Shown here: positions 1-64,000 of the stretch, piece after piece
Position numbering within the stretch: the stretch's first letter is position 1
How the letters are laid out: every line of letters starts with the position of its first letter
Assembly: GCA_016198685.1 (NCBI GenBank)
Contig: JACQID010000004.1
Coordinates: forward strand, 117,864 to 181,863
Reading direction: 5' to 3'
DNA length: 64,000 nucleotides
Origin: Candidatus Aenigmatarchaeota archaeon
Lineage (GTDB): Archaea; Aenigmatarchaeota; Aenigmatarchaeia; GW2011-AR5
The notes under the pieces: generated by a model
Told to the model about the DNA's origin: nothing
Databases searched by the model: none
Seen by the model: only the letters and a program-made list of their open reading frames with translations
Made by a program: the position numbers and the translations under genes

Positions 1-1
1 C

Positions 2-1603
2 AAGGCCGTTATACAGGTCTATGAAGATACATCAGGCATTGCGCCGGGAGAACCGGTGGAAACAACAGGAATGCCGCTTATGGTAGAACTTGGGCCTGGA
101 ATACTCAATAACATATACGACGGAATTCAGAGGCCGTTGCCGGAATTGCAGAAATTGATGGGCGATTTCATAAAGCGTGGCGCAAGCGTCAATTCCTTGG
201 ACAGAAAGAAGAAATGGAAATTTATCCCTTCACTGAAGAAGGGCGAGGAAATCACAGAGGGTGAAATTCTCGGCACTGTAAAGGAAACAAACACGATAGA
301 GCACAGAGTGCTTTCGCCATGCTCCGGAAAAATCGACGAGATAAAGGAAGGATCATATACTGTTGAAGAAACAATAGGCAAGGTAGGCGGCAAGGAAATT
401 ACTCTTATGCAGCGCTGGCCTATCCGTGCTGCAAGGCGCGTAAAGGAGAAGCTTGTTCCGGATACGCCACTTATAACCGGAATAAGAATACTCGATTCGC
501 TTTTCCCCCTGGCAAAAGGAGGAACCGCCTCGATTCCGGGACCATTCGGAGCGGGAAAAACAGTGACCCAGCAAAGCCTTGCGAAGTGGAGCGATGCCGA
601 TATAATAGTTTATGTGGGATGCGGCGAGCGAGGCAATGAGATGACCGAGGTACTTGTGGAATTCCCTGAGCTGATAGACCCGAAGTCCGGAAATCCTCTT
701 ATGGAAAGAACAACTCTCATAGCAAACACAAGCAACATGCCTGTTGCAGCAAGAGAAGCCTCAATATACACCGGCATAACTATAGCCGAATATTATAGGG
801 ACATGGGTTATGACGTAGCATTGATGGCCGACTCTACATCGCGATGGGCTGAAGCCATGCGTGAAATCTCTTCCAGAATGGAGGAAATGCCAGGAGAAGA
901 AGGATATCCCGCTTATCTTTCCGCAAGACTTTCAGAATTCTATGAAAGAGCAGGCAAGGCGATATTACTTAGCGGCAGCATGGGTTCAATAAGCATAATC
1001 GGTGCTGTATCACCTCCAGGCGGCGATTTCTCAGAGCCTGTGACACAGTCAACGCAAAGAATAACGAAAGCTTTCTGGGCTCTGGATGCGGCGCTTGCAA
1101 ATAGAAGGCATTTCCCGTCCATAAACTGGATGAATTCCTATAGCCAGTACGAATCTTCTCTTGCGCCGTGGTATAATGAGAATATCACTCCGCAATGGAC
1201 TACTATCATAAGCAAAGTGAAGAAAATACTCTCAGAAGAGCAGAGGCTGCAAGAAATAGTTCAACTCATAGGCTCAGATGCGCTGCCCGAAAAAGAGCAG
1301 TTGACTCTGGAAGTAGCAAGACTGATAAGGGAATTCTTCCTTCAGCAGAACGCATTCCATGACGTTGACAGCTACTGTGCTCCTGCAAAAAGTGCAAGAA
1401 TACTGCAGTCAATATTGTACTTTGAGGAAAAAGCACGCGCTGCAATAGAGGCAGGCGTGAGTGCAAGGGAAGCCGTTGCTATAAAATCGAAAAACAAAAT
1501 AGGCGACGCCAAGTTCTATAAAGATTACGAAAAAATATTGAATGAAGCTGATGCCGGAATGGAAAATGAAATAAACGAGATGGTGAGGAAAAATGCTGCT
1601 TAA
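2..1603 (+). CDS. atpA: A-type (A1AO) ATP synthase catalytic subunit A, 5'-truncated at window edge
   Basis: Frame is open from position 2 ([33 protein letters not shown]...). Walker A GPFGAGKT and [13 protein letters not shown] are present. Stop TAA is at 1601-1603. The ORF track shows only the part from the first internal Met. Confidence 0.9.
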
Positions 1604-2966
1604 GGACTACAAGACGATAAGCCGGATAACGGGCCCGCTGCTCTTTGTTGAAAAGACGCATGATGTCGGATACAACGAACTTGTGAACATAACATTGCCC
1701 AATGGGGAGAAGCGCCTTGGGCAGGTTCTTGACACGTCCAAAGACGCAGTCACAGTGCAGGTTTTTGAAGGCACGACAGGCATAGACAAGAATGCTTCTG
1801 TGCGTTTTTTGGGGGACGTGATAAAGGCCAAAGTCAGCGAGGATATGCTCGGACGAGTGCTTGACGGTTTCGGGAATCCCATCGATGGCGGCCCGGACAT
1901 AATACCCGAAGACGAAATTGACGTTACAGGGGCCGCAATGAATCCTTATTCCCGCGCATCTCCCCAGGACTTCATACAGACAGGAATATCAACGATAGAC
2001 GGCATGAATACGCTCGTTAGAGGCCAGAAGCTCCCAATATTCTCAGGTTCTGGTCTTCCTCATAATGACATAGCGCTGCAGATTGCAAAGCAGGCCAAGG
2101 TTGTAGGCAAAGAAGAAAATTTCGCAATAGTATTCGCAGCAATGGGTATAACGAACGAGGAAGCACGAAAATTCATGAAGAGCTTTGAGGAAACAGGCGC
2201 GATAGAACGTGCCATCGTCTTCCTTAACCTTGCAGACGACCCGGCAACGGAAAGGCTTATCACACCGAGAATGGCCCTCACTGCTGCAGAATATCTTGCT
2301 TACAAGAAGGACATGCATGTGCTCGTGATACTAACGGATATGACCAATTATTGCGAGGCGCTGCGGCAAATTTCTTCCGCCCGAAGCGAGATTCCTGCAC
2401 GAAGAGGCTATCCGGGTTACATGTACACGGACTTGGCATCCATATACGAAAGAGCAGGCATAATCAAGGGAAGGAAAGGGAGCATAACCCAGATCCCGAT
2501 ACTTACGATGCCCGGAGATGACAAAACGCACCCGATACCGGATCTTACCGGTTACATAACAGAAGGCCAGATACAGTTGGGTCGAGATCTTCATAGAAAG
2601 GCTATCTATCCTCCGATCGATGTAATGCCGTGCCTCTCAAGACTCATGAACCTTGGCATAGGCAAGGGCAAGACAAGAGAGGATCACAAGAACGTTTCTG
2701 ACCAGCTTTATGCATTCTACGCCCAGGGCCGCGATCTTCGGAGCCTTTCCGCCGTGGTAGGCGAGGAAGCGCTTTCTGAGCGTGACAAAAGGCTGCTGAG
2801 ATTTGCAGAGATGTTCGAGCAGAAGTTCGTGAACCAGGGTCATGAGGAAGACAGGAGCATCGAAAGGACGCTTGACATAGCATGGGAGCTTCTCTCGCAA
2901 ATGCCCGAGGACGAACTCACAAGGATATCGCCTGAGCTGAAGCAAAAATATTACAAGGGAAAATAA
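1593..2966 (+). CDS. atpB: A-type ATP synthase regulatory subunit B
   Basis: 457 aa. ATG overlaps the atpA stop by 11 nt. Typical B-subunit sequence ([40 protein letters not shown]). Confidence 0.9.
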
Positions 2967-3593
2967 ATGCAGAACCTGAACCCGACGCGTGCCGAATTAC
3001 AGAACGTCAAGAACAGGATAAAGCTTGCGGAGTCGGGCCACAAGCTCCTGAAGAAAAAGAGAGACGGGCTGATAATAGAGTTCTACAATGTGCTCAAGGA
3101 TGCCAAGAGCATGAGGAGCGAGCTCAATGAAATCTACAGGAGAGCTTACACTTCCATGCTTGAAGTTGCGGCCCTTGAGGGAATAATGGAGATAAAGAGC
3201 CTTTCCCTTGCCCTGAAAGACAAGCCGTCTGTTGAGTTGACTGTCAAGAATATCATGGGCGTCAGGATACCGCAGATAGCCAAAGGCAAAATCCGCAAGA
3301 GCCTCGAAGAGCGCGGCTACGGATTATTATCGGCTTCGATGCGAATGGATGATATGGCCGGGAATTATGAAGCCCTCCTTGAAAAGACTCTTGATGTGGC
3401 GGAAATCGAAACCAAGCTTCGCAAGCTTCTCATGGAAATAGAGAAAACCAAGCGACGCGTGAACGCGCTTGAATACGTATTGATACCGCAGCTGCAGCAG
3501 CAGAAGCGCATAATCGCACTCCACCTTGAAGAAATGGACAGGGAAACCACCTTCCGCCTCAAGAAGATCAAGCAGAAGGTTATTGCGAAGTAA
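2967..3593 (+). CDS. atpD: A-type ATP synthase subunit D
   Basis: 208 aa. Starts 1 nt after the atpB stop. N-terminus MQNLNPTRAELQNVKNRIKLAESGHKLLKKKRDGL is typical of V/A-ATPase D. Confidence 0.85.
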   Translation: MQNLNPTRAELQNVKNRIKLAESGHKLLKKKRDGLIIEFYNVLKDAKSMRSELNEIYRRAYTSMLEVAALEGIMEIKSLSLALKDKPSVELTVKNIMGVRIPQIAKGKIRKSLEERGYGLLSASMRMDDMAGNYEALLEKTLDVAEIETKLRKLLMEIEKTKRRVNALEYVLIPQLQQQKRIIALHLEEMDRETTFRLKKIKQKVIAK

Positions 3594-3634
3594 GGCTTTT
3601 CGCAATTTTAATACTTTTTTATCTGATTCTTGTC

Positions 3635-4537
3635 ATGGCGCATCATGTAAAGGGCAGTCTCATGTTTGATGACGGAATCAAGGTCCCTACAGGAATGAAG
3701 TATGGAAGCGATTTTTCTCTTAAATTATCGTATGTGCCTGTGAGCAAGGAAGGCACGCCTGTTGTGTATAAAGGGCGGTTTGATGTGGACTGTTTCGATC
3801 TAACTCATTCCGTCAAGGACATGGTATCATCTCATAATGTTCCTGTCATGACAAAGGGTCTTGTACATGAAGGACATAGTGAAGGTGAAATATCCGAGGC
3901 AAATCCTCTTCTTATTACATTGAGAATAAAAGAAGACAGGCTAAGCAGGCCTCCTTCCCAAAGGCAACCTATGCTAGGTTTTGCGTATGTATCTACCAGC
4001 GAAACCGACGAGTTCCTGAAAGAATTAGGGAATTCCTTCAATCCAGAATATCTAGGGGCGGCTTTAGAAAAGATACGACAGAACATAAAATACGGCACGG
4101 AAGCGGAGAATCTTCTTGATGATATTGTACTAAATAGAACAGGCATCTGCAAGGATTTTGCGTGTCTTCTGGATTATGCGGTGAAAAAGGTCGGAGGTAT
4201 TTCTGATATCGCCAAGGGCAGAGCAATGAATCTGCGTGTCAGAGACATACCGGTCTTTCGTACGATAGATGAGGGGGCATACGGTTTCCATGGCTGGAAT
4301 GAAATTTACCATAATGGTAAGTGGAATCTTGTGGATCCTACAATCTACACAAATTCTCCAGATGAAGTCAAAGAACGAGCGATAAATGAAGTACGCGACA
4401 TTTATTTTCTGGAGCCGCCCGTACCCTCGATTTATCTTATAGACGGGCTTAAAGTGTCGGTGAATAAGGGCATGATTATATTGAACGAGCCACTAGTGAC
4501 AGCAAACCTGGTTTCATGCGAAATAGCCGATAAATAG
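3635..4537 (+). CDS. transglutaminase-like cysteine protease superfamily protein
   Basis: Cys-His-Asp core motifs GICKDFACLLDYA and FHGWNEIYHNGKWNLVDPT. 300 aa. Follows atpD after a 41-nt gap. Confidence 0.6.
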   Translation: MAHHVKGSLMFDDGIKVPTGMKYGSDFSLKLSYVPVSKEGTPVVYKGRFDVDCFDLTHSVKDMVSSHNVPVMTKGLVHEGHSEGEISEANPLLITLRIKEDRLSRPPSQRQPMLGFAYVSTSETDEFLKELGNSFNPEYLGAALEKIRQNIKYGTEAENLLDDIVLNRTGICKDFACLLDYAVKKVGGISDIAKGRAMNLRVRDIPVFRTIDEGAYGFHGWNEIYHNGKWNLVDPTIYTNSPDEVKERAINEVRDIYFLEPPVPSIYLIDGLKVSVNKGMIILNEPLVTANLVSCEIADK

Positions 4538-4557
4538 CCAAAAAAACAAATAAAATC

Positions 4558-4758
4558 ATGCGTAAACTGAGTCGCAATCACAAGCTCCTTTTTGCCCTTG
4601 TCATAAGTTTCGGCATCATATTATTCTGGCGTGGAGTTTGGGGGCTTCTTGATATTTACCTGTTTCCTGCAAACCTGGAAACGAGCTTCTGGATTTCCGC
4701 TATTGCAGGAGTCGGCATACTTATTGTCACGGGTTACATGTCCAAAAGCCTCAGGTGA
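4558..4758 (+). CDS. small hydrophobic protein (2 predicted TM helices), hypothetical
   Basis: 66-aa ORF with ATG at 4558 and two hydrophobic stretches. No recognisable family. Confidence 0.3.
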   Translation: MRKLSRNHKLLFALVISFGIILFWRGVWGLLDIYLFPANLETSFWISAIAGVGILIVTGYMSKSLR

Positions 4759-4875
4759 ATCCGGAAAAACTTTAAAGTTTCTGTGCCGCAATGATTTATC
4801 ATGATAGAGCGGCTCTTTCTGCGAATGAAAAGTAAGGAAGAGTAAGCAGGCTGATAGAATCGCCAAGAATTTAAA

Positions 4876-4960
4876 CATCGAATTCCGCCGTATTAATACG
4901 GTGGATGAAACAACGGGAATTCGATGTGAAAATCCACCGCTTGAAAGCGGTGGATTTTTA
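4876..4960 (+). other. tandem hairpin RNA-structure element (possible terminator or structured leader) upstream of tfs
   Basis: 11-nt perfect inverted repeat CATCGAATTCC/GGAATTCGATG (4876-4886 and 4916-4926) encloses the near-palindrome CCGCCGTATTAATACGGTGG. A second perfect 11-bp hairpin AATCCACCGCT-TGAA-AGCGGTGGATT (4931-4956) is followed by TTTTT (4955-4959). TTTAAACAT direct repeats flank the element. Confidence 0.4.
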
Positions 4961-4979
4961 AACATTGCATGTAAGAAAA

Positions 4980-5279
4980 ATGATGCAATTCTGTGAGTGT
5001 GGCGGCATGGTAGTTTCTTCAGGCGAGATTTCAAAGTGCCGCAACTGCGGCAAGGCTCAGGCCATGAAAGCGCAGAAGATAACGACGCACTCCGAAAAAA
5101 AGAATACCATAGTCATAGAAAACAACAAGCCGGATCTGCCTGAGACCGATGTCCAGTGCCCGAAATGCAGCCATAGCCGGGCTTATTGGTGGCTTATCCA
5201 GACGCGTTCTTCAGATGAGCCTCCGACCCAATTCTATCGCTGCACAGAATGCAAGCATACGTGGAGAGAATACAAGTAA
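4980..5279 (+). CDS. tfs: transcription factor S / RNA polymerase subunit M-like zinc-ribbon protein
   Basis: N-terminal Zn ribbon FCECGG...CRNCG. C-terminal TFIIS-type ribbon CPKCSHSRAYWWLIQTRSSDEPPTQFYRCTECKHTW. The track ORF starts at TTG 4965; the first ATGs are at 4980/4983. Confidence 0.8.
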   Translation: MMQFCECGGMVVSSGEISKCRNCGKAQAMKAQKITTHSEKKNTIVIENNKPDLPETDVQCPKCSHSRAYWWLIQTRSSDEPPTQFYRCTECKHTWREYK

Positions 5280-5637
5280 AACGATAAATATTAACGATAA
5301 AATAATAGTTATATGGATTTTCGGAAAGTGCTTGAAGCATTCATGTCCCCCAGTCCGGCTCCTAATTTTGGGGATGATTATACAGGACCAGTTACGTTTG
5401 CAAACGCTTACTCCAGTCCCGGGATATTTTCGGATGACGGGAGACGTGAATTCGACCGTGCAGCTATCGGCTTATTGAGCGACCCCGATATAGGAATAGA
5501 CGTTAAATACGGAAAATTTCTGCATACAAAATGATGGACAATGGAAATCTATTGCCAGTGGTTGAGCAATTGAAATTGGGGGATCCATGTAAGTTATACC
5601 GTATACGTTTTGGTGAAAGCCGGCGAGGGAATATGAA

Positions 5638-6045
5638 ATGAAAGGATATGTAGACGGGTTTGTTATTCCTATAAAGAAAAAGAACGTGAAAGCTTACCTT
5701 AAGATGGCCAGGCTTGGATGCAGGATATGGATGAAGTATGGGGCTCTTGACTACTGGGAATGTGTCGGGGATGAACTCACGGTGAAGATGGGTCCGCCAG
5801 AATCAAGCCCAAGACCAATGTCGCCGTTCATAAAAAAATTCAGCCTCAAGCCGGACGAGACAGTGATATTTTCCTGGATATTATTCAAGTCAAAAGCGCA
5901 CCGCAACAGCGTCAATGCGAAAGTGATGAAAGACCCGGCTATGCAAATGGAGAACTTTGACCCGAAGGAAATGCCTTTTGACGATAAGCGGATGCTCTAC
6001 GGTGGGTTTTCGCCGATTGTTTCTGCAAAACGCAGGCGCGCATGA
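5638..6045 (+). CDS. DUF1428 (YbaA-like) family protein
   Basis: N-terminus MKGYVDGFVIPIKKKNVKAYLKMA...WMKYGALDYWECVGDEL resembles DUF1428 proteins. 135 aa. Confidence 0.5.
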   Translation: MKGYVDGFVIPIKKKNVKAYLKMARLGCRIWMKYGALDYWECVGDELTVKMGPPESSPRPMSPFIKKFSLKPDETVIFSWILFKSKAHRNSVNAKVMKDPAMQMENFDPKEMPFDDKRMLYGGFSPIVSAKRRRA

Positions 6046-6051
6046 TAAAAT

Positions 6052-6081
6052 TATTTTTCTTAGTTCTTTTGCAAAACTAAG
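6052..6081. terminator. hairpin with flanking T-tracts between convergent genes
   Basis: TTTTTCTTAGTTCTTTTGCAAAACTAAG. A 7-bp stem CTTAGTT/AACTAAG lies between the 3' ends of 5638..6045(+) and 6094..7179(-). Confidence 0.4.
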
Positions 6082-6093
6082 TAAATTAGTCTA

Positions 6094-7179
6094 TTATCTA
6101 TTATACACAGACGGACTGACAAATGAATAAGTGCCTGAGCATGTTCCTGATTGGTGCTCTATATTAAGTGTATACGGATCAACTAATTGGATAAGAATTT
6201 TTCCTGTAGGCCCTTTTTCATAATTCCAATACAGACCATTGCGGTCATTCTCATAGCAAAATATGTTGCCATGAGTTATATGCTGGAATCCAACATTCCT
6301 TGTCCCAGTGCTTTCAGGAACGAACATCCACTTCAATGGTTCTGAGATCACGCCCCCTACAGAAATTACAGCAGCTTCTGGGAACCGGTTATCATATCCT
6401 AAATAAAGGTGATTTACCCAGTCTCCGTGCATCCTGTTTCCAGAGTCCCCGTGGAACCATTCGCCCTGGGGTGTCCCGAAAATATCATGCATTACGGTGC
6501 CACAATTTTTATCTTGCCTCTCAATCAAAGCGGTAAGCTGCTCTTTGACCGGGCTCGAGTAATAATCAAAAGGGCATGTTGAATGCAAAGATTTTATTCC
6601 ATATCTTTGCGGATTTATGAAGTTATTATTATGCCTTAAGTCCCATGTCCCGAAATTAAAATTGCCCTGCATTCTCCCGACCGTTCCAAGAACTGTTCCT
6701 GCCTTCACAGGCTTGAGAAGCAGTATAGGGCATTGATTGTCGCCCGGCGTTCCTCCGTATTTGCACTCATAATTCCGGATAAGATCTCGCATCTCCGGCG
6801 AAAATGACTTCACATGATCGACTATGCCGAACACATCCTTGCAGAGCGCATAATGAATCACGTGATCCTCCGGATCTGATGTCACGCCGTATCTTGGCTG
6901 GATGAGGGTTATCCATATGTCCCCGGGCGCATAAAGGGAAACAGTCTTCTCAGTTCCCTGCGTGTCAACGGCGATATAGGTATCAGTGCTGCTGCTGGCA
7001 GCTGCATGTTCCGGAGGGCTTGTCGATCCTATGGGCTCTATTGTCGTTATTTCTTCAATATCAACAGGGGACCGCGTGAAGAAGACATCGTCGCAGTCTG
7101 GCAGAAGCGCCTTCTCAGATGAGGTTAGTATTTCATAAGAAGGCCTGAAGTCGGTTTCCTGCGGAGCGAAGATTCCCAT
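6094..7179 (-). CDS. hypothetical protein, probable body of a secreted/membrane-anchored protein (see frameshift finding)
   Basis: 361-aa ORF with no signal sequence of its own. The upstream overlapping ORF 7125..7337 encodes a signal-anchor. The two frames are joined by an A AAA AAU heptamer. Confidence 0.5.
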   Translation of the reverse strand: MGIFAPQETDFRPSYEILTSSEKALLPDCDDVFFTRSPVDIEEITTIEPIGSTSPPEHAAASSSTDTYIAVDTQGTEKTVSLYAPGDIWITLIQPRYGVTSDPEDHVIHYALCKDVFGIVDHVKSFSPEMRDLIRNYECKYGGTPGDNQCPILLLKPVKAGTVLGTVGRMQGNFNFGTWDLRHNNNFINPQRYGIKSLHSTCPFDYYSSPVKEQLTALIERQDKNCGTVMHDIFGTPQGEWFHGDSGNRMHGDWVNHLYLGYDNRFPEAAVISVGGVISEPLKWMFVPESTGTRNVGFQHITHGNIFCYENDRNGLYWNYEKGPTGKILIQLVDPYTLNIEHQSGTCSGTYSFVSPSVYNR

Positions 7180-7337
7180 GCCGACATCAAAAGGCTCAGA
7201 TTTTTTGGATCCCTCGTTCCAAAGTCACTGGTCTGGTTTCGGCTGCCTTCGTATGCGGCATTCTTATACTGCAAGCTAATGGCAAATATGATGGCAAATA
7301 CCATGATTATTGCAATGATTGGAATGGCGTTCTTCAC
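7125..7337 (-). CDS. signal-anchor peptide ORF, likely N-terminal part of the 6094..7179 protein
   Basis: GTG start. MKNAIPIIAIIMVFAIIFAISL is a hydrophobic anchor. Overlaps the downstream ORF in a different frame. Confidence 0.3.
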   Translation of the reverse strand: MKNAIPIIAIIMVFAIIFAISLQYKNAAYEGSRNQTSDFGTRDPKNLSLLMSAWESSLRRKPTSGLLMKY

Positions 7338-7401
7338 ATTAATTCATGTTCTGGGCGCATATTAATTTCTGAATTTGCCAAGAAATGCATTCTTCATGCA
7401 A

Positions 7402-8598
7402 TCAATAGCGTCTTCCGAAACTGCGTCTTCTTCCGCCAAACCCGCTGCCGCCTCTTCTTTGGCCGCTGCGGTCGTGCATGCGGATGTTGACTTTTATTTT
7501 CGGGAAATCCGATTCTTCTGCTTTTTCTATGTCCTTGACCTGTCTTATGATACGCCTGAAAGGCTCGTGATCCTTGACAGAAAGCAATGTTATAGCCTTG
7601 CCTTCGGCCTCCATTCTTGCGGTTCTGCCTATCCTGTGCGTGTAGGAGTCAGGGTCATTGGGAACATCGAAGTTGAATATATGAGTCACGTCCTTGATGT
7701 CAAGCCCTCTTGATGCGACATCAGTAGCTACAAGCACGTGCGGCCTGCCCTGATGGAAGCTTTCCATGACTTTCATTCTTCTTGCTTGTGGCATGTCGCC
7801 ATGTATTGCTTCAGCATCAACGTTGTTTTCCTTTAGAACACCAGCGAGTATATCCGCCATTCTTTTGGTGCCTGCGAATACTATTGCGCGAGAAGGTTTT
7901 TCTTTCTTGACAAGATGTACCAAGAGTGACAATTTCTCCTCATCCCTTACGTTATAATAATACTGCTTCAGTTTGTGTTTTGGCACGAAAATTTGGGCCT
8001 TGATTTTTATAGGATCCTTCATGAAGTTCCTTATTATGAACATTATTTCATCGGGTATCGTTGCTGAAAACAGCATGGTCTGCCTTTGCTTCGGCAAGCC
8101 AGACATTATCCTCCGTATGTCATCTATGAAACCCATATCAAGCATCCTGTCAGCTTCATCAAGAACGAAGTACTTGACGCCATGAAGGTCTATTGTTCTT
8201 CTTTCCATGTGGTCGAGTATCCTTCCTGGCGTGCCCACGACGACTTCTGCCCGGCGCAGATGGCTTATCTGCGGCTCTATAGATACGCCGCCGAATACGC
8301 GGCAAACCTTTATACCGCCGAAAGAAACCGAATGCATGAAATCGGCTACTTGGTTGGCCAATTCTCTTGTCGGAACAAGAATAAGTGCCTGTACGCCTCC
8401 ATCGCGTTGCACCCCATGAAGTATAGGAACAGAAAAGGCGAGAGTCTTGCCCGAGCCGGTCATGCTCTGGCCTATAACGTCCTTGCCAATCATTCCCGGA
8501 GGTATAGACTTCTCCTGTATCTCGGTAGGCTCGGTTATGCCAAGCTTGTGTATAAGCTCCAGCATTCTTGGGTCTATGTTCATTTCTTCAAACTTCAT
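7402..8598 (-). CDS. DEAD-box ATP-dependent RNA helicase with C-terminal RGG-rich tail
   Basis: Motifs GSGKT, DEAD, SAT, HGD and RGLD. C-terminal tail SGQRRGGSGFGGRRRSFGRRY. Confidence 0.9.
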   Translation of the reverse strand: MKFEEMNIDPRMLELIHKLGITEPTEIQEKSIPPGMIGKDVIGQSMTGSGKTLAFSVPILHGVQRDGGVQALILVPTRELANQVADFMHSVSFGGIKVCRVFGGVSIEPQISHLRRAEVVVGTPGRILDHMERRTIDLHGVKYFVLDEADRMLDMGFIDDIRRIMSGLPKQRQTMLFSATIPDEIMFIIRNFMKDPIKIKAQIFVPKHKLKQYYYNVRDEEKLSLLVHLVKKEKPSRAIVFAGTKRMADILAGVLKENNVDAEAIHGDMPQARRMKVMESFHQGRPHVLVATDVASRGLDIKDVTHIFNFDVPNDPDSYTHRIGRTARMEAEGKAITLLSVKDHEPFRRIIRQVKDIEKAEESDFPKIKVNIRMHDRSGQRRGGSGFGGRRRSFGRRY

Positions 8599-8775
8599 AC
8601 CAAGATAGGTTAGAACGGAATGGTTAAATACCTTTTACGGATCGAAAGCGCTTAGTTTTAGGCTTCGAAATGATGAAAAATGCATGCAAAAGCTAAAGAT
8701 TTCCTTTGTGCAACGGTCTGATTATCAAAATACACGCCTCTTACAAATAAGAATCATCTGCAAACTTTAAATCAT

Positions 8776-9330
8776 ATGATAAGAATATTAATGCCAATGA
8801 CAACCCATCAGGAAAAAGAGGAAAGAAGGCAGAAAAGAGAGGAAACTGTCGAAGAGGAGCGCAAGAAGCGCGATGCCAAGAAAAAAGTCAAGCAAATGAT
8901 AGTCATTTCTACAGGTCTTGCAATAGTAGCAGTCGTTGCTTTTTTTCTTTCCAACATCTCGCCTGCCATGCCTGACAGGCCTCTGATCGGTGACCATTGG
9001 CATGCAGATTATTCTATAGAAATATGTGGCGAGATGCAGCCTATTATTCCCGAGTTTCCTGGAGGAGTCCACACACACGGCGACGGGAAGATACACATCC
9101 ATCCATACGTCCAGGAAGAAACAGGAAAGCAGGCTAACTTAGCATTGTTCTTCGACAATGCAGGCTTGAAGGTTAGCAATTCTTCTATCCAGATGCCTGA
9201 AGGCGCGGAGATAACGCAATGCAACGGCAGCCGGGCTGAAACATCCGTGACTCTGAATGGAAACGCGCTTGCCGATTATTTGTCTTATGTAATGCAGGAT
9301 GGAGATGTAATCGGCATTAAGTTTTCATGA
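8776..9330 (+). CDS. membrane-anchored His-rich hypothetical protein
   Basis: Charged K/E/R-rich N-terminus, then a TM helix (IVISTGLAIVAVVAFFL), then GDHWHADY...HTHGDGKIHIHP histidine cluster. Confidence 0.45.
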   Translation: MIRILMPMTTHQEKEERRQKREETVEEERKKRDAKKKVKQMIVISTGLAIVAVVAFFLSNISPAMPDRPLIGDHWHADYSIEICGEMQPIIPEFPGGVHTHGDGKIHIHPYVQEETGKQANLALFFDNAGLKVSNSSIQMPEGAEITQCNGSRAETSVTLNGNALADYLSYVMQDGDVIGIKFS

Positions 9331-9378
9331 CCCCAAAAAAGCCGGGAATCGCCTGTTTTATATTTTGCCTGCCATTCT

Positions 9379-10389
9379 ATGAAAATGAAGAGGATGCTCC
9401 TTGCAGAGGAAACGCTGTTCAAGGATGAAGAAATCTTTTCCTTTGACCACGTTCCGGAAGTTTTCTCTTTTCGCGATAACCAGCTCAATGCCATGGCAGC
9501 TTCGCTGAAGCCTGCAAAGCGCAACAGGAAAGCCTCTAATCTTCTTCTCATAGGAGGTCCGGCAACAGGCAAGACTACTGCAGTAAAGATAGTTTTTGAG
9601 CAACTATCCGGGCCTCTGTGTGTCAGGGTAAACAGCGAAATAGCCGCTTCGCCGTATAGGGTTTTTTCGGAAATCCATAAAAAGGTATTCGGATTTCTGC
9701 CGCCGGATACGGGCATATCGCTTCCCGCTATCTACGACAAGATATTCGGCCGGCTTCTCAGGGAAAAGAAGTATATTGTAGTCGCGCTTGACGATATACA
9801 GTATCTGCTTTCAGAGATGAACAAGGTGCTTTATGACCTGCTGAGAGCAGGCGAAAGCTATCCGGGCGCAGGCGTATCGGTCATGGCAATCACGGACAAG
9901 AATATAATGCAAAAGCTCGACGACAAGGTGCGCTCAGTGTTCCATCCGCAGGAAATAAGGTTTCCGGAATACACGGCAGAGGAAACGTTCCAGATACTAA
10001 AGCAACGCCGTGATATAGGCCTGTACGCAGGCGTCCTTGAAGACGCGCTGCTAAAACAAGTGGCAGAGGCTAGTTATGCAAAGCATGATCTGCGTTTTGG
10101 CATAGAAGCCATCCGCAAAGCTGCTGTGAGTGCAGAAGCGGATGCTTCTTCATCAATAGAAAGAAAACATATAGTTCTTGAAGAGACTTCTCTGCCGAAG
10201 GAAGAGTCCGAATTACTCGCATTCATTCCCGCAGAAGGTATAAAGTCAGGCGATCTTTACGCTCTTGTGGAAAGCAAGATGGGATATACCAAGTTTTATC
10301 GTGTTCTGCAAAGGCTTGAAGCCGGGGGCATTATAGAAGCGGAATCTATAAGAGGTGTCGGCAACACTAGATTAATAAAAAAGAGGTGA
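9379..10389 (+). CDS. orc1: Orc1/Cdc6 family AAA+ replication initiator
   Basis: Walker A LLIGGPATGKTT. Walker B VVALDDIQYL. C-terminal winged-helix region. 336 aa. Confidence 0.85.
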   Translation: MKMKRMLLAEETLFKDEEIFSFDHVPEVFSFRDNQLNAMAASLKPAKRNRKASNLLLIGGPATGKTTAVKIVFEQLSGPLCVRVNSEIAASPYRVFSEIHKKVFGFLPPDTGISLPAIYDKIFGRLLREKKYIVVALDDIQYLLSEMNKVLYDLLRAGESYPGAGVSVMAITDKNIMQKLDDKVRSVFHPQEIRFPEYTAEETFQILKQRRDIGLYAGVLEDALLKQVAEASYAKHDLRFGIEAIRKAAVSAEADASSSIERKHIVLEETSLPKEESELLAFIPAEGIKSGDLYALVESKMGYTKFYRVLQRLEAGGIIEAESIRGVGNTRLIKKR

Positions 10390-10393
10390 ATAC

Positions 10394-10567
10394 ATGATAG
10401 GAAAACTTCTCGGTAAGAAGAAAGCTCCTTTCGGCGGTTATTCCATAAGCTTTGCCGGCAGGACAGAAACTGTTGAAGAAATCTTCGGTAACAAGCCCAT
10501 AACTCCTAGTGAGATGACTAAGAAGCTCTGGGAATTTGTCAAGAAGAAGAAACTTGCAAACAGGTAA
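10394..10567 (+). CDS. 57-aa protein with SWIB/MDM2-like C-terminal motif (below track size cutoff)
   Basis: Perfect SD GAGGTGA lies 4 nt before ATG 10394. Protein is MIGKLLGKKKAPFGGYSISFAGRTETVEEIFGNKPITPSEMTKKLWEFVKKKKLANR. TAA at 10565-10567. Confidence 0.35.
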   Translation: MIGKLLGKKKAPFGGYSISFAGRTETVEEIFGNKPITPSEMTKKLWEFVKKKKLANR

Positions 10568-10593
10568 AATGTGTTATTATTTTTCCCATTAAT

Positions 10594-10791
10594 TTAACGG
10601 ATTTTTCTTTTCATTATAACTGCGCCTGCGGCGCCTAAAAGAATTAGCGCCAAGAGCGGCATGCTATAACCGGTGATATCATCTGGCATTTGCAAACCTG
10701 GACTGTCCGGAGCAATGCCGACCGCTATATCGCCGGAGACTTCCCCCTGAATCAGCAATATAAGAAACAGGAGAATCACGACCGGCTTCAT
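10594..10791 (-). CDS. small secreted/membrane peptide (signal peptide plus C-terminal TM and basic tail)
   Basis: MKPVVILLFLILLIQGEVSG ... PLLALILLGAAGAVIMKRKIR. ATG overlaps the stop of the upstream ATPase gene (ATGA). Confidence 0.4.
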   Translation of the reverse strand: MKPVVILLFLILLIQGEVSGDIAVGIAPDSPGLQMPDDITGYSMPLLALILLGAAGAVIMKRKIR

Positions 10792-12260
10792 TTCTTTCCC
10801 CTCGATCGCATGAAGCCTGCTATCATGAGTGAAAGCAAGAAAACTCCTGTGACTGCGGCGGCAAATCTGAATTCAAGGAATGAATAAGCAAATCCCATGA
10901 CAACTGCGAATAATGCACCTCTCTTAATGCTGGAAAAATATGCTTTCATGCCGCGTACAAACCATAATAGCGGGGGGAAATATCTGTACTCATCCCTTAT
11001 GTATATCGCATCGTCCTCTTCTTCAAGGACTATAGGTTTCTTGCGTTCTTGCGCAGGCGTTTCTTCTGATCGCTCGTCTTCCTCTTTTTCTTCTTTTTTT
11101 GCCGGCTCTTTCTGCTTGGTTTCGTGCGGTTTTTCAGCTTTTCTTTCTTTCTTGACTGTTTTCAGGCCTTTTCTTTTCCACAGCGGCGTTATTTTCACTT
11201 TTTCATTGCCATTTTTTGATGAAAGATTGACAAAACCGGTTCCAACTTCAGTGAGGTTCTTGATTTCTTCGAAGTTTATCCCCATTTGCCTGCCTACAAA
11301 GATAGCATCTTTCTCCAATCGGCATTGGAACGCTATTATGCCTCCGACATTTGCAAGGACGGTATCCGAGAAGTCAGAAGGCCTCTGCGAAGACAAAATA
11401 ACTCCTGTGCCGTACTTTCTTGACTCTCTGAGCAGATCATTCAGAGGCGATTTTTCGTCTATGAGTCTGTGTGCTTCATCCACTATGCAATAAAGCACCA
11501 TCTTGTCTGTTTTGCCTCTGGCATAGAGCTCGTACTTTAGTTTATTGATAAAGAACTCAGCAATTGCGTACTTTACCTCTTCAGTTGGCATATTCTTGAG
11601 CTTCAGCACGGTTGTTTCGGCAAAAATGTTCTTGAATGGTATTGCGCTCTTCTTTGAAGTGAAGAAACCGGTATTAAAGAGCGGTCGCAGTCTTACAAGC
11701 AGCGTTTCTATCGTTTGTGATGACCTTTTTTCCTCTTTTAGGTACTCCGCTTTGTTTTCAAGCACGTTTTTTACGTCCTCGAAGGTCGGGGCATCCTGCT
11801 TTTCCATGCTCTTGATGTCTATTCCTTTGTCCCGATAGGCCGAGAGTATGGCGTCTTGTAATACTCCTTCCTGTTGCACGCCAAGCACGAAAATCTTTTT
11901 CAATATGTTTGAGACCTTGTACATTGCAGCTTCGGGTGTTTCGGGGGCATATTCGAGCGGGTTTATCGTCATATTCGTGAAGTCAAGGACATTATCAGCA
12001 ACATTATCGAAGTCCTGATGGAAATCCACAATGAAAGAAGGAACGCCGCCTGCCGAAAGCTCATGAATAATTGCTTTTAGCGTTTCTGTTTTGCCGGAAC
12101 CCGAAGTTCCGACGACCATGAAGTGCGGATTTTTTTCGTTCTTTGGCGCCCATTTTATTTCGTTTCCGTTGTCGCCCTTGCCAAGTATGATCTCCAAAAC
12201 CATCATAATCATTGCACAATGAAGGACATAAAATAATATCACGTCCGTTTTTGTAAACAA
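10788..12260 (-). CDS. DUF87/HerA-FtsK-like P-loop ATPase with K/E-rich linker and C-terminal TM hairpin
   Basis: Walker A VVGTSGSGKT. Walker B CIVDEAHRL. Linker KKEEKEEDERSEE. C-terminal hydrophobic helices. Track start is TTG at 12260; alternative ATGs at 12212/12206/12203. Confidence 0.6.
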   Translation of the reverse strand: MFTKTDVILFYVLHCAMIMMVLEIILGKGDNGNEIKWAPKNEKNPHFMVVGTSGSGKTETLKAIIHELSAGGVPSFIVDFHQDFDNVADNVLDFTNMTINPLEYAPETPEAAMYKVSNILKKIFVLGVQQEGVLQDAILSAYRDKGIDIKSMEKQDAPTFEDVKNVLENKAEYLKEEKRSSQTIETLLVRLRPLFNTGFFTSKKSAIPFKNIFAETTVLKLKNMPTEEVKYAIAEFFINKLKYELYARGKTDKMVLYCIVDEAHRLIDEKSPLNDLLRESRKYGTGVILSSQRPSDFSDTVLANVGGIIAFQCRLEKDAIFVGRQMGINFEEIKNLTEVGTGFVNLSSKNGNEKVKITPLWKRKGLKTVKKERKAEKPHETKQKEPAKKEEKEEDERSEETPAQERKKPIVLEEEDDAIYIRDEYRYFPPLLWFVRGMKAYFSSIKRGALFAVVMGFAYSFLEFRFAAAVTGVFLLSLMIAGFMRSRGKK

Positions 12261-12432
12261 AAATCACTTCTTTGAGTCCAATGCGTAAATTTATATTGTA
12301 AAAAATCGGAATACTTAAATATAACTTCAGGAAATATAATTACAGGTGAACACAAATGGCAGCCAAGAAAGCAAAAAAGAAAAAGTAATTAACTAAATAA
12401 ATCATATATAATTTTTATTTTCTTTTTTTATT

Positions 12433-13140
12433 TCATTCTGTTTTCAGCGTGTAATAAATTCTTCTGTTGTTCTTTCCTTTGTTCTCGAGCTTCAGAAGCT
12501 CGATTATGCCTACTTCTTTTGTATTTCCAACGTGTGTTCCGCCATCGGCTTGCTTGTCAATGTCGCCTATCTCCATGATGTGAAGTTCGTTGACAGAAGG
12601 CGGCAAGGCCTTTGCCAGCTTTATGACGCCTTCTATCTTCATTGCGTCTTCCGTTGGCAAGAAATAGTGCTTCACTTCTATGTTTCGGGCCATCGCCTCG
12701 TTTGCCATCCTGACATATTCCGTTATTTTGTCACGGTCCAAATTCTCCAAAGAAAAATCTATCCTGCTTTCCGCAACGCCGAGCTGGTTTCCGGTTATAA
12801 GAGCCCCGGTTTCCTTGTGCATTATTGCGCTCAGGACATGCGCTGCGGTATGCATTTTCATGAGGGCGTAGCGTCTTGGCCAATCAATAGTGCAATGAAC
12901 CTTGTCGCCTTCCTTCAGGCCTTCCTTGTCTACTTCATGAGACACGTTTCCATCTTTCTTGATGGCAAAAACAACCCTGAACTCCTCATCGCCGCGGCGA
13001 ACCGTTCCCGTATCGCTTGGCTGGCCGCCGCCGCTGGGGTAGAATGCGGTGTTGTCAAGAACTATCAATTTGCCGTCGGCTCTGACAATCGTTGCATCAA
13101 ACTCCTTAAGGTAAGAATCTTCAAGATAAAGAGGGCGCAT
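12433..13140 (-). CDS. alaX: alanyl-tRNA synthetase editing-domain homolog AlaX
   Basis: Zinc motifs HTAAHVLSAIMH and ADGGTHVGNTKEVG. 235 aa. Confidence 0.85.
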   Translation of the reverse strand: MRPLYLEDSYLKEFDATIVRADGKLIVLDNTAFYPSGGGQPSDTGTVRRGDEEFRVVFAIKKDGNVSHEVDKEGLKEGDKVHCTIDWPRRYALMKMHTAAHVLSAIMHKETGALITGNQLGVAESRIDFSLENLDRDKITEYVRMANEAMARNIEVKHYFLPTEDAMKIEGVIKLAKALPPSVNELHIMEIGDIDKQADGGTHVGNTKEVGIIELLKLENKGKNNRRIYYTLKTE

Positions 13141-13219
13141 TTGCTATCCTTGTAGGGAGTGTTTTTATTTGTTAGGGTTACTAAGTAACTTCATGAAGCA
13201 CGAAAAAACTCTATAGTCG

Positions 13220-13504
13220 TCATTGTATGATATCGAGATAGCGTTCAATTTCAGTTCTGTAATCAACATCACCGCTTAATTTGTTCATTATTGTGATTAC
13301 TGGGTCTTTTATGGCATCCAATAAAAGACCGGAATCTATTTCATGGCGAATTCCCTCGTAAGACAGCATCCCGGTGCGCACAACGGCCGCTACCCCTATC
13401 GAAAGAGCCGTATGCACATCATATCCGCGTTCCATGGCTCTAGACATGGTTGTGGTCATTATATCCGTCATTTGTAACATATGTGCATATTCCATATATA
13501 TCAT
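13220..13504 (-). CDS. hypothetical protein
   Basis: Start placed at the internal ATG (MIYMEYAHMLQM...), which lies 2 nt after the stop of the upstream zinc-ribbon gene. The track ORF extends to 13600. Confidence 0.4.
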   Translation of the reverse strand: MIYMEYAHMLQMTDIMTTTMSRAMERGYDVHTALSIGVAAVVRTGMLSYEGIRHEIDSGLLLDAIKDPVITIMNKLSGDVDYRTEIERYLDIIQ

Positions 13505-13506
13505 CT

Positions 13507-13710
13507 TCACTTCTTCTCGGTCTTGATTTCCTTCGAAGAACAGGACGGGCACTTCAGGGTATTGTAGAACCATACATAGCTGCAAGAATGGCACTTCCAT
13601 TTATCAACGAACTTCTTCTTGTGTTTCAGTACACGAGCCGATGCTTTTTCCAGCATTTCTACGTCTTCTCTAGTCAGAAAGCCGATTATCTTTCTCTTTA
13701 ATTCACTCAT
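13507..13710 (-). CDS. small zinc-ribbon protein
   Basis: CHSCSYVWFYNTLKCPSCSS provides two CxxC pairs. 67 aa. Confidence 0.5.
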   Translation of the reverse strand: MSELKRKIIGFLTREDVEMLEKASARVLKHKKKFVDKWKCHSCSYVWFYNTLKCPSCSSKEIKTEKK

Positions 13711-13787
13711 AAGTAGTATATTAGAATAGAAATCTTTTTAAGGCTTTGTGTTTGTTCTGATTTAGTGGTAACTAAACCCATAGTGGG

Positions 13788-14450
13788 ATGCCTGATTTTT
13801 ATCCTTTTACAGTCTTAAAAACGGACATGAAAGTCGTGCTCGGAAAGCCGGCTGCTATAAGCATAATTCTTTCAGCCGTGGAAGTGTACAAAAAAGAGAC
13901 TTACGGCATACTTTTGGGCGAGCGCAACGGCCAAACAATAAAAGTCAACCAGGCTCTCAGCTTTCAATCGGCAAACCGTGATTATGAATATGTTTCGATG
14001 GAAACAGCGAGGGAAAACAGGATAAATTACATTCTTCGCTACCTTTCCGGCTTCAAAGTAGTAGGAGATTTCCATTCCCATCCTGATTTTCCTGAGAAAC
14101 TAAGCAAGCATGATACAGAAGAACTCAGGAAAGCTGGAGAAGGCACTGTTTCGGTATTGATTCTCATAAAAAAGACCTCTGCCGGGAAGAAATGGAGGTA
14201 TGATGCCGCAGGCAAAAGGATAGCCGGCGTATTGGCCGGCCGATACTTCATAGGCATTACAGCTTCGATCTACAATTACAAGAAAAAAAAAGCCGAACGC
14301 ATACCTTTAATCTGTAGGCATCTCAAGGAAATGAACCAGAGGATCAGGCTCTATTCTAAACTGGAAAAGAAGCTGGAGAAACTTGAGAAGGAAGAAATGC
14401 GGGCAAAACGGCTTAAAAAAATGCTCGTGGCCTTGAAAATGAAGGTATAA
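13788..14450 (+). CDS. JAMM/MPN+ metalloprotease domain protein with coiled-coil C-terminal tail
   Basis: Exact JAMM motif HxHx7Sx2D in GDFHSHPDFPEKLSKHD. Upstream Glu in ETYGILLGE. C-terminus KLEKKLEKLEKEEMRAKRLKKML. Confidence 0.7.
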   Translation: MPDFYPFTVLKTDMKVVLGKPAAISIILSAVEVYKKETYGILLGERNGQTIKVNQALSFQSANRDYEYVSMETARENRINYILRYLSGFKVVGDFHSHPDFPEKLSKHDTEELRKAGEGTVSVLILIKKTSAGKKWRYDAAGKRIAGVLAGRYFIGITASIYNYKKKKAERIPLICRHLKEMNQRIRLYSKLEKKLEKLEKEEMRAKRLKKMLVALKMKV

Positions 14451-14607
14451 GGGCAGACATCATTCTTTTTATTCTCCCGCTGCAATTATAGCTCTGCATA
14501 TTATATTGAAGGACATAATAAACGGGAGTTATATGCTCCTTCAGGTCCAGAGATCTTATCTGTGCGAAAATCAATGCATTTGATTATAAAACAAGGGAGG
14601 CGATTGA

Positions 14608-14778
14608 ATGTCTTATAGCGTGGCATCCAAAGTAAAGGAGCTCATAAAAGCAAGGGAGATGAACTGTGCAGGCGACTTCTGTGACGCCCTGGATAAAATG
14701 ATTGAACAGAAAATTGACAGGGCCGTGGAAAGAGCCAAAGCCAATGACAGAAAGACCGTTAGAGGAAGCGACCTCTGA
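14608..14778 (+). CDS. 56-aa histone-fold-like DNA-binding protein candidate (below track cutoff)
   Basis: SD GGGAGG upstream. [56 protein letters not shown] aligns with the archaeal histone pattern (...AKHAGRKTIKAEDI). Confidence 0.4.
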   Translation: MSYSVASKVKELIKAREMNCAGDFCDALDKMIEQKIDRAVERAKANDRKTVRGSDL

Positions 14779-14870
14779 GGGCATATTTTTTCCTTTTTTG
14801 CTTCATTCTTGACGTATAAATATTTTCCTCCAAAATTTACTATAAAAACCTTCGCAGGGATGAGTTTCGG

Positions 14871-17117
14871 ATGGTAATGTTTTTACAAAACGGGCTTATG
14901 GGCCATATTATGTCTCTTGCCAAAGTACAGCCTCATTTACCAGCACTGCTTTCATGCGACGAAGAGGGCAGAATCATCCATACGATTGACTATTCGGACC
15001 TTTATGAAAAGCTGCAAAATATAGGTTCCTGGTTCGAGTCCATAAAATTGTCCAGCGGAGATACAGTTGCGCTTGCCATGCATAACAGGGCAGAGTTGCT
15101 GCTCGTCAGCTGGGCCGCATGGTCTCTTGGCATAATAACAGCTCCGCTTGATGTAAGAAGAGATGCCGAAGAGCAGCATCTGTATAAAATAGGACTTACC
15201 AAGCCGAAGCTTCTATTGGGAGATAAAAAATTTTCCGGTCTCATGAGGAATTTTGAAGACATTGAAAGCATTTCATCGCTTTCTGCGGCCAAGCCGGTTG
15301 CGTGGAAAAAAGGAATCGAGCATCCGGCGTTGATACTTTTTACATCCGGAACAACTTCCCATCCGAAAGGCGCAAAGCTCAGCCTCAAGAACCTCATGAC
15401 TAATGCCGACGGCATCAGAGACTGGTTCAAGATTACAGAGAAAGACAGGTTTCTTGTTTTGCTGCCGCTGCATCATATAAATTCCACGAGTTTCACGCTT
15501 GCGACGATATTAGGCGGGGCAAGCATAGCGATACCGCCTGCTTATTCGAGCTCAAAATTCTGGTCACAACTGGCAAATAGCCAAAGCACATTTACCTCTA
15601 TTGTGCCGACAATATGCTTCGACCAGCTATCACAGGAGTCTGCTTTCAAATCAGAAAATCTGCATGTTACAAGGATACAGATAGGCTCTGCCCCGGTCAT
15701 CGCGGGCGACGCAAAGAAGTTCATTGAGATGTACAAAATACCCCTTTATCAGGGATATGGGCAGACGGAAACTGCCCTGCGCGTCACAGGAGTGCCTCTT
15801 GATTTGGATAAGAAAAGTTATAGCCGTCTCGTCGATGAAAATAGCATAGGCAAGCCGATGAAATGGGCGGATGTAATAATAATGGGGAAGGACGGAAAAG
15901 CTCTGCGTGAAGGTGAAGAAGGCGAGCTTGCAGTAAAGGGAGATGCAATAATGGAGGGATATCTTGGGAATCAGAATAACAACGATGTCTTTAGAAATGG
16001 GTACTTCCTTACAGGTGATATAGGCTTCTACAATAAAATAAATGGGGAGTCATTTTTCTTCCTTAAGGGCAGATCCAAAGAGATAATAATCAAGGGCGGA
16101 GTCAATATTTCTCCGGCGTCCGTGGAAGATCGTTTGAAGCAATGCGATTCTGCTATAGACCAGGTCTATGTGATAGGCCTGCCTGACAGGCGATACGGCG
16201 AAGAAGTTGCTGCCGTCGTCTGCTGGAAGAAGGGCGAAGATGCAGTAAAGGCCGAAGCCAAACTAAGGTACAGGCTTATGAATCCGCTTCCAAACATAAG
16301 GTCATTCGAGGTTCCGCAGTATATAACGACTATAAACGCTTCGGAACTGCCTATGACATCGACAGGCAAAGTTCAGCGTTCTGTAATCAAAAAAATGATC
16401 GCTCCTGAAAAATTCCGGCATGTAAACACGATAGTTAAGAGCGAAAAATACGAATTCATGCGCCTTGCTGCTTACGATAAGCCACGAATGAAAGAGGCGC
16501 TTGAGCTTTTCAATCGCTGCTGGCAGCCGCTTAGTATTGATGCCCAGAAATTCCATGAGCATGTAAGCAATGGTTTTGTCATGGTATGCGTGCCTAAGAA
16601 AGGCGGCGCAATTGAAAGCATGATAAGCCTGCTGCGCACAGATCTTACAGACAAAGAACTTTCAAAATCAACATATGATAAACTGACAGGAAATTTGTCA
16701 ATGTCAACAAGCAAGCTTTACGGGAAGAACATAGTCTGCGTTTCCATATGCAGCTCTGCCTATGTGCCTCAAGAGCCAAAACAAGCCAAACCGCCGTCTG
16801 TTTCTTACATGGAAAAATATCTTGAAGCAGGCAAGGACCCTGTTTATGGATTCCATGCAAAAAAGAAAGGCGGCATAGAAGGTGCCAAGCTGCTCTCTTT
16901 GTTGCCGAATGCGAGACCGGATGACAAGCTTTCCTTGGGCTATTGCATGCTTCTTGAATATGCGCGAATACCTAATGCGCCTTGCATACCAGAAAGTGCA
17001 TCGCCTGCCTCGCAGCTTATAGAAGCTGTCATGGAATTTGCAAGGCAGCAGGACGTGGAGCGCGTATTTGCTTTCTCAAGGCCCGCAGGGGCATCCGAAT
17101 ATTTTAGCAGGAAATAA
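14871..17117 (+). CDS. AMP-dependent synthetase/ligase (ANL family) fused to a ~250-aa C-terminal domain of unknown function
   Basis: AMP-binding motif LFTSGTTSHPKGA, GYGQTE and a KGG...K C-terminal ANL motif fall within the first ~500 aa. Residues ~500-748 have no recognised motif. TATAAAAA lies ~20 nt upstream. Confidence 0.75.
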   Translation: MVMFLQNGLMGHIMSLAKVQPHLPALLSCDEEGRIIHTIDYSDLYEKLQNIGSWFESIKLSSGDTVALAMHNRAELLLVSWAAWSLGIITAPLDVRRDAEEQHLYKIGLTKPKLLLGDKKFSGLMRNFEDIESISSLSAAKPVAWKKGIEHPALILFTSGTTSHPKGAKLSLKNLMTNADGIRDWFKITEKDRFLVLLPLHHINSTSFTLATILGGASIAIPPAYSSSKFWSQLANSQSTFTSIVPTICFDQLSQESAFKSENLHVTRIQIGSAPVIAGDAKKFIEMYKIPLYQGYGQTETALRVTGVPLDLDKKSYSRLVDENSIGKPMKWADVIIMGKDGKALREGEEGELAVKGDAIMEGYLGNQNNNDVFRNGYFLTGDIGFYNKINGESFFFLKGRSKEIIIKGGVNISPASVEDRLKQCDSAIDQVYVIGLPDRRYGEEVAAVVCWKKGEDAVKAEAKLRYRLMNPLPNIRSFEVPQYITTINASELPMTSTGKVQRSVIKKMIAPEKFRHVNTIVKSEKYEFMRLAAYDKPRMKEALELFNRCWQPLSIDAQKFHEHVSNGFVMVCVPKKGGAIESMISLLRTDLTDKELSKSTYDKLTGNLSMSTSKLYGKNIVCVSICSSAYVPQEPKQAKPPSVSYMEKYLEAGKDPVYGFHAKKKGGIEGAKLLSLLPNARPDDKLSLGYCMLLEYARIPNAPCIPESASPASQLIEAVMEFARQQDVERVFAFSRPAGASEYFSRK

Positions 17118-17163
17118 TGATGATTTTACAGTTTGAGATTAATAAAATAGAAATGCAAAAATG

Positions 17164-17352
17164 TTAGTCGAGGTCCGTATCTATATCATCCAGAGTATTC
17201 TGAAGACTCTCAACGTTAGTGGCTATATCACCCACTGCTTCGGAAGCCTGTTCCTGCGTTTTCACGGGGTTGTCGTTGCCTATGCAGCCGCTCATGAAAA
17301 CGAGAGAACTGATCACAACGAGCAGCATGAAAACAGCTTTTACGTTCATCAT
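17164..17352 (-). CDS. small lipoprotein-like secreted protein
   Basis: MMNVKAVFMLLVVISSLVFMSGC has a signal peptide plus lipobox-like Cys. ATG overlaps the stop of the upstream large gene (ATGA). Confidence 0.45.
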   Translation of the reverse strand: MMNVKAVFMLLVVISSLVFMSGCIGNDNPVKTQEQASEAVGDIATNVESLQNTLDDIDTDLD

Positions 17353-19523
17353 ATTTCACCTTGTTCATTTATACTTGGCTCTGAAACAACGGGTTCTGAA
17401 GGCTCCCTTCGTGCAGGCGGTTGCGGGTTATTGAAGCCGGATTGAGGCTGGCCCTGGAAAGGCTGTGGCTGAGAGAAGCTTTCACCCTCAAAACCTTGGT
17501 CAGGTGCCGGGTTCCTCGGCCTGAAATTATCTCCCTGAGCTGGGTACTGGATACCCGGACCTTGATTATCTATTGGCATGTAAGGATCTCTGTAATTGTC
17601 GCCGAACTCATCGCTAAAACCGGGTTGCCTGAAGTTTCCAGGTGGAGGCCTGCCGAATTGCTGATCCTGCAGGTCAGTTCTGAATTCATCATCTCTTCTC
17701 ATCCCCTGCTGGCTTCTGTAATCTTGTGGAATTGGCTGATACTGGTCATATTGATTGTTATATTGGAACTGGCTTCTTCCTTCTATCAATGCGGTCAATC
17801 CCTGTTTCGCTTCAGGCGGAAGTCGGTTGCCAAAAGTATCCAGGCACTTTTTGGCGTTTTCGGCATTTTCAAAGCATGCCTGCTTGCAATCCTCGCCCTG
17901 GCATACTCCTTCAACTGCACCGCCTGCCTGAACGCCTTCCTGTTTCATCATCTCGTAAAGTGGCCCTTCACAGTAAGGCAAAACGTCGGTTTCAGGATCT
18001 CTTATGCCCAGGCTGTATTTCTCTATTTTGCATGTCATCGACTGGCTCTCGCTTCCTTGCGTCATGGTTGCCTGAAGTATGCACTTGTTATCTTCGAGTC
18101 CTGTAATCTCAACTGTAGGCCCGTTTCGTCCTTCAGGCAGGAATTTCACGGGGCTGCATATGCGGATTGCCTTGTCAAAGCACCTCTCATCAGTGCCGCA
18201 GTCACTGCCGCTCCCCGAAACTATATTTTGCACATCATCGTTTGAGCTAAGCATCACGTAAACTATGTCTTTTATGGCGACATCCTTGAGATATTTTATG
18301 TCATGTTTTATTTCTGTCATGTCTTCAATCGTAAGGGTGTCAAGCCTTTCTTTCATCTTGTCCTTTATGTCTTGAACGTTGCCCTTGGCAGATTGGAACA
18401 TGTCGGCAACCCTTCTGAATCTGTTCTCATCTGTTGAACCCGTTGATTTATAATAATCAGCGACATCATCTGCCTGCTTGGAAAGTTTATCAAGCTCGAC
18501 CACTAATTTTTCCAATTTGAATGCTATTGACAGTACTTCGGTTGAGTCCGGCACGTTGGAAGGTCTTTCCACGTAGACATCGTTCTCGTCACCCTGACGG
18601 ACGCATTCAGCAAAACTTACGCAGCCGTTGCGGTCTCTTTTGACTATCATCTCGCCGCCGTTCTGATGGCAAGTGCTATACGCAGCATCTTCGACATTCT
18701 GCCTGCAATAATTCTGTTCTGCGCATCTGTAGAAAATGCAGCCGCTTTGGTCAAAATCTTTTGTTATGCTCAGGCCGCGAGAGCTGCACTCATTTTCAGC
18801 CGTTACGCGGGATTGCTGAGTGCTTGGGCATATCTTATTTTGTTCTGTCTGTATGCATGATGCAACGCCGCATCCGTTTTCCTGTCTTACAACGCCCTTG
18901 AGACCTGAAGACTCGCAGCTTCTGAGTGTCGTATCTATCTGTTCGCGGGAGGGGCATTGATCATATTTCTTAAATAGCTGGCCCTGCAGTTGCCCGCCTT
19001 GGTCGAATTGGCAATAGAACATATCGCATCCGTTAGGCGATTTGGAAAATTGGGGCATTCCGCCGCCGTTCCTGCATGCATCAATGCTTTCTTTGGGTGC
19101 AGGCTGGCAGGAGACCGCTCCTTCGCATATGACTCTTACAAAACCGGTCTCGTCACGTTCTTCTCTGCATCCGGGAGGCGGACCTCTGTGCTCAGGAACA
19201 GTTTGGGGAGGCATGCCTTCAGTATCACCACCTTCTTGAGTTCCGTCAGGAGTATCTGCCTCTTGTCTGCTATTTGCATCTTCCGTATCTCCGGCAGGCA
19301 TTTCTTCAGAGGAAGGTTCGGAAATATCATTCGTTGATTCTTCATTTGCAGGCTCCGAAGGTGGTGTTGATTCTTGAGGCGTTGATTCTTCATTTGCAGG
19401 CTCCGAAGGTGGTGTTGATTCTGCTGGCGGCTCTGCAGTTTCGGTCTGGGCAGACGAAACAGAAAGAATTAATATCGCAGCGGCAAATAGAATGAATATG
19501 CTTTTTGTGGAGTTATTGGCCAT
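17349..19523 (-). CDS. large secreted cysteine-repeat protein with P/E/S/T repeats, a coiled-coil segment and a Q/N/P/Y-rich C-terminal low-complexity tail
   Basis: Start moved to ATG 19523 (MANNSTKSIFILFAAAILILSVSSAQT signal peptide). Four ~35-aa repeats of type C..NGC...[FY].C..Q. The final ~140 aa are rich in Q, N, P, G, F, D and Y. No C-terminal TM. Confidence 0.7.
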   Translation of the reverse strand: MANNSTKSIFILFAAAILILSVSSAQTETAEPPAESTPPSEPANEESTPQESTPPSEPANEESTNDISEPSSEEMPAGDTEDANSRQEADTPDGTQEGGDTEGMPPQTVPEHRGPPPGCREERDETGFVRVICEGAVSCQPAPKESIDACRNGGGMPQFSKSPNGCDMFYCQFDQGGQLQGQLFKKYDQCPSREQIDTTLRSCESSGLKGVVRQENGCGVASCIQTEQNKICPSTQQSRVTAENECSSRGLSITKDFDQSGCIFYRCAEQNYCRQNVEDAAYSTCHQNGGEMIVKRDRNGCVSFAECVRQGDENDVYVERPSNVPDSTEVLSIAFKLEKLVVELDKLSKQADDVADYYKSTGSTDENRFRRVADMFQSAKGNVQDIKDKMKERLDTLTIEDMTEIKHDIKYLKDVAIKDIVYVMLSSNDDVQNIVSGSGSDCGTDERCFDKAIRICSPVKFLPEGRNGPTVEITGLEDNKCILQATMTQGSESQSMTCKIEKYSLGIRDPETDVLPYCEGPLYEMMKQEGVQAGGAVEGVCQGEDCKQACFENAENAKKCLDTFGNRLPPEAKQGLTALIEGRSQFQYNNQYDQYQPIPQDYRSQQGMRRDDEFRTDLQDQQFGRPPPGNFRQPGFSDEFGDNYRDPYMPIDNQGPGIQYPAQGDNFRPRNPAPDQGFEGESFSQPQPFQGQPQSGFNNPQPPARREPSEPVVSEPSINEQGEI
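19332..19427. repeat. 2 x 48-bp tandem repeat inside the secreted protein gene
   Basis: CGTTGATTCTTCATTTGCAGGCTCCGAAGGTGGTGTTGATTCTTGAGG repeated from 19332 and 19380. It encodes the PPSEPANEESTPQEST repeat. Confidence 0.7.
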
Positions 19524-19569
19524 ACAGAGTTTTGGATTTGAGTGATATATATAGTTATCGTGATTTGGC

Positions 19570-20049
19570 ATGAAAACTGAATTGATTGCGCTTGCAGGGA
19601 TTGGATTATTTTTACTTATTGTTTTGGTTCGCCCGACCGCTCCTGCTTCTTTGCCGGAGATATCAGTCGAGGGTTTCGTGCCCGTGAAAATAGAAATCAA
19701 CGGAAGCGATATGATATTGTCAGGCGAATGCAGAAGCATCTTAATGGCAGTAAGCGAACATCAGGCGCTTTCCATCGCAAGTGCATTGAACAACGAATAT
19801 TATATCAGGCCGCTCACGCACGATCTTATGAGAGACATATTTGAGAATTATAAGATAGAACTGAATTCGGCAAGAATAGATTCTTTTACAGACGGTGTAT
19901 ATACTGCCAAGATATACGTGACCAAGGATTCAAAAATTCTTGAAATGGATGCAAGGCCAACCGATGCGGCAGGAATTGCATTGAGGATGGGAGTGCCGCT
20001 CTATTTCAATGAAGATCTATTGAAGATCAACGGTGAAAAAATATGCTGA
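19570..20049 (+). CDS. membrane-anchored bifunctional-nuclease (BFN/DUF151) domain protein
   Basis: N-terminal TM helix. HQALSIASAL, RPLTHDLM, ARIDSFTDGVYTAKI and EMDARPTDAAGIALRMGVPLY match the DUF151 pattern. Confidence 0.55.
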   Translation: MKTELIALAGIGLFLLIVLVRPTAPASLPEISVEGFVPVKIEINGSDMILSGECRSILMAVSEHQALSIASALNNEYYIRPLTHDLMRDIFENYKIELNSARIDSFTDGVYTAKIYVTKDSKILEMDARPTDAAGIALRMGVPLYFNEDLLKINGEKIC

Positions 20050-20792
20050 ACAATCGTCAGGGGATGAACAACAATATGGTTGCAGCAGGCTTCATATTCA
20101 TATTCATTGCTGGGCTCGCTGGCGGATATTATTATCACAATCTGCAGAATGAGAGCGTAGGGGTCATAGTTGACGAGCAGGATAGCCGGACAGTAGAAAT
20201 GATCATAGCTGCGGTTGATTCCGAAGGAAAGGGCGTCACGGGCAAGCTCTTCACAACAGTGCGTCCGGCTGCGTCACCGGGCTCTGGACAGGTTCTTGTC
20301 AGCGTAAACAACGTTCTCTCGCAGCTTGACACACAGGCTTCAGCAAGGACTGCCGTTCATGCCGCAGGCAGATATACTGACAAGAAGATTAGCGACTACG
20401 ATGTCATCTATGTCATGGAGGTCAATGCACGTTCGATAGAAGGGCCGTCTGCAGGTGCAGCCATGGCCGTTTCGGCGTTAGCTGCATTGAATAACCGGCT
20501 CATAGACCCGCACGTTTCAATAACCGGCGCCATAAGAGAGGATGGCACGATAGCGCCGGTGGGGGGAGTTGAAGAAAAATTCGCAGCGGCAAAAAATGCC
20601 GGCATACGCGTATTCCTCGTGGCCGGCGGTCAATCCGTTGAGAGCACTGCCGAAAGATCCAAAACATGTACTACATCCAACGGTTATGAATATTGTAAGG
20701 TATCTTATAGCGTCAAAAAAACCAGCATAAGTGATGACTTAAAAGAAGTCTCGGATATTGGCGAGGCTTTGGAATATTTTGTCAAGAACTAA
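20043..20792 (+). CDS. membrane-anchored Lon C-terminal-like (S16) serine peptidase domain protein
   Basis: N-terminal TM helix. GPSAGAAMAVSALAAL (catalytic Ser) and GGVEEKFAAAKNAG (Lys). ITGAIREDGTIAPVGG. Overlaps the previous gene by 7 nt. Confidence 0.6.
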   Translation: MLNNRQGMNNNMVAAGFIFIFIAGLAGGYYYHNLQNESVGVIVDEQDSRTVEMIIAAVDSEGKGVTGKLFTTVRPAASPGSGQVLVSVNNVLSQLDTQASARTAVHAAGRYTDKKISDYDVIYVMEVNARSIEGPSAGAAMAVSALAALNNRLIDPHVSITGAIREDGTIAPVGGVEEKFAAAKNAGIRVFLVAGGQSVESTAERSKTCTTSNGYEYCKVSYSVKKTSISDDLKEVSDIGEALEYFVKN

Positions 20793-23310
20793 TTTCTTTT
20801 CTTTTTATAGACGATTGGGCGGCTGCAAGCCTTGCAATCTTTATACTGTAAACCGAGCATGACACATAATCAAGTCCAAGAGAATCGAAGAATTTTATCG
20901 ATGCCGGATCGCCTCCATGCTCGCCGCATACACTCATCCTGACATTTTTTCTCTTGCCTGCCACGCTAGCTATCCTGATCAGTGCTCCCACGCCATTTTT
21001 ATCTATGGTCAAGAAAGGGTTTTCTTCAAGCAGGTGGCTTTCGAGGTATCTTGCCAGGAATTTTTTTTCAGCATCGTCACGCGAAAAGCCGTATGTAGCC
21101 TGCGTAAGATCGTTAGTCCCGAAAGAAAAGAATGCAGCGTAGTCAGCGATCCGGTCTGCCGTGATGCAGGCTCTCGGCAGTTCAATCATTGCACCAATAG
21201 AGTAATTGGCCCATTTCTTCTGTTTTGCCATGAAATCCGCGGCAGCCTTGTCAATAATGCTTCTCGTTTCCTTCATTTCTTCCCATGAGCTGACAAGCGG
21301 AATCATTATTTCGGGAGTAGCCCCTGTTTCCATCGCAGCCGCGATTATTGCCTTTGTCTGCATAGCGTATATTTCCGGAAACATTATGCCGAGCCTGCAG
21401 CCCCGGAGACCCATCATAGGATTCTTTTCTTTTAGGGACATGACATTTTCCAGCATCCTTTCTTTTTCTGCGGTATTCTGCCCTTCTTTTTTGAGCAAAG
21501 CAAGCTCCTCTTTCAGCTTATCCGGATCCGGCAAAAATTCGTGGAGTGGAGGATCAAGGAGTCTTATGGTTACAGGAAGACTTCCCATAATTTTGAATAT
21601 CCCGATGAAATCCTGCTTCTGGAATTCCATCATCTTTTCCAGGCTCTTGCCTTTATCGTCTTCCATTATCATCTTCTGAATTTCTTGAAGACGCTCGCCG
21701 AAGAACATATGCTCTGTCCTGCAGAGTCCTATGCCGCGCGCTCCGGCTTTTATCGCCTTTTCAGCGTCCTCTGGATTGTCGGCATTCGCAAAAACTCTGA
21801 TGCTGGCAAAAGAATCGCACCATGAAAGCAGTGTGTTAAAATATTTGGATGCTGCAGGTTCGCCCATCAATACTTCGCCTTCTATGATGTCTCCTGTCGA
21901 GCCGTCTACTGTGATTATGCTCCCTTCGGCAACCGAAACGCCTCCCGCAGAAATATTGCGGCCTGCGTAGTCTAATTTTATCCCGGCACTGGTTATGCAA
22001 GGCATCCCCATGCCTCTTGCTATTACTATAGCATGCGAAGTCGCTCCGCCGCCAGCCGCTACGAGCGCTTGGCAGGAAGGTATGACAGGTATATCGTCTG
22101 GTGATGTATCTTTGACTACAAGTATGACTTTTCTGCCTTTTGCCGTCAGTTCGGCAGCTTTTTGCGTATCGAATATTATTTCTCCTGATGCTGCGCCAGG
22201 CGATGCGCCAATGCCCTTTGCTATCGTGCGTTTCTCTGCCGACGGGTCTATCCGTTTTTGCAAAAGTCTTCTTGCTTCATAAGGATCGACCCTCATTATA
22301 GCTTCTTCGCGCGTTATCAGGCCTTCTTCCGCCATCTCGACTGCCGCGCGCACTGCAGCTTCCGATGTTCTTTTGGCTCTTGCAACTTCGAGAATGTAAA
22401 GCTTGCTTTTCTCGATGGTGAATTCCATATACTGCATGTCCCTGTAATGCGATTCAAGAAGTGACGCTATCGTGCCTATCTCTGCGTATGCCGATGGAAA
22501 GATATCCTTCATGCGGTCTATCGGCTCAGGCGTCACGATGCCTGATACGAGGTCTTCGCCTTGCATGCCGCTGATGAATTCCCCGTAAATCTTCTTCTTG
22601 CCGGTTGACGGATCCCGCGAAAAGCATACGCCGGTGCCGGAGGCGGGCAGATTTCCGTAAATCATGCTCTGAACTATGCATGCTGTGCCTATGGCGCTGT
22701 CAATGCCATTTTTCTTCCTGTAATCTGCCGCTTTCGGCGAATTCCACGAGCGGAACATGCCCCGTACGCATTCAAGTATCTGCTCTTCGGCATCCTGTGG
22801 GAAAACGTGTTTTTCCGATTCTATAATCCTCTTGAAAGATTCGCAGTCGTTTTTTGCGCTGGCCGTTGACTTGAACCTTTCTGGAGGTATGCCAAGTATC
22901 ACGATGCCGAAAGTTTTTATGAAACGCGCGTAAGAATTATACGCAAAGTTTTCCCCGCTTTGTTGCGCAAAAATTTTCACCGTTTGATCATTCAGGCCTG
23001 CATTGAGGATGCTTTCAACTATTCCCGGCATGGAAATTTCAGAACCATGACGGACTGAGACTGTACGCCCCTCTCCGAATTTTTTATCCGTGCCATCCTC
23101 AAGGCACGGAAGCCGCGCCCTTATTTGCTCTTCGCATTCTTCAGGCAGCCTGCCTGAGCGTAGGAAATATGCGCAGGCATCCGTCGTCACAATGAATCCA
23201 GGGGGAACGGGCAAGCCCATACCGGTCATTTCTGCAAGATTCGCGCCCTTTTCTCCAAGAAGTCCGGATGCATTAGCCGTACCCTCGCGCAGAGTGTAGA
23301 CATATCTCAT
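20782..23310 (-). CDS. ppdK: pyruvate, phosphate dikinase
   Basis: N-terminus MRYVYTLREGTANASGLLGEKGANLAEMTGMGLPVPPGF. Phosphohistidine region GGGATSHAIVIARGMGMPCI. PEP-utilising C-terminal barrel (FGTNDLTQ). 842 aa. Confidence 0.85.
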   Translation of the reverse strand: MRYVYTLREGTANASGLLGEKGANLAEMTGMGLPVPPGFIVTTDACAYFLRSGRLPEECEEQIRARLPCLEDGTDKKFGEGRTVSVRHGSEISMPGIVESILNAGLNDQTVKIFAQQSGENFAYNSYARFIKTFGIVILGIPPERFKSTASAKNDCESFKRIIESEKHVFPQDAEEQILECVRGMFRSWNSPKAADYRKKNGIDSAIGTACIVQSMIYGNLPASGTGVCFSRDPSTGKKKIYGEFISGMQGEDLVSGIVTPEPIDRMKDIFPSAYAEIGTIASLLESHYRDMQYMEFTIEKSKLYILEVARAKRTSEAAVRAAVEMAEEGLITREEAIMRVDPYEARRLLQKRIDPSAEKRTIAKGIGASPGAASGEIIFDTQKAAELTAKGRKVILVVKDTSPDDIPVIPSCQALVAAGGGATSHAIVIARGMGMPCITSAGIKLDYAGRNISAGGVSVAEGSIITVDGSTGDIIEGEVLMGEPAASKYFNTLLSWCDSFASIRVFANADNPEDAEKAIKAGARGIGLCRTEHMFFGERLQEIQKMIMEDDKGKSLEKMMEFQKQDFIGIFKIMGSLPVTIRLLDPPLHEFLPDPDKLKEELALLKKEGQNTAEKERMLENVMSLKEKNPMMGLRGCRLGIMFPEIYAMQTKAIIAAAMETGATPEIMIPLVSSWEEMKETRSIIDKAAADFMAKQKKWANYSIGAMIELPRACITADRIADYAAFFSFGTNDLTQATYGFSRDDAEKKFLARYLESHLLEENPFLTIDKNGVGALIRIASVAGKRKNVRMSVCGEHGGDPASIKFFDSLGLDYVSCSVYSIKIARLAAAQSSIKRKEISS

Positions 23311-23438
23311 GGATTAATAATGGCTTTCGTATTTAATAAATGAGGAAAATATTCATTTAGGTTATAAAAATCGCAGGTTTCTTTTGAGATAATTTATTAT
23401 TTCCTCTTGCCAAACTTTCTTTCACTCTCGATCCAGCC

Positions 23439-25013
23439 TTATTTGGCGTTTTCAGCGAACCTCATGGATCTTTTTTTCCTGTTGTAGGTGACAGCAAACC
23501 TATGCGTCTCGTCTCTTATTGATCTTACGAGAAGCATCATCGAAGAGTTCTTGGGAAAGCGCATGGGTATCTCGTTCTCCGGCGTGAAGATCTCTTCATC
23601 TTTTTTAGCAAGTGATATTATCGGTATTTTAAGACCGAGATCTTTCAATGCGCCAAGCGCGGAATTCAGCTGCCCCGGCCCGCCGTCTATGATTATAAGA
23701 TCCGGCATAGAGTCATTCTGGTCGCGGAGTCTGCGGTATCTCCTGTGCACCACTTCTTTCATGGCTGCAAAATCGTCACTTTTTCCGCTAAAGGTCTTTA
23801 TTTCAAACTTCCTATAACCCTGCTTATCCTTTGCGCCTTCGGTGAATCTCACCATTGAAGCGACAATGTAGTCATATCCAAGATTAGAGATATCAAAGCA
23901 TTCAATGATTCTTGGCAGTGAAGGCAAATTCAGCTTCTCTTGGAGTTCATTCAACGCCTTATTGCCTATTTTCAGCGCGGCATTCTTTTCTGCAATGGCT
24001 ACAAGTGCCATGTTTTCTTTTGTTTCCGGCGGAAGAAGTCTTATGCTTCTTCCTGACAATTTTTCAAAATATGATTGAAGCGTCTCATCGTCCCAGAATT
24101 TCCTGTTGACTATTATCTCATCGGGGATTTCATTACTAAGATAGTAGGTTTTTATGAAATTCTCAAAGACCTCATTTTCAGATTCTTCAAAATGAGGCGT
24201 TATCATGTACTCATTTTTTCCCGAAATAACGCCGCGCTTTATATAAAATACCTCGAAGATGAAGCGTTCCCCGTCTTGAATACCGGCAATGACGTCCTGA
24301 TCGACCTTTTTGGCGATATTTATTTTCCGTTTTCCTGATACCCTGTCTATTATCTCTATCTGGCGTCTTTTTTCCAGGGCAAGCTCATACTTCATGGATT
24401 GGGAAGATGCTTTAAGTTCTTCATTGAGCTTGTTTCTCAAAGGCGATGTATCCCCGGAAAGAAATTCTATGGCATGACGAACCTGGTCTAGATATTGTTC
24501 ATGGCTGACCAGTTTGATGCATGGAGCTGTGCAGATTCCGATATAATAGTTAAGGCATGCTTTTCTTGGCAGTTTTTTGCAGGTGCGAAGCCGTAATGAC
24601 TTGACCAGAAGCTCTATTGTATCATCTCTTAGCCTTGAATCAATATACGGGCCGAAATAAGTTCCGTCTCCCTTGGCGTTCCTTGATATCATAACGCGCG
24701 GAAATTTTTCGTTGGTTATCTTGATATAAGCGTAGGTCTTTGAATCCTTGAGGGATATGTTATATTTCGGCCAGTGCTTTTTTATAAGCTGGTTCTCAAG
24801 AAGCAGAGCTTCAGTCTCGTTATTGACGACTATGAATTCTATGTCGTTTATTTTATGCACAAGTGCCTGAGTTTTTGCATTTTTCTTCCCTGAAAAATAA
24901 GATAAGACCCGCTTTTTAAGTATCTTGGCTTTGCCTATGTAGATTATTTTCCCAGACGAGTCCTTGAACAGGTAAACTCCGGGGTCATCCGGAACGTTCG
25001 GTATCATAATCAT
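23439..25013 (-). CDS. uvrC: excinuclease ABC subunit C (no C-terminal HhH region)
   Basis: GIY-YIG N-terminus GVYLFKDSSGKIIYIGKAKILKKRV ... ENQLIKKHWPKYNI. 524 aa. Stop is 3 nt before uvrA start. Confidence 0.85.
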   Translation of the reverse strand: MIMIPNVPDDPGVYLFKDSSGKIIYIGKAKILKKRVLSYFSGKKNAKTQALVHKINDIEFIVVNNETEALLLENQLIKKHWPKYNISLKDSKTYAYIKITNEKFPRVMISRNAKGDGTYFGPYIDSRLRDDTIELLVKSLRLRTCKKLPRKACLNYYIGICTAPCIKLVSHEQYLDQVRHAIEFLSGDTSPLRNKLNEELKASSQSMKYELALEKRRQIEIIDRVSGKRKINIAKKVDQDVIAGIQDGERFIFEVFYIKRGVISGKNEYMITPHFEESENEVFENFIKTYYLSNEIPDEIIVNRKFWDDETLQSYFEKLSGRSIRLLPPETKENMALVAIAEKNAALKIGNKALNELQEKLNLPSLPRIIECFDISNLGYDYIVASMVRFTEGAKDKQGYRKFEIKTFSGKSDDFAAMKEVVHRRYRRLRDQNDSMPDLIIIDGGPGQLNSALGALKDLGLKIPIISLAKKDEEIFTPENEIPMRFPKNSSMMLLVRSIRDETHRFAVTYNRKKRSMRFAENAK

Positions 25014-25016
25014 GAT

Positions 25017-27866
25017 TTAGAGCATTCGCTTTAAAAATTGGCCAGTATAAGACGCAGGTTCCATGGCAACTTCTTCCGGCGTTCCCATGGCTATTATTCT
25101 TCCTCCATCTCTTCCGCCTTCCGGGCCCATGTCTATCAGGTAATCGCAGGATTTTACGATATCAAGATTATGCTCGATGACAAGCACGCTGCTTCCTTTT
25201 TCAACCAGCCTATTGAGTACCATTATGAGCTTTCTTACATCCTCAAAATGCAATCCGGTGGTGGGTTCATCAAGCATATAGATCGTATCCCCTGTTTTTT
25301 GCTTTGATAGTTCTCTTGTCAGTTTTATTCTCTGCGCTTCGCCTCCTGAAAGCGTATTGGAGCTTTGCCCTAGCTTGATGTATCCCAGACCAACGTCGTA
25401 TAATGTCTTTATTTTTCTCGACATACCCGTGTGATTTTCAAAGAATTTCGTGGCGTCTTCAACGCTCATGTCAAGAACATCAGATATGTTTTTTTCTTTG
25501 TAGGTGATTGCAAGAGTCTCCTTGTTGTACCGTTTGCCTTTGCAGTCTTCACATTGCACATAAACATCGGGTAAAAAGTTCATTTCTATTTTTATTACGC
25601 CGTCCCCTTTGCAGCTCTCGCAGCGCCCGCCTTTGACATTGAAGGAGAATCTCCCTTCTTTGTATCCTTTGGCGCGGGCGTCTTTGGTGGAAGAAAAAAT
25701 CTTTCGGATTTCATCGAATATTTTGGTATAAGTAGCTGGATTGGATCTCGGTGTTTTTCCTATAGGATCTTGGTCTATGACTATCACATTTTTGACCGAT
25801 TTCGGGATTTCTATGCCGTTGTTTTTCCCTATTTTCTCGGCGATCATGCCGGCATGCTTCTTCAGTAAGGGAACAAGCGTCTGGTTTATCAGGGTCGATT
25901 TTCCGGATCCTGATACACCCGTTATTCCGCAAAGCACGCCTGTCGGCAACGAAACGTATATGTTTTTCAGATTATTCTCGGAAGCGCCTTTTACAACTAT
26001 GAAGTCTTTTGGTTCTCTTCTGTGCTCTGGTATCTCTATTTTTGTATGTCCTGAAAGGTAGCGGCCGGTTATGCTGTTCTTGTCTTTGGCTATATCATCA
26101 GGTGTTCCCTGTGAGGCAACATGACCTCCATGCACGCCTGCGCCGGGTCCCATGTCAATTATATAATCCGCGGCCTTTATCGTGTCGTAATCGTGTTCGA
26201 CAACTATGAGCGTATTTCCTATGTCCCTGAGCCTCTGAAGGGTTGCAATAAGCTTGTTATTGTCCCTTTGATGCAGCCCTATGGAGGGCTCATCAAGAAT
26301 GTAAAGAACGCCCATGAGGTTCGATCCTATCTGCGTTGCAAGACGTATTCGCTGCGCTTCGCCGCCCGATAGGGTCTTTGAGCTTCTCGAAAGCGACAGG
26401 TAGCCAAGGCCTACGTTTGTAAGAAAGCTGATTCTGTCATTGATTTCCTTGAGTATCTGCTTTGATATTATCTTGTCTTTTTCCGAAAGGCTCTCTGCAA
26501 GATGGATGAAAAATTTGGCGCAAGCATCCAGGTCCATCTCCGTAATGTCAATTATGGATTTTCCTGCTATGCTGACCGAAAGCACGGTTTCCTTGAGCCT
26601 CTTTCCTTCGCATACGCGGCATAGCTTCCCTATCATGAATCTTTCAAGGTCTTCCTTTCTTTCGTCGGATTCTGTCTGTTTGTACAGTCTTAGCGTTTGG
26701 GGTATTATTCCTTCCCAGCCGTTTTCCATGTTCATTGAAGCGCCGTTGCTCCATCTGCCGTCTATTCTTTCAGTCGTTCCATTAAGAAGTACATCGAGTT
26801 GTTTTTTTGAAAATGCAGATATGGGGGTGAAAATGTCGAATCCGAATTTTTTCCCGACAACAGCAATCTGCTGGCATCTCCATTGCAAATCCATTCTCCC
26901 ATAGACCGCAATGGTGCCATCAATGATAGATTTGCTTTTATCCGGAATCAAGAGATCCTGCGATATTTCCAGCGTTTCTCCGAGGCCCAAGCACCCCGCG
27001 CACGCGCCGAAAGGGGAATTAAATGAGAACATTCTGGGTTCTAGCTGCTGGAACAAAACTTCAGGATGCTTGGGGCACGCGCCGAAAGTTGAATAGATTG
27101 TCTCACCTGCGCCTCGTTGTATCTCTTTTGTTTTCTTTTGTATTTTAGCCGGGTCAAGAATTATTACGGTTCCCTTGCCGGCATGCACCGCCTGCTCAAC
27201 GTCTTCCGATATTCTGGAGCGATTATCGTCGCTGGCCTCCAGCCTGTCCACAACCGCTTCTATCCAGTGCTTTTCATAGCGAGCTAATTTCATATTATCT
27301 TTTATCTCATCAAGCCTGCATATTTCTCCGTCAATGCGCACGCGGCTGAATCCGTCTGATAACATTCCTTCGAAAATTTTCTCATGGGCTCCTTTAACTC
27401 CGCTAATCAGCGGAGCAAGAATTATAATCTCCTTTTTTTCAGACATGATCAGGTTTACTATGTTTTCCACTGACTGCGGCCTGATTTGGGATTTGCACTT
27501 AGGGCAGTGTATTGTCCCTATGCGTGCAAATAGAAGCCTGAGATAATCATATATCTCAGTTACCGTGCCTACCGTTGATCTTGGGTTTTTTGAGGTCGTT
27601 TTTTGCTCTATGGATATTGCAGGCGAAAGCCCATCTATCAAATCTATGTCCGGTTTATTCATCAATCCCAAGAACTGGCGGGCATATGCAGAAAGTGATT
27701 CGACATACCTGCGCTGGCCTTCGGCATATATTGTGTCAAACGCCAAAGTAGACTTCCCCGAGCCTGACATGCCCGTTATTACGACAAGCTTGTTCCTTGG
27801 TATTTCCACGTTTATGTTCTTCAGGTTGTGTTCCCTTGCTCCTCTCACTACTATTTTATCCAGCAT
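25017..27866 (-). CDS. uvrA: excinuclease ABC subunit A
   Basis: Two ABC ATPase modules ([28 protein letters not shown] x2). Zn-finger cysteines. 949 aa. Confidence 0.95.
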
Positions 27867-27870
27867 AATA

Positions 27871-29793
27871 TCAATTCTTTATTGAACTCTCAAGTTCTTG
27901 CATCGCATCGCGCAGTTCTATGGCCCGCTCAAAATTAAGATTTTCCGCTGCAGTCCTCATCTCGGCTTCCAGCTCGATGATTTTTCTTTCAATATCAATT
28001 CTTGCCATGTGCTTGAATCCTTTTATTTTGCCGGGCTTGACTATGTTTTTGATGATCGTTTCAGGGGTTATGCCATGTTTTTTGTTATATGCCTGCTGCA
28101 TGCGCCTTCGTTCATCTGTTATCTTTACCGCCCGCCTTATCGAATCAGTCATCTGGTCGGCAAAAAGTATTACACGACCGTTTATGTTTCTTGCGGCCCT
28201 TCCTATGGTTTGGATCAGGCTCCTTTCGTTTCTTAAAAATCCTTCTTTGTCGGCATCCAGTATGCATACGAGCGAGACTTCTGGTATATCCAGTCCTTCT
28301 CGCAAAAGATTTATTCCGACAAGAATGTCAAACTCACCCGACCTAAGCTGCCGTATTATCTCTATCCTATCAAGGCTTTCGATATCGGAGTGCATGTACC
28401 GAACCTTCAGCCCTTCTTTTGCAAGATAATCTGTCAGATCCTCAGCCATCCTTTTTGTCAGTGTCGTGATAAGAATCCTTTCACCTTTTCCAATGGCTTT
28501 TCGCATTTCATTCACCATGTAAGGTATATGGTCTTTTATCGGCCTCACGGATACCTCCGGATCAATCAAGCCTGTCGGACGTATTATCAGGTTCACAACT
28601 TGCCCTGACATCTGCAGTTCATATTCGCCGGGAGTTGCTGAAACAAAGATTGTATGGCGGAAGTACTGCTCAAACTCCGGGAATTTAAGCGGGCGGTTGT
28701 CAAATGCGCATGGCAGTCTGAATCCAAAATCGACAAGATTCTTTTTGCGCGAATAATCCCCTTTATACATGGCTCTAGACTGGGGTAGTGTCTGATGGCT
28801 TTCATCTATTATCAGAAGAAAATCCTTCGGGAAATAATCAAGGAGAACAAATGGTGGTTGGCCCTTTTTGCGATTATCGAAATGCCTCGAATAATTTTCT
28901 ATTCCGCTGCAATAACCGACTTCTTTTATCATTTCTATGTCGTATTTGACGCGTTTTTCAAGCCGTTGTGCTTCAATGCCAGACAATTCCGGCAGTCTTT
29001 CTGCAAGCTCTTTTTTAATCTCTTCTATGGCGGCTTCATGCTTTTGTTCCGGCGTTGCAAACTGTTTTGCAGGAAAAATTGTTGCACTTTCGAGGACATT
29101 GATCACGCTTCCCGTTATGCCGTCCATCTCGGATATCTTATCAACAGCGTTTCCGAACAGCTCTATTCGTGCTATGTTATTCCCGTACGCCGGGATGATG
29201 TCTATTACGTCGCCCCTTGCGCGGAATTTTCCCGGCTCAAGGTACTGATCGCTTCTTTCATACTGCATCTCTATCAATTTTCTTATCAAGTCATTTCTCG
29301 TAATCTTGTCGTTCTTTACCAGCGTAAGCGAGAGGCTCTTGAAGTCATCAGGATTGCCAAGGCCGTATATGCAGGATATTGAGGCGACAATTATAGTATC
29401 CGGCCTTGATATGAGGGAGGTCACGGCCTTCAGCCTCATTTTTTCTATCTGTTCGTTGATTGTCGCATCTTTCTCTATATACAAGTCGGTTGTGGGCACA
29501 TAACTCTCCGGCTGATAATAATCATAATATGAAATGAAATACTCCACGCAGTTTTTGGGAAACATTTCCTTAAGCTCTGCATATAGCTGAGCTGCGAGTG
29601 TTTTGTTGTGTGCAAGTACAAGGGTAGGCTTTTGTATCCTGCCTATTAAATTAGCCATGACAAATGTCTTCCCGCTTCCCGTTATGCCGAGCAATGTCTG
29701 CATGGGGTATTTTCCGTAGCCTTCGTGAAGCTTTTCTATGGCCTCTGGCTGCCCTCCTGCCGGCTTGAACGGCGAGTGCAGTTCGAATTTCAT
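27871..29793 (-). CDS. uvrB: excinuclease ABC subunit B
   Basis: Start moved to ATG 29793 ([22 protein letters not shown]). Helicase motifs GITGSGKT and DESH. Confidence 0.95.
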
Positions 29794-29858
29794 GCGATCG
29801 CAATAATATAAAATATAATTAAGCTTAAACGTCGATTCGGGACAATAATGCAAGGAAC

Positions 29859-30320
29859 TTACAGCCTGCCCATTTCCCGCATTATCTCTTCGTCCAGAGC
29901 GGCGCTTTTCTTTCGTGTGAGTTTGGATGCCATATCATCCAGTTCCTTTTCGTCAGTCTGCTTCCTTGGGTAGCTTATGACAACGCTGTCACCCTGGTTT
30001 CTTGGTATGACATGAAAATGTACATGGCTCACTATCTGGCCTGCAGCCTTGCCGTTGTTTTGGACTATGTTCACGCCCTGGCAGCCTGTCCTCTCCTTGA
30101 TCATTGATGTGACCTTCTTGACTGCAACAATTGCACCCTTCAAGCTCTCGTCATCAGCGTCAAAAATATTCTCAGAATGCCTTTTTGGCACAACGAGGGT
30201 ATGCCCCGGATTTGCGGGGTTTATGTCAAGAAATCCGACGCTAGAAGCGTCTTCATAGATCTTTTTTGATGGTATCTCGCCGCTAATAATCTTGCAAAAC
30301 AGGCAATCCATCTGTACCAT
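29859..30320 (-). CDS. HIT (histidine triad) family hydrolase
   Basis: HVHFHVIPR triad. N-terminus CLFCKIISGEIPSKKIYED. Confidence 0.85.
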   Translation of the reverse strand: MVQMDCLFCKIISGEIPSKKIYEDASSVGFLDINPANPGHTLVVPKRHSENIFDADDESLKGAIVAVKKVTSMIKERTGCQGVNIVQNNGKAAGQIVSHVHFHVIPRNQGDSVVISYPRKQTDEKELDDMASKLTRKKSAALDEEIMREMGRL

Positions 30321-30557
30321 TGCAAAGAAAATGATTTAAAATCTTTTTTTGGAGTTCTGGGCGGTAACTGTCGATTATCGTCCTGCCATAAGCGATAAGT
30401 ACAGAAATGATATGATTGAGGTATATGGTGATTTCAGAAATTATGTCAAAAGGTTAGAAGCAACCGTTTGACATCATGGCTTCTCGAAAGGTATCCGGAA
30501 GACCCTACTATCTGAATGGTGGCTCAGCGTGATCAATTTGTCCCGATTTTAAATCCT

Positions 30558-30854
30558 TCAGATGATGGCTGGCAGCGTGAAGAAGATTGTCGCAAAGACG
30601 GATATCGTTGTCATGACTGCAAAGATTATCTTGAATGCGTTCTCATGATACTTGGCCATTTCGGTGCCTGCAAGAAGCATGATCATAGGTGCAAGAGGCG
30701 CAAATATGAGAAGAAGATAAACGTAAAACTCGGCGTAAGGGGTAAGCACGGGGAATGCCGGCAGAATAAAATAGAATATATTGATTATCAAAACGATGAA
30801 ATAAGACGTGCTTACTGCCAAAAATTTAGGCGAAAGCCCTTCAGGAATGTTCAT
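30558..30854 (-). CDS. small polytopic membrane protein, hypothetical
   Basis: 98 aa, hydrophobic. ATG overlaps the stop of the upstream paralog A (ATGA). The opposite-strand ORF 30516..30911 is judged antisense. Confidence 0.4.
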   Translation of the reverse strand: MNIPEGLSPKFLAVSTSYFIVLIINIFYFILPAFPVLTPYAEFYVYLLLIFAPLAPMIMLLAGTEMAKYHENAFKIIFAVMTTISVFATIFFTLPAII

Positions 30855-31837
30855 TTGACTTCACCAATGAATTTTTCAAAGTTGCTCCAGCGTGCCTTCT
30901 GTGATGCATAATAAATGACATCCTGTATCAATTTCATCGAAGTTTTCGGGTACATCTCGTTGAGAAATGCCGAAGTCTCGAACATTATAGCGTTTCCTCC
31001 CGTCTTTTCTAGCATTTTTTTCACGTTTCCGTCTCCTCTTTTGCCGGTAAAGGATTTCTGGTAGGTCATCCGGAATTCCGTGGCTTCTATGCTTTCTTCA
31101 AGCATCTTTTCATATTTGTCCCAATTCAGGCCCTTTTCCATGTCCTCGGCATTCCTGCCAAGTATCCTTGCAGCGTTTGCTATATCCCTTTTAACGTCGT
31201 TCCTGTAGCTTCCCTGCATGGCTCTCAGGTTAAACTTCTTGAACCTGTAACCTATGCTTCTTCTGAGCCAATTGCCGGCCCATGACACGGCATACGCCTT
31301 CATGTGGTTTTTTATATGGACAAGCCTCTCTGCGTTTTTCTTGTTGGCTTTCTCAACAGCTTCCTTCACGACATTCTCGTTGAACCATTTTCCGCCATTT
31401 GTGCAAACATCGAGTATTGACGGGAAGTTCTTGAGACGCATTGCCTGGGCATGGATGATAACGTATAAGGGCGTTTTTGGAGCGAGTGTTTCAGCTGCCA
31501 TCCAGAAATGGTTGTGGACATTGACCTTTTCGAGATATTCTTCCTGATCCTGAGAATAGAAAGCATATTTTTTCTCAAAAAGCATCCTTTTCTTGTAATT
31601 ATCTGCGCCTTTGAACATCTGAAGCGCCTCGTCCATATTGGCCGGTTTCCTGAAAAAATCAACGCCATATCGGCCTGCGCGCGGAACCGTGCAGATGATG
31701 CCCAGACTGCCCATGCGTTTTGTGAGCATTGATGTAATGAATTCACATCCTGCATCCCCTCGCATAACCGGAGATAGCGTAGTTGTCGCATGCGGTGCTA
31801 TGAAGACAGGGCCTGAATTATTGTTCTTGAGAAGCAT
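30851..31837 (-). CDS. paralog A of a three-member hydrolase-like family (possibly N-formylglutamate amidohydrolase/Zn-carboxypeptidase-like)
   Basis: Start placed at ATG 31837, preceded by SD AAGGAGGG. Motif GPVFIAPHATTT is shared with paralogs B and C. The track ORF begins at TTG 31873. Confidence 0.5.
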   Translation of the reverse strand: MLLKNNNSGPVFIAPHATTTLSPVMRGDAGCEFITSMLTKRMGSLGIICTVPRAGRYGVDFFRKPANMDEALQMFKGADNYKKRMLFEKKYAFYSQDQEEYLEKVNVHNHFWMAAETLAPKTPLYVIIHAQAMRLKNFPSILDVCTNGGKWFNENVVKEAVEKANKKNAERLVHIKNHMKAYAVSWAGNWLRRSIGYRFKKFNLRAMQGSYRNDVKRDIANAARILGRNAEDMEKGLNWDKYEKMLEESIEATEFRMTYQKSFTGKRGDGNVKKMLEKTGGNAIMFETSAFLNEMYPKTSMKLIQDVIYYASQKARWSNFEKFIGEVK

Positions 31838-31874
31838 GAAGCCCTCCTTGTAGTATGCACGCATTTGAATCAAG

Positions 31875-31882
31875 TTATTTAT
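31875..31882. promoter_or_regulatory. shared TATA-like element between divergent paralogs A and B
   Basis: TTATTTAT lies ~21 nt upstream of the B ATG at 31900 and ~41 nt upstream of the A ATG at 31837 (A has an SD). Confidence 0.35.
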
Positions 31883-31899
31883 GGCCGTCCGAGGATAAA

Positions 31900-32853
31900 A
31901 TGTTTATGCTCTCATTCCGTTATATGCCCGGCTTCAACATCATAGAAAGTGGAAAACCGGGGCCTATATTCGTTGCTCCTCATTCTACCCTCACTTATCG
32001 TTCCGCTGAACGTGAAGATGTAGGCGCCGAGAACTTGGCATTTGCCGGCGTTGACATCATGGGAGGGTCGGCAATTATCTCATCTATTCCGCGTCACGGC
32101 ATGCTCGGCATAGACTACAACCGTAGCGTCCCAAAGAAGACCCAGCTCGTAAAGGACATGAGTTACATTAAGGGCAACGACAATCTGACTTTATATTACA
32201 AAAATTATGCGTGGATGGCCCAGAATCCGGCTCAGGATGCTTATAAGAAAAAAATATATTCCAGTTTCTGGAAAACCGCTGAAATGATGGGCAAACGACA
32301 CAAAAAACCTCTCTTTCTGTTTTGCCATACCTTAAGTTCAAGGATAAAGAACCTGCCTTCGGCAGTGGATCTCATAACAGGCCGGGGCACATGGTTCGAT
32401 AAAGGGAAACTAGAAAGGATGGTTGCCAAATTAAACAGAAAATACGATTTCGCCCAGTATCGGGAAGACTGGATTCTCGATATGAAATTCCATGCCATGA
32501 TGGAAAAAAAGATATTCGGGCGGCACTTCACATCAATCAAGGATTCGAAAGGCATGCGCAGGGAGTGGATGCTGCAGGATATAGAAAAGGCAAACAGGAT
32601 ATTAGGAAAAAAATTAGACATAAAGACAATTGATTTTCTCGAATATTACCGTGCGATAGAAGATGTAATGAAAAAGAGCGAGATAAAGATCACGGTCGAG
32701 AATGTATATTTCGGCGATACTGCAAGGCCTGTATCACGGCTTCTTGAAAGAACGAACGGCTCAGGACTCGAAGTCGAGGCGCAGTCGTTTTTGAACGAGA
32801 ATCATGCCGAAGACGTTGTCAAAATAATACAAGAACTTGTCCGGCAATTTTGA
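31900..32853 (+). CDS. paralog B of the hydrolase-like family
   Basis: GPIFVAPHSTLTY, PRHGMLGIDYNRSVP, RIKNLPSAVDLITGRGTWF and SFLNE align with paralog A. Start moved from 31855 to ATG 31900, which avoids a divergent start-codon overlap. Confidence 0.5.
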   Translation: MFMLSFRYMPGFNIIESGKPGPIFVAPHSTLTYRSAEREDVGAENLAFAGVDIMGGSAIISSIPRHGMLGIDYNRSVPKKTQLVKDMSYIKGNDNLTLYYKNYAWMAQNPAQDAYKKKIYSSFWKTAEMMGKRHKKPLFLFCHTLSSRIKNLPSAVDLITGRGTWFDKGKLERMVAKLNRKYDFAQYREDWILDMKFHAMMEKKIFGRHFTSIKDSKGMRREWMLQDIEKANRILGKKLDIKTIDFLEYYRAIEDVMKKSEIKITVENVYFGDTARPVSRLLERTNGSGLEVEAQSFLNENHAEDVVKIIQELVRQF

Positions 32854-32854
32854 A

Positions 32855-33319
32855 TCATCTGGGATCTATTGCATAGACTATATGGCCGGGCTCTCTCAGA
32901 TAAGTTCTCGTGTCTTCGGTGTTACTTGCTGCATTATAAATTCTTGATGTAATGAGGTTCGCGGCGTTTTTGTCCGTATAAGCGTTAAAATAGGCGTTTT
33001 TGCCATAAATAAGGGTTGTCAGATGCGCAGGAGCCCCGGCAGTCAATGAGTTGAGTTCTTCCCGTATTTTTGCTATGCGGGCATTCTTGTTTAAGAGAGG
33101 CAGTCTTTCCTGCCAGCTAACGCAATATACCCTAAAGAGCCCGATGTTTTGGAGTTCTTGCTCTTCAATTTCAGGATCTGGACCTGTATATCGGTATACG
33201 TTGCTGCCATAGCCATCCTGGTTTGGCATATGTACAGGAACCCAGTTTTCAGGATTATGATTCCATTCTGGCATTATGGCAAACAAAGGGCTGTCATCCT
33301 CGTTCCAGATTTCTACCAT
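32855..33319 (-). CDS. hypothetical protein
   Basis: Start at ATG 33319 (MVEIWNEDDSPLF...). TTTATAAAAAAT element ~28 nt upstream. Stop abuts the stop of paralog B tail-to-tail. Confidence 0.4.
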   Translation of the reverse strand: MVEIWNEDDSPLFAIMPEWNHNPENWVPVHMPNQDGYGSNVYRYTGPDPEIEEQELQNIGLFRVYCVSWQERLPLLNKNARIAKIREELNSLTAGAPAHLTTLIYGKNAYFNAYTDKNAANLITSRIYNAASNTEDTRTYLREPGHIVYAIDPR

Positions 33320-33371
33320 TATAATATTTGACAGAAATTTATAAAAAATAGTTAAATTTCCACAAATATAG

Positions 33372-34250
33372 CTATGCTTTTTCAGCCGTCTGCTTTTCAA
33401 CCCATTCTTCCGCACACTCAGCAAGAACCTGCGCCGCTATCTGGTAGCGCAATTTCGGCAAAGAAGGATGTTCTTTCATGACGCGTCCATGGCGGTTAAA
33501 TTCCACGTGAATTCCGAAGCGTATGTCACTGTTTTTTTCGTTGTATTCCTTGACGTGCCTATATAGGGTATAATTCTTGCTTCCGGTAAACAGGCTTTTG
33601 CTTACCTTTACGGTGATGTCTATCCTGACATTGCGTTCTTTCAGCCGCTCCTTGAGTCTCTTCACGAAGAATCTGCGGAAGGAGAAAGCATTCTTGCTGC
33701 CGCCAATATAAGATCTGTCGGGGCCGAACCCCAAAAGCACATCGGCTTGCCGGTGGGAATGCATGCCATGGTAAGAAAGTATTAGCTTAGGGTTCAGGGA
33801 CTCAATAGTTTTATGATAGAACTCAAAAATATGCATCAGGTTTTTGTTCGTACTGATTGGAATATGCGATTCCGTCTCCTCATGCCCTTCGTCTGCCATG
33901 AACGGCAAGACCCTTAACCTCATGCCTTCGGCATCGGAGGGCCTGGCTAAATCAAGCTCTGTTCTCAGAATTGTTGGTATTATGTACGCAGATTGGGAAT
34001 GCCATGCACCAAGTTTGGCTAGGGTTGCCGTATTCGCATCGCCTATTCCGATGTAGGCTTTCTTGCCGTGCTTAGGAGATTTTATTCGTGTAGTTTGCGC
34101 ATGCTCGGCAACAATGAGTATTTTGTTACGAGAATAGTCTTCCAGCGTCTGAAAGAGAAGGTTGTTGGCGTTCTGGGGCCTGAAATTAGACTCGAACGCG
34201 GAAAGGTCTTCTTCGCTTTTCAAAAGGTTGAGCGTTTTTATCTGCCCCAC
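33372..34250 (-). CDS. paralog C of the hydrolase-like family
   Basis: ILIVAEHAQTT and LILSYHGMHS. GTG start at 34250 with SD GAGGAG 5 nt upstream. Overlaps the stop of the upstream ATP-grasp gene. Confidence 0.5.
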   Translation of the reverse strand: MGQIKTLNLLKSEEDLSAFESNFRPQNANNLLFQTLEDYSRNKILIVAEHAQTTRIKSPKHGKKAYIGIGDANTATLAKLGAWHSQSAYIIPTILRTELDLARPSDAEGMRLRVLPFMADEGHEETESHIPISTNKNLMHIFEFYHKTIESLNPKLILSYHGMHSHRQADVLLGFGPDRSYIGGSKNAFSFRRFFVKRLKERLKERNVRIDITVKVSKSLFTGSKNYTLYRHVKEYNEKNSDIRFGIHVEFNRHGRVMKEHPSLPKLRYQIAAQVLAECAEEWVEKQTAEKA

Positions 34251-35161
34251 GTCATCTCCTCTACTGCCTTGAAAATAGGAGCTATCAGCCTGTCTTTCTT
34301 GGATATTTCCGCTTCATGTTTGACGTAATCCATCATCAATGCTGCAACGTTCGTTCCGGTTGCATGAGTTATGCCTTCAAAGTGCACGTTCACATTCGCC
34401 TCTATGACTACAGGCCCTTTCTTGCCTTCTATTATGTCTATCCCTGCTATGCCAAGACCCAATGCTTTAGCGCTGCGTATAGCAAGCTTTGTCATTTCTT
34501 GACTGAGTCTTATTTTCTTGCCGGTTCCGCCGGCGCCTATATTGGCCCGTCTTTCTCCTTTCTCGGCTATCCTTTTCATTGAAGCTGGCACATCGTGCCC
34601 GATTACAAGGGCTCTTATGTCTTCGCCCGGGTTGCCGACAAATTCCTCAAGCATTATGGGCTGCTTCATGCCTTCTATCGTATCGAGTATAGGCAAGGCC
34701 GAAGACGGGCTTTCTGCAAACATAACGCCCTTGCCTAATGAACCCTGCAGCAGCTTTATCACTACAGGATACTTCATGCTTTTGATTATAGGTTTCATGC
34801 CCTTTACCGTTGAACTAAGGTAGCTCAGGGGCGTTGGTATGCCGGCTTTCTCAAGCTTCAATAATGTAAGGAATTTGTCATGCGTTATTATTATAGATTC
34901 CGGCGTTATAGGCATATACGTTTTGCCTTCCAAAAGCTTGCATATCACATAACCGTAATTTCTATAGGTTCTCGGTATTCTGGGAAAGACGATATCGTAC
35001 GATGATAAAGGAGTGCCCTTGAGAAGAACAGGGTCGCCGTTCTGTATTCTTACGTCAGGTATCTGGGCATAAGTAACCTTCTCGAATCTTTTCTTCGCTT
35101 CTTCAAGAAGCCAAAGATCCTGAGGCTTCTTCTCCCTTGAGCCCAAGATACATATTTTCAT
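34238..35161 (-). CDS. RimK-type ATP-grasp ligase
   Basis: EDIRALVIG, RANIGAGGTGKKI and GIDIIEGKKGPVVIEANVN motifs. 307 aa. Confidence 0.75.
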   Translation of the reverse strand: MKICILGSREKKPQDLWLLEEAKKRFEKVTYAQIPDVRIQNGDPVLLKGTPLSSYDIVFPRIPRTYRNYGYVICKLLEGKTYMPITPESIIITHDKFLTLLKLEKAGIPTPLSYLSSTVKGMKPIIKSMKYPVVIKLLQGSLGKGVMFAESPSSALPILDTIEGMKQPIMLEEFVGNPGEDIRALVIGHDVPASMKRIAEKGERRANIGAGGTGKKIRLSQEMTKLAIRSAKALGLGIAGIDIIEGKKGPVVIEANVNVHFEGITHATGTNVAALMMDYVKHEAEISKKDRLIAPIFKAVEEMTWGR

Positions 35162-36009
35162 TGTTTCACTCCGAAAAGATCAAGTATGCGGCTGAGTATG
35201 CCTCTTGGGGTAATAGGCGTCTTGACATTAGCCTTGGCATATTCAAGCAAAGCCGTGAATACATCCTTGCCGGACAGTCTTTCTATGGTTGCAAAAGGAG
35301 GAGATAGTGAAAAAGATGCTACCGTGTCGCCGGCAAATGTGACAAACCCGTAGGCAGAACCCATTGTTTTTGTTGCCCGTATGGCTGCATCCTTAATGCC
35401 GGTTCCTACTCCAGTGCCTCTCATTTTGCCTTTGATTATCTCAACCGATGAAACGATATCGTTACCTACAACAAAACATCCGATAATCTTGTCAGAAACC
35501 GGCTTCCTTATCGTAATTCCCTGCCCGCTTTTTCTCAGCCGTATCATGGATTTCATGTGCCTTGCGTCTTCAATAAGTGATGAACGTTCGCCTATGGTAA
35601 CTCTTATGGGAAACTCAAGTTCCGGAAGTATTTGCTCTGCTGCGTTTTCGCTTATGGCATAATAAGTTTGAGGCAGCTCAAAACCCGCCTGCTTGAGCTT
35701 CATCGCGCCTACAAGCTTCTTTTGGTAGGCTAAGAGCCCATCAAGCCCATAAGGAATGTAAGTTGATGAGGCTTCAAGTGATGTCACGATCGAGAGAAAA
35801 AGATCGCTGTGCCTTGCTGAGGGGAAAGGCAGGACTGCTTCAAACTTGGCTATGTCATGGTCACCAAAAATAAGCCTTGTTTTGCCTTCCCCGCTTTCTA
35901 TCCTTATTTCATCTGCAGGCACATATACACATTCCTCAAAAATGCCCTCTGCCTTCTTGGTGAATGGGGATTCCTCCCTTGAATCCATACCTATGATTGC
36001 AATCCTCAT
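35158..36009 (-). CDS. second, divergent RimK-like ATP-grasp paralog (possibly non-catalytic)
   Basis: Same overall layout as 34238..35161 but degenerate nucleotide-binding motifs. ATGA overlap with the downstream gene. Confidence 0.5.
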   Translation of the reverse strand: MRIAIIGMDSREESPFTKKAEGIFEECVYVPADEIRIESGEGKTRLIFGDHDIAKFEAVLPFPSARHSDLFLSIVTSLEASSTYIPYGLDGLLAYQKKLVGAMKLKQAGFELPQTYYAISENAAEQILPELEFPIRVTIGERSSLIEDARHMKSMIRLRKSGQGITIRKPVSDKIIGCFVVGNDIVSSVEIIKGKMRGTGVGTGIKDAAIRATKTMGSAYGFVTFAGDTVASFSLSPPFATIERLSGKDVFTALLEYAKANVKTPITPRGILSRILDLFGVKQ

Positions 36010-36085
36010 GGTAAAACAATCTTGCCGTTTTCTTATAAAAAGACATCCTGCTGCGAAAAATACTAGATTAAGCGAGGGATGGATA

Positions 36086-36238
36086 TGGGGTCGGGAGGAT
36101 TTGAACCCCCATTAGCTGGTTTCTTCTAAATCATCGCCGCTTGCGCGGCTCTTAGCTCCAAAAGAGCCTCTCGGCCTGTCTTTTTACGGAAAGACCGGGA
36201 CTGGAGCCAGCGATCCTGCCTGGTTAGACTACAACCCC
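36086..36238 (-). tRNA. tRNA-Trp (CCA) with ~80-nt intron at canonical 37/38 position
   Basis: Acceptor GGGGTTG/CGACCCC. Anticodon stem GCTGG/CCAGC. Loop CTCCAG|A. T-arm GGGGGTTCAAATCCTCC. Intron contains hairpins GGCTCTT...AAGAGCC and GCCGC-GCAA-GCGGC. Confidence 0.75.
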
Positions 36239-36369
36239 TTCTGAAACCCAATATATAGAGTGAAATTTATAAAGCAGGAAATCCGGGCGCTTTATGGACG
36301 AAGTATATATAAAGCTTGTTCGAAGGCAAAATGCTTAAATATGGCATTAGAATCAAGCTAATTGGTGAC

Positions 36370-36741
36370 ATGAAAATGGAAACCAAAAAGATAGGAGAGT
36401 ACGCGTTCCTCGCAGGCATAGCAATCGCTGTGCTCGCTGGTCTCGTGTCCGGAGTGGCATCGAGTGCCATCGCCGCCTATGCAGCACCTATATCGATGCT
36501 GCTGGTCGTGCTTGGAATAGTAGTGGGCCTCCTCAACATATCTGAGAAGGAAACCACAGCGTTCCTCGTGGCTGCCATAGCCCTCGTAACGGCCGGTACA
36601 GCAAGCTTTGCTGCTATCGACATGGCCGGCGTAGGCGCAATTCTTGACAAAGTTGTCGGGAATATAGCAGTGCTGGTAAGCCCGGCTGCCGTAATAGTGG
36701 CGGTTAAGGCAATATACAGCCTTGCACAGGGACGAAAGTAA
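36370..36741 (+). CDS. Ala/Val-rich membrane protein, hypothetical
   Basis: Start moved to the ATG at 36370 (MKMETKKIGEYAFLAGIAI...). About 4 TM helices. Confidence 0.4.
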   Translation: MKMETKKIGEYAFLAGIAIAVLAGLVSGVASSAIAAYAAPISMLLVVLGIVVGLLNISEKETTAFLVAAIALVTAGTASFAAIDMAGVGAILDKVVGNIAVLVSPAAVIVAVKAIYSLAQGRK

Positions 36742-36748
36742 GACTCAG

Positions 36749-37957
36749 CTATTTTTTGTTTTTATTATTTTTCATTAGATTATGTTCTTCCTGTTTTGAC
36801 AGTATCAGTACCATCAAAGTCGTATAAACTATGCTCAGGAAGACAACGCTCATAACTATCTTGGAAAACAGGTCTGCATCAGGAATCGTATATAATATAG
36901 GCAATTGTGTCAGAAGTACAGGGATAAAGTCCTTAGGGACCATGATGCGCATGACATTTTTCTCATAAACGCTCAATTTGGCTCCTATCGTGCTTGCATT
37001 AACTGCAAGGAATCTAGCTAATATAACGGCAAGCGCTACGGCATGACCTATCAGGAGCGTTTCCTGGTTCAAGGAGACAACCATTCCTATGTAAACGAAG
37101 AAGAACGACCTTACAAAGAAGGATATTTCTGACTGGAAATTCTTGAGTAGATGGTTGACTGTGAATTTTTTCTGGGTTTTCAGTATCTCGGAGAACGTAG
37201 AGGCGTTGCCCAGAACTATTCCGAACAATAGGGCGGCAATGGCCCCGCTTCCGCCGGCGTATTCTGTGAAGGTATACAGAAGCAGAAGCGCCCCTAAAGT
37301 AAGCATATAGTCAAACTGCCTGCCTTTTAGGTCATCCAAAACAAATAACCAGATAATTCCGGCAGCGAGGCCAAGCATTGCCCCTACTGAAAAGACGCTG
37401 AGAACGCCGCTCACTGGGTTACTGACCATGCCGCCTGTCATGATGCTCATGACTGCAAGTGAAAGCACTATGACCATGGGGTCGCTGAATATGGACTCAA
37501 AATCTATTATGGCCCGTACATTACCTCTTATCTTAAGCTTTGTAACAAGCGGCACTACTATCGCCGAGCTGCTGCCGGCAAGAAGGCAGCCGATAAGCAA
37601 TGAAGGAAGAAATCCTAGACCAAATAGGATGCAGATGCCTGTTATAGCAGCTATGGAGAAGCCTGCAGTAAGCACGGAAAGCAGCATGCTCCGTGAGAAC
37701 TGCCTCACCATCTGATAGAAGTTTATGTTGAGACCGGCATCAAACAATATCATGAACAGCGCAACTGACGCGAGGAAACCTGATATCGAAAAGAAGAATG
37801 ATGTGTCTATTATTTTGAAGGTTGAGACAAGATAGCCAAAGAGTATGAGCCAAAGAACATCAGGTATCTTTGTTTTCTCAAAAATTATAGAACCTGCATA
37901 GCCAATTATGATTGTCAGTCCCGCAATCACCATCAGCCCCGGGACATCAAACGCCAT
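36749..37957 (-). CDS. Na+/H+ (cation:proton) antiporter, NhaP/CPA1-like
   Basis: 402 aa, polytopic. N-terminus GLTIIIGYAGSIIFEKTKIPDVLWLILFGYL is typical of NhaP. Confidence 0.65.
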   Translation of the reverse strand: MAFDVPGLMVIAGLTIIIGYAGSIIFEKTKIPDVLWLILFGYLVSTFKIIDTSFFFSISGFLASVALFMILFDAGLNINFYQMVRQFSRSMLLSVLTAGFSIAAITGICILFGLGFLPSLLIGCLLAGSSSAIVVPLVTKLKIRGNVRAIIDFESIFSDPMVIVLSLAVMSIMTGGMVSNPVSGVLSVFSVGAMLGLAAGIIWLFVLDDLKGRQFDYMLTLGALLLLYTFTEYAGGSGAIAALLFGIVLGNASTFSEILKTQKKFTVNHLLKNFQSEISFFVRSFFFVYIGMVVSLNQETLLIGHAVALAVILARFLAVNASTIGAKLSVYEKNVMRIMVPKDFIPVLLTQLPILYTIPDADLFSKIVMSVVFLSIVYTTLMVLILSKQEEHNLMKNNKNKK

Positions 37958-38027
37958 GAAGTTAATCTTAACTCAACCGATATATAAACGGCTTGGCACC
38001 TTCGCATAGAGTTTCGTTCTTGCTTTT

Positions 38028-38933
38028 CTATATCATCCCGATCTCTGTGAGGTATTCTTGAACGGCTTTCTGAAGCGTGTATTTTGATTTGAAACCCAGG
38101 AGTTTTTGCGCGTTTTCAGTAGATGCCTGGGTGTTATTCTGGTATCCGTTCTTGTACGGATTGTCTATGTATTCGGGTTCGAGATCTTTGCCCAACACTT
38201 CATTCAAAATAGCAACGACGTCGTTAAAGCTTGTGGCCTTGCCAGTGCCTACGTTGACTATGCAGCTCTCCTTGGCTTTCATGGCCATCACGTTAGCTTG
38301 CACGACGTCTTTAACGTAGATATGATCCCTCATCTGTTCGCCGTATTTGAAAATTTTAGGCCTCTTGTCTGCGGCCATCTGCAATGCAAGCTGGTATATC
38401 ATGCTCGCCGCCTTCTTCTTGTAGAGTTCGCGCGGTCCGAAAACGTTGAAATAGCGCAAGCCTATGATTTTTATTCCGCTGTTCCAGTGCCTTTTTGCAA
38501 GATTATCCATGGCAAGTTTTGAAGACCCATAACTGTTCAAAGGCGAGCTTTGGCCTTCTTTCATCGGCACAGGCCCATTGCCGTAGACGCCCGCGGATGA
38601 TGCATACACAAGGTTTATGCCTTTTGTAATCGCATAGTCAAGGACATTGCGGAATCCTTCCACATTGACTGAAAAAACCGTGCCTTGATCTGTTATTGTG
38701 GTGTCTGTTATGGCTGCCTGATGAAATATAATATCAGGCTCTGAAATTTTTGCTATTGTTGCGCTATCACGTATATCGCCATTTATAATGTTGCCGTCAA
38801 AGCCTTCAAGATTTTTGTCGTCAGTGGAAGAAAAATTATCAAGGACCGATACTTCATTGCCATCCTGCAACGATACGGCAAGGTTGCTTCCGACGAAGCC
38901 CGCGCCTCCTGTGACGAGAACTTTCATAATCAT
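38028..38933 (-). CDS. NAD-dependent sugar-nucleotide epimerase, HldD-like
   Basis: VTGGAGFVGSN Rossmann motif. YASSAGVYG and RYFNVFGPRE resemble ADP-L-glycero-D-manno-heptose 6-epimerase. Confidence 0.7.
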   Translation of the reverse strand: MIMKVLVTGGAGFVGSNLAVSLQDGNEVSVLDNFSSTDDKNLEGFDGNIINGDIRDSATIAKISEPDIIFHQAAITDTTITDQGTVFSVNVEGFRNVLDYAITKGINLVYASSAGVYGNGPVPMKEGQSSPLNSYGSSKLAMDNLAKRHWNSGIKIIGLRYFNVFGPRELYKKKAASMIYQLALQMAADKRPKIFKYGEQMRDHIYVKDVVQANVMAMKAKESCIVNVGTGKATSFNDVVAILNEVLGKDLEPEYIDNPYKNGYQNNTQASTENAQKLLGFKSKYTLQKAVQEYLTEIGMI

Positions 38934-38966
38934 AATTTCCAGAAAGGCTTATATATTGAGAAGCTC

Positions 38967-40043
38967 CTAGAAATATTCTTTGACTCTTTCGAAGAAACCT
39001 TTTTTCGTTTCCGCATTTTTTTCAAAAGCACCGCGTATGCCATCCTCCTGTTGTCTTGTGAGCTTCTTGGGTATTTCGACAACGACTCTAACCATTTGGT
39101 CACCGCGTTTTGCCGAGCCTGGGGTTGGCATGCCTTCTCCTTTCATGCGGAATATAGTATGGCTTTGCGTCCCTGGCGGTATAATAAGCTTCGCTTTGCC
39201 GTCAATTGTCTGGACATCCACTTCTCCCCCAAGCATGGCAGTGCCAAGATCAATGTATACTGTGCAGTAAAGATTATTGCCTTCGCGTTCGAAGATACTG
39301 TGCTCTTTTACCCGGATGAGAACATACAGGTCGCCGTATGGCCCGCCATTCTCGCCTGGTCCGCCTTCGCCTGTGAATCTTATGTACTGGCCATCGTCCG
39401 CTCCGGCCGGTATTTCAATTTCCATTTCCTTCTCAATCTGGCTGCCACCCGAGCCTCCGCATTCACGGCAAACTTTCTCTGCCATCTTGCCGGTTCCGCG
39501 GCACCTCGTGCATGTGGTGACGCTGATGAACTGTCCAAGAAAACTCCGTTGCACCCTCTTTATTTCGCCTGAACCATGGCACTCATTGCATGTTTTGAGT
39601 ATGCTTGCGCCTGTGCCTTTGCATGTGCGGCATTCCTCAAAGTGCGGAAATCTTATCTTTTTTGTGATGCCGTCAAATGCCTGCTCGAGGGTCATTTCAA
39701 TATCATATCTCAGGTCGCTGCCTTTTCGTTTTTTCTGCGTCTGACTGAATCCAAATGACTCGAAAATATCCTCAAAGCCTCTGCCAAATATGTCTTCAAA
39801 TCCCGCTCCTGAAGAAGCCTGTCCGTTCGGAGCTGACCCGAACTGGTCGTAATGCTTTCTTTTTTCCGGCTCGCCGAGCGTCTGGAAAGCCTCATTGATT
39901 TCCTTGAACCTCGCTTCTGCTCCAGTATTCTTGCTTACGTCCGGATGCCATTCGCGAGCGAGCTTCCTGAATGCCTTCTTTATTTCCTCCTGTGTTGCGT
40001 TTCTTGAAACGCCGAGTGTTTCATAATAATCCTTGGCGACCAT
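38967..40043 (-). CDS. dnaJ: chaperone DnaJ
   Basis: Start moved to ATG 40043 (MVAKDYYETLGV...). J-domain with HPD. G/F region. Four CxxCxGxG zinc repeats. Confidence 0.9.
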   Translation of the reverse strand: MVAKDYYETLGVSRNATQEEIKKAFRKLAREWHPDVSKNTGAEARFKEINEAFQTLGEPEKRKHYDQFGSAPNGQASSGAGFEDIFGRGFEDIFESFGFSQTQKKRKGSDLRYDIEMTLEQAFDGITKKIRFPHFEECRTCKGTGASILKTCNECHGSGEIKRVQRSFLGQFISVTTCTRCRGTGKMAEKVCRECGGSGGSQIEKEMEIEIPAGADDGQYIRFTGEGGPGENGGPYGDLYVLIRVKEHSIFEREGNNLYCTVYIDLGTAMLGGEVDVQTIDGKAKLIIPPGTQSHTIFRMKGEGMPTPGSAKRGDQMVRVVVEIPKKLTRQQEDGIRGAFEKNAETKKGFFERVKEYF

Positions 40044-40114
40044 AGCAATTGTTATTTTATACCGAAATGGCTTAATTAGTAACAGAATGCCCTGTAAAGG
40101 CTTGCCACCCATTT

Positions 40115-40693
40115 ATGAAAACTATTAGTGAGATTAATGGGATTATACATATGCGATTCTTCGATTCCTCTTTCGGCGAAATCCTTACGTCACAGATAGC
40201 ATCTGTCGGAGGCGGCCTCATAGCCGGTACGATTCTTGCCCTTTATACCGATAAATTGCTCCTGCTTCCAGGAATGCTTGTCCTTATACCGGGATTCTTG
40301 GAGATGCGGGGGAACATAAGCGGCTCTTTTTCATCACGCCTGACATCCGGTCTCTTTCTGGGCGCAATAAAGCCAAAAAATCTATGGTCAAGCATTGTAA
40401 AAGGCAATCTTGTGGCTTCTTTCATTCAGGCTTTATTCATTTCTCTATCCCTCGGAATTATCGCATTCGTTTTCAATTACCTAATTTTCGGTGTTTCGTC
40501 TTTGCAAATAATTGCTATTCCCGTTATTGCCGGCGCCATAGCAAATGCAATAGAAATACCGCTTGCACTTTTTGCGACATTCTACTTATTCCGGAAAGGC
40601 CATGATCCGAACAACGTCATGGGCCCGCTTATCACGTCTACGGGCGATGTGATAAGCATAGTCTCGCTTCTTGCAGCCGTGGCGATAATATGA
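40115..40693 (+). CDS. MgtE transmembrane-domain-only protein (no cytoplasmic CBS domains), copy 1
   Basis: PGFLEMRGNISGS ... GHDPNNVMGPLITSTGDVISIVSLL matches the MgtE integral-membrane domain. Confidence 0.6.
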   Translation: MKTISEINGIIHMRFFDSSFGEILTSQIASVGGGLIAGTILALYTDKLLLLPGMLVLIPGFLEMRGNISGSFSSRLTSGLFLGAIKPKNLWSSIVKGNLVASFIQALFISLSLGIIAFVFNYLIFGVSSLQIIAIPVIAGAIANAIEIPLALFATFYLFRKGHDPNNVMGPLITSTGDVISIVSLLAAVAII

Positions 40694-41400
40694 TTCTTTC
40701 TAAAAAGCGTTTTCTGGCAAGACACCTCCAAAGCCTGCGGAAAATAAAGAAAGGCCGTACCCATCCGCTTCTGTATCATATTCACAAAAAATATGGCATA
40801 TCGAAGAAAACGCTCTTCTATATGCAGGAATATGGACCCCATTCTAACGTGATGGCAACTATATTAAAGGAGAGCACGAAGATGCTGCTTTTTGCGTCAA
40901 TATTAAGTTCATTGGGCGGCCTTTCCTTGGAGGCTATAAGGCCGCTCTTGCTTTCGGTAATGCCGTTACTGATACTTCTGCCAGCGTTAAGCGATATGAT
41001 AGGCGATTATGGTATTATATTCTCCTCAAAGCTGGCTACAATGCTGCATGAAGGTCGCATAGGCAAAAAGTGGTGGAATAACAGTGATTTGAGAAGATTA
41101 CTCTGCCAGATTCTGATAATATCCATTCTCACTGCGTTCATTAGCTCGGTTGCGGCCCTTGCCATATCATGGGCATTCGGTTATGAACTTACATTTCTTC
41201 TCGCAACCAAGATAATGGCGATAAGCCTCCTTGATACAATCTTCCTGGTGTCCGTTCTCTTCGTAGTAGCGATTACTGCGGGCATTCATTACTTCAGAAA
41301 GAAGGAAGACCCGAACAACTTTTTGATACCCATAACGACGTCAGTTGCAGACTTTGGTAATATGATAGTTTTATCACTACTCGTGCTCTTTTTCTTCTAG
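40690..41400 (+). CDS. MgtE transmembrane-domain-only protein, copy 2
   Basis: EDPNNFLIPITTSVADFGNMIVLSLL. Start overlaps the copy 1 stop (ATGA). Confidence 0.6.
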   Translation: MILSKKRFLARHLQSLRKIKKGRTHPLLYHIHKKYGISKKTLFYMQEYGPHSNVMATILKESTKMLLFASILSSLGGLSLEAIRPLLLSVMPLLILLPALSDMIGDYGIIFSSKLATMLHEGRIGKKWWNNSDLRRLLCQILIISILTAFISSVAALAISWAFGYELTFLLATKIMAISLLDTIFLVSVLFVVAITAGIHYFRKKEDPNNFLIPITTSVADFGNMIVLSLLVLFFF

Positions 41401-41928
41401 GCTTGTTTCCCTTTGTTCCTTTAGAATCTCAAATAATGCGCGGATATGCTTTGTTGAGATATTGCGCTCGGCATTCTGCCAGAAATCCTCGAGATAGGCG
41501 CCATGCTTTTTTTCATATTCCAATGCCTGCAAAGTCATTTCCAGCTTGTCGATGTCATGCACGAACAGCGATTCAGGCGTTTTCCTTTCCTCGTACTCAT
41601 GCCATAGATTGATGATTTCCTTATCATCCAGATCCCTGAGAAGCGTTTCAAACGCTTTCTCTTCTTTTTCATGTTTTTCGTTCTTGGCGATGCCATCTTC
41701 CGGCGTTATGTCGCCGACTATGGATTCGGCTAAATCATGGACAAGCGCCATTTTCATCGTTCTTTCCTTGTTGACACCGGCCATATCCGCGAGAACGAAA
41801 GCGGCCAACGATGCCATGAAGCTGTGTTCAGCGACAGACTCGGGATTAGGGACTTTCCTGAGCACCCAACCTGCACGTTTGACCTTCTTTAGCTTGGCTG
41901 CGTTTTCCAGAAATTTTATTACATCCAT
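41377..41928 (-). CDS. HD-domain phosphohydrolase (YfbR-like 5'-deoxynucleotidase family)
   Basis: Start moved to ATG 41928 (MDVIKFLENAAKLKKVKRAGW...). ESVAEHSFM and LVHDLAESIVGDITP form the HD motif. Confidence 0.75.
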   Translation of the reverse strand: MDVIKFLENAAKLKKVKRAGWVLRKVPNPESVAEHSFMASLAAFVLADMAGVNKERTMKMALVHDLAESIVGDITPEDGIAKNEKHEKEEKAFETLLRDLDDKEIINLWHEYEERKTPESLFVHDIDKLEMTLQALEYEKKHGAYLEDFWQNAERNISTKHIRALFEILKEQRETSLEEKEHE

Positions 41929-42036
41929 TAGTATACGAATATAGAGAAAGCTTAAACACCAAATTCTGTAACATTGATAATGCAAAAATTCGGCATGTAA
42001 GCCGCTCCTTAAGACGATTTCTCTTTAAACTGGAAA

Positions 42037-42603
42037 TCAGAATTTGACTTTGACATCCTTTCTTTCGTGTTCCGAGGCGACGAAGAGTTCTTCATCCTTG
42101 TAGCCAAGCATGTTGGCGAAGAACATGTCAGGGAATGTATGGATTTTTATGTTGTAAGTATTCACGCTGTCGTTGTAGAACTCCCTGCGGTCCGCAAGTT
42201 CGTTCTCAATTCCGCTTATCCTGTTCTGGAGCTGCACAAAATTTTCGTTTGCCCTGAGTTTGGGATAATTCTCTGCTACTGCAAAAATCGTCTTCAAGGC
42301 ATCGGTTATCATGTTGTCAGCTTCGGCTTTCTGTGACGTGGTTTTGGCCTTCAAGAATTGGGTTCTTGCCTTGGTAAGGTCTATAAGCGTGCTCTTTTCG
42401 TGTTTCATATACCCTTTTACAGATTCTATGAGCTTGGGCAATTCATCGCTTCTTTGCTTGAGTAAAACATCTATGTTAGACCGGGATTTCTTTATGTTAT
42501 TATGCAGTGTGACGAGTGCATTGTATATTGCTATAATGAACAGAGCGAAACCTATTACAAAGAAGCCTATCACGGCCAAAATTACCATGTCAATGCCCGG
42601 CAT
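42037..42603 (-). CDS. LemA family protein
   Basis: N-terminal TM. YNALVTLHNNIKKSRSNIDVLLKQR...VKGYMKHEKSTL...ENYPKLRANENFVQLQ...FPDMFFANMLGY. Confidence 0.85.
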   Translation of the reverse strand: MPGIDMVILAVIGFFVIGFALFIIAIYNALVTLHNNIKKSRSNIDVLLKQRSDELPKLIESVKGYMKHEKSTLIDLTKARTQFLKAKTTSQKAEADNMITDALKTIFAVAENYPKLRANENFVQLQNRISGIENELADRREFYNDSVNTYNIKIHTFPDMFFANMLGYKDEELFVASEHERKDVKVKF

Positions 42604-42621
42604 CCGATTCCCTTTAATCTC

Positions 42622-43431
42622 TTATAACAGACCGAGATATAAAAGCGTTATTGCAAGGCCGCCCACAGCCATAATTGCGCCTCCTGCAGTACTTGCCGCG
42701 ACTTTCCACGCCATAGAAGAAACTACGTCTTTCTCATGCTTGTCCGAGATATAAAAGAAATTCTCCCCTTTTTGTATCATTATGTCTTCCTCATTCTTCA
42801 TTCCTCTGCCTTCCTCTATATGCGGGTTGTCTGCGGCAGTTCCCATGATGTAAACCTTGTCGCCGGGAGCTATGAAGTATTCCCGGTACCTCATGGTTGA
42901 ATTTATCCCGAAGAGCCCTTCAAATCCCAGAGCGCTGGATTTCAAAAATTTCTTGACCCTTGCCGGCGGGTCTTTTCCGAATCCTGAATCGCAATGGTAA
43001 TCCATGGGAACGTCTACTTCGGCTCCTTTAGGATTAACAAGAACAGAACCCGTTTCATCCTTGACAAAAAAAGGCACTCCGCTGTCACCATTCTTGACAA
43101 GCGCCCAGTAATGGTGCTTGCCGCTTGTCCTGTATTCTTCGATTGTATACCTATACCAGACGCATTTCCTGCCGGAAAAAGGGCTTTCCATGATATTTTT
43201 TTCTGCCGGCAATGCCTTGCCGTGGACTTCAACAGGACCCATGGCCATTGACCTTATTTTTGACGTAGGGGTATTTTGTATCATCTGTCTTCTTTTCAGA
43301 AGAGTAAACCCGTGGAAGAAAAGCCCGGTTCCTATGATGATGCCGCCAACGCCCAGCAACAAAATTCTCCCGTCCCAGTCACTATGCATGACGATGTTGG
43401 TACTATACGCAAAAGCCTGTGATTCCTGCAT
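42622..43431 (-). CDS. membrane protein with TM helices at both ends flanking a soluble domain (GIDE-like?), LemA partner
   Basis: Start moved to ATG 43431 because the track start is TTG. Hydrophobic helices near both termini. Directly downstream of LemA. Confidence 0.4.
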   Translation of the reverse strand: MQESQAFAYSTNIVMHSDWDGRILLLGVGGIIIGTGLFFHGFTLLKRRQMIQNTPTSKIRSMAMGPVEVHGKALPAEKNIMESPFSGRKCVWYRYTIEEYRTSGKHHYWALVKNGDSGVPFFVKDETGSVLVNPKGAEVDVPMDYHCDSGFGKDPPARVKKFLKSSALGFEGLFGINSTMRYREYFIAPGDKVYIMGTAADNPHIEEGRGMKNEEDIMIQKGENFFYISDKHEKDVVSSMAWKVAASTAGGAIMAVGGLAITLLYLGLL

Positions 43432-43484
43432 GATATATAAGATGCCGCAGGGCAATATTAATCTTTGACCGTCCTTTATGATTT

Positions 43485-43943
43485 ATGCTGAAAGTTTTTC
43501 TGGCGCTTCTTATTTTCTCCCCGGCGTTTGCCCATCTTGATGCAGGACAGGACGTTGCAGTAGGTGGCTATCTTGCGGATTTTGGCCATTCTCCTGGCAA
43601 TATCAGTTCAGGAGAGAGCGGCATATTGGCTTTCAACCTTGCGAACGTAACAACCGGAGATGCATTAATACCGCAGAACGTATGGGTGAGGATATCCAAG
43701 GGCGATGATGTCACATTTGCAGGCAGTTTTGCGCCGCATGGCGGAAGCGTCACGTTTACATACCTTTTTCCGGAAGCCGGCGTATATACCATTAAAGCCC
43801 GTTATTTCGGCAACGAAAGCATTCTTGCAGAAGCGGATTTTGCAGTGCGAATCGAAGAAAGAGCGTCTGATAATACTTTTACAACTGCATTTTTATTCCT
43901 GCTCGGACTTTTTGTTGTAATCTTATATACGGGAAGATATTAA
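43485..43943 (+). CDS. secreted protein with signal peptide and C-terminal membrane anchor
   Basis: MLKVFLALLIFSPAFAHL signal peptide. C-terminal FTTAFLFLLGLFVVILYTGRY. Confidence 0.4.
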   Translation: MLKVFLALLIFSPAFAHLDAGQDVAVGGYLADFGHSPGNISSGESGILAFNLANVTTGDALIPQNVWVRISKGDDVTFAGSFAPHGGSVTFTYLFPEAGVYTIKARYFGNESILAEADFAVRIEERASDNTFTTAFLFLLGLFVVILYTGRY

Positions 43944-44370
43944 TAGTTTTGTACTTACTATAAAGTAATGACTATAAATTTAACAGAAATGCAAGCTTGC
44001 CGGGATAAAACTGCGCCGGAAGAGTGCATAAAAAATGGCGGGCATTATCCAACATACTGGAAAGGCGAGCAACCAGGTTACAGCCCTATACCGCCCATGG
44101 ATATGTATGATTGTCTTGGATGCCTAACGACCGTAGCCGTGCCAAGGGGCTTGGATTTGCCCTACGTAGGAATGGTGAGCGATCCGTCTGATCCGCAAAT
44201 AACGCACTTCGTCTACAAGCTGATTTAGGCTTTGCGAAGAAAGCGACGCGTGCATTGTATGACAGCGCATAACCAAATGTTTGCGCGGCACAACTTTCAC
44301 CATGCGTTTTCTTAATGTAAATGGCATGCATGAAAAAAACGCTTAAGTCAAAGAAGGCACAATTAGCTAT

Positions 44371-45897
44371 ATGATATTCTTCGCGTCCGCATTTGCAGCA
44401 GTTCTATTTTTCGTATCCGTTCTCGGAGCGCTCTTTGCGGTGCCCATTCTTGCAGGAAATATTTCGTTCTCTCTTGCCGCAATCATTACGCTGGCTTTCA
44501 TTGTCGCGTTATGCCTGGCAGCTCCGGTCATCCTTGACAGAATCTTCGCTCGTTTTTACGGTCTTCAATTCATAAGCCTTTCAGAGCTACGTCTCAGGAG
44601 CCCTGCATCAGCGTCGTTCATAGAAGAAGCGTGCAAGAGGCATTCATGGAAAGTTCCGCGTCTTGCACTCATAAAAGAGCCAAGCCCTAACTCTTTTGTG
44701 TACGGTCACGGAATATGGAATGCAAGGCTTGCAGTTACAGAAGGCCTATTAAATAACCTCGATGAGAATGAGCGCGTTTCCGTTTATGCGCATGAAATGG
44801 GGCATCTGAAGAACAGGGATTTTATACTGATGACGCCTATGGCAGCCCTGCTTCAACTATTTTTTGAACTCTGCCTGCGTTTCAAATTTCTTGCACTGCC
44901 TTTGCAGGGCATACGCATGGTGCTTGAGTTTGCCGTCCTGCCTCTAAGCCGCGAGAAAGAATATCTTGCTGATGAATATGCATCTCATGAAACGCATCAT
45001 AACCATCTGGCGATGGCCCTGCTGAAAATATCCTACGGTATAGCGCACTCCGAAAGCAGGCGCCTTGCCGATTCGGCGAGATACATGGGCATAATGGATG
45101 CCCAAAGCGCAGCTTCCGGTGGCATAGCGTATCATAATGCAAAGAACTCCCGCAGCTTTGAATCTCTCAAGAGGAGCTTGTCGCACGATTTCACAAACCC
45201 TTGGGCGTCATTTGCAGAGCTGGGCCTAGCACATCCGCTTCTTGGCAAAAGGCTCAAGCGGCTTTCGGGTTTTTTCAAGGATGCGGCACTTGATTTCGAT
45301 GCAATGGAAACGAATCTGAAAGAAGGAAAGATGCAGCCCGCTTTTGCCAAAGATATCTTCTCCTTGGCGTTCCCATTTTGCCTTTCAGCCGGCTTTCCTC
45401 TCTTATATTTATTGTTGGCATTTGCCGGTATTCCCTTTCGTCTGGGCGATCTGGCAGGCGGCTGGCTTATAAGTGCAGGGATCGCAAGCGTTCTTTTGAC
45501 AATGTACAAATACCCTTCTGGAGTGCCGCGTGCAGTAACTGCCGCCGAACTCGCGCTTTATCCTAATGCGTCTCCTGTACACGGAAAATTAGTATCCTTA
45601 AGGGGCAGATTATTGGATGGAATTATCGCCATAGGAAACGTTTTTCAGGATAAAACAGGCTTTCTTCGCGTTGATTACAAAAGCAATATGCCTAGCTTCC
45701 TAGGACCTTCGTGCAAGGAACTTGCAGGCAAATATGCTAAGGTCACAGGCTGGTTTACTCATGACACCTGCGGAACGCTAATAGTCGATACAGTTGAATC
45801 CCCGGAAGGCAAGGCGAACAGTTTCGTAAAATCAGCATGCCTAATGGAAGCTGCAGTGCTAATGATTGCCGGAATAATTGTTTTTCTAATTCACTGA
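44371..45897 (+). CDS. M48 family zinc metallopeptidase (HtpX-like) with extra C-terminal TM/soluble region
   Basis: HEMGH (HExxH) in VYAHEMGHLKNRD. N-terminal TM helices. 508 aa. Confidence 0.7.
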   Translation: MIFFASAFAAVLFFVSVLGALFAVPILAGNISFSLAAIITLAFIVALCLAAPVILDRIFARFYGLQFISLSELRLRSPASASFIEEACKRHSWKVPRLALIKEPSPNSFVYGHGIWNARLAVTEGLLNNLDENERVSVYAHEMGHLKNRDFILMTPMAALLQLFFELCLRFKFLALPLQGIRMVLEFAVLPLSREKEYLADEYASHETHHNHLAMALLKISYGIAHSESRRLADSARYMGIMDAQSAASGGIAYHNAKNSRSFESLKRSLSHDFTNPWASFAELGLAHPLLGKRLKRLSGFFKDAALDFDAMETNLKEGKMQPAFAKDIFSLAFPFCLSAGFPLLYLLLAFAGIPFRLGDLAGGWLISAGIASVLLTMYKYPSGVPRAVTAAELALYPNASPVHGKLVSLRGRLLDGIIAIGNVFQDKTGFLRVDYKSNMPSFLGPSCKELAGKYAKVTGWFTHDTCGTLIVDTVESPEGKANSFVKSACLMEAAVLMIAGIIVFLIH

Positions 45898-45903
45898 GAA
45901 GGC

Positions 45904-47748
45904 TTATTTACCTTCCTTCTTGAATTCGCCGTCAACTATGTTTTCGTCTTTGTTGTTTTGCGTTTTTTCTTCTGTTGTGCTCTGTGGCGCGCCACTCTGC
46001 GCCTGCTGATAAATCGAGGCTCCTGCTTCCTGCACTACTTTCTGGAGCTTTTCCATCTCCTGTTTTATCGCTGCCGTGTCCCTGCCGTTCATGGCATCCT
46101 TGGTAGACTTGAGCGCTGCTTCCATCTTCGTTTTCTGCTCGCTTGCCAGCTTGTCCGATAGTTCCGAAAGCGTCTTCTCGGCCATGTATATCATGGAATC
46201 TGCGTTGTTTCTTACTTCAATTTCTTCCTTTTTTCTTTTATCCTCTTCCTCATGCTCTTTTGCCGACTTGACCATCCTCTCAATTTCTTTATCATTGAGT
46301 TTTGTTGAAGATGTTATGGTCATCTTCTGCTCTTTTTGGGTTCCAAGGTCCTTTGCAGACACGTTCAGTATGCCAGAAGCATCTATGTCAAACGTGACTT
46401 CTATTTGCGGCACGCCACGAGGTGCAGGCGGTAATCCTACAAGGTTGAACTGCCCCAAACTTGTGTTGTCCGAAGCAAGCGGTCTTTCGCCCTGCAATAC
46501 GTGTATCGTGACAGCGGTCTGGCTGTCGGCGGCTGTTGAAAATACCTGGCTTTTCTTTGTCGGAATTGTTGTGTTTCTGTCAATGAGCGGCGTCATCACG
46601 CCGCCGAGAGTTTCAATGCCAAGAGTGAGCGGCGTCACGTCAAGCAGTACCATATCCTTGACGTCGCCTGCGAGTATGCCTCCTTGTATTGCAGCGCCCA
46701 TGGCTACGCATTCCATCGGGTCTATCGTTCTTTCGACTTTCTTGCCCACTTTTTCTTCCAGGAATTTCTGGATTACGGGCATTCGTGTAGGTCCGCCTAC
46801 TAGAACGATCTTCGAGATATCAGAAGGCGAGAGCTTTGCATCGCTAAGCGCCTGATCCACCGGGTGCGCGCATCTGTCTATAATAGGCTGTATAAGCTGC
46901 TCGAGTTTTGCTCTGGATATCTTGAGGGAAAGGTGCTTGGGTCCGTTGGCATCCGCCGTTACATAAGGCAGGTTTATTTCCGTTTCAAGAGTAGTTGAAA
47001 GCTCTATCTTTGCTTTCTCACCAGCCTCGCGCACACGCTGCATGGCCATCTTGTCCTTTTTCAGGTCAGATCCTTCCTGTTTCTTGAATTCCTCGCATAT
47101 CCAATCTATAATGGCGGTATCCATGTCAGTCCCGCCTAGGCTCGTGTCGCCTGATGTTGAAAGCACGTTGAATGTTCCGTCGCCGAATTCCATTATCGTG
47201 ACGTCAAGTGTGCCCCCACCAAGGTCAAAAACTAGTATCTTGTGTTCTCCTTCCTTGTCAAGGCCATAGGCCATGCTTGCCGCCGTAGGCTCGTTGACAA
47301 GCCTGACAACATCAAGGCCTGCTATTTTTCCGGCATCCTTGGTTGCTGTACGTTGGTTATCGTTAAAGTATGCTGGTACTGTTATGACTACTTTTGTCAC
47401 CTTTTCTCCCAGAAATGCTTCGGCATCCGCCTTGATTTTCTGGAGTATGAATGCTGAAATCTGCTGCGGCGTATATTCCTTGCCATTGATGCTATACCTA
47501 TGGTCTGTGCCCATCTTTCTTTTTGCAGTGAATACCGTGCCTTCAGGATTGGAGACAGCCTGCCTTCTTGCAGGTTCCCCTACAAGCAATTGACTGTCTT
47601 TAGCGAATGCCACTACAGACGGAAACATTTTCCCAGCAACTGTTGCGCCCTCTGCTGAGGGAATGATCGTGGGTTTGCCCCCCATCATTACAGCAGCCTG
47701 TGAGTTTGATGTTCCCAAATCTATGCCTATTATTCTTTCTTTAGCCAT
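45904..47748 (-). CDS. dnaK: chaperone DnaK (Hsp70)
   Basis: Start at ATG 47748 ([16 protein letters not shown]). [11 protein letters not shown]. Full-length Hsp70. Confidence 0.95.
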
Positions 47749-48214
47749 TGATATCACCTTTCATCGAAATTTTTACCTTAGAGGTTCTCAGAACCTTTCC
47801 ATTGAGCATATAGCCCTTCTGAAATTCTTCGAGTATTACCCCGTCTTCGTCGCCTTTTTCACTGACCAGCGCCTCATGATGAGCGGGATTGAAACGCCTG
47901 CCTTGGGTATCTATTGCAATAAGCCCATGTTTTTCGAGAACGCTTAAAAGTTTTTTGTGAAGGGCTTCAGCACCCTGTCCGGCTTTGGCTGCGGCATCAA
48001 ATGCGTCAAGAACCGGCAGCATGGAAAACATCAATTCCTCGTTTGCCAGCGCTATTATCGCTTTTCTCTCTTTCTCAAAATGCTTCCTGTAATTGTCAAA
48101 ATCTGCCTGGAGGTATTTTATCTGCGACAGTCGCTCCTCTGCGAGCTTTTTCATTTCCGTAAATTCATCATTCTTTTCAGATGGCTGTTCGACTTCAGTT
48201 TTCGGTTCGTCCAT
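47741..48214 (-). CDS. grpE: nucleotide exchange factor GrpE
   Basis: Start moved to ATG 48214 because the track start is TTG. C-terminus [35 protein letters not shown]. Confidence 0.85.
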
Positions 48215-48252
48215 CTGTAACAATCTTTCAAAAATTATAAAAAGAAACAGAA

Positions 48253-48678
48253 CTACTTTATTTCAACGGTATTCTGTTCGTCTTTTTTTGGCGTTTTCGC
48301 CTTTTGGCATGGGTTACTTTGAGTACGCCGTTTGTAGGTAGCTTGAACTTGGTTAGGGATGATTCTGGAAGGAAGCCCAATTGCCCTGTAAAACGTTCTA
48401 TAGATTCTTTCCTCCCTTATCACATCCTCATCTTCCACGCTTACGTCATCCCTCTTTTCTACCATTACCTCGAGCCTTCTATCCGTAACTGTGAGCTGTA
48501 TGGCTTCTTTTTCAACTCCATGCAGTTCTATCATATTTTCGTTTGTTTCTTTCAAGTTTGTGAGCGATTCGCGAATGTCTATATATTCATCACTTAGATT
48601 AGGCAGCAGCCTGTAAGAACCTAACATTCTGTTCATCTCCGGCTGCATCCTGCGGATTTCCCCCACAATGTCTCTCAT
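48253..48678 (-). CDS. Hsp20/alpha-crystallin family small heat-shock protein (atypical C-terminus)
   Basis: MIELHGVEKEAIQLTVTDRRLEVMVEKRD...ERIYRTFYRAIGLP...ATYK matches the ACD core. SD GGAGGTG upstream. Track start is GTG at 48687; ATG at 48678. Confidence 0.6.
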   Translation of the reverse strand: MRDIVGEIRRMQPEMNRMLGSYRLLPNLSDEYIDIRESLTNLKETNENMIELHGVEKEAIQLTVTDRRLEVMVEKRDDVSVEDEDVIREERIYRTFYRAIGLPSRIIPNQVQATYKRRTQSNPCQKAKTPKKDEQNTVEIK

Positions 48679-48737
48679 GGCAGCCACCTCCGGTTCAATA
48701 GAACAAAATCTTGAATTGTTTTAATAACACATTAAAG

Positions 48738-48748
48738 TATTTAAATAT
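48738..48748. promoter_or_regulatory. palindromic TATA-like element TATTTAAATAT shared by divergent hsp20 operon and regulator gene
   Basis: Centred ~25 nt upstream of ATG 48768 (leaderless regulator). About 60 nt upstream of the hsp20 ATG, which has an SD. Confidence 0.4.
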
Positions 48749-48767
48749 GGGTATATATTATTTGGAA

Positions 48768-49175
48768 ATGCAAGAGATTATTGTAAGACGATTATGGGCT
48801 CCGCTTCGGTCGGAAGAAGATATGGAATGGTTTTGTCGTTCTTTGGGGCTTTTAGGCAAACGAGACAGGGGCAAGACCGGAATGAGGATTTTTCTGTTAT
48901 TAGCCTATGCTGCCAGGGAAAACCAGACAATGGATATTGATAAGCTAGCAGAAAAAATGAACATGACCCGCACCGCAATTATCCATCATATCAAAGCCAT
49001 GGAAGCTAAGGGTCTTGTTGAAAGGAGAAATGGCAAAGTTGGATTGCGCGCCTACAATTTCGAGAGCATCGTTAATGAGATAAGAAAAGATATGCTTCGC
49101 ACAATAGAATCCATCCGGGAAATAGCTGAAGAGATGGATCGGAAGATGAATATGCCTGTACGAAAGAAAGACTAA
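48768..49175 (+). CDS. winged-helix (MarR/ArsR-like) transcription regulator divergent from hsp20-grpE-dnaK
   Basis: HTH DIDKLAEKMNMTRTAIIHHIKAMEAKGLVERRNGK. Start chosen at ATG 48768. Track start is TTG at 48711. ATG 48747 is also possible. Confidence 0.5.
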   Translation: MQEIIVRRLWAPLRSEEDMEWFCRSLGLLGKRDRGKTGMRIFLLLAYAARENQTMDIDKLAEKMNMTRTAIIHHIKAMEAKGLVERRNGKVGLRAYNFESIVNEIRKDMLRTIESIREIAEEMDRKMNMPVRKKD

Positions 49176-49243
49176 TTATTTATTCGACTTGATAGTATGA
49201 TTATACAACCGGTGAGACTCTGAATATTACAATTTACGATTAC

Positions 49244-49960
49244 ATGATAGTTGCACTTTCTGCGCTTGCCGCTTTTAGTATATATACAAGTGGGATTTCA
49301 ACAATTACGCATTTTGCCATAATAATAGGAATTGCAACCGCCCTTGATATATTCATAAACTATTTTCTATACAAAGAAAAACCAATGCCTAAAAGCGCGA
49401 TAATAACAGGATTCATAATTGCCCTGATACTTGCGCCATCTTCAGCATTATGGGCGCAAGTTGGCATCCCGCTATTCGCCATAGCTTCAAAACATATCAT
49501 AAAATGGAAAAAAGTGAATGTTTTTAATCCTGCCGCCCTTGCATTGCTTATAGGAGGTTTTGTAGGTGCCCTGCCTTCATGGTGGGCAGTGTCTCCTCTC
49601 GTATGGCCGCTTGGCATTTTCATAAGCTGGAAGATGCGAAAACTCGAAATTTCACTTTCGTTTCTTGCCGCTTATTTCATTCTTTTCACAGCTCTTGGCA
49701 GGATAGATCCTGGAATGGAAGTTATGGGCTCTGCCGCGATGTTTCTTGCGTTCTTCATGGCCACTGAACCGAAAACAACCCCTTCATCAGGGAACGGAAA
49801 AATTATTTTTGGAATTCTATTGGCAATACTAAGCTTAGGTATTGCGATGGTTGTGCCGGCAGTTGATTTTCTGCTGGGAGCGCTTCTTATATCTAATATT
49901 TTCAAGAACCATTTGAATGCTGTAAAATTTGCGTTCTTTGGGAATAAGCTATTTTTATAG
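49244..49960 (+). CDS. polytopic membrane protein with RnfD/NqrB-like FMATEPKTTP motif
   Basis: 238 aa, about 7 TM helices. FFMATEPKTTPSSGNGK resembles the RnfD/NqrB FMN-attachment region. Shorter than RnfD. Confidence 0.4.
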   Translation: MIVALSALAAFSIYTSGISTITHFAIIIGIATALDIFINYFLYKEKPMPKSAIITGFIIALILAPSSALWAQVGIPLFAIASKHIIKWKKVNVFNPAALALLIGGFVGALPSWWAVSPLVWPLGIFISWKMRKLEISLSFLAAYFILFTALGRIDPGMEVMGSAAMFLAFFMATEPKTTPSSGNGKIIFGILLAILSLGIAMVVPAVDFLLGALLISNIFKNHLNAVKFAFFGNKLFL

Positions 49961-50049
49961 AATACCGTTTCTTCATATTCCGCTATATGCCTGTAAGATT
50001 GCATCTTTGTTCGTCTATTATTTCTGAAAAGAACGCCCGACGGTACATT

Positions 50050-50316
50050 TTACCTATCCGTTTGACAGAACCCAGAGATGCATGGTATCATCGCCTTCTT
50101 TCTCGCCCTGCTCATGGATTTTATTTCTATTTCCCTTCGCATGGCCTCGCTTTTTGTTGCATATTCTTCGCTGTAAATCAGAAGAAACGGCAGCCTAGAC
50201 CTTACGTATTTTGATCCTTTGCCGTTTTGATGCGCTTCAAGGCGCTTCTTTAGATCCTTGGCGATGCCAGTATACAAAGAGCCGTCGCTGCATTCAAGGA
50301 TGTAGAGATGATACAT
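50050..50316 (-). CDS. GIY-YIG nuclease superfamily small protein (UPF0213/YhbQ-like)
   Basis: MYHLYILECSDGSLYTGIAKDLKKRLEAHQNGKGSKYVRSRLPFLLIYSEEY. Confidence 0.75.
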   Translation of the reverse strand: MYHLYILECSDGSLYTGIAKDLKKRLEAHQNGKGSKYVRSRLPFLLIYSEEYATKSEAMRREIEIKSMSRARKKAMIPCISGFCQTDR

Positions 50317-50330
50317 TTTGCTATAGGCAC

Positions 50331-50654
50331 ATGGATAAATTTATAGTATCTATGATCGGAAAAGCTATTTATGTTCTCCGTTTAAATGAAAATATGCCTA
50401 TTGAATATCGGATCGTAGATTTGCGGGATATACAAGGTCGCGGCGGAGTTAAACCCGTTGAAGCATATTTACCAATGCCGCCCCATCATGATTTGCCATT
50501 TGTCAGGGTAAAATATATGGTTAATGGCACGCAGATGCTCAATGTATTCGACCGTGATAAACGCGTAAATTTTATGCACGATCAGGGAGAGCCATGGTAT
50601 AACGATCTAAAGGAATTATTGCCCGATATATTGGAACGTACAGATAGAAAATAA
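50331..50654 (+). CDS. hypothetical protein
   Basis: Internal ATG chosen to avoid overlap with the GIY-YIG gene. No recognisable motifs. Confidence 0.3.
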   Translation: MDKFIVSMIGKAIYVLRLNENMPIEYRIVDLRDIQGRGGVKPVEAYLPMPPHHDLPFVRVKYMVNGTQMLNVFDRDKRVNFMHDQGEPWYNDLKELLPDILERTDRK

Positions 50655-50729
50655 TGACGTAATGGATCATCTGCATACAAAGTTAATGATGATTCATGAA
50701 CATTCGCAATCCACTGGATATTGCTTCTC

Positions 50730-51041
50730 CTACAACTCGGAAAACGCTTCAGCGTTATATGTCCATAGTTTGCACATGCGTCTTCCGCGAACAGGACCCC
50801 TTTGTATTTCATAAATGTTGGATGTAAAATCGCGTATGTCGGTACCTGCTTGGAAAAATAGAGAGAATTTGCCGTGAAGTATTGCGTTTACGCGTGCTGT
50901 GTCATAAAGAGGACCGTAGTAGGATCGTAAATGATCCCTTATTTCAGGGACAGTTGCATATCCACCTTTTGTGTTTATTGCTTCTTTTATTCTCCCCCAT
51001 ACGAGAGGATTGCTTAAATCATCAGCTTTATATTTCATCAT
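50730..51041 (-). CDS. hypothetical protein downstream of EF-2
   Basis: ATG at 51041, 13 nt after the EF-2 stop, on the same strand. 103 aa. Confidence 0.4.
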   Translation of the reverse strand: MMKYKADDLSNPLVWGRIKEAINTKGGYATVPEIRDHLRSYYGPLYDTARVNAILHGKFSLFFQAGTDIRDFTSNIYEIQRGPVRGRRMCKLWTYNAEAFSEL

Positions 51042-51054
51042 CAAGTGATGTCAA

Positions 51055-53223
51055 TCAGACTACAGGATCAGGAAGTCCCTTGCGTTGCCTGATTTTGCGG
51101 ACGACTTCTTGTCTGAGTTCTTCGGGCATTCTTTCAAATGTGACGTCAACCAAAGAGTAAAATCCCTTGCCTCCTGTGTTGCTCTTAAGAGCCGCTTCCA
51201 TGCCGAACGTGTCGGCTACGGGTATCTTAGCTTTGACCGCGGCAGTACCCTGCTCTATTGTCGTGTCCAGAACCTGGCCTCGTCTGTTCTGAACAAGGCT
51301 CATGACATTGCCTACCGTTTCTTCAGGAGTATCGATTCTTATTACCTGCAGCGGCTCAAGGAGTGAAGGCTTTGCGTTCATCATGGCGCGCTTGATAGCC
51401 TGTGCAACGGTCGGGATGACCTGCGCGGGGCCTCTGTGGACGTTGTCCTCGTGCAGGTTAGCATCTGTGATTATGACTTTCATTTCGCTGCATGCTTCGC
51501 CTGCGAGAGGGCCGGATTCTGTGACGCTCTCGAAAGCCTCGATAACGAGCTTCATGACTTCATGCAAGTATTGGACTCCTTTAGTGCCATCTATGAGCAG
51601 GTTCTTGTTGTGTGAAGCCACTATCTTTTTGGCTTCATCCCTGTTCATGCCTGCATCTACAAGCAATTGTACAGCGCCTTTGAGGTTCTTCTTTATCATC
51701 GTATCGTCAACCTTGCCCTCCTCAAGGACCTTGAAGACTTCAGGCTCTATAGGTTCAACACGCACAACAAATTTGTTGTGCTTGTTAGGCGATTTTTCTT
51801 CCACTTCAGGCGATAAAGCGCGTATGGTTTCTCTATACATGACTATTGGCAAGGATGTCTTGACTGCTATGCCCCTGTCTTTCAACGGACGCTCGATCTT
51901 GGCATCTATGTGAAGTTCGCCAAGCCCTGAAATGAGAGTCTCTCCTGTTTCTTCATTAATCTTGGAAACAAGAGTCGGGTCTTCCCTTGTTGCGTTCCTT
52001 AAGAATGATATGAGCTTGGCGAGATCGCCCGGGTTCTCGCATTCAACGCTCTTGGTAACCACGGGTTCAAAGATGTGCTTTATGCTTTCGAATGGATAGA
52101 TTTCTTTGGAAGATATCGTTTCTCCGGAGAAAGCGTCGTTCAGGCCTACTATGCCTACTATGTTGCCTGCAGTGATCTCGTCCATTTGGATTCTCTGCGG
52201 ACCCTTGTAAATAGAAACTTGCTGGACTCTTTCCTTCTTTTTCTGGCCTATCAGATAAACCTCATCACCCTTTCTGATGGTGCCCGAGAACAATCTTGCT
52301 GTAGCAACGTATCCTGCGTGAGGGTCTGGATTGACTTTTGTTATTATTGCAGAAAGCGCGCCGTGCTCATTGAGCTTAATCATGTCCTGGCCTTCAGGCA
52401 ATGTGACATCGCCCTTCCATATTTTGCCTATTCTGTATGCCTGAGCCTGTCTTGGGTCTGGCAAATGCTTGATGACCATGTTTAATATAATCTTGTGCAA
52501 CGGCGCCTTTTTATTGAGTTCGTCATCCTTGCCCTGGGAAGACAGGTCTATTATTTCCTTGAAGGTGAGGCCGGTTGCCTTCATATAAGGCACGGATATA
52601 GCCCATTTCCTATAGGCGCTTCCGAATGCGACAGAGCCGTTATCGACCTTGACGTACCACTTTTCGGCAAATTCCTTCTCTGCATACTTGCTTATGAGAC
52701 CGTTGACTTGGCCGATTATTCTTACGAATCTTTCCTGCATCTGCTCAGGAGAGAACTGCAATTCTTTGATTAGCCTGTCGACCTTATTTATGAAAAGAAC
52801 AGGCTTTACTCTTTCTCGGAGAGCCTGCCTTATCACCGTTTCAGTCTGCGGCATTACTCCTTCGACCGCATCAGTAAGTATGACTGCGCCGTCTACTGCA
52901 CGCATGGCTCTTGTAACATCGCCTCCAAAATCCACATGGCCCGGAGTGTCGATAAGGTTGATAAGATAATTCTCGCCATTAAGCTCATGCACCATGGAGA
53001 CGTTGGCTGCGAATATGGTAATGCCTCTTTCCTGCTCCTGCTTGTCGAAATCCATGAACTGCTGCTGTCCTGCGAGTTCTTCGGCTATCATGCCTGCACC
53101 TGCCACAAGATTATCAGACGTTGTAGTCTTTCCGTGGTCAATATGTGCGGCTATTCCTATGTTCCTTATGTATTCAGGCTTATGCATGAGGCCCTTAATA
53201 ATTTCAGTCTTGTCTTTTGCCAT
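51055..53223 (-). CDS. fusA: translation elongation factor aEF-2
   Basis: Start moved to ATG 53223 (MAKDKTEIIKGLMHKPEYIRNIGIAAHIDHGKTT). G-domain motifs. 722 aa. Confidence 0.95.
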   Translation of the reverse strand: MAKDKTEIIKGLMHKPEYIRNIGIAAHIDHGKTTTSDNLVAGAGMIAEELAGQQQFMDFDKQEQERGITIFAANVSMVHELNGENYLINLIDTPGHVDFGGDVTRAMRAVDGAVILTDAVEGVMPQTETVIRQALRERVKPVLFINKVDRLIKELQFSPEQMQERFVRIIGQVNGLISKYAEKEFAEKWYVKVDNGSVAFGSAYRKWAISVPYMKATGLTFKEIIDLSSQGKDDELNKKAPLHKIILNMVIKHLPDPRQAQAYRIGKIWKGDVTLPEGQDMIKLNEHGALSAIITKVNPDPHAGYVATARLFSGTIRKGDEVYLIGQKKKERVQQVSIYKGPQRIQMDEITAGNIVGIVGLNDAFSGETISSKEIYPFESIKHIFEPVVTKSVECENPGDLAKLISFLRNATREDPTLVSKINEETGETLISGLGELHIDAKIERPLKDRGIAVKTSLPIVMYRETIRALSPEVEEKSPNKHNKFVVRVEPIEPEVFKVLEEGKVDDTMIKKNLKGAVQLLVDAGMNRDEAKKIVASHNKNLLIDGTKGVQYLHEVMKLVIEAFESVTESGPLAGEACSEMKVIITDANLHEDNVHRGPAQVIPTVAQAIKRAMMNAKPSLLEPLQVIRIDTPEETVGNVMSLVQNRRGQVLDTTIEQGTAAVKAKIPVADTFGMEAALKSNTGGKGFYSLVDVTFERMPEELRQEVVRKIRQRKGLPDPVV

Positions 53224-53245
53224 AAAAGCACCTTTAAAAATCAGC

Positions 53246-53926
53246 TTAGCGCGCTCCCATTGCTTCTCTTTCAAGTCTTTCTTTCTCCTTGAAAGCATGG
53301 CTGTCTGTGGAAGCATTAGATGCAGCTATAATCTCTTCGGCCAAGGCTTCTTCTGCGCTCCTCTTCTTGCCAAAAGAAGCCTTGTATACGCCTTGTGCCA
53401 TTATTCTTAGGGTCTTGTCTATCCTTCTCTGAGGCGACATTATGACGGCATCTCTGGCCATTATGCTACCCATTTGGTAGGATGTGATTTCTTCCCTGGG
53501 GGCTGCGTTCTCTATGGCTTTTACGAGAACCTGTACAGGATTTGTCTTGGTTCTGCTTTCAATTATTTCAAATGCTTTCTCGATTGTGGCGAGGTTCCTG
53601 TCGCATTTTCCGCCGAGCTGGCCGGATGTAAGTCTGTGCCTCTTTCCAGCGTGACCGGGCACCATCATATGAAGTGCGAGTCTTTCCACGATATGCATCT
53701 TAGACTTGTGGAATCTCTGGCTGCTCATAGCGCCATAATTCTTGGGTATCATCACAGGCCTTACTGTTATGTATTTCTGCAGACCGGGTTCTGTGAATTC
53801 AGCCGTGTTTGACCATCTGCCGAAGAGCTTGATATCAGGAAGCTTGATGCTGGCTTCCTTGGAAACATGCTTAGGAGCAGGCTTCTGTTCTGTTGCATTG
53901 TCAAAACGTTTTCTTCTAATCATCAT
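53246..53926 (-). CDS. rps7: 30S ribosomal protein S7
   Basis: KLFGRWS...VERLALHMMVPGH...uS7 core. 226 aa. Confidence 0.9.
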   Translation of the reverse strand: MMIRRKRFDNATEQKPAPKHVSKEASIKLPDIKLFGRWSNTAEFTEPGLQKYITVRPVMIPKNYGAMSSQRFHKSKMHIVERLALHMMVPGHAGKRHRLTSGQLGGKCDRNLATIEKAFEIIESRTKTNPVQVLVKAIENAAPREEITSYQMGSIMARDAVIMSPQRRIDKTLRIMAQGVYKASFGKKRSAEEALAEEIIAASNASTDSHAFKEKERLEREAMGAR

Positions 53927-53932
53927 AGCACC

Positions 53933-54358
53933 TTATCTTGCAGGTTTCTGCTTCTTGCCAAGACGCAGCATTTCCAGGGAAATGCCATTGACCTTGAAGA
54001 CTTTCCACTTGACGCCAGGGATAGAACCGACCGGACCGCCTTGTGAGCCGCCTATTCCTTCCACTGTGACCTGGTCGTGTTCTGTTATCTGGTTGATCGC
54101 CGCGGTCTTGGGAACGTGGGCGGTTATCTGCTTTCCGTTCTTGACAAGCCTGATACGAACGCATTTGATCATGCCGGATGAAGGCTGCTTTTGCTCCATC
54201 TGTCTCTTCTCAAGAACTATGCCTTTTGCCTGGGGTGCGCCCTCCATAGGATCCATCTTGTCCTGGAAGTGGAATACGCGGTCCCTGAATATTTCTTTCT
54301 TGAGTTTGAATTTCTTCCTGTTTTTCTTCAGTTTCCTAGCTGCAAAGTTTCCTGCCAT
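53933..54358 (-). CDS. rps12: 30S ribosomal protein S12
   Basis: Start at ATG 54358 (MAGNFAARKL...). DPMEGAPQAKGIVLEKRQMEQKQPSSGMIKCVRIRLVKNGK. Confidence 0.9.
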   Translation of the reverse strand: MAGNFAARKLKKNRKKFKLKKEIFRDRVFHFQDKMDPMEGAPQAKGIVLEKRQMEQKQPSSGMIKCVRIRLVKNGKQITAHVPKTAAINQITEHDQVTVEGIGGSQGGPVGSIPGVKWKVFKVNGISLEMLRLGKKQKPAR

Positions 54359-54496
54359 AATTGAACTAATCTCTTTCATTGTAAAAGGTTAAAAAGGTTC
54401 TTGTCGCAACGGAAATTCAAATGGCGCTATAGATAAGATTTATAAAAATATTCTTATAGAGATTTAAGGATATTGAAATTTCCAAGTTCCCGGGCA

Positions 54497-54964
54497 TCAA
54501 ATGCAATTCATTGATTTGCGTGCATGCGGATATTTTTTCATCGTATCGCGCAGGAGCGCATCTGCCGCATCAAACTTTTTTCTTTGACCAAGATAATCGT
54601 TGTCCCGCGTCAAAAGTTCCTTGAGCTTGTATGAATCAGAATCAGCTCCATGCACTTGAATTCTGTCTACATTGCCGTTGCCGTCAGTGTCGTGATAAAA
54701 TTCTGCATCGCCAAACCGGTGGCCGATAGGAGAATAAACATGCATCTCCTGCGAGCAGTCTGGATAGACCATATAGTCGACATGCCCAAAAGGACCTCTT
54801 GGATAGGAAATTAGGTGATATCCAGAAGTTCTCTGATCCGCAGTGTTTTGCGTTTCATTGGAATTTTTGCTTAGTAAATAAGCTGCGCCAAGAATGCCAG
54901 GCATGGCTAGTATTGTAAGGCCAAGCAGCCAGTACACGGGTTCCCCGGGAATCCTGATTTTCAT
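54497..54964 (-). CDS. membrane-anchored hypothetical protein inserted between nusA and rps12
   Basis: Start at ATG 54964 (MKIRIPGEPVYWLLGLTILAMPGILGAAYLL). The remainder is soluble and His/Asp-rich. Confidence 0.45.
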   Translation of the reverse strand: MKIRIPGEPVYWLLGLTILAMPGILGAAYLLSKNSNETQNTADQRTSGYHLISYPRGPFGHVDYMVYPDCSQEMHVYSPIGHRFGDAEFYHDTDGNGNVDRIQVHGADSDSYKLKELLTRDNDYLGQRKKFDAADALLRDTMKKYPHARKSMNCI

Positions 54965-54997
54965 AGAATTAAGCAATATATGAAAGATAAAAATGCG

Positions 54998-55417
54998 TTA
55001 TAATCTCATGGGCGTCAAAAGCTTGATGTTCTTCTTGCTGTAAAGGCGCTCAATTAAATTATTGAGTATCTTTATTTTTCCGCCATTGCGTCCTATGACT
55101 TTTGGGCGGTCATGACCGTTGATATTTATTTCCACGGCATCATCTTTAGCGGCTATTTTTTTTGCTTCAGGGATTGCATTTTTAAGAAAATCTTCGACTG
55201 TATCGGCATATTCAAATATCCTGATCCTTTTCTTGAAAAGAGCTTCTGCTTTCTTGATTTTTTCGCCGCTTTTCCCGACAGCCATTCCGTACTGCCCCTT
55301 GTCAACCACAAAATACAGAGTGTCCTCATCTGTCATGGAATCTATGACATATGCTCCTGTCAATTTCTGGAAGAAACTGATTGACTGTATAGTCTGTTCG
55401 TCTAAAATAACTTTCAT
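54998..55417 (-). CDS. nusA: archaeal NusA-like KH-domain transcription factor
   Basis: Start moved to ATG 55417 (MKVILDEQTIQ...). Two KH GxxG motifs (GKSGEKIK, GRNGGKIK). Confidence 0.8.
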   Translation of the reverse strand: MKVILDEQTIQSISFFQKLTGAYVIDSMTDEDTLYFVVDKGQYGMAVGKSGEKIKKAEALFKKRIRIFEYADTVEDFLKNAIPEAKKIAAKDDAVEININGHDRPKVIGRNGGKIKILNNLIERLYSKKNIKLLTPMRL

Positions 55418-55430
55418 AGGAATCAGGCTA

Positions 55431-55661
55431 CTACTCAAATCCTGCCATAGCTACAGGGAACGGCTTTCCGAGCTTGGTTGCAAGCTCTCTTTCATTTCCT
55501 TCAAATATGTGCACTTGCGTGTTGCCAAGTTTATTGACAAGGTCTTGAGGGCAATTGTTTGCTACGATAACTTCCTTCACTTTTCCGGTTGCGATAGCCT
55601 TGATTATTTCTCTTGTGCCGATAACGGCTTTCTTTTCAGGAAGTTTCGAAATTGTTTCCAT
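55431..55661 (-). CDS. rpl30e: 50S ribosomal protein L30e
   Basis: METISKLPEKKAVIGTREIIKAIATGKVKEVIVANNCPQDLVNKL. 76 aa. Confidence 0.85.
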   Translation of the reverse strand: METISKLPEKKAVIGTREIIKAIATGKVKEVIVANNCPQDLVNKLGNTQVHIFEGNERELATKLGKPFPVAMAGFE

Positions 55662-55696
55662 AGATTAATCATCCAGTCAAAGGATAAAAAGCTGAC

Positions 55697-56821
55697 TTAC
55701 TTCTCCGCATCCTTGCCTTTTTTTATGCTTTCTCTCATCTTCTGCATATCTATGGAGAGGTTCACAACGCCTGTTCCGATGGGCGCGACCTGCCCGACCA
55801 TGACGTTTTCTATGACTCCAGTCATTTCATCGGCCTGTCCATAGAATGAAGCGTTGACAAGATGCTTCTTTGTTTCTTCGAAGTTAGCACGGGCAAGCAC
55901 AGAGTATTTCTTTCCGGATACTCCGTATCTTCCAATGGATTTTATTGTTCCATCGAAAGTCATTGTATCAGCGAGCAGGTGCAAATACCTGTCATCGACA
56001 TCTAATCCCTGCTCTTCGAGCGTATCTTTTGTTTCCATGAAAATCATGTTGCGTGCAGCCTCAACGCCCAGAACCTCATAGACCTGGTAAAGGTCGTTTG
56101 TGACGGTCCTGGAAATGTCGACTTCTTCCATCTTGAAAACCTTCTCAAGATTGCTGCCGACTGTCTGAACTATCCAGTCTTCGCCTTCCTTGACCACGAG
56201 CACATTGGTGATTCCTTTTATGCCTGCCACATGGAATGAAAGTATTTTGTTTCTGATCTTTCGCAGGTCCTTCTGGTCATCTTCTTTTGGCTTGACGTAC
56301 ACTTTGTTATCGCGGGCCGTTACTTCAGAACCTTTCATGTATTTTTCTATGACCCTTTTTACCTCATCTTTATGGACCACATCGTCAAGTTCCAGTTCAA
56401 TTTTCATGTCAATGAGATCTATTGAGTCGGATGTGATAACGTCTGCGATTTTGAGTTCCTTCACCTTTGATGCAACTTCCTTTGCTTTCTCTTTGGTGTT
56501 ATAGTTTGGCTTCAGGTATATTGTCATGTTTTTCTCGAACGTCTTGCGTGCATCAAAAATTTCTATGAGTCTTGGTAGTCCCTGCGTGACCTTGCTCAGT
56601 CTGTCGCTCTGCGATGCAAGCGTATAAGAACGCATGGTCATTTGCGTGGCCGGTTCAGAAAGGCTTTGAGCCGCTATTATGCCAATAGCTTCGCCCGGCT
56701 CGTAAAGGTATCTGTCCATGACCTCTTCAAGTTTCTTGAGCTTCTGTTCTCGCTCTTTGCCGGTAATGCCTTTCTTAATGCAATACTCATCAAATTTTTT
56801 CATGACGTTCTCAGGTATCAT
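55697..56821 (-). CDS. rpoA2: DNA-directed RNA polymerase subunit A''
   Basis: Rpb1 C-terminal third homolog. Start placed at ATG 56821. Track start is TTG at 56839. Confidence 0.95.
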
Positions 56822-56825
56822 TTCA

Positions 56826-59285
56826 TCACCATCTATCAAAGTCTATCTTTCCTGCGTCGGACTTTGCGGGATCTACTCCATCGCCGCCGACGAAGAACTG
56901 GATTATGTGGCCCCTGCTGTTTCTTACTGTGCCGTCATATTCAACGCGCAAATCCTGCAGTGCATTGACAAGTCTCCTCTCCATGTATCCGGAATGTCGC
57001 GTGTGAAGCGACTTATCCATGAGGTTTTCCCTCGAGTTCATGGCATCGAAGAAGAATTCAAACGGATCAAGGCTTTCTTTGTAACCGTGGGATACGAACC
57101 CTCTTGCCTTAAGGCCAAGGTCGCCGGCTGCAAAGTGCGACAGCGTCCTTCCTATGAATCCTCTGTGTATTCTTTCGCCTTCAAGCGCTTCCTGGCCGAC
57201 GAAAGCGCACATCTGCGTCAGGTTAACGTAGCTGCCTCTTGCGCCGCTTACTGCCATTATGACTGAAGAGTTCAAGGGCAGATCCTTCTTGATTATGTCG
57301 CTTGCCTTGTTGGAAGCCTCTCCTCCAAGCTGCAGGATTCTGCTCTCAAGCAACATTCTTGGATCCATGCCAGATGCCTTGTCTTCCTTGCCTTTGTGGT
57401 ATTCCTTCACAAGAGTCTTTACTGCATTGTCATATTCTTCGGATATTTCTTCAAGCTTTTTCTTGCTCTTGTCGCTTATGTCTTCATCGCCGGACGATAT
57501 GCTGAATCCTTTTTTGGATATGACTTCCAGTGCAAGTCGCGAAACTTTGTCAATGAAATCTCTGGCTTCTGCATGGGAATATTTCTTTTCTATGACATCT
57601 ATAAGCTTGCCTTTCTTTTCTCCCAGTGCATTGTCGTCTATTACGCCCTTCTTCAGAGAGCCATTCTTTATTTCGACGGTCTCTCCGGAAGCGGATGTGT
57701 AGGTAATGTTGAAGTCCTTGGGAAGTATATAGCTGAATATTTCTTTTCCTGTGTATTCGTCCTTGATTTCAAAGTCTTCTATACCTATGGCCGTAAGAAG
57801 TTCTGTCGCCTGTCTTCTGTTGAGCTTGGTTGTATCCTGCGTCAGAAGGAAGGAACCTGTTATATGGTCGTGCTTGCACGCGATGACAGGCTTTCCGTAT
57901 CTTGGGGACCTGATGTGATTCTCAACTGCCATGAGCATTTCAGCTTCAGTTCTGGCTTCCTCGGTTTGAGGAACGTGTATATTCATTTCGTCCCCGTCAA
58001 AGTCTGCATTGTAAGGTATTGTCACTGCCAGGGAGAGTCTGATGGTTCTATAAGGCATTATTCTGGCCTTGTGCGCCATCATGCTCATTCTGTGCAACGA
58101 CGGCTGCCTGTTGACTATTACAATGTCTCCGTTGTCAAGGTGTCTTTCAACGATATATCCTGGCACTATTTCGTTGGATACGTCTTCCTTGTTTTCTTCT
58201 GTTATTTTCTTCCTTACGCCATCCGGCCTTATCACATAATTAGCTCCCGGGTGCGTTGTCATGTTCTTTACGATTGATCTCATGTGTTCAAGGTTTAGGG
58301 TAGTTACTCTTGCAGGAATTGTCAGCTCTTTGGCTATCTCAAGCGGTATGCCAACTTCGCTTATTGATAATCTGGGGTCGGGGGAGATGACCGTACGTGC
58401 CGAGAAGTTAACCCTTTTTCCGCTCAGGTTGCTTCTGAAGCGTCCTTCCTTCTTGCTGAGTCTCTGAACAAGCGTCTTCAGTGCCCTTCCGGATCTATGC
58501 CGTGCCGGCGGTAGCGTTGAGATTTCATTGCTCATCAAAGTAGAAACATGGTATTGTAAAAGTTCCCATATGTCTGCTATTATGAAGTCAGGAGCTCCAA
58601 GTTCGAGATTCTTTCTTAGTCTTTCATTTATTCTGACTATGTCGACGAGCTTGTGCGTCAAATCGTCCTCGCTTCTCTCACCTGTTTCCAGCGTTATTGA
58701 CGGCCTTACTGTCACCGGAGGCACAGGCAGTATCGTGAGTATGAGCCATTCGGGCCTGGTCTTTATTTTGAGGATTGCAAGATCATCATCGGTTATCTTT
58801 TCAAGGCGCTGTCTGACTTCTTCAGACGTTAGGTCCGTGTTGCCCTCTCTGTAGGAGGTAGGCTTGAAATAGGTGATTTCCTTTTGCTTCTCGCCGCATG
58901 CAGGGCATGTCTTGATCTTCTTCTTGTATATATGGGTCAATCTGTTGCCTTTGATCTTCTCTGATTCGTCCTTAGGAATAAGATTTGCAGAGCACTTTCT
59001 GCATGTCGATTTGAGAAGCATGTATATCTTCTTCCCGTAAAGCGGATGGACTATGGGCTTGGTAAGCTCAAGGTATCCGAAGTGGCCGAGGCATTGTCCT
59101 ATTGTGCCGCCGCATGTCCTGCATCGAAGCCCCGGGTCAACGACACCAAGATGCAGATCAGCAAGACCGCCATCTATAGGATATCCGTCCGGGTCATAAA
59201 GCTCGGGTTGCTCTATCTTGATTGCGCTCATGTCCTTGATTATTTTTGGCGACAGGAATCCGAATTCTATGCTTTTGATTTTCAT
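56826..59285 (-). CDS. rpoA1: DNA-directed RNA polymerase subunit A'
   Basis: Start at ATG 59285 ([16 protein letters not shown]), 1 nt after the rpoB stop. Zn motif CRTCGG and the [10 protein letters not shown] catalytic loop. Confidence 0.95.
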
Positions 59286-59286
59286 A

Positions 59287-62200
59287 TTAATCACCCACTT
59301 TGACCTTGGGATAGACACCCAGGCACTTCAATTCGTCAAGCATAAGCTTGAATGCATAGCTCATTTCAACTTCATCGATCTTGGATTTGGTGCATACTGG
59401 GCAATATTTCTTACCCTTGACTTTGTCTTCAACCGCAAACATGCCGCACTTGCTGCAGATAGGTACAGTATACTTGTCACTGCTGAATCTTTCCTTGAGC
59501 AGCAGAGAAGCTCCGTGAGCAAGCAGGCAATCCTTCTCCATTTCTCCCAGTCTTAGGCCTCCCTGCTTTACTCTTCCTGCCGTAGGTTGCTTGGTGAGCA
59601 GTGTTACAGGACCTCTTGCTCTGGACTGCACCTTGTTTGCAACCATGTGGTGGAGCTTTTGGTAATAGCATGGTCCTACGAGTATCTGGGATTCGAAACG
59701 CTTGCCTGTTATACCGTCATACATGACTTCCTTGCCGTCATCTCTGAATCCAAGTTCTTCGAGATTCTTTCTCAGGTCCTCTTCTTTGATTCCGTTGAAC
59801 GCAGATGCGTCAACTTTTTTCCCGCTTACAGCGGAGACCTTCGCCGCCACTATCTCAAGCAGCTGGCCTAGAGTCATTCTGCTTGGTATTGCGTGCGGGT
59901 TCAATATAATGTCAGGCGTTATGCCGCTTGCCGTAAATGGCATGTCCTCCTCAGGGAGTATCAATGCTATGACACCCTTTTGTCCGTGCCTGGATGCAAA
60001 CTTGTCACCGAGTTCAGGGAGTCTTTCGCTTCTGACATTTATCTTGACAAGCTTGTTTCCGCTCGACGTTTGGGTTAATATAACATTATCCACAACGCCT
60101 TCTTCTCCATAGCGTATTGTTTCAGATGTTTCTCTTCTGTTTTCTGTTTCGACCATGAAGCTTTCCATCGGGCCGAAGAATCTCAGAGGAGATATCTTGC
60201 CGACGATTACATCGCCTTCCTTAACATCAGTTTCGCGGTTTACTATGCCATCCTGTGACAGGTTTGCGTATGCTTCCTCGGAGCGATAGCCGGAAACGGC
60301 TTTGTCGGGTATTCTTATTTCGTCTTTTTCTATGCCCCAATATCTCATTTCCTCGGTTGAATAATCACGAAGGAAGTAGCTGTGGCCGAATCCTCTTTCA
60401 ATTGATGCCTTGTTAAGTACTATTCCGTCTTCCATGTTGTAACCATGGAAGCTCATTATGGCTATGACGACATTATGACCCTGAGGATGAACCTTGAGGC
60501 CTACTTCGTCACCGACTATTGTGCTGACAAGAGGCATCTGAGGATAAAGCAGAACATCTGCTTTCGTGTCTGCTCTCACGAGGAAGTTTGCTGCATAGAG
60601 TCCGAGCGACTGGCCGGACATCTTTGCACCGAAGTTTACTCGGTCTCCTCTGTTGTGCGTCGGGAAAGGCACGAGTGATGCAGATAATCCTAGCATCACG
60701 CCAGGATTGATTTCCAGATGAGTATTTTCTTTTGTTATGGCGCTTTCGTCTATGGCTACAAGTGCGTTGTTTTCCTCTTCTGCATCAAGGTATTCTATCA
60801 CTCCTTCCCGGAGCAGGTCGTTCCAGCCTAATTCTTTGGAGATAACCTTTTCGCCCAAATCCTTGGTCATCTTAGACTTTCCGTTTTCAACTATTATCAG
60901 CGGTCTCTGGACTCTGCCTGCATCTGTGTTGATATGGACTTCTGCAAATTCAGGAACCCATGATATGTTTACAGATGAGCTGATGTCTGAATTCCTTCTC
61001 TTCTGCTTTATCGCTTCAACGATCTTTTCTGGGTTGTCCGTTCCGCCGGCAATAAAGCCGTCAAGGAATATTGCATTGTCTCCGTTCTCCTTCTTGAGGA
61101 GCGATTCTATGACAGTCTTGTCCTTCTGCGTGGCAGTGTCTGTTATGATTGCGAATATTGCAAGGTATTTTCTCAAGCCTATGTTCACGCCTTCGGGCGT
61201 TTCTTCGGCGCAGAGTCTTCCCCAGTGCGTAGGATGAAGAGCTCTTGCTTCAAAATGCTCTTGGGAAGAGCTGAGAGGCGAAATGACGTTTCTCAGGTGA
61301 GCGACTGTTCTGACAAAGTTCGTTCTTTCGAGTCTTTGGCATACTCCAGTTCTTCCGCCTACCCACTGGCCTGTAGCCATGTGCGATATTATTCTCTTTG
61401 TCAGGTACTCGCTTTCGACAATAGACTGTATAGAAGGCATTTTGCCCCTCTTAACAAGCTTCTGGTAAGAATACACAATTCTGGACACAAGCCCGTATTT
61501 GCCGAGCAGTACGGAGCGGAACAGTATTTCAAAGAAATCCGCGACCATTCGCAGCCTCTTGTTGCCATAATGGTCTATGTCCTGTTCTTCAACGTCGTTG
61601 AGTCCTAGTCTTATGACTTTTCTAACAACCTTGGTCATGTATGTTGCCTTGGTTAATCTATCCTTCTTTGTCTGACCAAGGTGAGGCAAAAGATACTTGT
61701 CTAAAAGATCGTTTATTCTTTTGTCCCTGTATTCCTTCTGGGGTATCTTGATCTTCTTGCCAATATATTCCTTGGCATCATCGACGCTGTTGACGTTCGT
61801 TTCGTAAAGGTTGAAATATATTTCCTGCATTTCTCTTGGTTCCGTGGAAATCGATTCTATTATTTCCTTGTCAGTCTCAACTCCGAGCGCACGGAGTATG
61901 ACAACAACCGGTATCTTCTTTATGTTGGCAAAAGAAATCGTGACTATTCCGCCCTTCCTTTCAATGAGATGTCTCTGCACAAAGCCTGCGGATTCAGAGT
62001 TTATTCTTGCAGTTTCAACGCCGCCTCTTTTCTCAATGATGGGTCTGTTGGAAAGAACTTCCTCCATCATGACGATGGCCCTTTCTGTTCCGTTTATTAT
62101 AAAGTATCCGCCTGGGTCATCGGGGTCTTCTCCGGATTCAATCAATTGGTCCCTGCCCATGCCTGATATCGTGCACAAGCCGGACTTAACCATGACAGGC

Positions 62201-62565
62201 AGATCGCCAATCTTGACTTCCTGAGCCTCCTGCTCAACGCCGTTTATTACAGGAATCATTTCAATGAAAATAGGGGATGCATAAGTTAGGTTTCTTATTC
62301 GGCATTCGTTTGGCGTGACTGTTCTTACAGCGCCGTCTGCCTCCTTAATGTTGGGCTTGGGAATTCTGACTTTGCCTAAACGTATTTTAAACTCGGCAAG
62401 ATCAGGCGTCTCAAGCTGGATTTCTCCTATGTCACCAAAAATCTTCTGAATACGTTTTTCGACGAATTCATTGAATGATTTTATGTGATGACCGTCAAAG
62501 CCAACCTGCTCTCTGAAACTGCCGACAAGAGACTTGTATATTTTTGCGCTTTCATTCACTTGCAT
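59287..62565 (-). CDS. rpoB: DNA-directed RNA polymerase subunit B (unsplit)
   Basis: Single ORF of ~1090 aa containing both B'' and B' regions. ATG at 62565. Track start is GTG at 62574. Confidence 0.95.
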   Translation of the reverse strand: MQVNESAKIYKSLVGSFREQVGFDGHHIKSFNEFVEKRIQKIFGDIGEIQLETPDLAEFKIRLGKVRIPKPNIKEADGAVRTVTPNECRIRNLTYASPIFIEMIPVINGVEQEAQEVKIGDLPVMVKSGLCTISGMGRDQLIESGEDPDDPGGYFIINGTERAIVMMEEVLSNRPIIEKRGGVETARINSESAGFVQRHLIERKGGIVTISFANIKKIPVVVILRALGVETDKEIIESISTEPREMQEIYFNLYETNVNSVDDAKEYIGKKIKIPQKEYRDKRINDLLDKYLLPHLGQTKKDRLTKATYMTKVVRKVIRLGLNDVEEQDIDHYGNKRLRMVADFFEILFRSVLLGKYGLVSRIVYSYQKLVKRGKMPSIQSIVESEYLTKRIISHMATGQWVGGRTGVCQRLERTNFVRTVAHLRNVISPLSSSQEHFEARALHPTHWGRLCAEETPEGVNIGLRKYLAIFAIITDTATQKDKTVIESLLKKENGDNAIFLDGFIAGGTDNPEKIVEAIKQKRRNSDISSSVNISWVPEFAEVHINTDAGRVQRPLIIVENGKSKMTKDLGEKVISKELGWNDLLREGVIEYLDAEEENNALVAIDESAITKENTHLEINPGVMLGLSASLVPFPTHNRGDRVNFGAKMSGQSLGLYAANFLVRADTKADVLLYPQMPLVSTIVGDEVGLKVHPQGHNVVIAIMSFHGYNMEDGIVLNKASIERGFGHSYFLRDYSTEEMRYWGIEKDEIRIPDKAVSGYRSEEAYANLSQDGIVNRETDVKEGDVIVGKISPLRFFGPMESFMVETENRRETSETIRYGEEGVVDNVILTQTSSGNKLVKINVRSERLPELGDKFASRHGQKGVIALILPEEDMPFTASGITPDIILNPHAIPSRMTLGQLLEIVAAKVSAVSGKKVDASAFNGIKEEDLRKNLEELGFRDDGKEVMYDGITGKRFESQILVGPCYYQKLHHMVANKVQSRARGPVTLLTKQPTAGRVKQGGLRLGEMEKDCLLAHGASLLLKERFSSDKYTVPICSKCGMFAVEDKVKGKKYCPVCTKSKIDEVEMSYAFKLMLDELKCLGVYPKVKVGD

Positions 62566-62576
62566 ATGATTCACCT

Positions 62577-62813
62577 TTAGACAACCACTCTATAATATAG
62601 GGTCGTTTCCCCTTCAGAAACTCTTGTTATTTTGACTACATCGCCTTTCTTTGCGCCCAGCTTTTTGGAAACAGAATCGTCTGCATTCATTCGTGGAAGC
62701 TGATTCAGGCTCGCATTAAGCTCATTCAGGAGAAGAGCTTTCTCTTCGTCATTAAGGAGTTCATGCTTCGGTACAATATGGCTCTCGAATATATTGATTT
62801 CTTTTTCTTCCAT
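62577..62813 (-). CDS. rpoH: DNA-directed RNA polymerase subunit H (Rpb5-like)
   Basis: 78 aa. HIVPKHELLNDEEKALL ... GDVVKITRVSEGETTLYYRVV. Confidence 0.85.
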   Translation of the reverse strand: MEEKEINIFESHIVPKHELLNDEEKALLLNELNASLNQLPRMNADDSVSKKLGAKKGDVVKITRVSEGETTLYYRVVV

Positions 62814-62826
62814 TGAACTCCCTCCA

Positions 62827-62933
62827 TGGGCCCGACGGGATTCGAACCCGCGACAGTCGGCTTTCTGCGGGCCCGGTGCCCTGCTGGCACAGGCTTAAAA
62901 GGCCGATGCTCTACCAGGCTGAGCTACAGGCCC
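62827..62933 (-). tRNA. tRNA-Lys (UUU) with 33-nt intron at canonical 37/38 position
   Basis: GGGCCTG-TA-GCTCAGCCTGGTAGAGC-A-TCGGC-CTTTTA|intron|A-GCCGA-CTGTC-GCGGGTTCGAATCCCGT-CGGGCCC-A. All stems pair. Confidence 0.75.
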
Positions 62934-62956
62934 TAGCGACTGGGTTGGTGCGAATA

Positions 62957-63059
62957 CGCCCTGGCCGGGAAATTCAAGATGATGCGGTCTGCAGCATCTT
63001 TTTGAACCCGGGTCGCAGCCTTGACAAGGCTGCATGCTAGGCCGCTACACCACCAAGGC
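62957..63059 (-). tRNA. tRNA-Asp (GUC) with ~30-nt intron inside the T-loop (position ~59/60)
   Basis: GCCTTGG-TG-GTGTAGCGGCCTAGCAT-G-CAGCC-TTGTCAA-GGCTG-CGAC-CCGGG-TTCAAA[AAGATGCTGCAGACCGCATCATCTTGAATT]T-CCCGG-CCAGGGC-G. Removing the 30 nt restores a 7-nt TTCAAAT loop. Confidence 0.65.
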
Positions 63060-63164
63060 AACAGAGAAACATAGATTCAAGTAAAATATTAAAACTCATA
63101 AAGAATAGTCTTAAATCTAGTCCCCAATCCACACACCCTCCTGACGCAATCGCTTAATTATAAT

Positions 63165-63282
63165 GGCCAGCAACGTTCTGGTGTTCCCGGCTTGTAGGCC
63201 AGTACTTGCCATGTCGCAGGAGAGCTTGACTTCCAAGTTCGGAATGGGTTTGGGTATCGCCTCTCCGCTATGATCGCCGACC
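63165..63282 (-). rRNA. 5S ribosomal RNA (solitary)
   Basis: GGTCGGCGATCATAGCGGAGAGG...CCCATTCCGAACTTGGAAGTCAAGCTCTCC...GTACTGG...GGGAACACCAGAACGTTGCTGGCC. Helix I pairs 5' GGTCGGC with 3' GCTGGCC. 118 nt. Confidence 0.8.
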
Positions 63283-63301
63283 ACATTTATTAAGGGCGAT
63301 G

Positions 63302-63312
63302 TTTATTTAAAA
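63302..63312 (-). promoter_or_regulatory. archaeal BRE/TATA promoter for the 5S rRNA
   Basis: On the minus strand, AAAC-TTTTAAATAAA is centred ~26 nt upstream of the 5S 5' G. Confidence 0.45.
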
Positions 63313-63335
63313 GTTTCTTTTGCCCTGTCTACGGC

Positions 63336-63956
63336 CTAACCTGCTTCTTTTGAAGGAAAAATGGCGCTAGACTGATTCGGCCACTTTATTGTCCGCCTCA
63401 ACAACACCATCATGACAAAGATTGCGTTTGCAACAACAAGCGAGGCAGGATACAACCATGTTGTTAATTCTAAATTATCAAAGGCTAGAATAGAGAGGGC
63501 AAATGTAACCGAACCTGCTGCAAAGGTTATGACAGTTTCCGAGTAGGGTTCGTAATATGCCTTCCTAAAAGTAGGTATGAATCCAAGAATATCAACAAGC
63601 GTCACTATTATTACTGCGCTCAAAGGATCGCTTGTAATTTTCCAAATGACAATGCCTGCCAATGCCGCAACCAAACATAACCAATCGGATTTTTTTACAT
63701 AGCTTATTCCTGATTTGAGAAAAGCTATTGATGAAATAGCAAAGCATGTTGCTGCGGTTACTCCGGTAACCCACGCGCCTGCCCCGGCATTTTTTTCTAT
63801 CTGCGCAAAGAAAGCGATCGCCGTCAATAGTCCCCAGATAAACCACGAGAATACATGAGGTTTGGTTCTGTTTCTGAATATATTCAGGAAATAAGGAACA
63901 TAACTTGCAAGACTGACAGCGACTGCAAGAATTGCAAGAGTGGTTTTATATTCCAT
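63336..63956 (-). CDS. polytopic membrane protein, hypothetical
   Basis: 206 aa. About 6-7 hydrophobic helices. ATG at 63956. Confidence 0.45.
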   Translation of the reverse strand: MEYKTTLAILAVAVSLASYVPYFLNIFRNRTKPHVFSWFIWGLLTAIAFFAQIEKNAGAGAWVTGVTAATCFAISSIAFLKSGISYVKKSDWLCLVAALAGIVIWKITSDPLSAVIIVTLVDILGFIPTFRKAYYEPYSETVITFAAGSVTFALSILAFDNLELTTWLYPASLVVANAIFVMMVLLRRTIKWPNQSSAIFPSKEAG

Positions 63957-64000
63957 AGTGTCTTCTAATATTAGAATTGGGTCTTTTAATTGGCTGTACT

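What the first reader, a model, noticed from the sequence alone, without database searches (positions are those of the whole stretch)
17349..19523. Large secreted protein with four Cys-triad repeats, P/E/S/T linker repeats, coiled coil and a prion-like Q/N/P/Y-rich C-terminal tail
After a signal peptide (start corrected to 19523) comes a P/E/S/T-rich linker encoded by an exact 2 x 48-bp DNA tandem repeat. Then come four ~35-aa modules each of type C-x-NGC-x-[FY]-x-C-x-Q: ESIDACRNGGGMPQFSKSPNGCDMFYCQFDQ, LRSCESSGLKGVVRQENGCGVASCIQTEQ, ENECSSRGLSITKDFDQSGCIFYRCAEQ and YSTCHQNGGEMIVKRDRNGCVSFAECVRQ. A long coiled-coil segment and further Cys-rich regions follow. The final ~140 aa are strongly biased toward Q, N, P, G, F, D and Y, for example QFQYNNQYDQYQPIPQDYRSQQ and NFRQPGFSDEFGDNYRDPYMPIDNQGPGIQYPAQ. 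There is no membrane anchor. A lipobox-like small protein is translationally coupled downstream. I do not recognise the repeat module. The Q/N-rich tail is unusual for an archaeal surface protein.
Basis: seen in the sequence. Interest (0 to 1): 0.6.

Follow-up and report, generated by a model that had tools for sequence, protein, structure and literature searches.

The report
Two-part cysteine-rich archaeal surface complex
A secreted, disulfide-rich 77-kDa protein of an uncultured DPANN archaeon and the tiny membrane-anchored helical protein encoded directly behind it form a gene pair kept throughout the phylum Aenigmatarchaeota; it is most likely a cell-surface complex of an undescribed family, and its tail is not prion-like.

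Summary
The gene is real and intact: 19523..17349 on the minus strand, 724 aa, identical to an NCBI 'hypothetical protein' of a Ca. Aenigmarchaeota MAG. The layout is signal peptide, acidic P/E/S/T linker, a conserved ~430-aa core, a 4-Cys helical hairpin, then a disordered Q/P/G/aromatic tail. The core holds a hairpin, four helix+hairpin modules with FOUR invariant Cys each, a three-helix bundle (not a long coiled coil) and a 6-Cys alpha/beta domain.

The core is one family unit: 211 clusters at E<=1e-30 and 44 GTDB species genomes, each from a different assembly. N- and C-terminal flanks are hypervariable.

The main new result is the downstream 61-62-aa gene. It overlaps the stop codon and is present in all 41 related loci with enough downstream DNA. 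It encodes an N-terminal lipobox or TM anchor, a ~6-aa linker and a 32-aa heptad amphipathic helix. No family member has its own anchor.

Best reading: a two-subunit surface complex with a small membrane tether and a large displayed subunit. Its role is probably contact or envelope organisation. The 'prion-like' label is not supported: 16% Pro, 23% charged residues.

The parts
19545..19553 (-). TATA-like box (TATATATAT), centred about 26 nt upstream of the ATG. This implies a leaderless transcript. It lies in the 46-nt gap to the divergent gene at 19570.
   Evidence: Read from the sequence. Inference from the usual archaeal TATA-to-TSS distance.
17349..19523 (-). Large subunit gene: 724 aa plus stop. 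The mature protein is 699 aa, 77 kDa, pI 4.45.
19449..19523 (-). Sec-type signal peptide (aa 1-25, ...SVSSA|QT).
   Evidence: Only hydrophobic segment (KD19 2.09). Conserved at the N-terminus of homologues. The cleavage site is inferred.
19188..19448 (-). Acidic, Cys-free P/E/T/S linker (aa 26-112; E21 P17 T13 S11 %, net charge -23), predicted disordered.
   Evidence: Hypervariable in the family.
19332..19427 (-). 2 x 48-nt tandem duplication (45/48 identical) encoding ESTPPSEPANEEST twice. It is absent from the closest relatives.
19113..19187 (-). Start of the conserved core: PPGCRxExDxxGFVRVxCE beta-hairpin (C119, C133).
18996..19112 (-). Cys module 1 (aa 138-176; C139, C150, C166, C171): helix plus beta-hairpin.
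   Evidence: Weak sub-threshold DUF333 likeness of this module in homologues.
18843..18959 (-). Cys module 2 (aa 189-227; C190, C203, C218, C223).
18714..18833 (-). Cys module 3 (aa 231-270; C232, C246, C262, C267).
18588..18710 (-). Cys module 4 (aa 272-312; C273, C285, C301, C307).
18243..18551 (-). Antiparallel three-helix bundle (aa 325-427). It is the most sequence-conserved part of the family and the proposed docking site for the small subunit's helix.
   Evidence: The docking role is inferred.
17928..18218 (-). 6-Cys alpha/beta domain (aa 436-532; C442, 448, 456, 481, 498, 518). No known fold relative.
17778..17906 (-). 4-Cys helical hairpin (aa 540-582; C541, 546, 550, 560). It lies C-terminal to the A3 core profile (aa 114-532).
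17352..17768 (-). Disordered Q/P/G/D/F/R/N/Y-rich tail (aa 586-724) with 18 aromatic residues spaced 2-12 apart. It is about 75 % conserved among the closest relatives.
17356..17360 (-). GGTGA Shine-Dalgarno-like site, 3 and 6 nt upstream of the two candidate ATGs of the small gene.
17164..17352 (-). Small subunit gene (62 aa; 61 aa from the second ATG, as annotated by NCBI HY364_01290). Its ATG overlaps the TGA of the large gene.
   Evidence: Conserved downstream in 41 of 41 related loci with enough DNA.
17284..17352 (-). Small subunit N-terminal hydrophobic anchor ending in the lipobox-like FMSGC.
   Evidence: 42 of 63 family sequences have a lipobox-like motif; 21 have a plain TM helix..
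17167..17268 (-). Small subunit amphipathic heptad helix (about 32 aa; family consensus IKSxEEAsxAVxxvSxDVxxVxSTLxDIDxxLG).
17141..17161 (-). T-tracts directly after the small gene's stop codon. Likely the transcript end, before the convergent gene ending at 17117.
   Evidence: Read. The termination role is inferred.

Best explanation
The locus encodes a two-subunit cell-surface complex specific to Aenigmatarchaeota.

LARGE SUBUNIT. It is exported by Sec. It folds into one rigid, disulfide-stabilised core of about 430 aa: a hairpin, four 4-Cys helix/hairpin modules, a three-helix bundle and a 6-Cys alpha/beta domain. It has no anchor of its own.

SMALL SUBUNIT. It is made from the same, probably leaderless, transcript by coupled translation. 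It is fixed in the membrane by an N-terminal lipid or TM anchor. Only about 6 residues further on, it presents a 32-residue heptad amphipathic helix.

PROPOSED ASSEMBLY. This helix holds the large subunit at the membrane. The most likely mode is packing onto the equally long, highly conserved three-helix bundle to give a four-helix bundle. The hypervariable N-terminal region then projects outward, and so does the sticky aromatic/Q/P/G tail. In this protein the N-terminal region is a mucin-like acidic linker; in most relatives it carries Cys-rich, Kazal-like or PEGA modules.

PROPOSED ROLE. Contact with other cells (a host) or other envelope layers. No catalysis is expected.

SHOWN: export signal, domain anatomy, family conservation, obligatory gene pairing, the anchor and amphipathic helix of the partner, absence of an anchor in the large subunit.
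INFERRED: physical binding, the bundle as the binding site, orientation, the contact function.
For: GENE PAIRING
- The small gene follows the large one in the window and in all 41 related loci with enough downstream DNA. It usually overlaps or lies within a few nt.
- It is the only conserved neighbour.
- Its relatives are all 48-99-aa proteins. Every named one is from Aenigmarchaeota or unclassified 'archaeon' MAGs.

SMALL SUBUNIT
- 42 of 63 sequences have a lipobox-like motif and 21 a plain TM helix, so membrane tethering is the conserved property.
- The median linker from the lipobox Cys to the helix is 6 aa.
- Hydrophobic positions are spaced 4-3-4-3-4-3-4. Mean helical hydrophobic moment is 0.386, z 3.4 against shuffles; 35 of 37 sequences have z above 2.

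LARGE SUBUNIT
- Signal peptide only; no other hydrophobic segment.
- Only 1 of 141 family members has a TM-like C-terminus.
- The core is confidently folded as one unit: pLDDT above 85 from aa ~190 to 530, pTM 0.60 although a third of the chain is disordered.
- Bundle helices are 27-35 aa long, matching the partner helix. The bundle is the best-conserved stretch.
- The core is always matched whole: 211 clusters at E<=1e-30.
- 44 loci, each from a different assembly.
- The N-terminal flank varies from 0 to 1206 aa and the C-terminal flank from 1 to 374 aa.
- No enzyme family matches.
Against: - No direct evidence that the two proteins bind each other.
- The small helix could instead self-associate (Lpp-like), or serve another partner.
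- The extra conserved hydrophobic positions on bundle helix 1 may simply pack against the protein's own Cys domains.
- No expression, proteomic or imaging data exist for this lineage.
- Disulfide-rich extracellular proteins need an oxidising folding system, which I did not look for.
- The contact or adhesion role rests only on architecture and flank variability.
Confidence: 0.55

Rival explanations
1. It is the S-layer lattice protein of Aenigmatarchaeota, with the small protein acting as a minimal SlaB-like membrane stalk.
For: - Phylum-wide, one locus per assembly, secreted, acidic (pI 4.45).
- A two-gene operon with an anchored coiled-coil partner.
- Variable exposed parts.
- Two-protein S-layers are known in Sulfolobus (PMC12175726).
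Against: - A structure-prediction survey assigns Aenigmatarchaeota an MSTP-like beta-sandwich S-layer protein, orthologous to those of other DPANN and class I methanogens (bioRxiv 10.1101/2024.05.28.596244). This protein has no beta-sandwich and no matching Pfam hit.
- 28 to about 100 Cys per protein is atypical for S-layer proteins (own knowledge).
- A third of the chain is disordered.
Confidence: 0.12
2. It is an internal envelope scaffold. The core sits on the membrane in the pseudo-periplasm, and its long disordered arms tie the membrane to the overlying S-layer. It is not an outward-facing contact device.
For: - The helix of the small subunit starts about 6 aa from the membrane, so the core would lie close to it.
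- There are two long flexible arms.
- The tail is about 75 % conserved among close relatives, as expected if it binds a conserved self component.
- Archaeal S-layers can be anchored through co-expressed accessory proteins.
Against: - The extreme variability and modular shuffling of the N-terminal region (Kazal, PEGA, RET_CRD-like, 0-1206 aa) fits an exposed, diversifying surface better than a housekeeping tether.
- No S-layer-binding domain was recognised.
Confidence: 0.2
3. It is a released soluble effector or protease-inhibitor-like protein. The small gene is an unrelated lipoprotein, or an immunity or chaperone factor.
For: - The modules are small disulfide knots.
- Some homologues carry Kazal-type inhibitor domains in their N-terminal region.
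- The modules resemble DUF333 weakly. DUF333 proteins are sometimes annotated as 'putative hemolysin' (own knowledge).
- The protein has no anchor of its own.
Against: - Kazal domains occur in only 4 of 57 members, outside the conserved core, and not in this protein.
- The DUF333 likeness is below threshold.
- Strict pairing with an anchored amphipathic helix (41/41 loci) and one locus per assembly argue for a cell-bound structural role.
Confidence: 0.08
4. The C-terminal tail is a prion-like or amyloid-forming domain that drives self-templated aggregation at the surface.
For: - Q+N is 23 %, with aromatic residues every 2-12 positions.
- The region is predicted disordered.
Against: - 16 % Pro and 23 % charged residues.
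- The longest stretch free of D/E/K/R/P is 7 aa.
- The PAPA-type score is at most -0.15, against a cut-off of about 0.05 (scale recalled from memory).
- Across the family the tails are G/D/E/P-rich, with median Q+N only 9 %.
Confidence: 0.03
5. It is a frameshifted remnant or a spurious ORF.
For: None found.
Against: - Uninterrupted ORF with full-length alignment to 57 or more homologues. All core Cys are kept and the Cys count is even (28).
- The AF2 model is confident.
Confidence: 0.01

Closest known systems
SlaA/SlaB two-protein S-layer of Sulfolobales
   Same: Adjacent genes. A large secreted subunit without an anchor, plus a partner that supplies a membrane helix and a coiled-coil stalk. 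The exposed protein is free to diversify while the anchor stays conserved (PMC12175726).
   Different: SlaB is a large glycoprotein of some 400-plus residues with beta-rich domains (own knowledge); the partner here is 48-99 aa. SlaA is not Cys-rich (own knowledge). There is no sequence or fold similarity. No lattice formation is shown here.
Braun's lipoprotein Lpp / OprI alanine-zipper lipoproteins
   Same: A tiny N-terminally lipid-anchored protein that consists essentially of one heptad-repeat helix and acts as a tether between envelope layers.
   Different: Lpp is bacterial, trimeric and covalently linked to peptidoglycan (own knowledge). The NCBIfam match is only 15.8 bits against a cut-off of 43. 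A third of the archaeal proteins use a TM helix instead of a lipobox.
DUF333 (Pfam PF03891), a small Cys-containing domain of bacterial lipoproteins
   Same: The C-x3-GG ... G-C signature. Module 1 of two homologues and 6 of 91 modules give weak hits.
   Different: All hits are below the gathering score (19-22 bits against 25; best single-module E 0.004). The window protein gives none. The four-Cys pattern and the tandem arrangement are particular to this family. DUF333 itself has no known function (one search found no relevant literature).
MSTP-like (Methanosarcinales S-layer tile protein) S-layer proteins predicted for DPANN, including Aenigmatarchaeota
   Same: Secreted surface proteins of the same phylum.
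   Different: The fold is a beta-sandwich. This protein has helix/hairpin knots, a helical bundle and a small alpha/beta domain. It probably coexists with that S-layer rather than being it.
Thr/Pro-rich mucin-like linkers of archaeal surface glycoproteins and aromatic 'sticker-spacer' low-complexity regions (FG-nucleoporins, HMW glutenin)
   Same: The composition of the N-terminal P/E/S/T linker. Relatives have T-rich runs directly after the signal peptide. The F/Y-Q-P-G tail has regularly spaced aromatics.
   Different: The resemblance is compositional only. No glycosylation or phase behaviour was tested. The mature protein has no N-x-S/T sequon at all.

Membership tests
DUF333 (PF03891) | Match to the Pfam HMM at or above the gathering score (25 bits) | tested here: not met
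   No hit for the window protein even at E<=1. Two of 57 homologues score 19.4 and 22.1 bits. Six of 91 isolated modules hit, best E 0.004.
Kazal-type inhibitor domain (PF00050/PF07648) | Match to the Pfam HMM; six-Cys Kazal pattern | tested here: not met
   Absent from the window protein. Present only in the variable N-terminal region of 4 of 57 relatives.
Archaeal S-layer protein (MSTP/DUF1608-type or Ig-like type) | Tandem beta-sandwich lattice domains; match to S-layer families | tested here: not met
   No Pfam or NCBIfam S-layer match. The AF2 model has no beta-sandwich. No structural hit.
Archaeal S-layer protein (any type) | Forms a 2-D lattice and is among the most abundant cell proteins | not testable with these tools
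   Needs proteomics, cryo-ET or symmetric multimer prediction.
SlaA/SlaB-like two-component surface system (functional analogy) | Adjacent co-transcribed genes: an anchorless secreted subunit plus a membrane-anchored coiled-coil subunit | tested here: met
SlaA/SlaB-like two-component surface system (functional analogy) | Physical complex between the two subunits | not testable with these tools
No multimer predictor was available.
SlaA/SlaB (homology) | Sequence or fold similarity to SlaA or SlaB | tested here: not met
Lpp/OprI alanine-zipper lipoprotein (NF040598) | Match at or above the NCBIfam cut-off (43 bits) | tested here: not met
   15.8 bits, E 0.015.
Lipoprotein (lipobox) | [LVI][ASTVI][GAS]C at the end of the signal peptide's hydrophobic region | tested here: inconclusive
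   The window protein has FMSGC, with a non-canonical M at -3. 42 of 63 family members match a relaxed lipobox pattern and 21 have no Cys. Actual lipidation cannot be tested here.
Prion-like (Q/N-rich) domain | High Q/N content with few charged residues and prolines; positive prion-propensity score | tested here: not met
   Q+N 23 %, Pro 16 %, charged 23 %. PAPA-type score at most -0.15 against a cut-off of about 0.05; longest D/E/K/R/P-free run 7 aa (scale from memory, so approximate).
Long coiled-coil protein | Extended parallel coiled coil over about 100 residues or more | tested here: not met

The most novel reading that the evidence does not exclude
The pair is the conserved host-contact (or membrane-to-S-layer connecting) organelle of Aenigmatarchaeota. 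A lipid-anchored heptad helix zips into the three-helix bundle of a disulfide-knotted subunit built from folds with no solved relative. That subunit's hypervariable head determines which partner cell or surface is recognised. The complex would be a lineage-defining surface machine unrelated to known archaeal adhesins, pili or S-layers.
Probability: 0.3. Interest if true: 0.75.

Novelty: new variant of a known kind. Interest (0 to 1): 0.55.

Why it matters
Aenigmatarchaeota are uncultured DPANN archaea whose hosts and mode of cell contact are unknown (own knowledge; nothing relevant).

- A surface complex found once per assembly across the phylum, with a conserved base and a hypervariable exposed part, is an obvious candidate for the structure that touches the partner cell or holds the envelope together.
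- It gives a concrete target for metaproteomics, for antibody- or tag-based capture of cells, and for interpreting cryo-ET densities.
- It adds two apparently new small disulfide-stabilised folds and a minimal 'lipobox + one helix' anchor protein to the repertoire of archaeal envelope parts.
- It raises the question of how an anaerobic, genome-reduced archaeon oxidises 14 to about 50 extracellular disulfides per molecule.

Tried and rejected
- FUSED-CHAIN AF2. I built 28 paired rows of large core + GS linker + small soluble part (A4) to test docking of the helix on the bundle.
- MODULE PROFILE SEARCH. The first attempt failed because the query was 39 aa. The second (A7) found only 26 word-sharing candidates and no hit. 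This reflects the word index and is not evidence of absence.
- PROFILE SEARCHES AGAINST PDB SEQUENCES. The whole family, the module and the small protein gave nothing significant. The small protein's weak top hits are designed coiled coils.
- HHALIGN, small protein against core. No relationship, so the small helix is not a detached copy of a bundle helix.
- WIDER SYNTENY. Only the pair is conserved. PCMT (13 loci) and TatD (10 loci) are occasional neighbours.
- TRF did not report the 48-nt duplication. The repeat finder did.
- REJECTED READINGS. Pseudogene, class III (pilin) signal on the small protein (no such motif), enzyme, prion domain.
- NOT ATTEMPTED. Codon-usage comparison with EF-2 and DnaK; it would be too noisy in a 64-kb window.
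Full report
WHAT IS THERE

The minus-strand ORF ending at 17349 is intact. From the ATG at 19523 it encodes 724 aa. This sequence is 100 % identical to the NCBI entry 'MAG: hypothetical protein HY364_01295 [Candidatus Aenigmarchaeota archaeon]'.

The longer 796-aa version would overlap the divergent gene that starts at 19570. All homologues start with the same kind of signal peptide. A TATATATAT element at 19545-19553 is centred about 26 nt upstream of the ATG, the distance expected for a leaderless archaeal mRNA (inference).

The only membrane-type hydrophobic segment is aa 7-27 (Kyte-Doolittle 19-mer 2.09; next best 0.89). The mature protein is 699 aa, 77 kDa and pI 4.45. It has 28 Cys, an even number.

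The window itself is ordinary chromosome. It carries UvrABC, DnaK, EF-2, the RNA polymerase large subunits and pyruvate phosphate dikinase.

ANATOMY

With a 57-sequence alignment, AlphaFold2 gives a confident model for the core: pLDDT above 85 from aa ~190 to 530, and pTM 0.60 although a third of the chain is disordered. After the signal peptide the order is as follows.

- aa 26-112: an acidic, Cys-free linker (E21 P17 T13 S11 %, net charge -23), predicted disordered.
- C119-C133: a beta-hairpin.
- aa 138-312: four modules, each a helix followed by a beta-hairpin.
- aa 325-427: a compact antiparallel three-helix bundle (H327-361, H365-392, H399-425).
- aa 436-532: a 6-Cys alpha/beta domain.
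- aa 540-582: a 4-Cys helical hairpin.
- aa 586-724: a disordered tail.

The four modules are real repeats. Ninety-one module instances from the family align with four invariant Cys and a nearly invariant Gly.

The DNA tandem repeat at 19332-19427 is 2 x 48 nt with 45/48 identity, not exact. It encodes ESTPPSEPANEEST twice. It is missing from the closest relatives (75-76 % identical proteins), whose linkers differ in sequence. It is therefore a recent duplication in a fast-evolving spacer.

THE TAIL

Residues 586-724 are Q16 P16 G9 D9 F8 R8 N7 %. That gives Q+N 23 %, charged 23 % and aromatic 13 %.

Three measures argue against a prion-like domain. The longest stretch without D/E/K/R/P is 7 residues. 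A PAPA-type propensity scan never exceeds -0.15, against a published cut-off of about 0.05 (the scale was recalled from memory, so the figure is approximate). Pro and charged residues are abundant.

The tail is better described as an aromatic 'sticker' and polar 'spacer' low-complexity region, with 18 F/Y spaced 2-12 apart. It is about as conserved as the folded core among the three closest relatives. This suggests that its sequence matters.

Across the family the C-terminal extensions are also low-complexity but differ in composition (median G 12, D+E 16, P 9, Q+N 9 %). In 48 of 141 members they end in a C.GC..N..CD..EC..C.DC knot that this protein lacks.

IS IT A KNOWN FAMILY? NO.

- Pfam and NCBIfam give nothing for the protein.
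- Profiles of the family, of the module and of the small partner find nothing significant among PDB sequences.
- Foldseek against the PDB gives nothing below E 0.1.

The one lead is a sub-threshold likeness of the module to DUF333. Module 1 of two homologues scores 19-22 bits against a cut-off of 25, and 6 of 91 isolated modules hit with best E 0.004. This is a resemblance, not membership, and DUF333 itself has no known function.

Kazal, RET_CRD-like and PEGA hits in some relatives lie in their variable flanks, not in the core, and are absent here.

THE FAMILY

The core (aa ~113-535) is about 430 aa long in every homologue.

A profile of it (A3) searched against 1.84 billion cluster representatives finds 499 proteins at E<=1e-3 and 211 at E<=1e-30. 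Nearly always the whole profile is matched as one block.

A scan of GTDB species genomes returned 44 loci, each from a different assembly. Most are labelled Ca. Aenigmatarchaeota or simply 'archaeon'. A few divergent ones carry other submitter labels: Woesearchaeota, Iainarchaeum, Methanosarcinales.

The flanks are hypervariable. The N-terminal extension runs from 0 to 1206 aa (median 237) and usually carries about 20 extra Cys. Only 19 of 141 members have a Cys-poor linker like this one. Only 1 of 141 has a TM-like C-terminus.

THE PARTNER GENE: THE MAIN NEW FINDING

The 62-aa ORF at 17164-17352 starts with ATG overlapping the TGA of the large gene (ATGA). A second ATG follows one codon later, and a GGTGA Shine-Dalgarno-like site lies 3 and 6 nt upstream of the two. 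T-tracts follow its stop codon. NCBI annotates it as HY364_01290.

A homologous small gene follows the large gene in two distant homologues that I looked up. It also follows in all 41 related loci that retain enough downstream DNA, mostly with gaps of -8 to +63 nt. Clustering all ORFs of the 44 loci plus the window shows that this is the only conserved neighbour.

The small proteins are 48-99 aa long. They have three parts.

- An N-terminal hydrophobic segment. It ends in a lipobox-like [GAS]C in 42 of 63 sequences and is a plain TM helix in the other 21.
- A linker with a median length of 6 aa.
- A conserved block of about 32 aa, IKSxEEAsxAVxxvSxDVxxVxSTLxDIDxxLG. Its hydrophobic positions are spaced 4-3-4-3-4-3-4. 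Its helical hydrophobic moment is 3.4 SD above shuffles, and 35 of 37 sequences have z above 2.

The block has no known family. It is not a copy of a bundle helix.

HOW IT MOST LIKELY WORKS

The shown facts are these.

- The large subunit is exported and has no anchor.
- The pair is obligatory, co-oriented and translationally coupled.
- The partner's only conserved properties are membrane tethering and one amphipathic heptad helix that starts right at the membrane surface.

The simplest model follows from them. The small protein is the membrane tether of the large one.

I propose (inference) that its helix packs against the three-helix bundle. Three observations point that way. The bundle helices have the same length, 27-35 aa. 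The bundle is the best-conserved part of the family. Helix 1 carries more conserved hydrophobic positions than a simple a/d core needs. This last point could equally reflect packing against the protein's own Cys domains.

The conserved base would then sit near the membrane. The mucin-like or Cys-modular N-terminal region and the sticky tail would reach outward.

A conserved base with a shuffled, hypervariable distal part is the pattern of surface structures that meet other cells, viruses or envelope layers. Nothing suggests catalysis.

S-LAYER?

The arrangement works like SlaA/SlaB (PMC12175726). However, a recent structure-prediction survey assigns Aenigmatarchaeota an MSTP-like beta-sandwich S-layer protein, orthologous to those of other DPANN (bioRxiv 10.1101/2024.05.28.596244). 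The present protein has no beta-sandwich, and it is Cys-rich, which is unusual for S-layer proteins (own knowledge).

I therefore rank 'S-layer lattice' low (0.12). I keep 'membrane-to-S-layer scaffold' (0.2) as the main rival to an outward contact or adhesion role.

VERDICT

The 'prion-like' and 'coiled-coil' labels are wrong.

The locus is one member of an undescribed, phylum-wide two-gene surface module with apparently new small disulfide folds. The function is inferred, not shown. The decisive test is a multimer prediction or pull-down of the two subunits, and it could not be run here.

Noticed in passing
window 19524-19569, with genes 19570-20049 (+) and 20043-20792 (+): Only 46 nt separate the large gene from a divergent pair. 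The pair is a bifunctional-nuclease-domain protein (BFN_dom, E 2.8e-24) and a membrane-anchored Lon-protease C-terminal (S16) domain protein, overlapping by 7 nt. The palindromic TATATATAT in the gap could serve both directions. The same two genes sit next to the pair only in the closest relatives (7 loci each).
   Followed up: partly
window 14871-17117 (+): A convergent 748-aa gene carries an AMP-binding signature (LILFTSGTTSHPKGAKLS) and a C-terminal extension of about 200 aa of unknown nature. It ends 46 nt from the small gene's stop codon.
   Followed up: no
window 23439-29853 (-): A complete bacterial-type UvrC-UvrA-UvrB operon in a DPANN archaeon (strong Pfam matches).
   Followed up: partly
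window 17421-18245 (+): A 274-aa antisense ORF lies inside the large gene. Equivalent antisense ORFs cluster across 37 related loci, but only as shadows of the conserved coding strand. I see no sign of a real gene.
   Followed up: partly
family members P0007-P0056 (C-termini); not in the window: 48 of 141 relatives end in a conserved six-Cys knot, C.GC..N..CD..EC..C.DC. It is often preceded by CPDGICDDFEQxNPxACPQDCG repeats that Pfam calls RET_CRD. The clade containing the window protein has lost both.
   Followed up: partly
loci L005-L048, downstream of the gene pair: A protein-L-isoaspartate O-methyltransferase (PCMT) gene lies near the pair in 13 of 44 loci and a TatD-like gene in 10. The association is loose and neither is next to the pair in the window.
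   Followed up: no
window 17352-19448 (mature large subunit): The 699-aa mature protein has no N-x-S/T sequon. The only two are in the signal peptide's n-region. This is a mild depletion for an archaeal surface protein and could mean it is not N-glycosylated.
   Followed up: no
window 13788-14450 (+): A JAB/MPN (Prok-JAB) domain protein with the HSHPD metalloprotease motif and a Lys-rich helical tail.
   Followed up: no
loci L040, L043, L044, L045: The most divergent family members (30-35 % identity) come from MAGs labelled Woesearchaeota, Methanosarcinales or Iainarchaeum by their submitters, and they still carry the small partner gene. Either the labels are imprecise or the pair extends beyond Aenigmatarchaeota.
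   Followed up: no

What the first reader, a model, noticed from the sequence alone, without database searches (positions are those of the whole stretch)
30558..36009. Cluster of three paralogous hydrolase-like genes plus two tandem RimK-type ATP-grasp ligases, headed by tRNA-Trp
Three paralogs sit within 3.4 kb. A and B are divergently paired and C is on the ATP-grasp strand. They share an N-terminal motif [IV]A[PE]HA[TQS]T (GPVFIAPHATTT, GPIFVAPHSTLTY, ILIVAEHAQTT), and A and B share further conserved blocks. The A-P/E-H-A-S/T pattern reminds me of N-formylglutamate amidohydrolase-like zinc hydrolases, but I cannot confirm the family by eye. On the same strand as C, with overlapping stops and starts, are two RimK-like ATP-grasp genes. 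The first has canonical motifs. The second is degenerate and possibly non-catalytic. A small polytopic membrane protein and a 154-aa hypothetical are embedded. An amide-bond ligase co-operonic with multiple amidohydrolase-like paralogs suggests a dedicated ligation/hydrolysis system for an amino-acid or gamma-glutamyl-type metabolite, or a peptide tag. I do not recognise it as any standard pathway. LysW/LysX is excluded because LysZ, LysY, LysJ and the carrier protein are absent.
Basis: partly seen in the sequence, partly recalled or inferred. Interest (0 to 1): 0.7.

Follow-up and report, generated by a model that had tools for sequence, protein, structure and literature searches.

The report
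Archaeal glutamate-ligase and amidohydrolase gene cluster
A small uncultured archaeon (Aenigmatarchaeota) keeps a conserved gene cluster that pairs a glutamate-adding enzyme and its inactive twin with three uncatalogued enzymes shaped like glutamate-removing hydrolases, which most likely forms an uncharacterised add-and-remove system for glutamate tags.

The parts
36086..36238 (-). tRNA-Trp(CCA) with an 80-nt intron, 76 nt upstream of AG2 on the same strand
   Evidence: Rfam RF00005 scores 39 bits. A tRNA-Trp lies next to the cluster in all 8 distinct loci where the upstream DNA is held. Whether it belongs functionally to the cluster is unknown.
35158..36009 (-). AG2: a degenerate RimK-like ATP-grasp paralog, 283 aa, predicted to be non-catalytic
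   Evidence: No Pfam hit. TIGR00768 scores only 28.5 bits against a cut-off of 143.4. It is 23% identical to AG1, E 5e-13. A family profile matches Pseudomonas RimK 7qys end to end, E 5e-9. It has lost the ATP-binding Lys, the Gly-rich loop, the DIR Arg, the RxN..GG loop (12-aa deletion) and the D/E/N Mg ligands in all five lineages aligned. dN/dS is 0.058 against L016.
34238..35161 (-). AG1: intact RimK-family alpha-L-glutamate ligase, 307 aa
   Evidence: Pfam RimK PF08443 matches 1-188/188, E 1.6e-40. TIGR00768 rimK_fam scores 188.3, above the cut-off of 143.4. The best solved relatives are Pseudomonas RimK 7qyr/7qys at 7e-41. All ATP/Mg motifs are present. It is below all equivalog cut-offs (LysX, RimK-S6, MptN, CofF).
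33372..34250 (-). C: FGase-fold putative metallo-amidohydrolase, 292 aa, from a family with no Pfam or NCBIfam model
32855..33319 (-). 154-aa ORF in a hypervariable slot between C and B; doubtful member
   Evidence: No hit in Pfam, NCBIfam, PADLOC or PHROGs. No tblastn hit in 23 loci. The only relative is a weak match to the 157-aa ORF L016:5540-6013. Other genomes carry unrelated genes in this slot.
31900..32853 (+). B: paralog of A, about 317 aa, divergently transcribed from A, FGase-like
   Evidence: 27% identical to A, E 4e-43. It keeps every invariant residue of alignment A1. Orthologs occur in L002, L004, L005, L006, L008 and L016. The L004 ortholog gives a sub-threshold PF05013 FGase hit, E 0.018.
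30851..31864 (-). A: FGase-fold putative metallo-amidohydrolase, 337 aa, with a helical insertion of about 100 residues
30558..30854 (-). Small membrane protein, 98 aa, three hydrophobic segments; its start overlaps the stop of A by 4 nt
   Evidence: Translation. Orthologs lie directly after A in L004, L005, L016, L018 and L019, and a similar 88-aa protein follows A in L002. dN/dS is 0.155.
29859..30320 (-). HIT-family hydrolase, a conserved downstream neighbour; membership uncertain
   Evidence: Pfam HIT scores 100 bits. It lies downstream of the cluster in L002-L009 and L016-L022. It is absent from that position in L001 and from the held parts of L010-L014.

Best explanation
This is a conserved archaeal (Aenigmatarchaeota/DPANN) module for making and breaking glutamyl amide bonds.

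Proposed mechanism:
- AG1 is the catalytic RimK-type ATP-grasp ligase. It activates a carboxylate as an acyl-phosphate and joins the alpha-amino group of L-glutamate to it. The acceptor could be a protein or peptide C-terminus, a small acid, or a growing alpha-polyglutamate chain.
- AG2 is translationally coupled to AG1, has lost ATP/Mg binding and is under purifying selection. It probably acts as a non-catalytic partner, either a scaffold or a subunit that selects the acceptor.
- C, B and A are three cytosolic metal-dependent amidohydrolases of the N-formylglutamate-amidohydrolase fold. That enzyme type cleaves acyl-NH-Glu bonds, so they most likely trim or remove the added glutamates. This would give a writer/eraser cycle analogous to RimK/RimB in Pseudomonas or TTLL/CCP on tubulin.

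Shown here: gene content, family and fold assignments, loss of catalytic motifs in AG2, conservation of the cluster, and purifying selection.
Inferred: enzymatic activities, metal dependence, AG1-AG2 partnership, glutamate as the amino acid, and the identity of the acceptor (unknown).
For: 1. AG1 passes the curated RimK-family cut-off and has all ATP/Mg motifs.
2. AG2 is a full-length RimK homolog with every catalytic motif lost in five lineages, yet dN/dS is 0.058. It shares with AG1 a C-terminal extension that is absent from bacterial RimK.
3. A and C fold like FGase. The A/B and C families keep collinear invariant H..D..R..DxxR..H..D..E sets. This resembles the His/acid/His zinc site plus catalytic Glu described for the related polyglutamate hydrolases PghL/PghP, whose own closest non-family structures are 2odf and 2q7s (PMC6506827).
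4. FGase chemistry (acyl-NH-Glu hydrolysis) is the reverse of RimK-family chemistry. This rests on established knowledge of EC 3.5.1.68 and RimK.
5. Genes overlap at stops and starts. The order AG2-AG1-C-...-B/A recurs in about a dozen distinct loci, with AG1 identity down to 50-57% and with different flanks and insertions.
6. Distant A/B-family members (20-27% identity) sit next to an AG1 ortholog, a second partly degenerate ATP-grasp and a RimB-like aspartic protease (L011, L014). RimB removes glutamates from RimK-made polyglutamate tails (PMC11957791).
7. Several A/B invariants are basic (R38, R65, R75, K116, R146, K148). This fits an acidic substrate.
Against: - No acceptor protein or metabolite was identified. 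No small ORF with an acidic tail lies in the cluster or the window, and archaea lack the bacterial S6 target.
- A, B and C reach no sequence model of FGase, so hydrolase activity rests on fold plus conserved residues.
- Why three hydrolases are needed is unexplained.
- Much of the co-occurrence comes from related MAGs in which neighbouring genes (HIT, PCNA, tRNA-Trp) are also syntenic, so part of the linkage could be inherited gene order.
- RimK-family enzymes do not all use glutamate or protein acceptors (LysX, MptN, CofF, NAAG synthetases).
Confidence: 0.55

Rival explanations
1. Polymer metabolism rather than tagging. AG1, with AG3 in some genomes, synthesises free poly-alpha-glutamate or a related anionic polyamide as a storage, osmoprotective or surface polymer. 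A, B and C depolymerise it, as cyanophycin synthetase works with cyanophycinase and CphZ, or Pgs with PghP. The small membrane protein would link the system to the envelope.
Confidence: 0.2
2. A biosynthetic or salvage route for a small glutamate-containing metabolite or cofactor tail. This would resemble MptN, CofF or NAAG/beta-citrylglutamate synthetases, or an amino-group-carrier pathway like LysX/LysW. The FGase-like enzymes would act as deacylases that release or recycle the product.
For: AG1 scores substantially against LysX, MptN and CofF models (144, 123 and 49 bits), and all of these belong to the same RimK family. FGase itself acts on a small molecule, N-formylglutamate. A radical-SAM gene sits inside the cluster in L008/L009.
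Against: AG1 is below every equivalog cut-off. No LysW, LysZ, LysY or LysJ and no methanopterin or F420 genes lie in or near the cluster in any locus. No LysW-like ORF is in the window. From general knowledge, DPANN archaea have little biosynthetic capacity. The RimB-like protease in distant relatives points to peptide substrates.
Confidence: 0.15
3. No joint function. The ligase pair and the three hydrolase-like genes are neighbours only through inherited gene order in a narrow lineage, and the hydrolase-like proteins act on unrelated substrates.
For: Flanking genes that are probably unrelated (HIT, PCNA, tRNA-Trp) are also conserved next to the cluster. Close relatives dominate the sample. 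B is on the opposite strand, and unrelated genes are inserted between C and B.
Against: Stop/start overlaps link AG2-AG1-C. The association survives insertions, inversions and changed flanks. It reappears in a different architecture with only 20-27% identical A/B members (L011, L014, L015). L001, L002 and L012 insert a third RimK-type ligase directly before A.
Confidence: 0.1

Closest known systems
RimK / RimB (RimABK) ribosomal protein S6 polyglutamylation system of Pseudomonas and E. coli
   Same: Both use a RimK-family ATP-grasp alpha-L-glutamate ligase; the best solved matches of AG1 are 7qyr/7qys at 7e-41. In both, the ligase is encoded with a hydrolase that removes the glutamates (PMC11957791). 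Distant relatives of the cluster (L011, L014) even carry a RimB-like PF05618 protease.
   Different: In the window the partner hydrolases are three FGase-fold putative metalloenzymes, not a retropepsin-like aspartic protease. There is an extra, obligatorily inactive ATP-grasp paralog. AG1 fails the S6-ligase equivalog cut-off (136.8 vs 331). The bacterial S6 target does not exist in archaea.
N-formylglutamate amidohydrolase family (HutG, Pfam PF05013; structures 2q7s and 2odf)
   Different: There is no sequence-level membership; the best hit is 15.6 bits against a cut-off of 28.9, in one B ortholog. A and B carry a helical insertion of about 100 residues. No histidine-utilisation genes are nearby.
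TTLL glutamylases and CCP (M14) deglutamylases of eukaryotic tubulin
   Same: The logic is the same: ATP-grasp ligases add glutamates and several paralogous metallohydrolases of the carboxypeptidase-like fold remove them. CCP5 appears among the structural hits.
   Different: The ligase family differs (TTL against RimK) and so does the hydrolase family. The M14 HxxE motif is absent from A, B and C. This is an analogy only.
Poly-gamma-glutamate hydrolases PghP / PghL(YndL)
   Different: They are much shorter phage-derived enzymes that act on extracellular gamma-PGA. They have no sequence similarity to A, B or C, and no ATP-grasp partner.
LysX/LysW (ArgX) amino-group carrier protein pathway
   Same: It uses a RimK-family ATP-grasp ligase plus a downstream metallo-deacylase (LysK), as known from that pathway.
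   Different: AG1 is below the LysX cut-off (144.5 vs 275.6). There is no LysW, LysZ, LysY or LysJ in any locus. The hydrolases are FGase-fold, not M20.

Membership tests
RimK family of alpha-L-glutamate ligases (TIGR00768 / PF08443): AG1 | Score above the curated family cut-off over the full length | tested here: met
   TIGR00768 scores 188.3 bits against a cut-off of 143.4, model positions 1-276/276. PF08443 scores 139 bits, 1-188/188.
RimK family: AG1 | ATP-grasp catalytic residues: ATP-binding Lys, Gly-rich loop, hinge Glu, DIR Arg, RxN..GG loop, and the D/E/N Mg ligands | tested here: met
   The alignment with Pseudomonas RimK 7qys shows VVIKL, QGSLGKGV, EEFV, DIRALV, ERRANIGAGG and GIDII...IEANVN.
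RimK family: AG2 | Curated cut-off and catalytic residues | tested here: not met
   TIGR00768 scores 28.5 against 143.4, and there is no Pfam hit. All catalytic motifs are replaced or deleted. AG2 is homologous to RimK (profile against 7qys, E 5e-9, full length), so it is a degenerate relative and not a functional member.
Ribosomal protein S6--L-glutamate ligase RimK (NF007764 equivalog) | Equivalog cut-off of 331 bits | tested here: not met
   AG1 scores 136.8 bits.
LysX (TIGR02144), MptN (NF040720), CofF (TIGR04443) | Equivalog cut-offs, and presence of the known operon partners | tested here: not met
   Scores are 144.5 against 275.6, 123.4 against 350, and 49.4 against 300. No LysW/Z/Y/J or cofactor genes are in any of the loci. 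No LysW-like ORF is in the window.
N-formylglutamate amidohydrolase family (Pfam PF05013): A, B, C | Sequence match above the gathering score of 28.9 bits | tested here: not met
   A, B and C give no hit. None of 40 A/B-family members hits PF05013. The best is the L004 B ortholog at 15.6 bits, E 0.018. Profiles find no FGase among PDB sequences.
N-formylglutamate amidohydrolase family: A and C | FGase three-dimensional fold | tested here: met
N-formylglutamate amidohydrolase family: A, B, C | Conserved metal-binding and catalytic residues placed together in the active site | tested here: inconclusive
   Invariant H/D/H/E plus R..DxxR sets are found in both families, in the same order. Their equivalence to FGase residues and their spatial clustering could not be checked: model coordinates and residue-level structural alignments were not available.
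N-formylglutamate amidohydrolase family: A, B, C | Hydrolysis of N-acyl-L-glutamate | not testable with these tools
   This needs an enzyme assay.
M14 metallocarboxypeptidases | HxxE zinc motif and a Pfam Peptidase_M14 match | tested here: not met

The most novel reading that the evidence does not exclude
The cluster is a dedicated, reversible protein polyglutamylation system of DPANN archaea. A RimK-type writer would be steered by a pseudo-ligase subunit, and three previously unrecognised deglutamylase families of the FGase fold would act as erasers, possibly with distinct specificities for chain length or linkage. The target would be a component of the translation or replication apparatus. 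The unusually persistent linkage to tRNA-Trp, HIT and PCNA hints at this but does not prove it. It would be an archaeal counterpart of the bacterial RimABK system and of the eukaryotic TTLL/CCP 'glutamylation code'.
Probability: 0.25. Interest if true: 0.8.

Novelty: new variant of a known kind. Interest (0 to 1): 0.58.

Why it matters
If the reading is right, the cluster would matter in five ways.

- It would define two uncatalogued families of glutamyl-amide hydrolases. Neither has a Pfam or NCBIfam model, and members are annotated 'hypothetical protein' where any name is given.
- It would be the first candidate glutamylation/deglutamylation system in archaea.
- It would provide a natural example of a ligase working with a conserved dead paralog.
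- Aenigmatarchaeota are uncultured organisms with small genomes. Keeping five to six genes for this purpose under strong purifying selection implies an important role.
- The proteins are small, soluble and predicted with confidence, so the hypothesis can be tested directly in vitro.

Tried and rejected
- Pfam, NCBIfam, PADLOC and PHROGs scans of A, B, C, the 154-aa ORF, the membrane protein and AG2 gave nothing meaningful. A defence-system or phage origin was rejected.
- Sequence searches of A, C and the profiles A1, A2 and A4 against PDB sequences gave only noise.
- hhalign of the A/B profile against the C profile gave no signal, so 'three paralogs' cannot be claimed from sequence.
- A Pfam scan of 40 A/B-family members and of the most distant HMM hits showed no transitive link to PF05013.
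- LysW-type carrier: no small ORF with an acidic C-terminus was found in the window. The roughly 70-aa ORFs upstream of AG2 in L006 and L008 are unrelated to each other.
- Integrative element at tRNA-Trp: there is no second copy of the tRNA 3' end and no long repeats flanking the cluster. No integrase appears in any locus.
- The 327-aa gene of L005/L017 and the 154-aa ORF looked by eye as if they might carry a gamma-glutamylcyclotransferase-like 'YGSN' motif. No family model supports this.
- The AFDB fold library was unavailable.
- The amidoligase survey by Iyer et al. (2009) could not be retrieved.
- Literature searches for an archaeal RimK plus FGase cluster found nothing.

Full report
**What is there**

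The ORF map shows the following on the minus strand, read 5' to 3':
- AG2, 35158-36009, 283 aa
- AG1, 34238-35161, 307 aa
- C, 33372-34250, 292 aa
- a 154-aa ORF, 32855-33319
- A, 30851-31864, 337 aa from the ATG that matches all homologs
- a 98-aa protein with three hydrophobic segments, 30558-30854

B lies on the plus strand at 31900-32853 (317 aa from the start shared with its orthologs). It is divergent from A across about 35 bp.

AG2/AG1, AG1/C and A/membrane gene overlap by 4, 13 and 4 nt. Default ARAGORN finds no tRNA.

Flanking genes are HIT and UvrB on one side, and a membrane protein, a Na+/H+ exchanger and an epimerase on the other. Protein C is 100% identical to a 'hypothetical protein' of a Candidatus Aenigmarchaeota MAG. 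All eight close loci found in species-representative genomes are Aenigmatarchaeota or unclassified archaeal MAGs.

**The ligases**

AG1 is a bona fide RimK-family enzyme.
- PF08443 matches end to end, E 1.6e-40.
- TIGR00768 scores 188.3 bits against a cut-off of 143.4.
- Its best solved relatives are the Pseudomonas RimK structures 7qyr/7qys (7e-41) and E. coli RimK.
- It falls well short of the equivalog cut-offs for RimK-S6, LysX, MptN and CofF, so it is not an ortholog of any characterised subfamily.

AG2 is a divergent paralog.
- It is 23% identical to AG1, E 5e-13.
- A profile of five orthologs matches RimK 7qys over its full length, E 5e-9.
- An alignment with RimK shows that AG2 has lost the ATP-binding Lys, the Gly-rich loop, the hinge Glu and the DIR Arg. 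The RxN..GG loop is removed by a 12-residue deletion. All three Mg ligands are replaced (D/E/N become T/S/S).
- The same losses occur in five lineages that are only 32-42% identical to the window copy.
- The gene is nevertheless under purifying selection: dN/dS is 0.058 against L016, compared with 0.040 for AG1.

AG2 is therefore a maintained pseudoenzyme, not a decaying gene.

**The hydrolase-like proteins**

- A and B are paralogs (27% identity, E 4e-43).
- C shows no sequence similarity to either.
- None of the three hits Pfam or NCBIfam.

- Next come M14 carboxypeptidases, Csd4, the polyglutamate hydrolases PghP and YndL/PghL, and CCP5.

Foldseek agrees for C.

Family alignments give collinear invariant sets.
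- A/B family, 40 sequences at about 20-27% identity: H28, D40, R65, D72, R75, H141, D155, E299. R65 and D72 are conserved in at least 90% of sequences; the others are invariant.
- C family, 26 sequences: H50, D71, R96, D100, R103, H161, D170, E250. R103 is conserved in at least 90% of sequences; the others are invariant.

This pattern is H..D..R..DxxR..H..D..E. It resembles the His/acid/His zinc site plus catalytic Glu documented for PghL/PghP. The PghL authors note that 2odf and 2q7s are that enzyme's nearest structural neighbours outside its own family (PMC6506827).

I infer that A, B and C are active metal-dependent amidohydrolases that act on a glutamyl amide.

Both families are rare. The A/B family has 71 representatives at E<=1e-3 among 1.84 billion cluster representatives. 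The C family has 26 proteins among 5.8 billion.

**Conservation**

The order AG2-AG1-C-[variable slot]-B-A-(membrane protein)-HIT recurs in L001-L010, L012-L013 and L016-L023, some of them partial (mapped). AG1 identity falls to 50-57%. The flanks differ, and insertions occur: a radical-SAM gene plus TrmB, and a HEPN/NTase pair, in L008/L009.

L001, L002 and L012 add a third, catalytically intact RimK-type ligase (AG3) directly before A.

The slot between C and B is hypervariable:
- the 154-aa ORF in the window
- a weakly related 157-aa ORF plus a CapA-like PGA_cap gene in L016
- an unrelated 327-aa gene in L005/L017

The 154-aa ORF is therefore not a core component.

The most informative loci carry distant A/B-family members at 20-27% identity.
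- In L011 and L014 the member lies next to a RimB-like aspartic protease (PF05618), an AG1 ortholog (39-41% identity) and a second, partly degenerate ATP-grasp.
- In L015 two A/B-like genes flank a 450-aa ATP-grasp.

RimB is the protease that removes glutamates from RimK-made polyglutamate tails and stimulates RimK (PMC11957791). The link between the A/B family and RimK-type ligase pairs thus survives a complete change of architecture. It also associates the family with a known polyglutamate-specific peptidase.

**Interpretation**

RimK-family ligases form acyl-NH-Glu bonds, and FGase-type enzymes hydrolyse acyl-NH-Glu bonds. With the operon structure and the conservation, the best explanation is a glutamylation/deglutamylation module:
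- AG1 is the writer.
- AG2 is a non-catalytic partner.
- A, B and C are erasers or trimmers.

The acceptor is unknown. No LysW-like or acidic-tailed small ORF is in the window, and the small ORFs upstream of AG2 in other loci are not conserved.

Rival readings:
- Free polyglutamate-type polymer turnover. Support comes from the PGA_cap gene of L016, the PghP-like neighbours and the coupled membrane protein.
- A small-metabolite or cofactor pathway.
- Mere synteny.

Defence-system, phage and integrative-element readings were tested and rejected.

**Novelty**

Literature searches found no description of a RimK plus FGase-like cluster, and no archaeal polyglutamylation system. The parts belong to known superfamilies and the logic parallels RimK/RimB and TTLL/CCP. 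I therefore rate it a new variant of a known kind, with two uncatalogued hydrolase families and a conserved pseudo-ligase as the new elements.

**Unexplained**

A tRNA-Trp gene lies beside the cluster in every one of the eight distinct loci where the upstream DNA is held, although the genes beyond it differ. In three of those loci it is on the opposite strand. It is also 1.4 kb upstream of the RimB-type cluster in L011.

Noticed in passing
window 36086-36238(-); L002 6068-6179, L004 1600-1756(-), L005 47-200, L006 5744-5814, L008 5620-5690, L011 6506-6620, L016 2601-2755, L018 2197-2355(-): A tRNA-Trp(CCA) gene lies next to the cluster in all 8 distinct loci with upstream sequence, and 1.4 kb from the RimB-type cluster of L011. 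The genes beyond the tRNA differ between loci, and in L004 and L018 the tRNA is inverted. No att-like repeat was found in the window. The linkage persists more than the surrounding synteny does, and it is unexplained.
   Followed up: partly
window 36086-36238(-), intron of about 80 nt; alignment A6: The length of the tRNA-Trp intron varies by lineage: 80-86 nt in close relatives, 41-42 nt in L002 and L011, none in L006-L009. A conserved block CTGGAGC..GAGCC..GGCGATGA includes a stretch complementary to the anticodon arm (GCTCCAG). This may be the bulge-helix-bulge pairing and/or a C/D-box-like guide of the kind known from other archaeal tRNA-Trp introns. It was not tested with a model.
   Followed up: partly
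L016 5976-6986(+): The closest relative of the window cluster (92-94% identical proteins) carries a CapA-like PGA_cap gene between C and B (PF09587, 222 bits; the family is annotated as poly-gamma-glutamate capsule synthesis). It is absent from the window and from all other loci.
   Followed up: partly
window 32855-33371; L005 3770-4753; L008 9262-10974; L016 5540-6986: The interval between C and B is a hypervariable insertion slot that holds unrelated genes in different genomes: the 154-aa ORF, a 327-aa unknown, a radical-SAM gene plus TrmB, or a 157-aa ORF plus CapA-like gene.
   Followed up: partly
L002 5357-6019(+): A GGDEF-domain protein is encoded upstream of AG2 on the same strand, with the tRNA-Trp gene between them. 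This recalls the c-di-GMP control of RimK by RimA in Pseudomonas. GGDEF genes are uncommon in archaea. It was seen in one lineage only.
   Followed up: no
L014 5899-6609(-); L011 9020-9379(+): The RimB-like protease of L014 is a tandem duplication (236 aa, two D-T-G-A motifs) of the single-domain 119-aa form in L011. It is a pepsin-like single-chain version of a retropepsin-like dimer.
   Followed up: partly
L015 128-1048(+), 1035-2387(-), 2417-3457(-); L014 7001-9260: In another lineage two A/B-like genes flank a 450-aa ATP-grasp_3 protein. This is a third architecture that links the family to ATP-grasp ligases.
   Followed up: no
window 29859-30320(-): A HIT-family hydrolase gene follows the cluster in nearly all Aenigmatarchaeota loci, often followed in turn by PCNA. 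Whether this is functional linkage or inherited synteny is open.
   Followed up: partly
window 62827-62933(-) and 63165-63281(-): A second tRNA lies next to a 5S rRNA gene. The tRNA spans 107 nt, so it probably contains an intron; default ARAGORN missed it.
   Followed up: no
window 23439-29853(-): A bacterial-type UvrB gene (Pfam-confirmed) is followed by large ORFs of 949 and 524 aa. By comparison with L005 these are probably UvrA and UvrC, which would make a complete bacterial-type excision-repair operon in a DPANN archaeon. Only UvrB was checked.
   Followed up: no

Follow-up and report, generated by a model that had tools for sequence, protein, structure and literature searches.

The locus described here raises the question whether a tRNA-Asp gene of which the T-loop is interrupted by 30 nucleotides can still give rise to a functional tRNA. 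It lies in a stretch of 64,000 nucleotides of archaeal DNA, referred to below as the window, and had been described in an earlier note, made from the letters alone, as a tRNA-Asp(GUC) gene with an intron at the non-canonical position 59/60. What is found here is very probably a functional tRNA-Asp(GUC) gene with an intron, belonging to a Candidatus Aenigmatarchaeota (DPANN) archaeon; we infer its transcription and the cleavage and ligation of its transcript. The gene occupies exactly the span that had been claimed, on the minus strand. The coordinates of its parts, of its neighbors and of the related intron modules are listed in Table 1.

Read from its 5′ end, the gene runs GCCUUGG-UG-GUGU-AGCGGCCUA-GCAU-G-CAGCC-UUGUCAA-GGCUG-CGAC-CCGGG-UUCAAA-[AAGAUGCUGCAGACCGCAUCAUCUUGAAUU]-U-CCCGG-CCAGGGC-G, and all four stems of the cloverleaf (4/4) can be read from it. 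The variable region, CGAC, has 4 nt, and the 5′ exon contributes U54 to A59 to the T-loop. The insert AAGATGCTGCAGACCGCATCATCTTGAATT was present at 63000..62971, as stated before, with exact 30-nt boundaries and exactly at position 59/60. When it is deleted, ARAGORN calls the resulting 73-mer as tRNA-Asp(gtc), in agreement with the isotype given earlier, and a T-loop of 7 nt, TTCAAAT, is restored, also as proposed. Compared with the intronless orthologue L018, the in silico spliced 73-mer is equal in length and identical at 59 of 73 positions. The identity elements of tRNA-Asp known from the yeast and E. coli systems are the anticodon GUC, G73 and the G10-U25 pair; all of them can be read in the sequence, as G34, U35 and C36, as the discriminator G73 and as G10 opposite U25. 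CCA is absent from the encoded 3′ end and would therefore be added post-transcriptionally. Neither another copy of the intron, allowing at most three mismatches, nor, using Rfam at the gathering threshold and at E ≤ 10, any further cryptic tRNA fragment was found in the 64-kb window.

Table 1. Position of the tRNA-Asp gene, its splice motif and its neighbors in the window, and of the shared intron modules in the loci compared (numbered L).
Feature	Coordinates	Strand	Details and basis
tRNA-Asp(GUC) gene	62957..63059	minus	G1 at 63059, G73 at 62957; 103 nt with intron
5′ exon, tRNA positions 1-59	63001..63059	minus	acceptor GCCUUGG, D arm, anticodon arm, T stem CCGGG
Anticodon GUC	63023..63025	minus	sequence read and ARAGORN call of the spliced form
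30-nt BHB intron between positions 59 and 60	62971..63000	minus	AAGAUGCUGCAGACCGCAUCAUCUUGAAUU; single occurrence in the window
3′ exon, tRNA positions 60-73	62957..62970	minus	U60, T stem CCCGG, acceptor CCAGGGC, G73
BHB central helix, 5′ strand (exon)	63003..63006	minus	U54 U55 C56 A57; motif scan
BHB central helix, 3′ strand (intron)	62973..62976	minus	UGAA; motif scan and covariation
5′ bulge AAA	63000..63002	minus	A58, A59, intron base 1; predicted cut after A59
3′ bulge UUU	62970..62972	minus	last two intron bases and U60; predicted cut before U60
Inner helix h′, 5′ strand	62995..62999	minus	AGAUG, running on into a small hairpin
Inner helix h′, 3′ strand	62977..62981	minus	CAUCU
TATA-like box	63086..63093	minus	TTTAATAT; read from the sequence, 27-34 nt upstream of G1
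5S rRNA	63281-63165	minus	Rfam, 71.4 bits; 105 nt upstream of tRNA-Asp
tRNA-Lys(UUU)	62827..62933	minus	anticodon-loop intron of 33-34 nt; Rfam, 59.8 bits; ARAGORN -i
rpoH	62813-62577	minus	Pfam Rpb5_C
rpoB	62574-59287	minus	unsplit
tRNA-Trp(CCA)	36086-36238	minus	anticodon-loop intron of 80-84 nt; Rfam
Module CCCUUU(U)...CGGAAA in T-loop introns	L008:2330-2359, L026:2926-2956, L019:1996-2028		
Module CCCUUU(U)...CGGAAA in anticodon-loop introns	L012:2994-3029, L015:1525-1558, L016:913-944, L022:3116-3152, L023:619-652		
Module CCCUUU(U)...CGGAAA downstream of tRNA-Asp, around the adjacent tRNA-Lys	L016:1054-1084 and 1238-1268		
Module GGAUCAACCCCAAAGAAC			anticodon-loop introns of L006, L013 and L017; D-loop intron of L019; tRNA-Lys introns of L013 and L022

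The host could be assigned by means of RNA polymerase. With residues 1-500 of RpoB as query, 26 genome contigs were matched, and each of them is from Candidatus Aenigmatarchaeota or from an unnamed archaeal MAG. The best match (95% identity) is on contig JAGVVY010000006.1 of an Aenigmatarchaeota MAG. These matches place the source of the window within this DPANN phylum. The genes on the minus strand follow each other in the order 5S rRNA, tRNA-Asp, a spacer of 23 nt, tRNA-Lys, rpoH, rpoB, rpoA′ and rpoA″. In most of the Aenigmatarchaeota loci compared, tRNA-Asp and then tRNA-Lys precede rpoB. The 5S rRNA gene stands alone, as the 700 nt that remain of the window contain no 16S or 23S gene, and it has a TATA-like box of its own (TTTAAATA, 63304-63311 minus, 23-30 nt upstream). 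A linkage of 5S rRNA with tRNA-Asp is also known from Thermococcales. The box TTTAATAT is the putative archaeal promoter of tRNA-Asp. Since no comparable TATA-like element is present in the 23 nt ahead of tRNA-Lys, both tRNAs are probably located on one transcript. Between the ATG of rpoH (62813) and the tRNA-Lys 3′ end (62827) there are only 13 nt, a GGAGG among them, which leaves no space for a separate promoter. The two tRNAs and rpoH-rpoB-rpoA′-rpoA″ may form a single transcription unit, in which tRNA processing would free the mRNA. Elsewhere in the window, a small ORF (4982-5280, plus strand) resembles by eye a zinc-ribbon transcription factor S/RpoM-type protein (CxxC...CxxC); the mechanical ORF list holds only spurious-looking ORFs around it.

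The earlier suspicion that standard tRNA finders would fail on this gene proved justified. ARAGORN does not call the unspliced tRNA-Asp gene in the window, either in the default or in the intron mode (-i), and the Rfam model RF00005 gives no more than a partial match in a permissive small-region search, at 19.6 bits compared to a gathering score of 29. The only genes in the window that the Rfam tRNA model recognizes above this score are tRNA-Lys(UUU) and tRNA-Trp(CCA). tRNAscan-SE 2.0 has dedicated bulge-helix-bulge (BHB) models for non-canonical introns, the training of which was based on Crenarchaeota/Euryarchaeota and Thaumarchaeota (PMC8450103). An annotation that relies on ARAGORN or Rfam would consequently list tRNA-Asp as missing in this DPANN lineage, and a gene missed in this way could lower the apparent completeness of a genome or hint at odd decoding, while a BHB-aware search finds it.

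Whether the insert can be removed depends on the structure at its junctions. Canonically, the archaeal motif has a central helix of 4 bp with a 3-nt bulge on either side; its exon strand consists of four nucleotides after which the exon has just two more, and its other strand comes from the 3′ portion of the intron (PMC4090602). An unbiased motif scan of the locus found a strict hBHBh′ motif at the junctions, in the register proposed earlier, with an outer helix of 5 bp, a central helix H of 4 bp, an inner helix of 5 bp and an intron of 30 nt. The T stem CCGGG/CCCGG (49-53/61-65) itself provides the outer helix, while the inner helix AGAUG/CAUCU belongs to the internal hairpin of the intron, which had been suggested to be part of a BHB. 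A cut after the second nucleotide of both bulges joins A59 to U60 and leaves UUCAAAU as T-loop, the predicted splice junction being ...GGGUUCAAA joined to UCCCGG.... When the 30 intron bases were shuffled (200,000 trials), the chance of obtaining an H of 4/4 together with an inner helix of at least 5 bp was 4e-5.

The unspliced gene folds well as a whole, with a minimum free energy (MFE) of -47.4 kcal/mol (z = -3.77; none of 200 shuffles as good), and the tRNA stems as well as the intron hairpin form in this structure. The central helix of the BHB is open in the MFE structure; enforcing the motif gives -43.8 kcal/mol, a cost of 3.6 kcal/mol, and the pairs of the central helix have probabilities of 0.15-0.18 in the nearest-neighbor energy model. 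Such a low predicted stability is usual for a short, bulge-flanked helix that is stabilized by the enzyme. As the MFE structure leaves the central helix open, folding energy is not counted in favor of the BHB, and the support for the central helix is comparative.

The closest comparison is with four syntenic loci, L001-L004, in which RpoB is 95-84% identical to that of the window. In all four, the T-loop of tRNA-Asp is interrupted by 28-29 nt at the site known from the window. Their spliced exons are highly similar to those of the window (73/73 identical positions in L001, 72/73 in L002, 68/73 in L003 and 67/73 in L004). The intron interiors have diverged, with a hairpin retained in each; next to the bulge, AGAUG/CAUCU is replaced by AGA/UCU, GG/CC or AAGCG/CGCUU. 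Constrained exons combined with an intron that drifts while its pairing is kept are the signature to be expected of a spliced intron, and not of a decaying pseudogene.

For the phylum as a whole, 21 recognizable tRNA-Asp orthologues of Aenigmatarchaeota were compared, the window included. Thirteen of these have an insert at 59/60, with a length of 28 to approximately 116 nt (the window, L001-L005, L008, L012, L015, L017, L019, L020 and L026). Other introns in the 21 genes are located in the anticodon loop (11), the D-loop (8) and the variable region (1); L018 has none at all, and several orthologues have three. In L005-L026, the sites used are the D-loop after A14-G15, the anticodon loop at 37/38, the variable region (L023 only) and the T-loop at 59/60. 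Examples of these orthologues, which lie upstream of rpoH/rpoB and have 0-3 introns per gene, are L019:1825-2066, L020:425-611, L015:1458-1642 and L023:546-729. The orthologues in which the T-loop is uninterrupted (L018, L013, L016, L022 and L006) have UUCAAAU or UUCGAAU, in exact agreement with the loops expected after splicing according to the BHB rule. Moreover, L012 combines the loop sequence UUCG with CGAA in the intron, which is compensatory with respect to UUCA/UGAA.

To extend the comparison, metagenomes were scanned with the pattern GGGTTCRAA-N(16-46)-YCCCGRCCRRGGCG, which yielded at least 120 stretches; together with the genome loci, these represent 121 distinct sequences. At least 103 distinct tRNA-Asp-like genes carry an insert of 16-46 nt at 59/60, with a GUC anticodon loop upstream and a T stem paired at 5/5 positions. 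Among the matches listed, 85 of the 103 tRNA-Asp-like T arms have a central helix with all four pairs. Of the other 18 pattern matches listed, most of which lie in GC-rich flanks that do not resemble a tRNA, a single one (1/18) is fully paired, and this is L027, a tRNA truncated by the end of its contig. In the 104 T arms listed (the 103 and L027), position 54 forms U-A in 98, position 55 U-A in 83 and U-G in 21, and position 56 C-G in 103. Position 57 covaries with its intron partner, being A-U in 48 and G-C in 38 of these 104 listed arms. A formal count on 50 distinct cores gave pairing in 96.2% of the cells, and neither the observed pairing nor the covariation was matched in any of 500 shuffles (0/500). 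Sliding the partners by one column reduces pairing in the central helix from 96% to 68% or less. Finally, when the BHB cutting rule is applied to single-intron genes, ARAGORN calls tRNA-Asp in 50/50 after splicing vs. 13/50 before.

The inner helix is less general. Among the matches listed, 47 of the 103 metagenomic genes have at least two contiguous pairs starting from the junction, and it is not universal in the wider family because many metagenomic introns are relaxed or minimal, with 16 nt. The metagenome loci (L027-L146) include a group with such minimal introns, e.g., A-UCGCACGGA-CGAA-AA, and a group from soil and peat with GC-rich introns and a central helix UUCG/CGGA containing a U-G wobble. 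Approximately 90 genes start with GCCC, mostly GCCCUGG, among the matches listed. The 21 sampled Aenigmatarchaeota orthologues start with GCCUYGG or GCCUCGA, and GCCCUGG occurs in none of them (0/21). The GCCC-type metagenomic tRNA-Asp genes probably belong to other lineages.

These data bear on three other ways to explain the locus. The first is that it is a pseudogene, a tRNA-Asp inactivated by an insertion of 30 bp in its T-loop that is neither spliced nor used. The silence of the standard finders would fit, as would the failure to find a splicing enzyme gene within the 64-kb window. However, the exons are intact and identical to those of L001, and the intron evolves yet keeps its helices. 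Furthermore, the sole register that gives back a 7-nt T-loop is also one with a strict BHB, and the architecture is retained, with covariation, in 13/21 orthologues and in at least 103 distinct metagenomic genes. Introns are also present in the adjacent tRNA-Lys and in tRNA-Trp of the same window, so the organism must splice tRNAs. A pseudogene is therefore very improbable. The second possibility, that splicing never takes place and the tRNA works with the insert kept in the mature RNA, as an extra arm or as part of a larger T-loop, deserves still less credence. It can draw on the predicted MFE fold, which has all four tRNA stems with the insert as a side hairpin of the T-loop, but a T-loop of 37 nt would break the U54-A58 and the D-loop/T-loop interactions of established tRNA structure. 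In addition, the insert length differs between orthologues (16 to about 116 nt), and conservation falls on the 3′ YGAA-NN of the intron pairing with U54-R57, as is needed for a splice signal and not for an extra arm. Finally, the BHB scan also returned a register with GUUC/GAAU as central helix (outer helix of 4 bp, inner helix of 6 bp, 32 nt excised), which was rejected and is just as hard to credit, since it would leave a 4-bp T stem with a T-loop of only 5 nt, UUCAA, which is not a functional T arm, whereas only the 30-nt register yields the UUCAAAU of intronless orthologues and the 30-nt rule holds in 50/50 homologues.

For a functional, intron-containing tRNA-Asp gene, the following pathway can be proposed. 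The gene would be transcribed, probably jointly with tRNA-Lys, from the TATA-like box approximately 30 nt upstream. In the precursor, the T stem would act as the outer helix, U54-A57 with the intron UGAA as the central helix and the intron hairpin as the inner helix. According to established EndA biology, the endonuclease would bind the BHB regardless of the tRNA body and cut after nucleotide 2 of each bulge. Given this strict motif, cleavage should not require an endonuclease of broadened specificity. An RtcB-type ligase would then join A59 to U60, as expected from archaeal tRNA biology (PMC4090602). An association with more frequent disruption of tRNA genes has been described for α4-type DPANN endonucleases that carry an additional "L3" loop (PMC5829648); the same paper names Aenigmarchaeota in passing only.

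The enzymes themselves were searched for in the window, which covers 64 kb of the genome. No EndA or RtcB domain was found in 20 window ORFs (two Pfam batches of 10), and tblastn of the window with a putative Methanocaldococcus jannaschii EndA sequence as query gave no significant match. One EndA candidate, at 3674-3751 (E = 0.073), was discarded, as it lies in an ORF without an EndA domain, the sole Pfam match of which is transglutaminase-like and sub-threshold (22.0 vs. 23 bits). The introns of tRNA-Lys and tRNA-Trp in the same 64 kb imply nevertheless that the splicing machinery exists in this organism. The scan found no strict hBHBh′ at 37/38 in these two introns, and by hand their central helix has 3/4 pairs. 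Of the three introns, that of tRNA-Asp thus shows the best BHB, a ranking that suggests tolerance of relaxed motifs by the endonuclease. In the long intron of tRNA-Trp, no clear C/D boxes were seen by eye.

How does this intron compare with known systems? Position 59/60 is already listed among the non-canonical intron positions of archaea (PMC4090602). Like the introns described there, the Asp intron lies outside the anticodon loop, is of the protein-spliced kind, shows the succession helix, 3-nt bulge, 4-bp helix, 3-nt bulge and helix, and leaves a canonical cloverleaf upon excision. It differs in its host, a member of the DPANN (Aenigmatarchaeota), while the classic cases are from Crenarchaeota (Thermoproteales), Nanoarchaeota and Thaumarchaeota, and in its motif, which has the strict form compared to the relaxed HBh′, hBH or BHL forms. 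With canonical 37/38 introns, such as the one of the neighboring tRNA-Lys(UUU), it shares the motif logic and the expected processing by EndA and an RtcB-type ligase. However, its central helix is built from T-loop positions 54-57 and its outer helix from the T stem, whereas canonical introns use bases 32-35 of the anticodon loop, and its central helix is perfect, unlike those of the Lys and Trp introns of the window. A third comparison is with the circularly permuted tRNAs of Thermofilum pendens (iMet and Tyr) and Cyanidioschyzon merolae, which are joined at 59/60 (PMC3218864). These have the T-loop 59/60 junction and a BHB at the exon junction in common with the tRNA-Asp gene, but the latter is colinear, with a simple intervening sequence. 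Both the intron type and the position are thus known already. A literature search returned no paper describing tRNA introns in Aenigmatarchaeota specifically, and to our knowledge such an intron has not been described before in this lineage.

Outside the window, the orthologues reveal shared intron modules. An alignment of eight sequences defines a module CCCUUU(U)-variable hairpin-AAAAGCG-NNNN-CGGAAA with 18 invariant columns, occurring in T-loop introns, in anticodon-loop introns and around an adjacent tRNA-Lys. It is not present in the 64-kb window. Its distribution suggests a mobile or transposed intron family. A second shared module contains ...GGAUCAACCCCAAAGAAC..., with a CCCUUUYCUU/AAGAAAGG hairpin ahead of it, and is found in different tRNAs at different positions. 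In Thermoproteales, proliferation and transposition of introns have been proposed (Fujishima et al., 2010, as far as summarized in PMC4090602). The relatives of the window resemble that case, as their tRNA-Asp genes have 0-3 introns and a shared module occurs at differing positions and also in tRNA-Lys. Differences are the phylum, the lack of the shared module in the 30-nt intron of the window and the basis of the transposition inference, which consists of eight aligned sequences. Judged by the genes compared, tRNA gene disruption in this DPANN phylum is apparently at a Thermoproteales-like level. A more speculative idea, which we regard as somewhat doubtful, is that tRNA introns were gained and moved in Aenigmatarchaeota in a burst resembling that of Thermoproteales and that the 30-nt intron of the window is a stripped-down descendant, located at a "universal" 59/60 docking site that recurs across many archaeal lineages.

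The intron had also been put forward as a lineage-restricted, taxonomically useful marker, a view that can be kept in part. The window and L001-L004 (RpoB 84-95%) uniformly have a single T-loop intron of 28-30 nt. Across the phylum, however, its occurrence is patchy (13/21), and the same site is used in at least 103 metagenomic genes, about 90 of those listed starting with GCCC. As a taxonomic marker, the 59/60 intron is consistent only at shallow depth.

Altogether, the current understanding of archaeal tRNA splicing is unchanged, and for specialists the finding is an ordinary one. Aenigmatarchaeota join the lineages with non-canonical tRNA introns, and the gene provides a clean example of a strict BHB at 59/60 for which many comparative sequences are available. 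The recurrence of this position would be explained by the T arm itself: as it consists of a helix followed by UUCRAA-Y, an intron that ends in YGAA-NN completes a BHB in nearly any tRNA. Its use in tRNA-Asp genes that differ widely from each other agrees with the notion that half of a BHB is supplied by the T arm, which would make the position an easy landing site; this notion also touches on why permuted tRNAs join at 59/60. What remains of most interest is found beyond the window, in the tRNA-Asp genes with up to three introns and in the module common to anticodon-loop and T-loop introns, which hint at mobility of the kind proposed for Thermoproteales.
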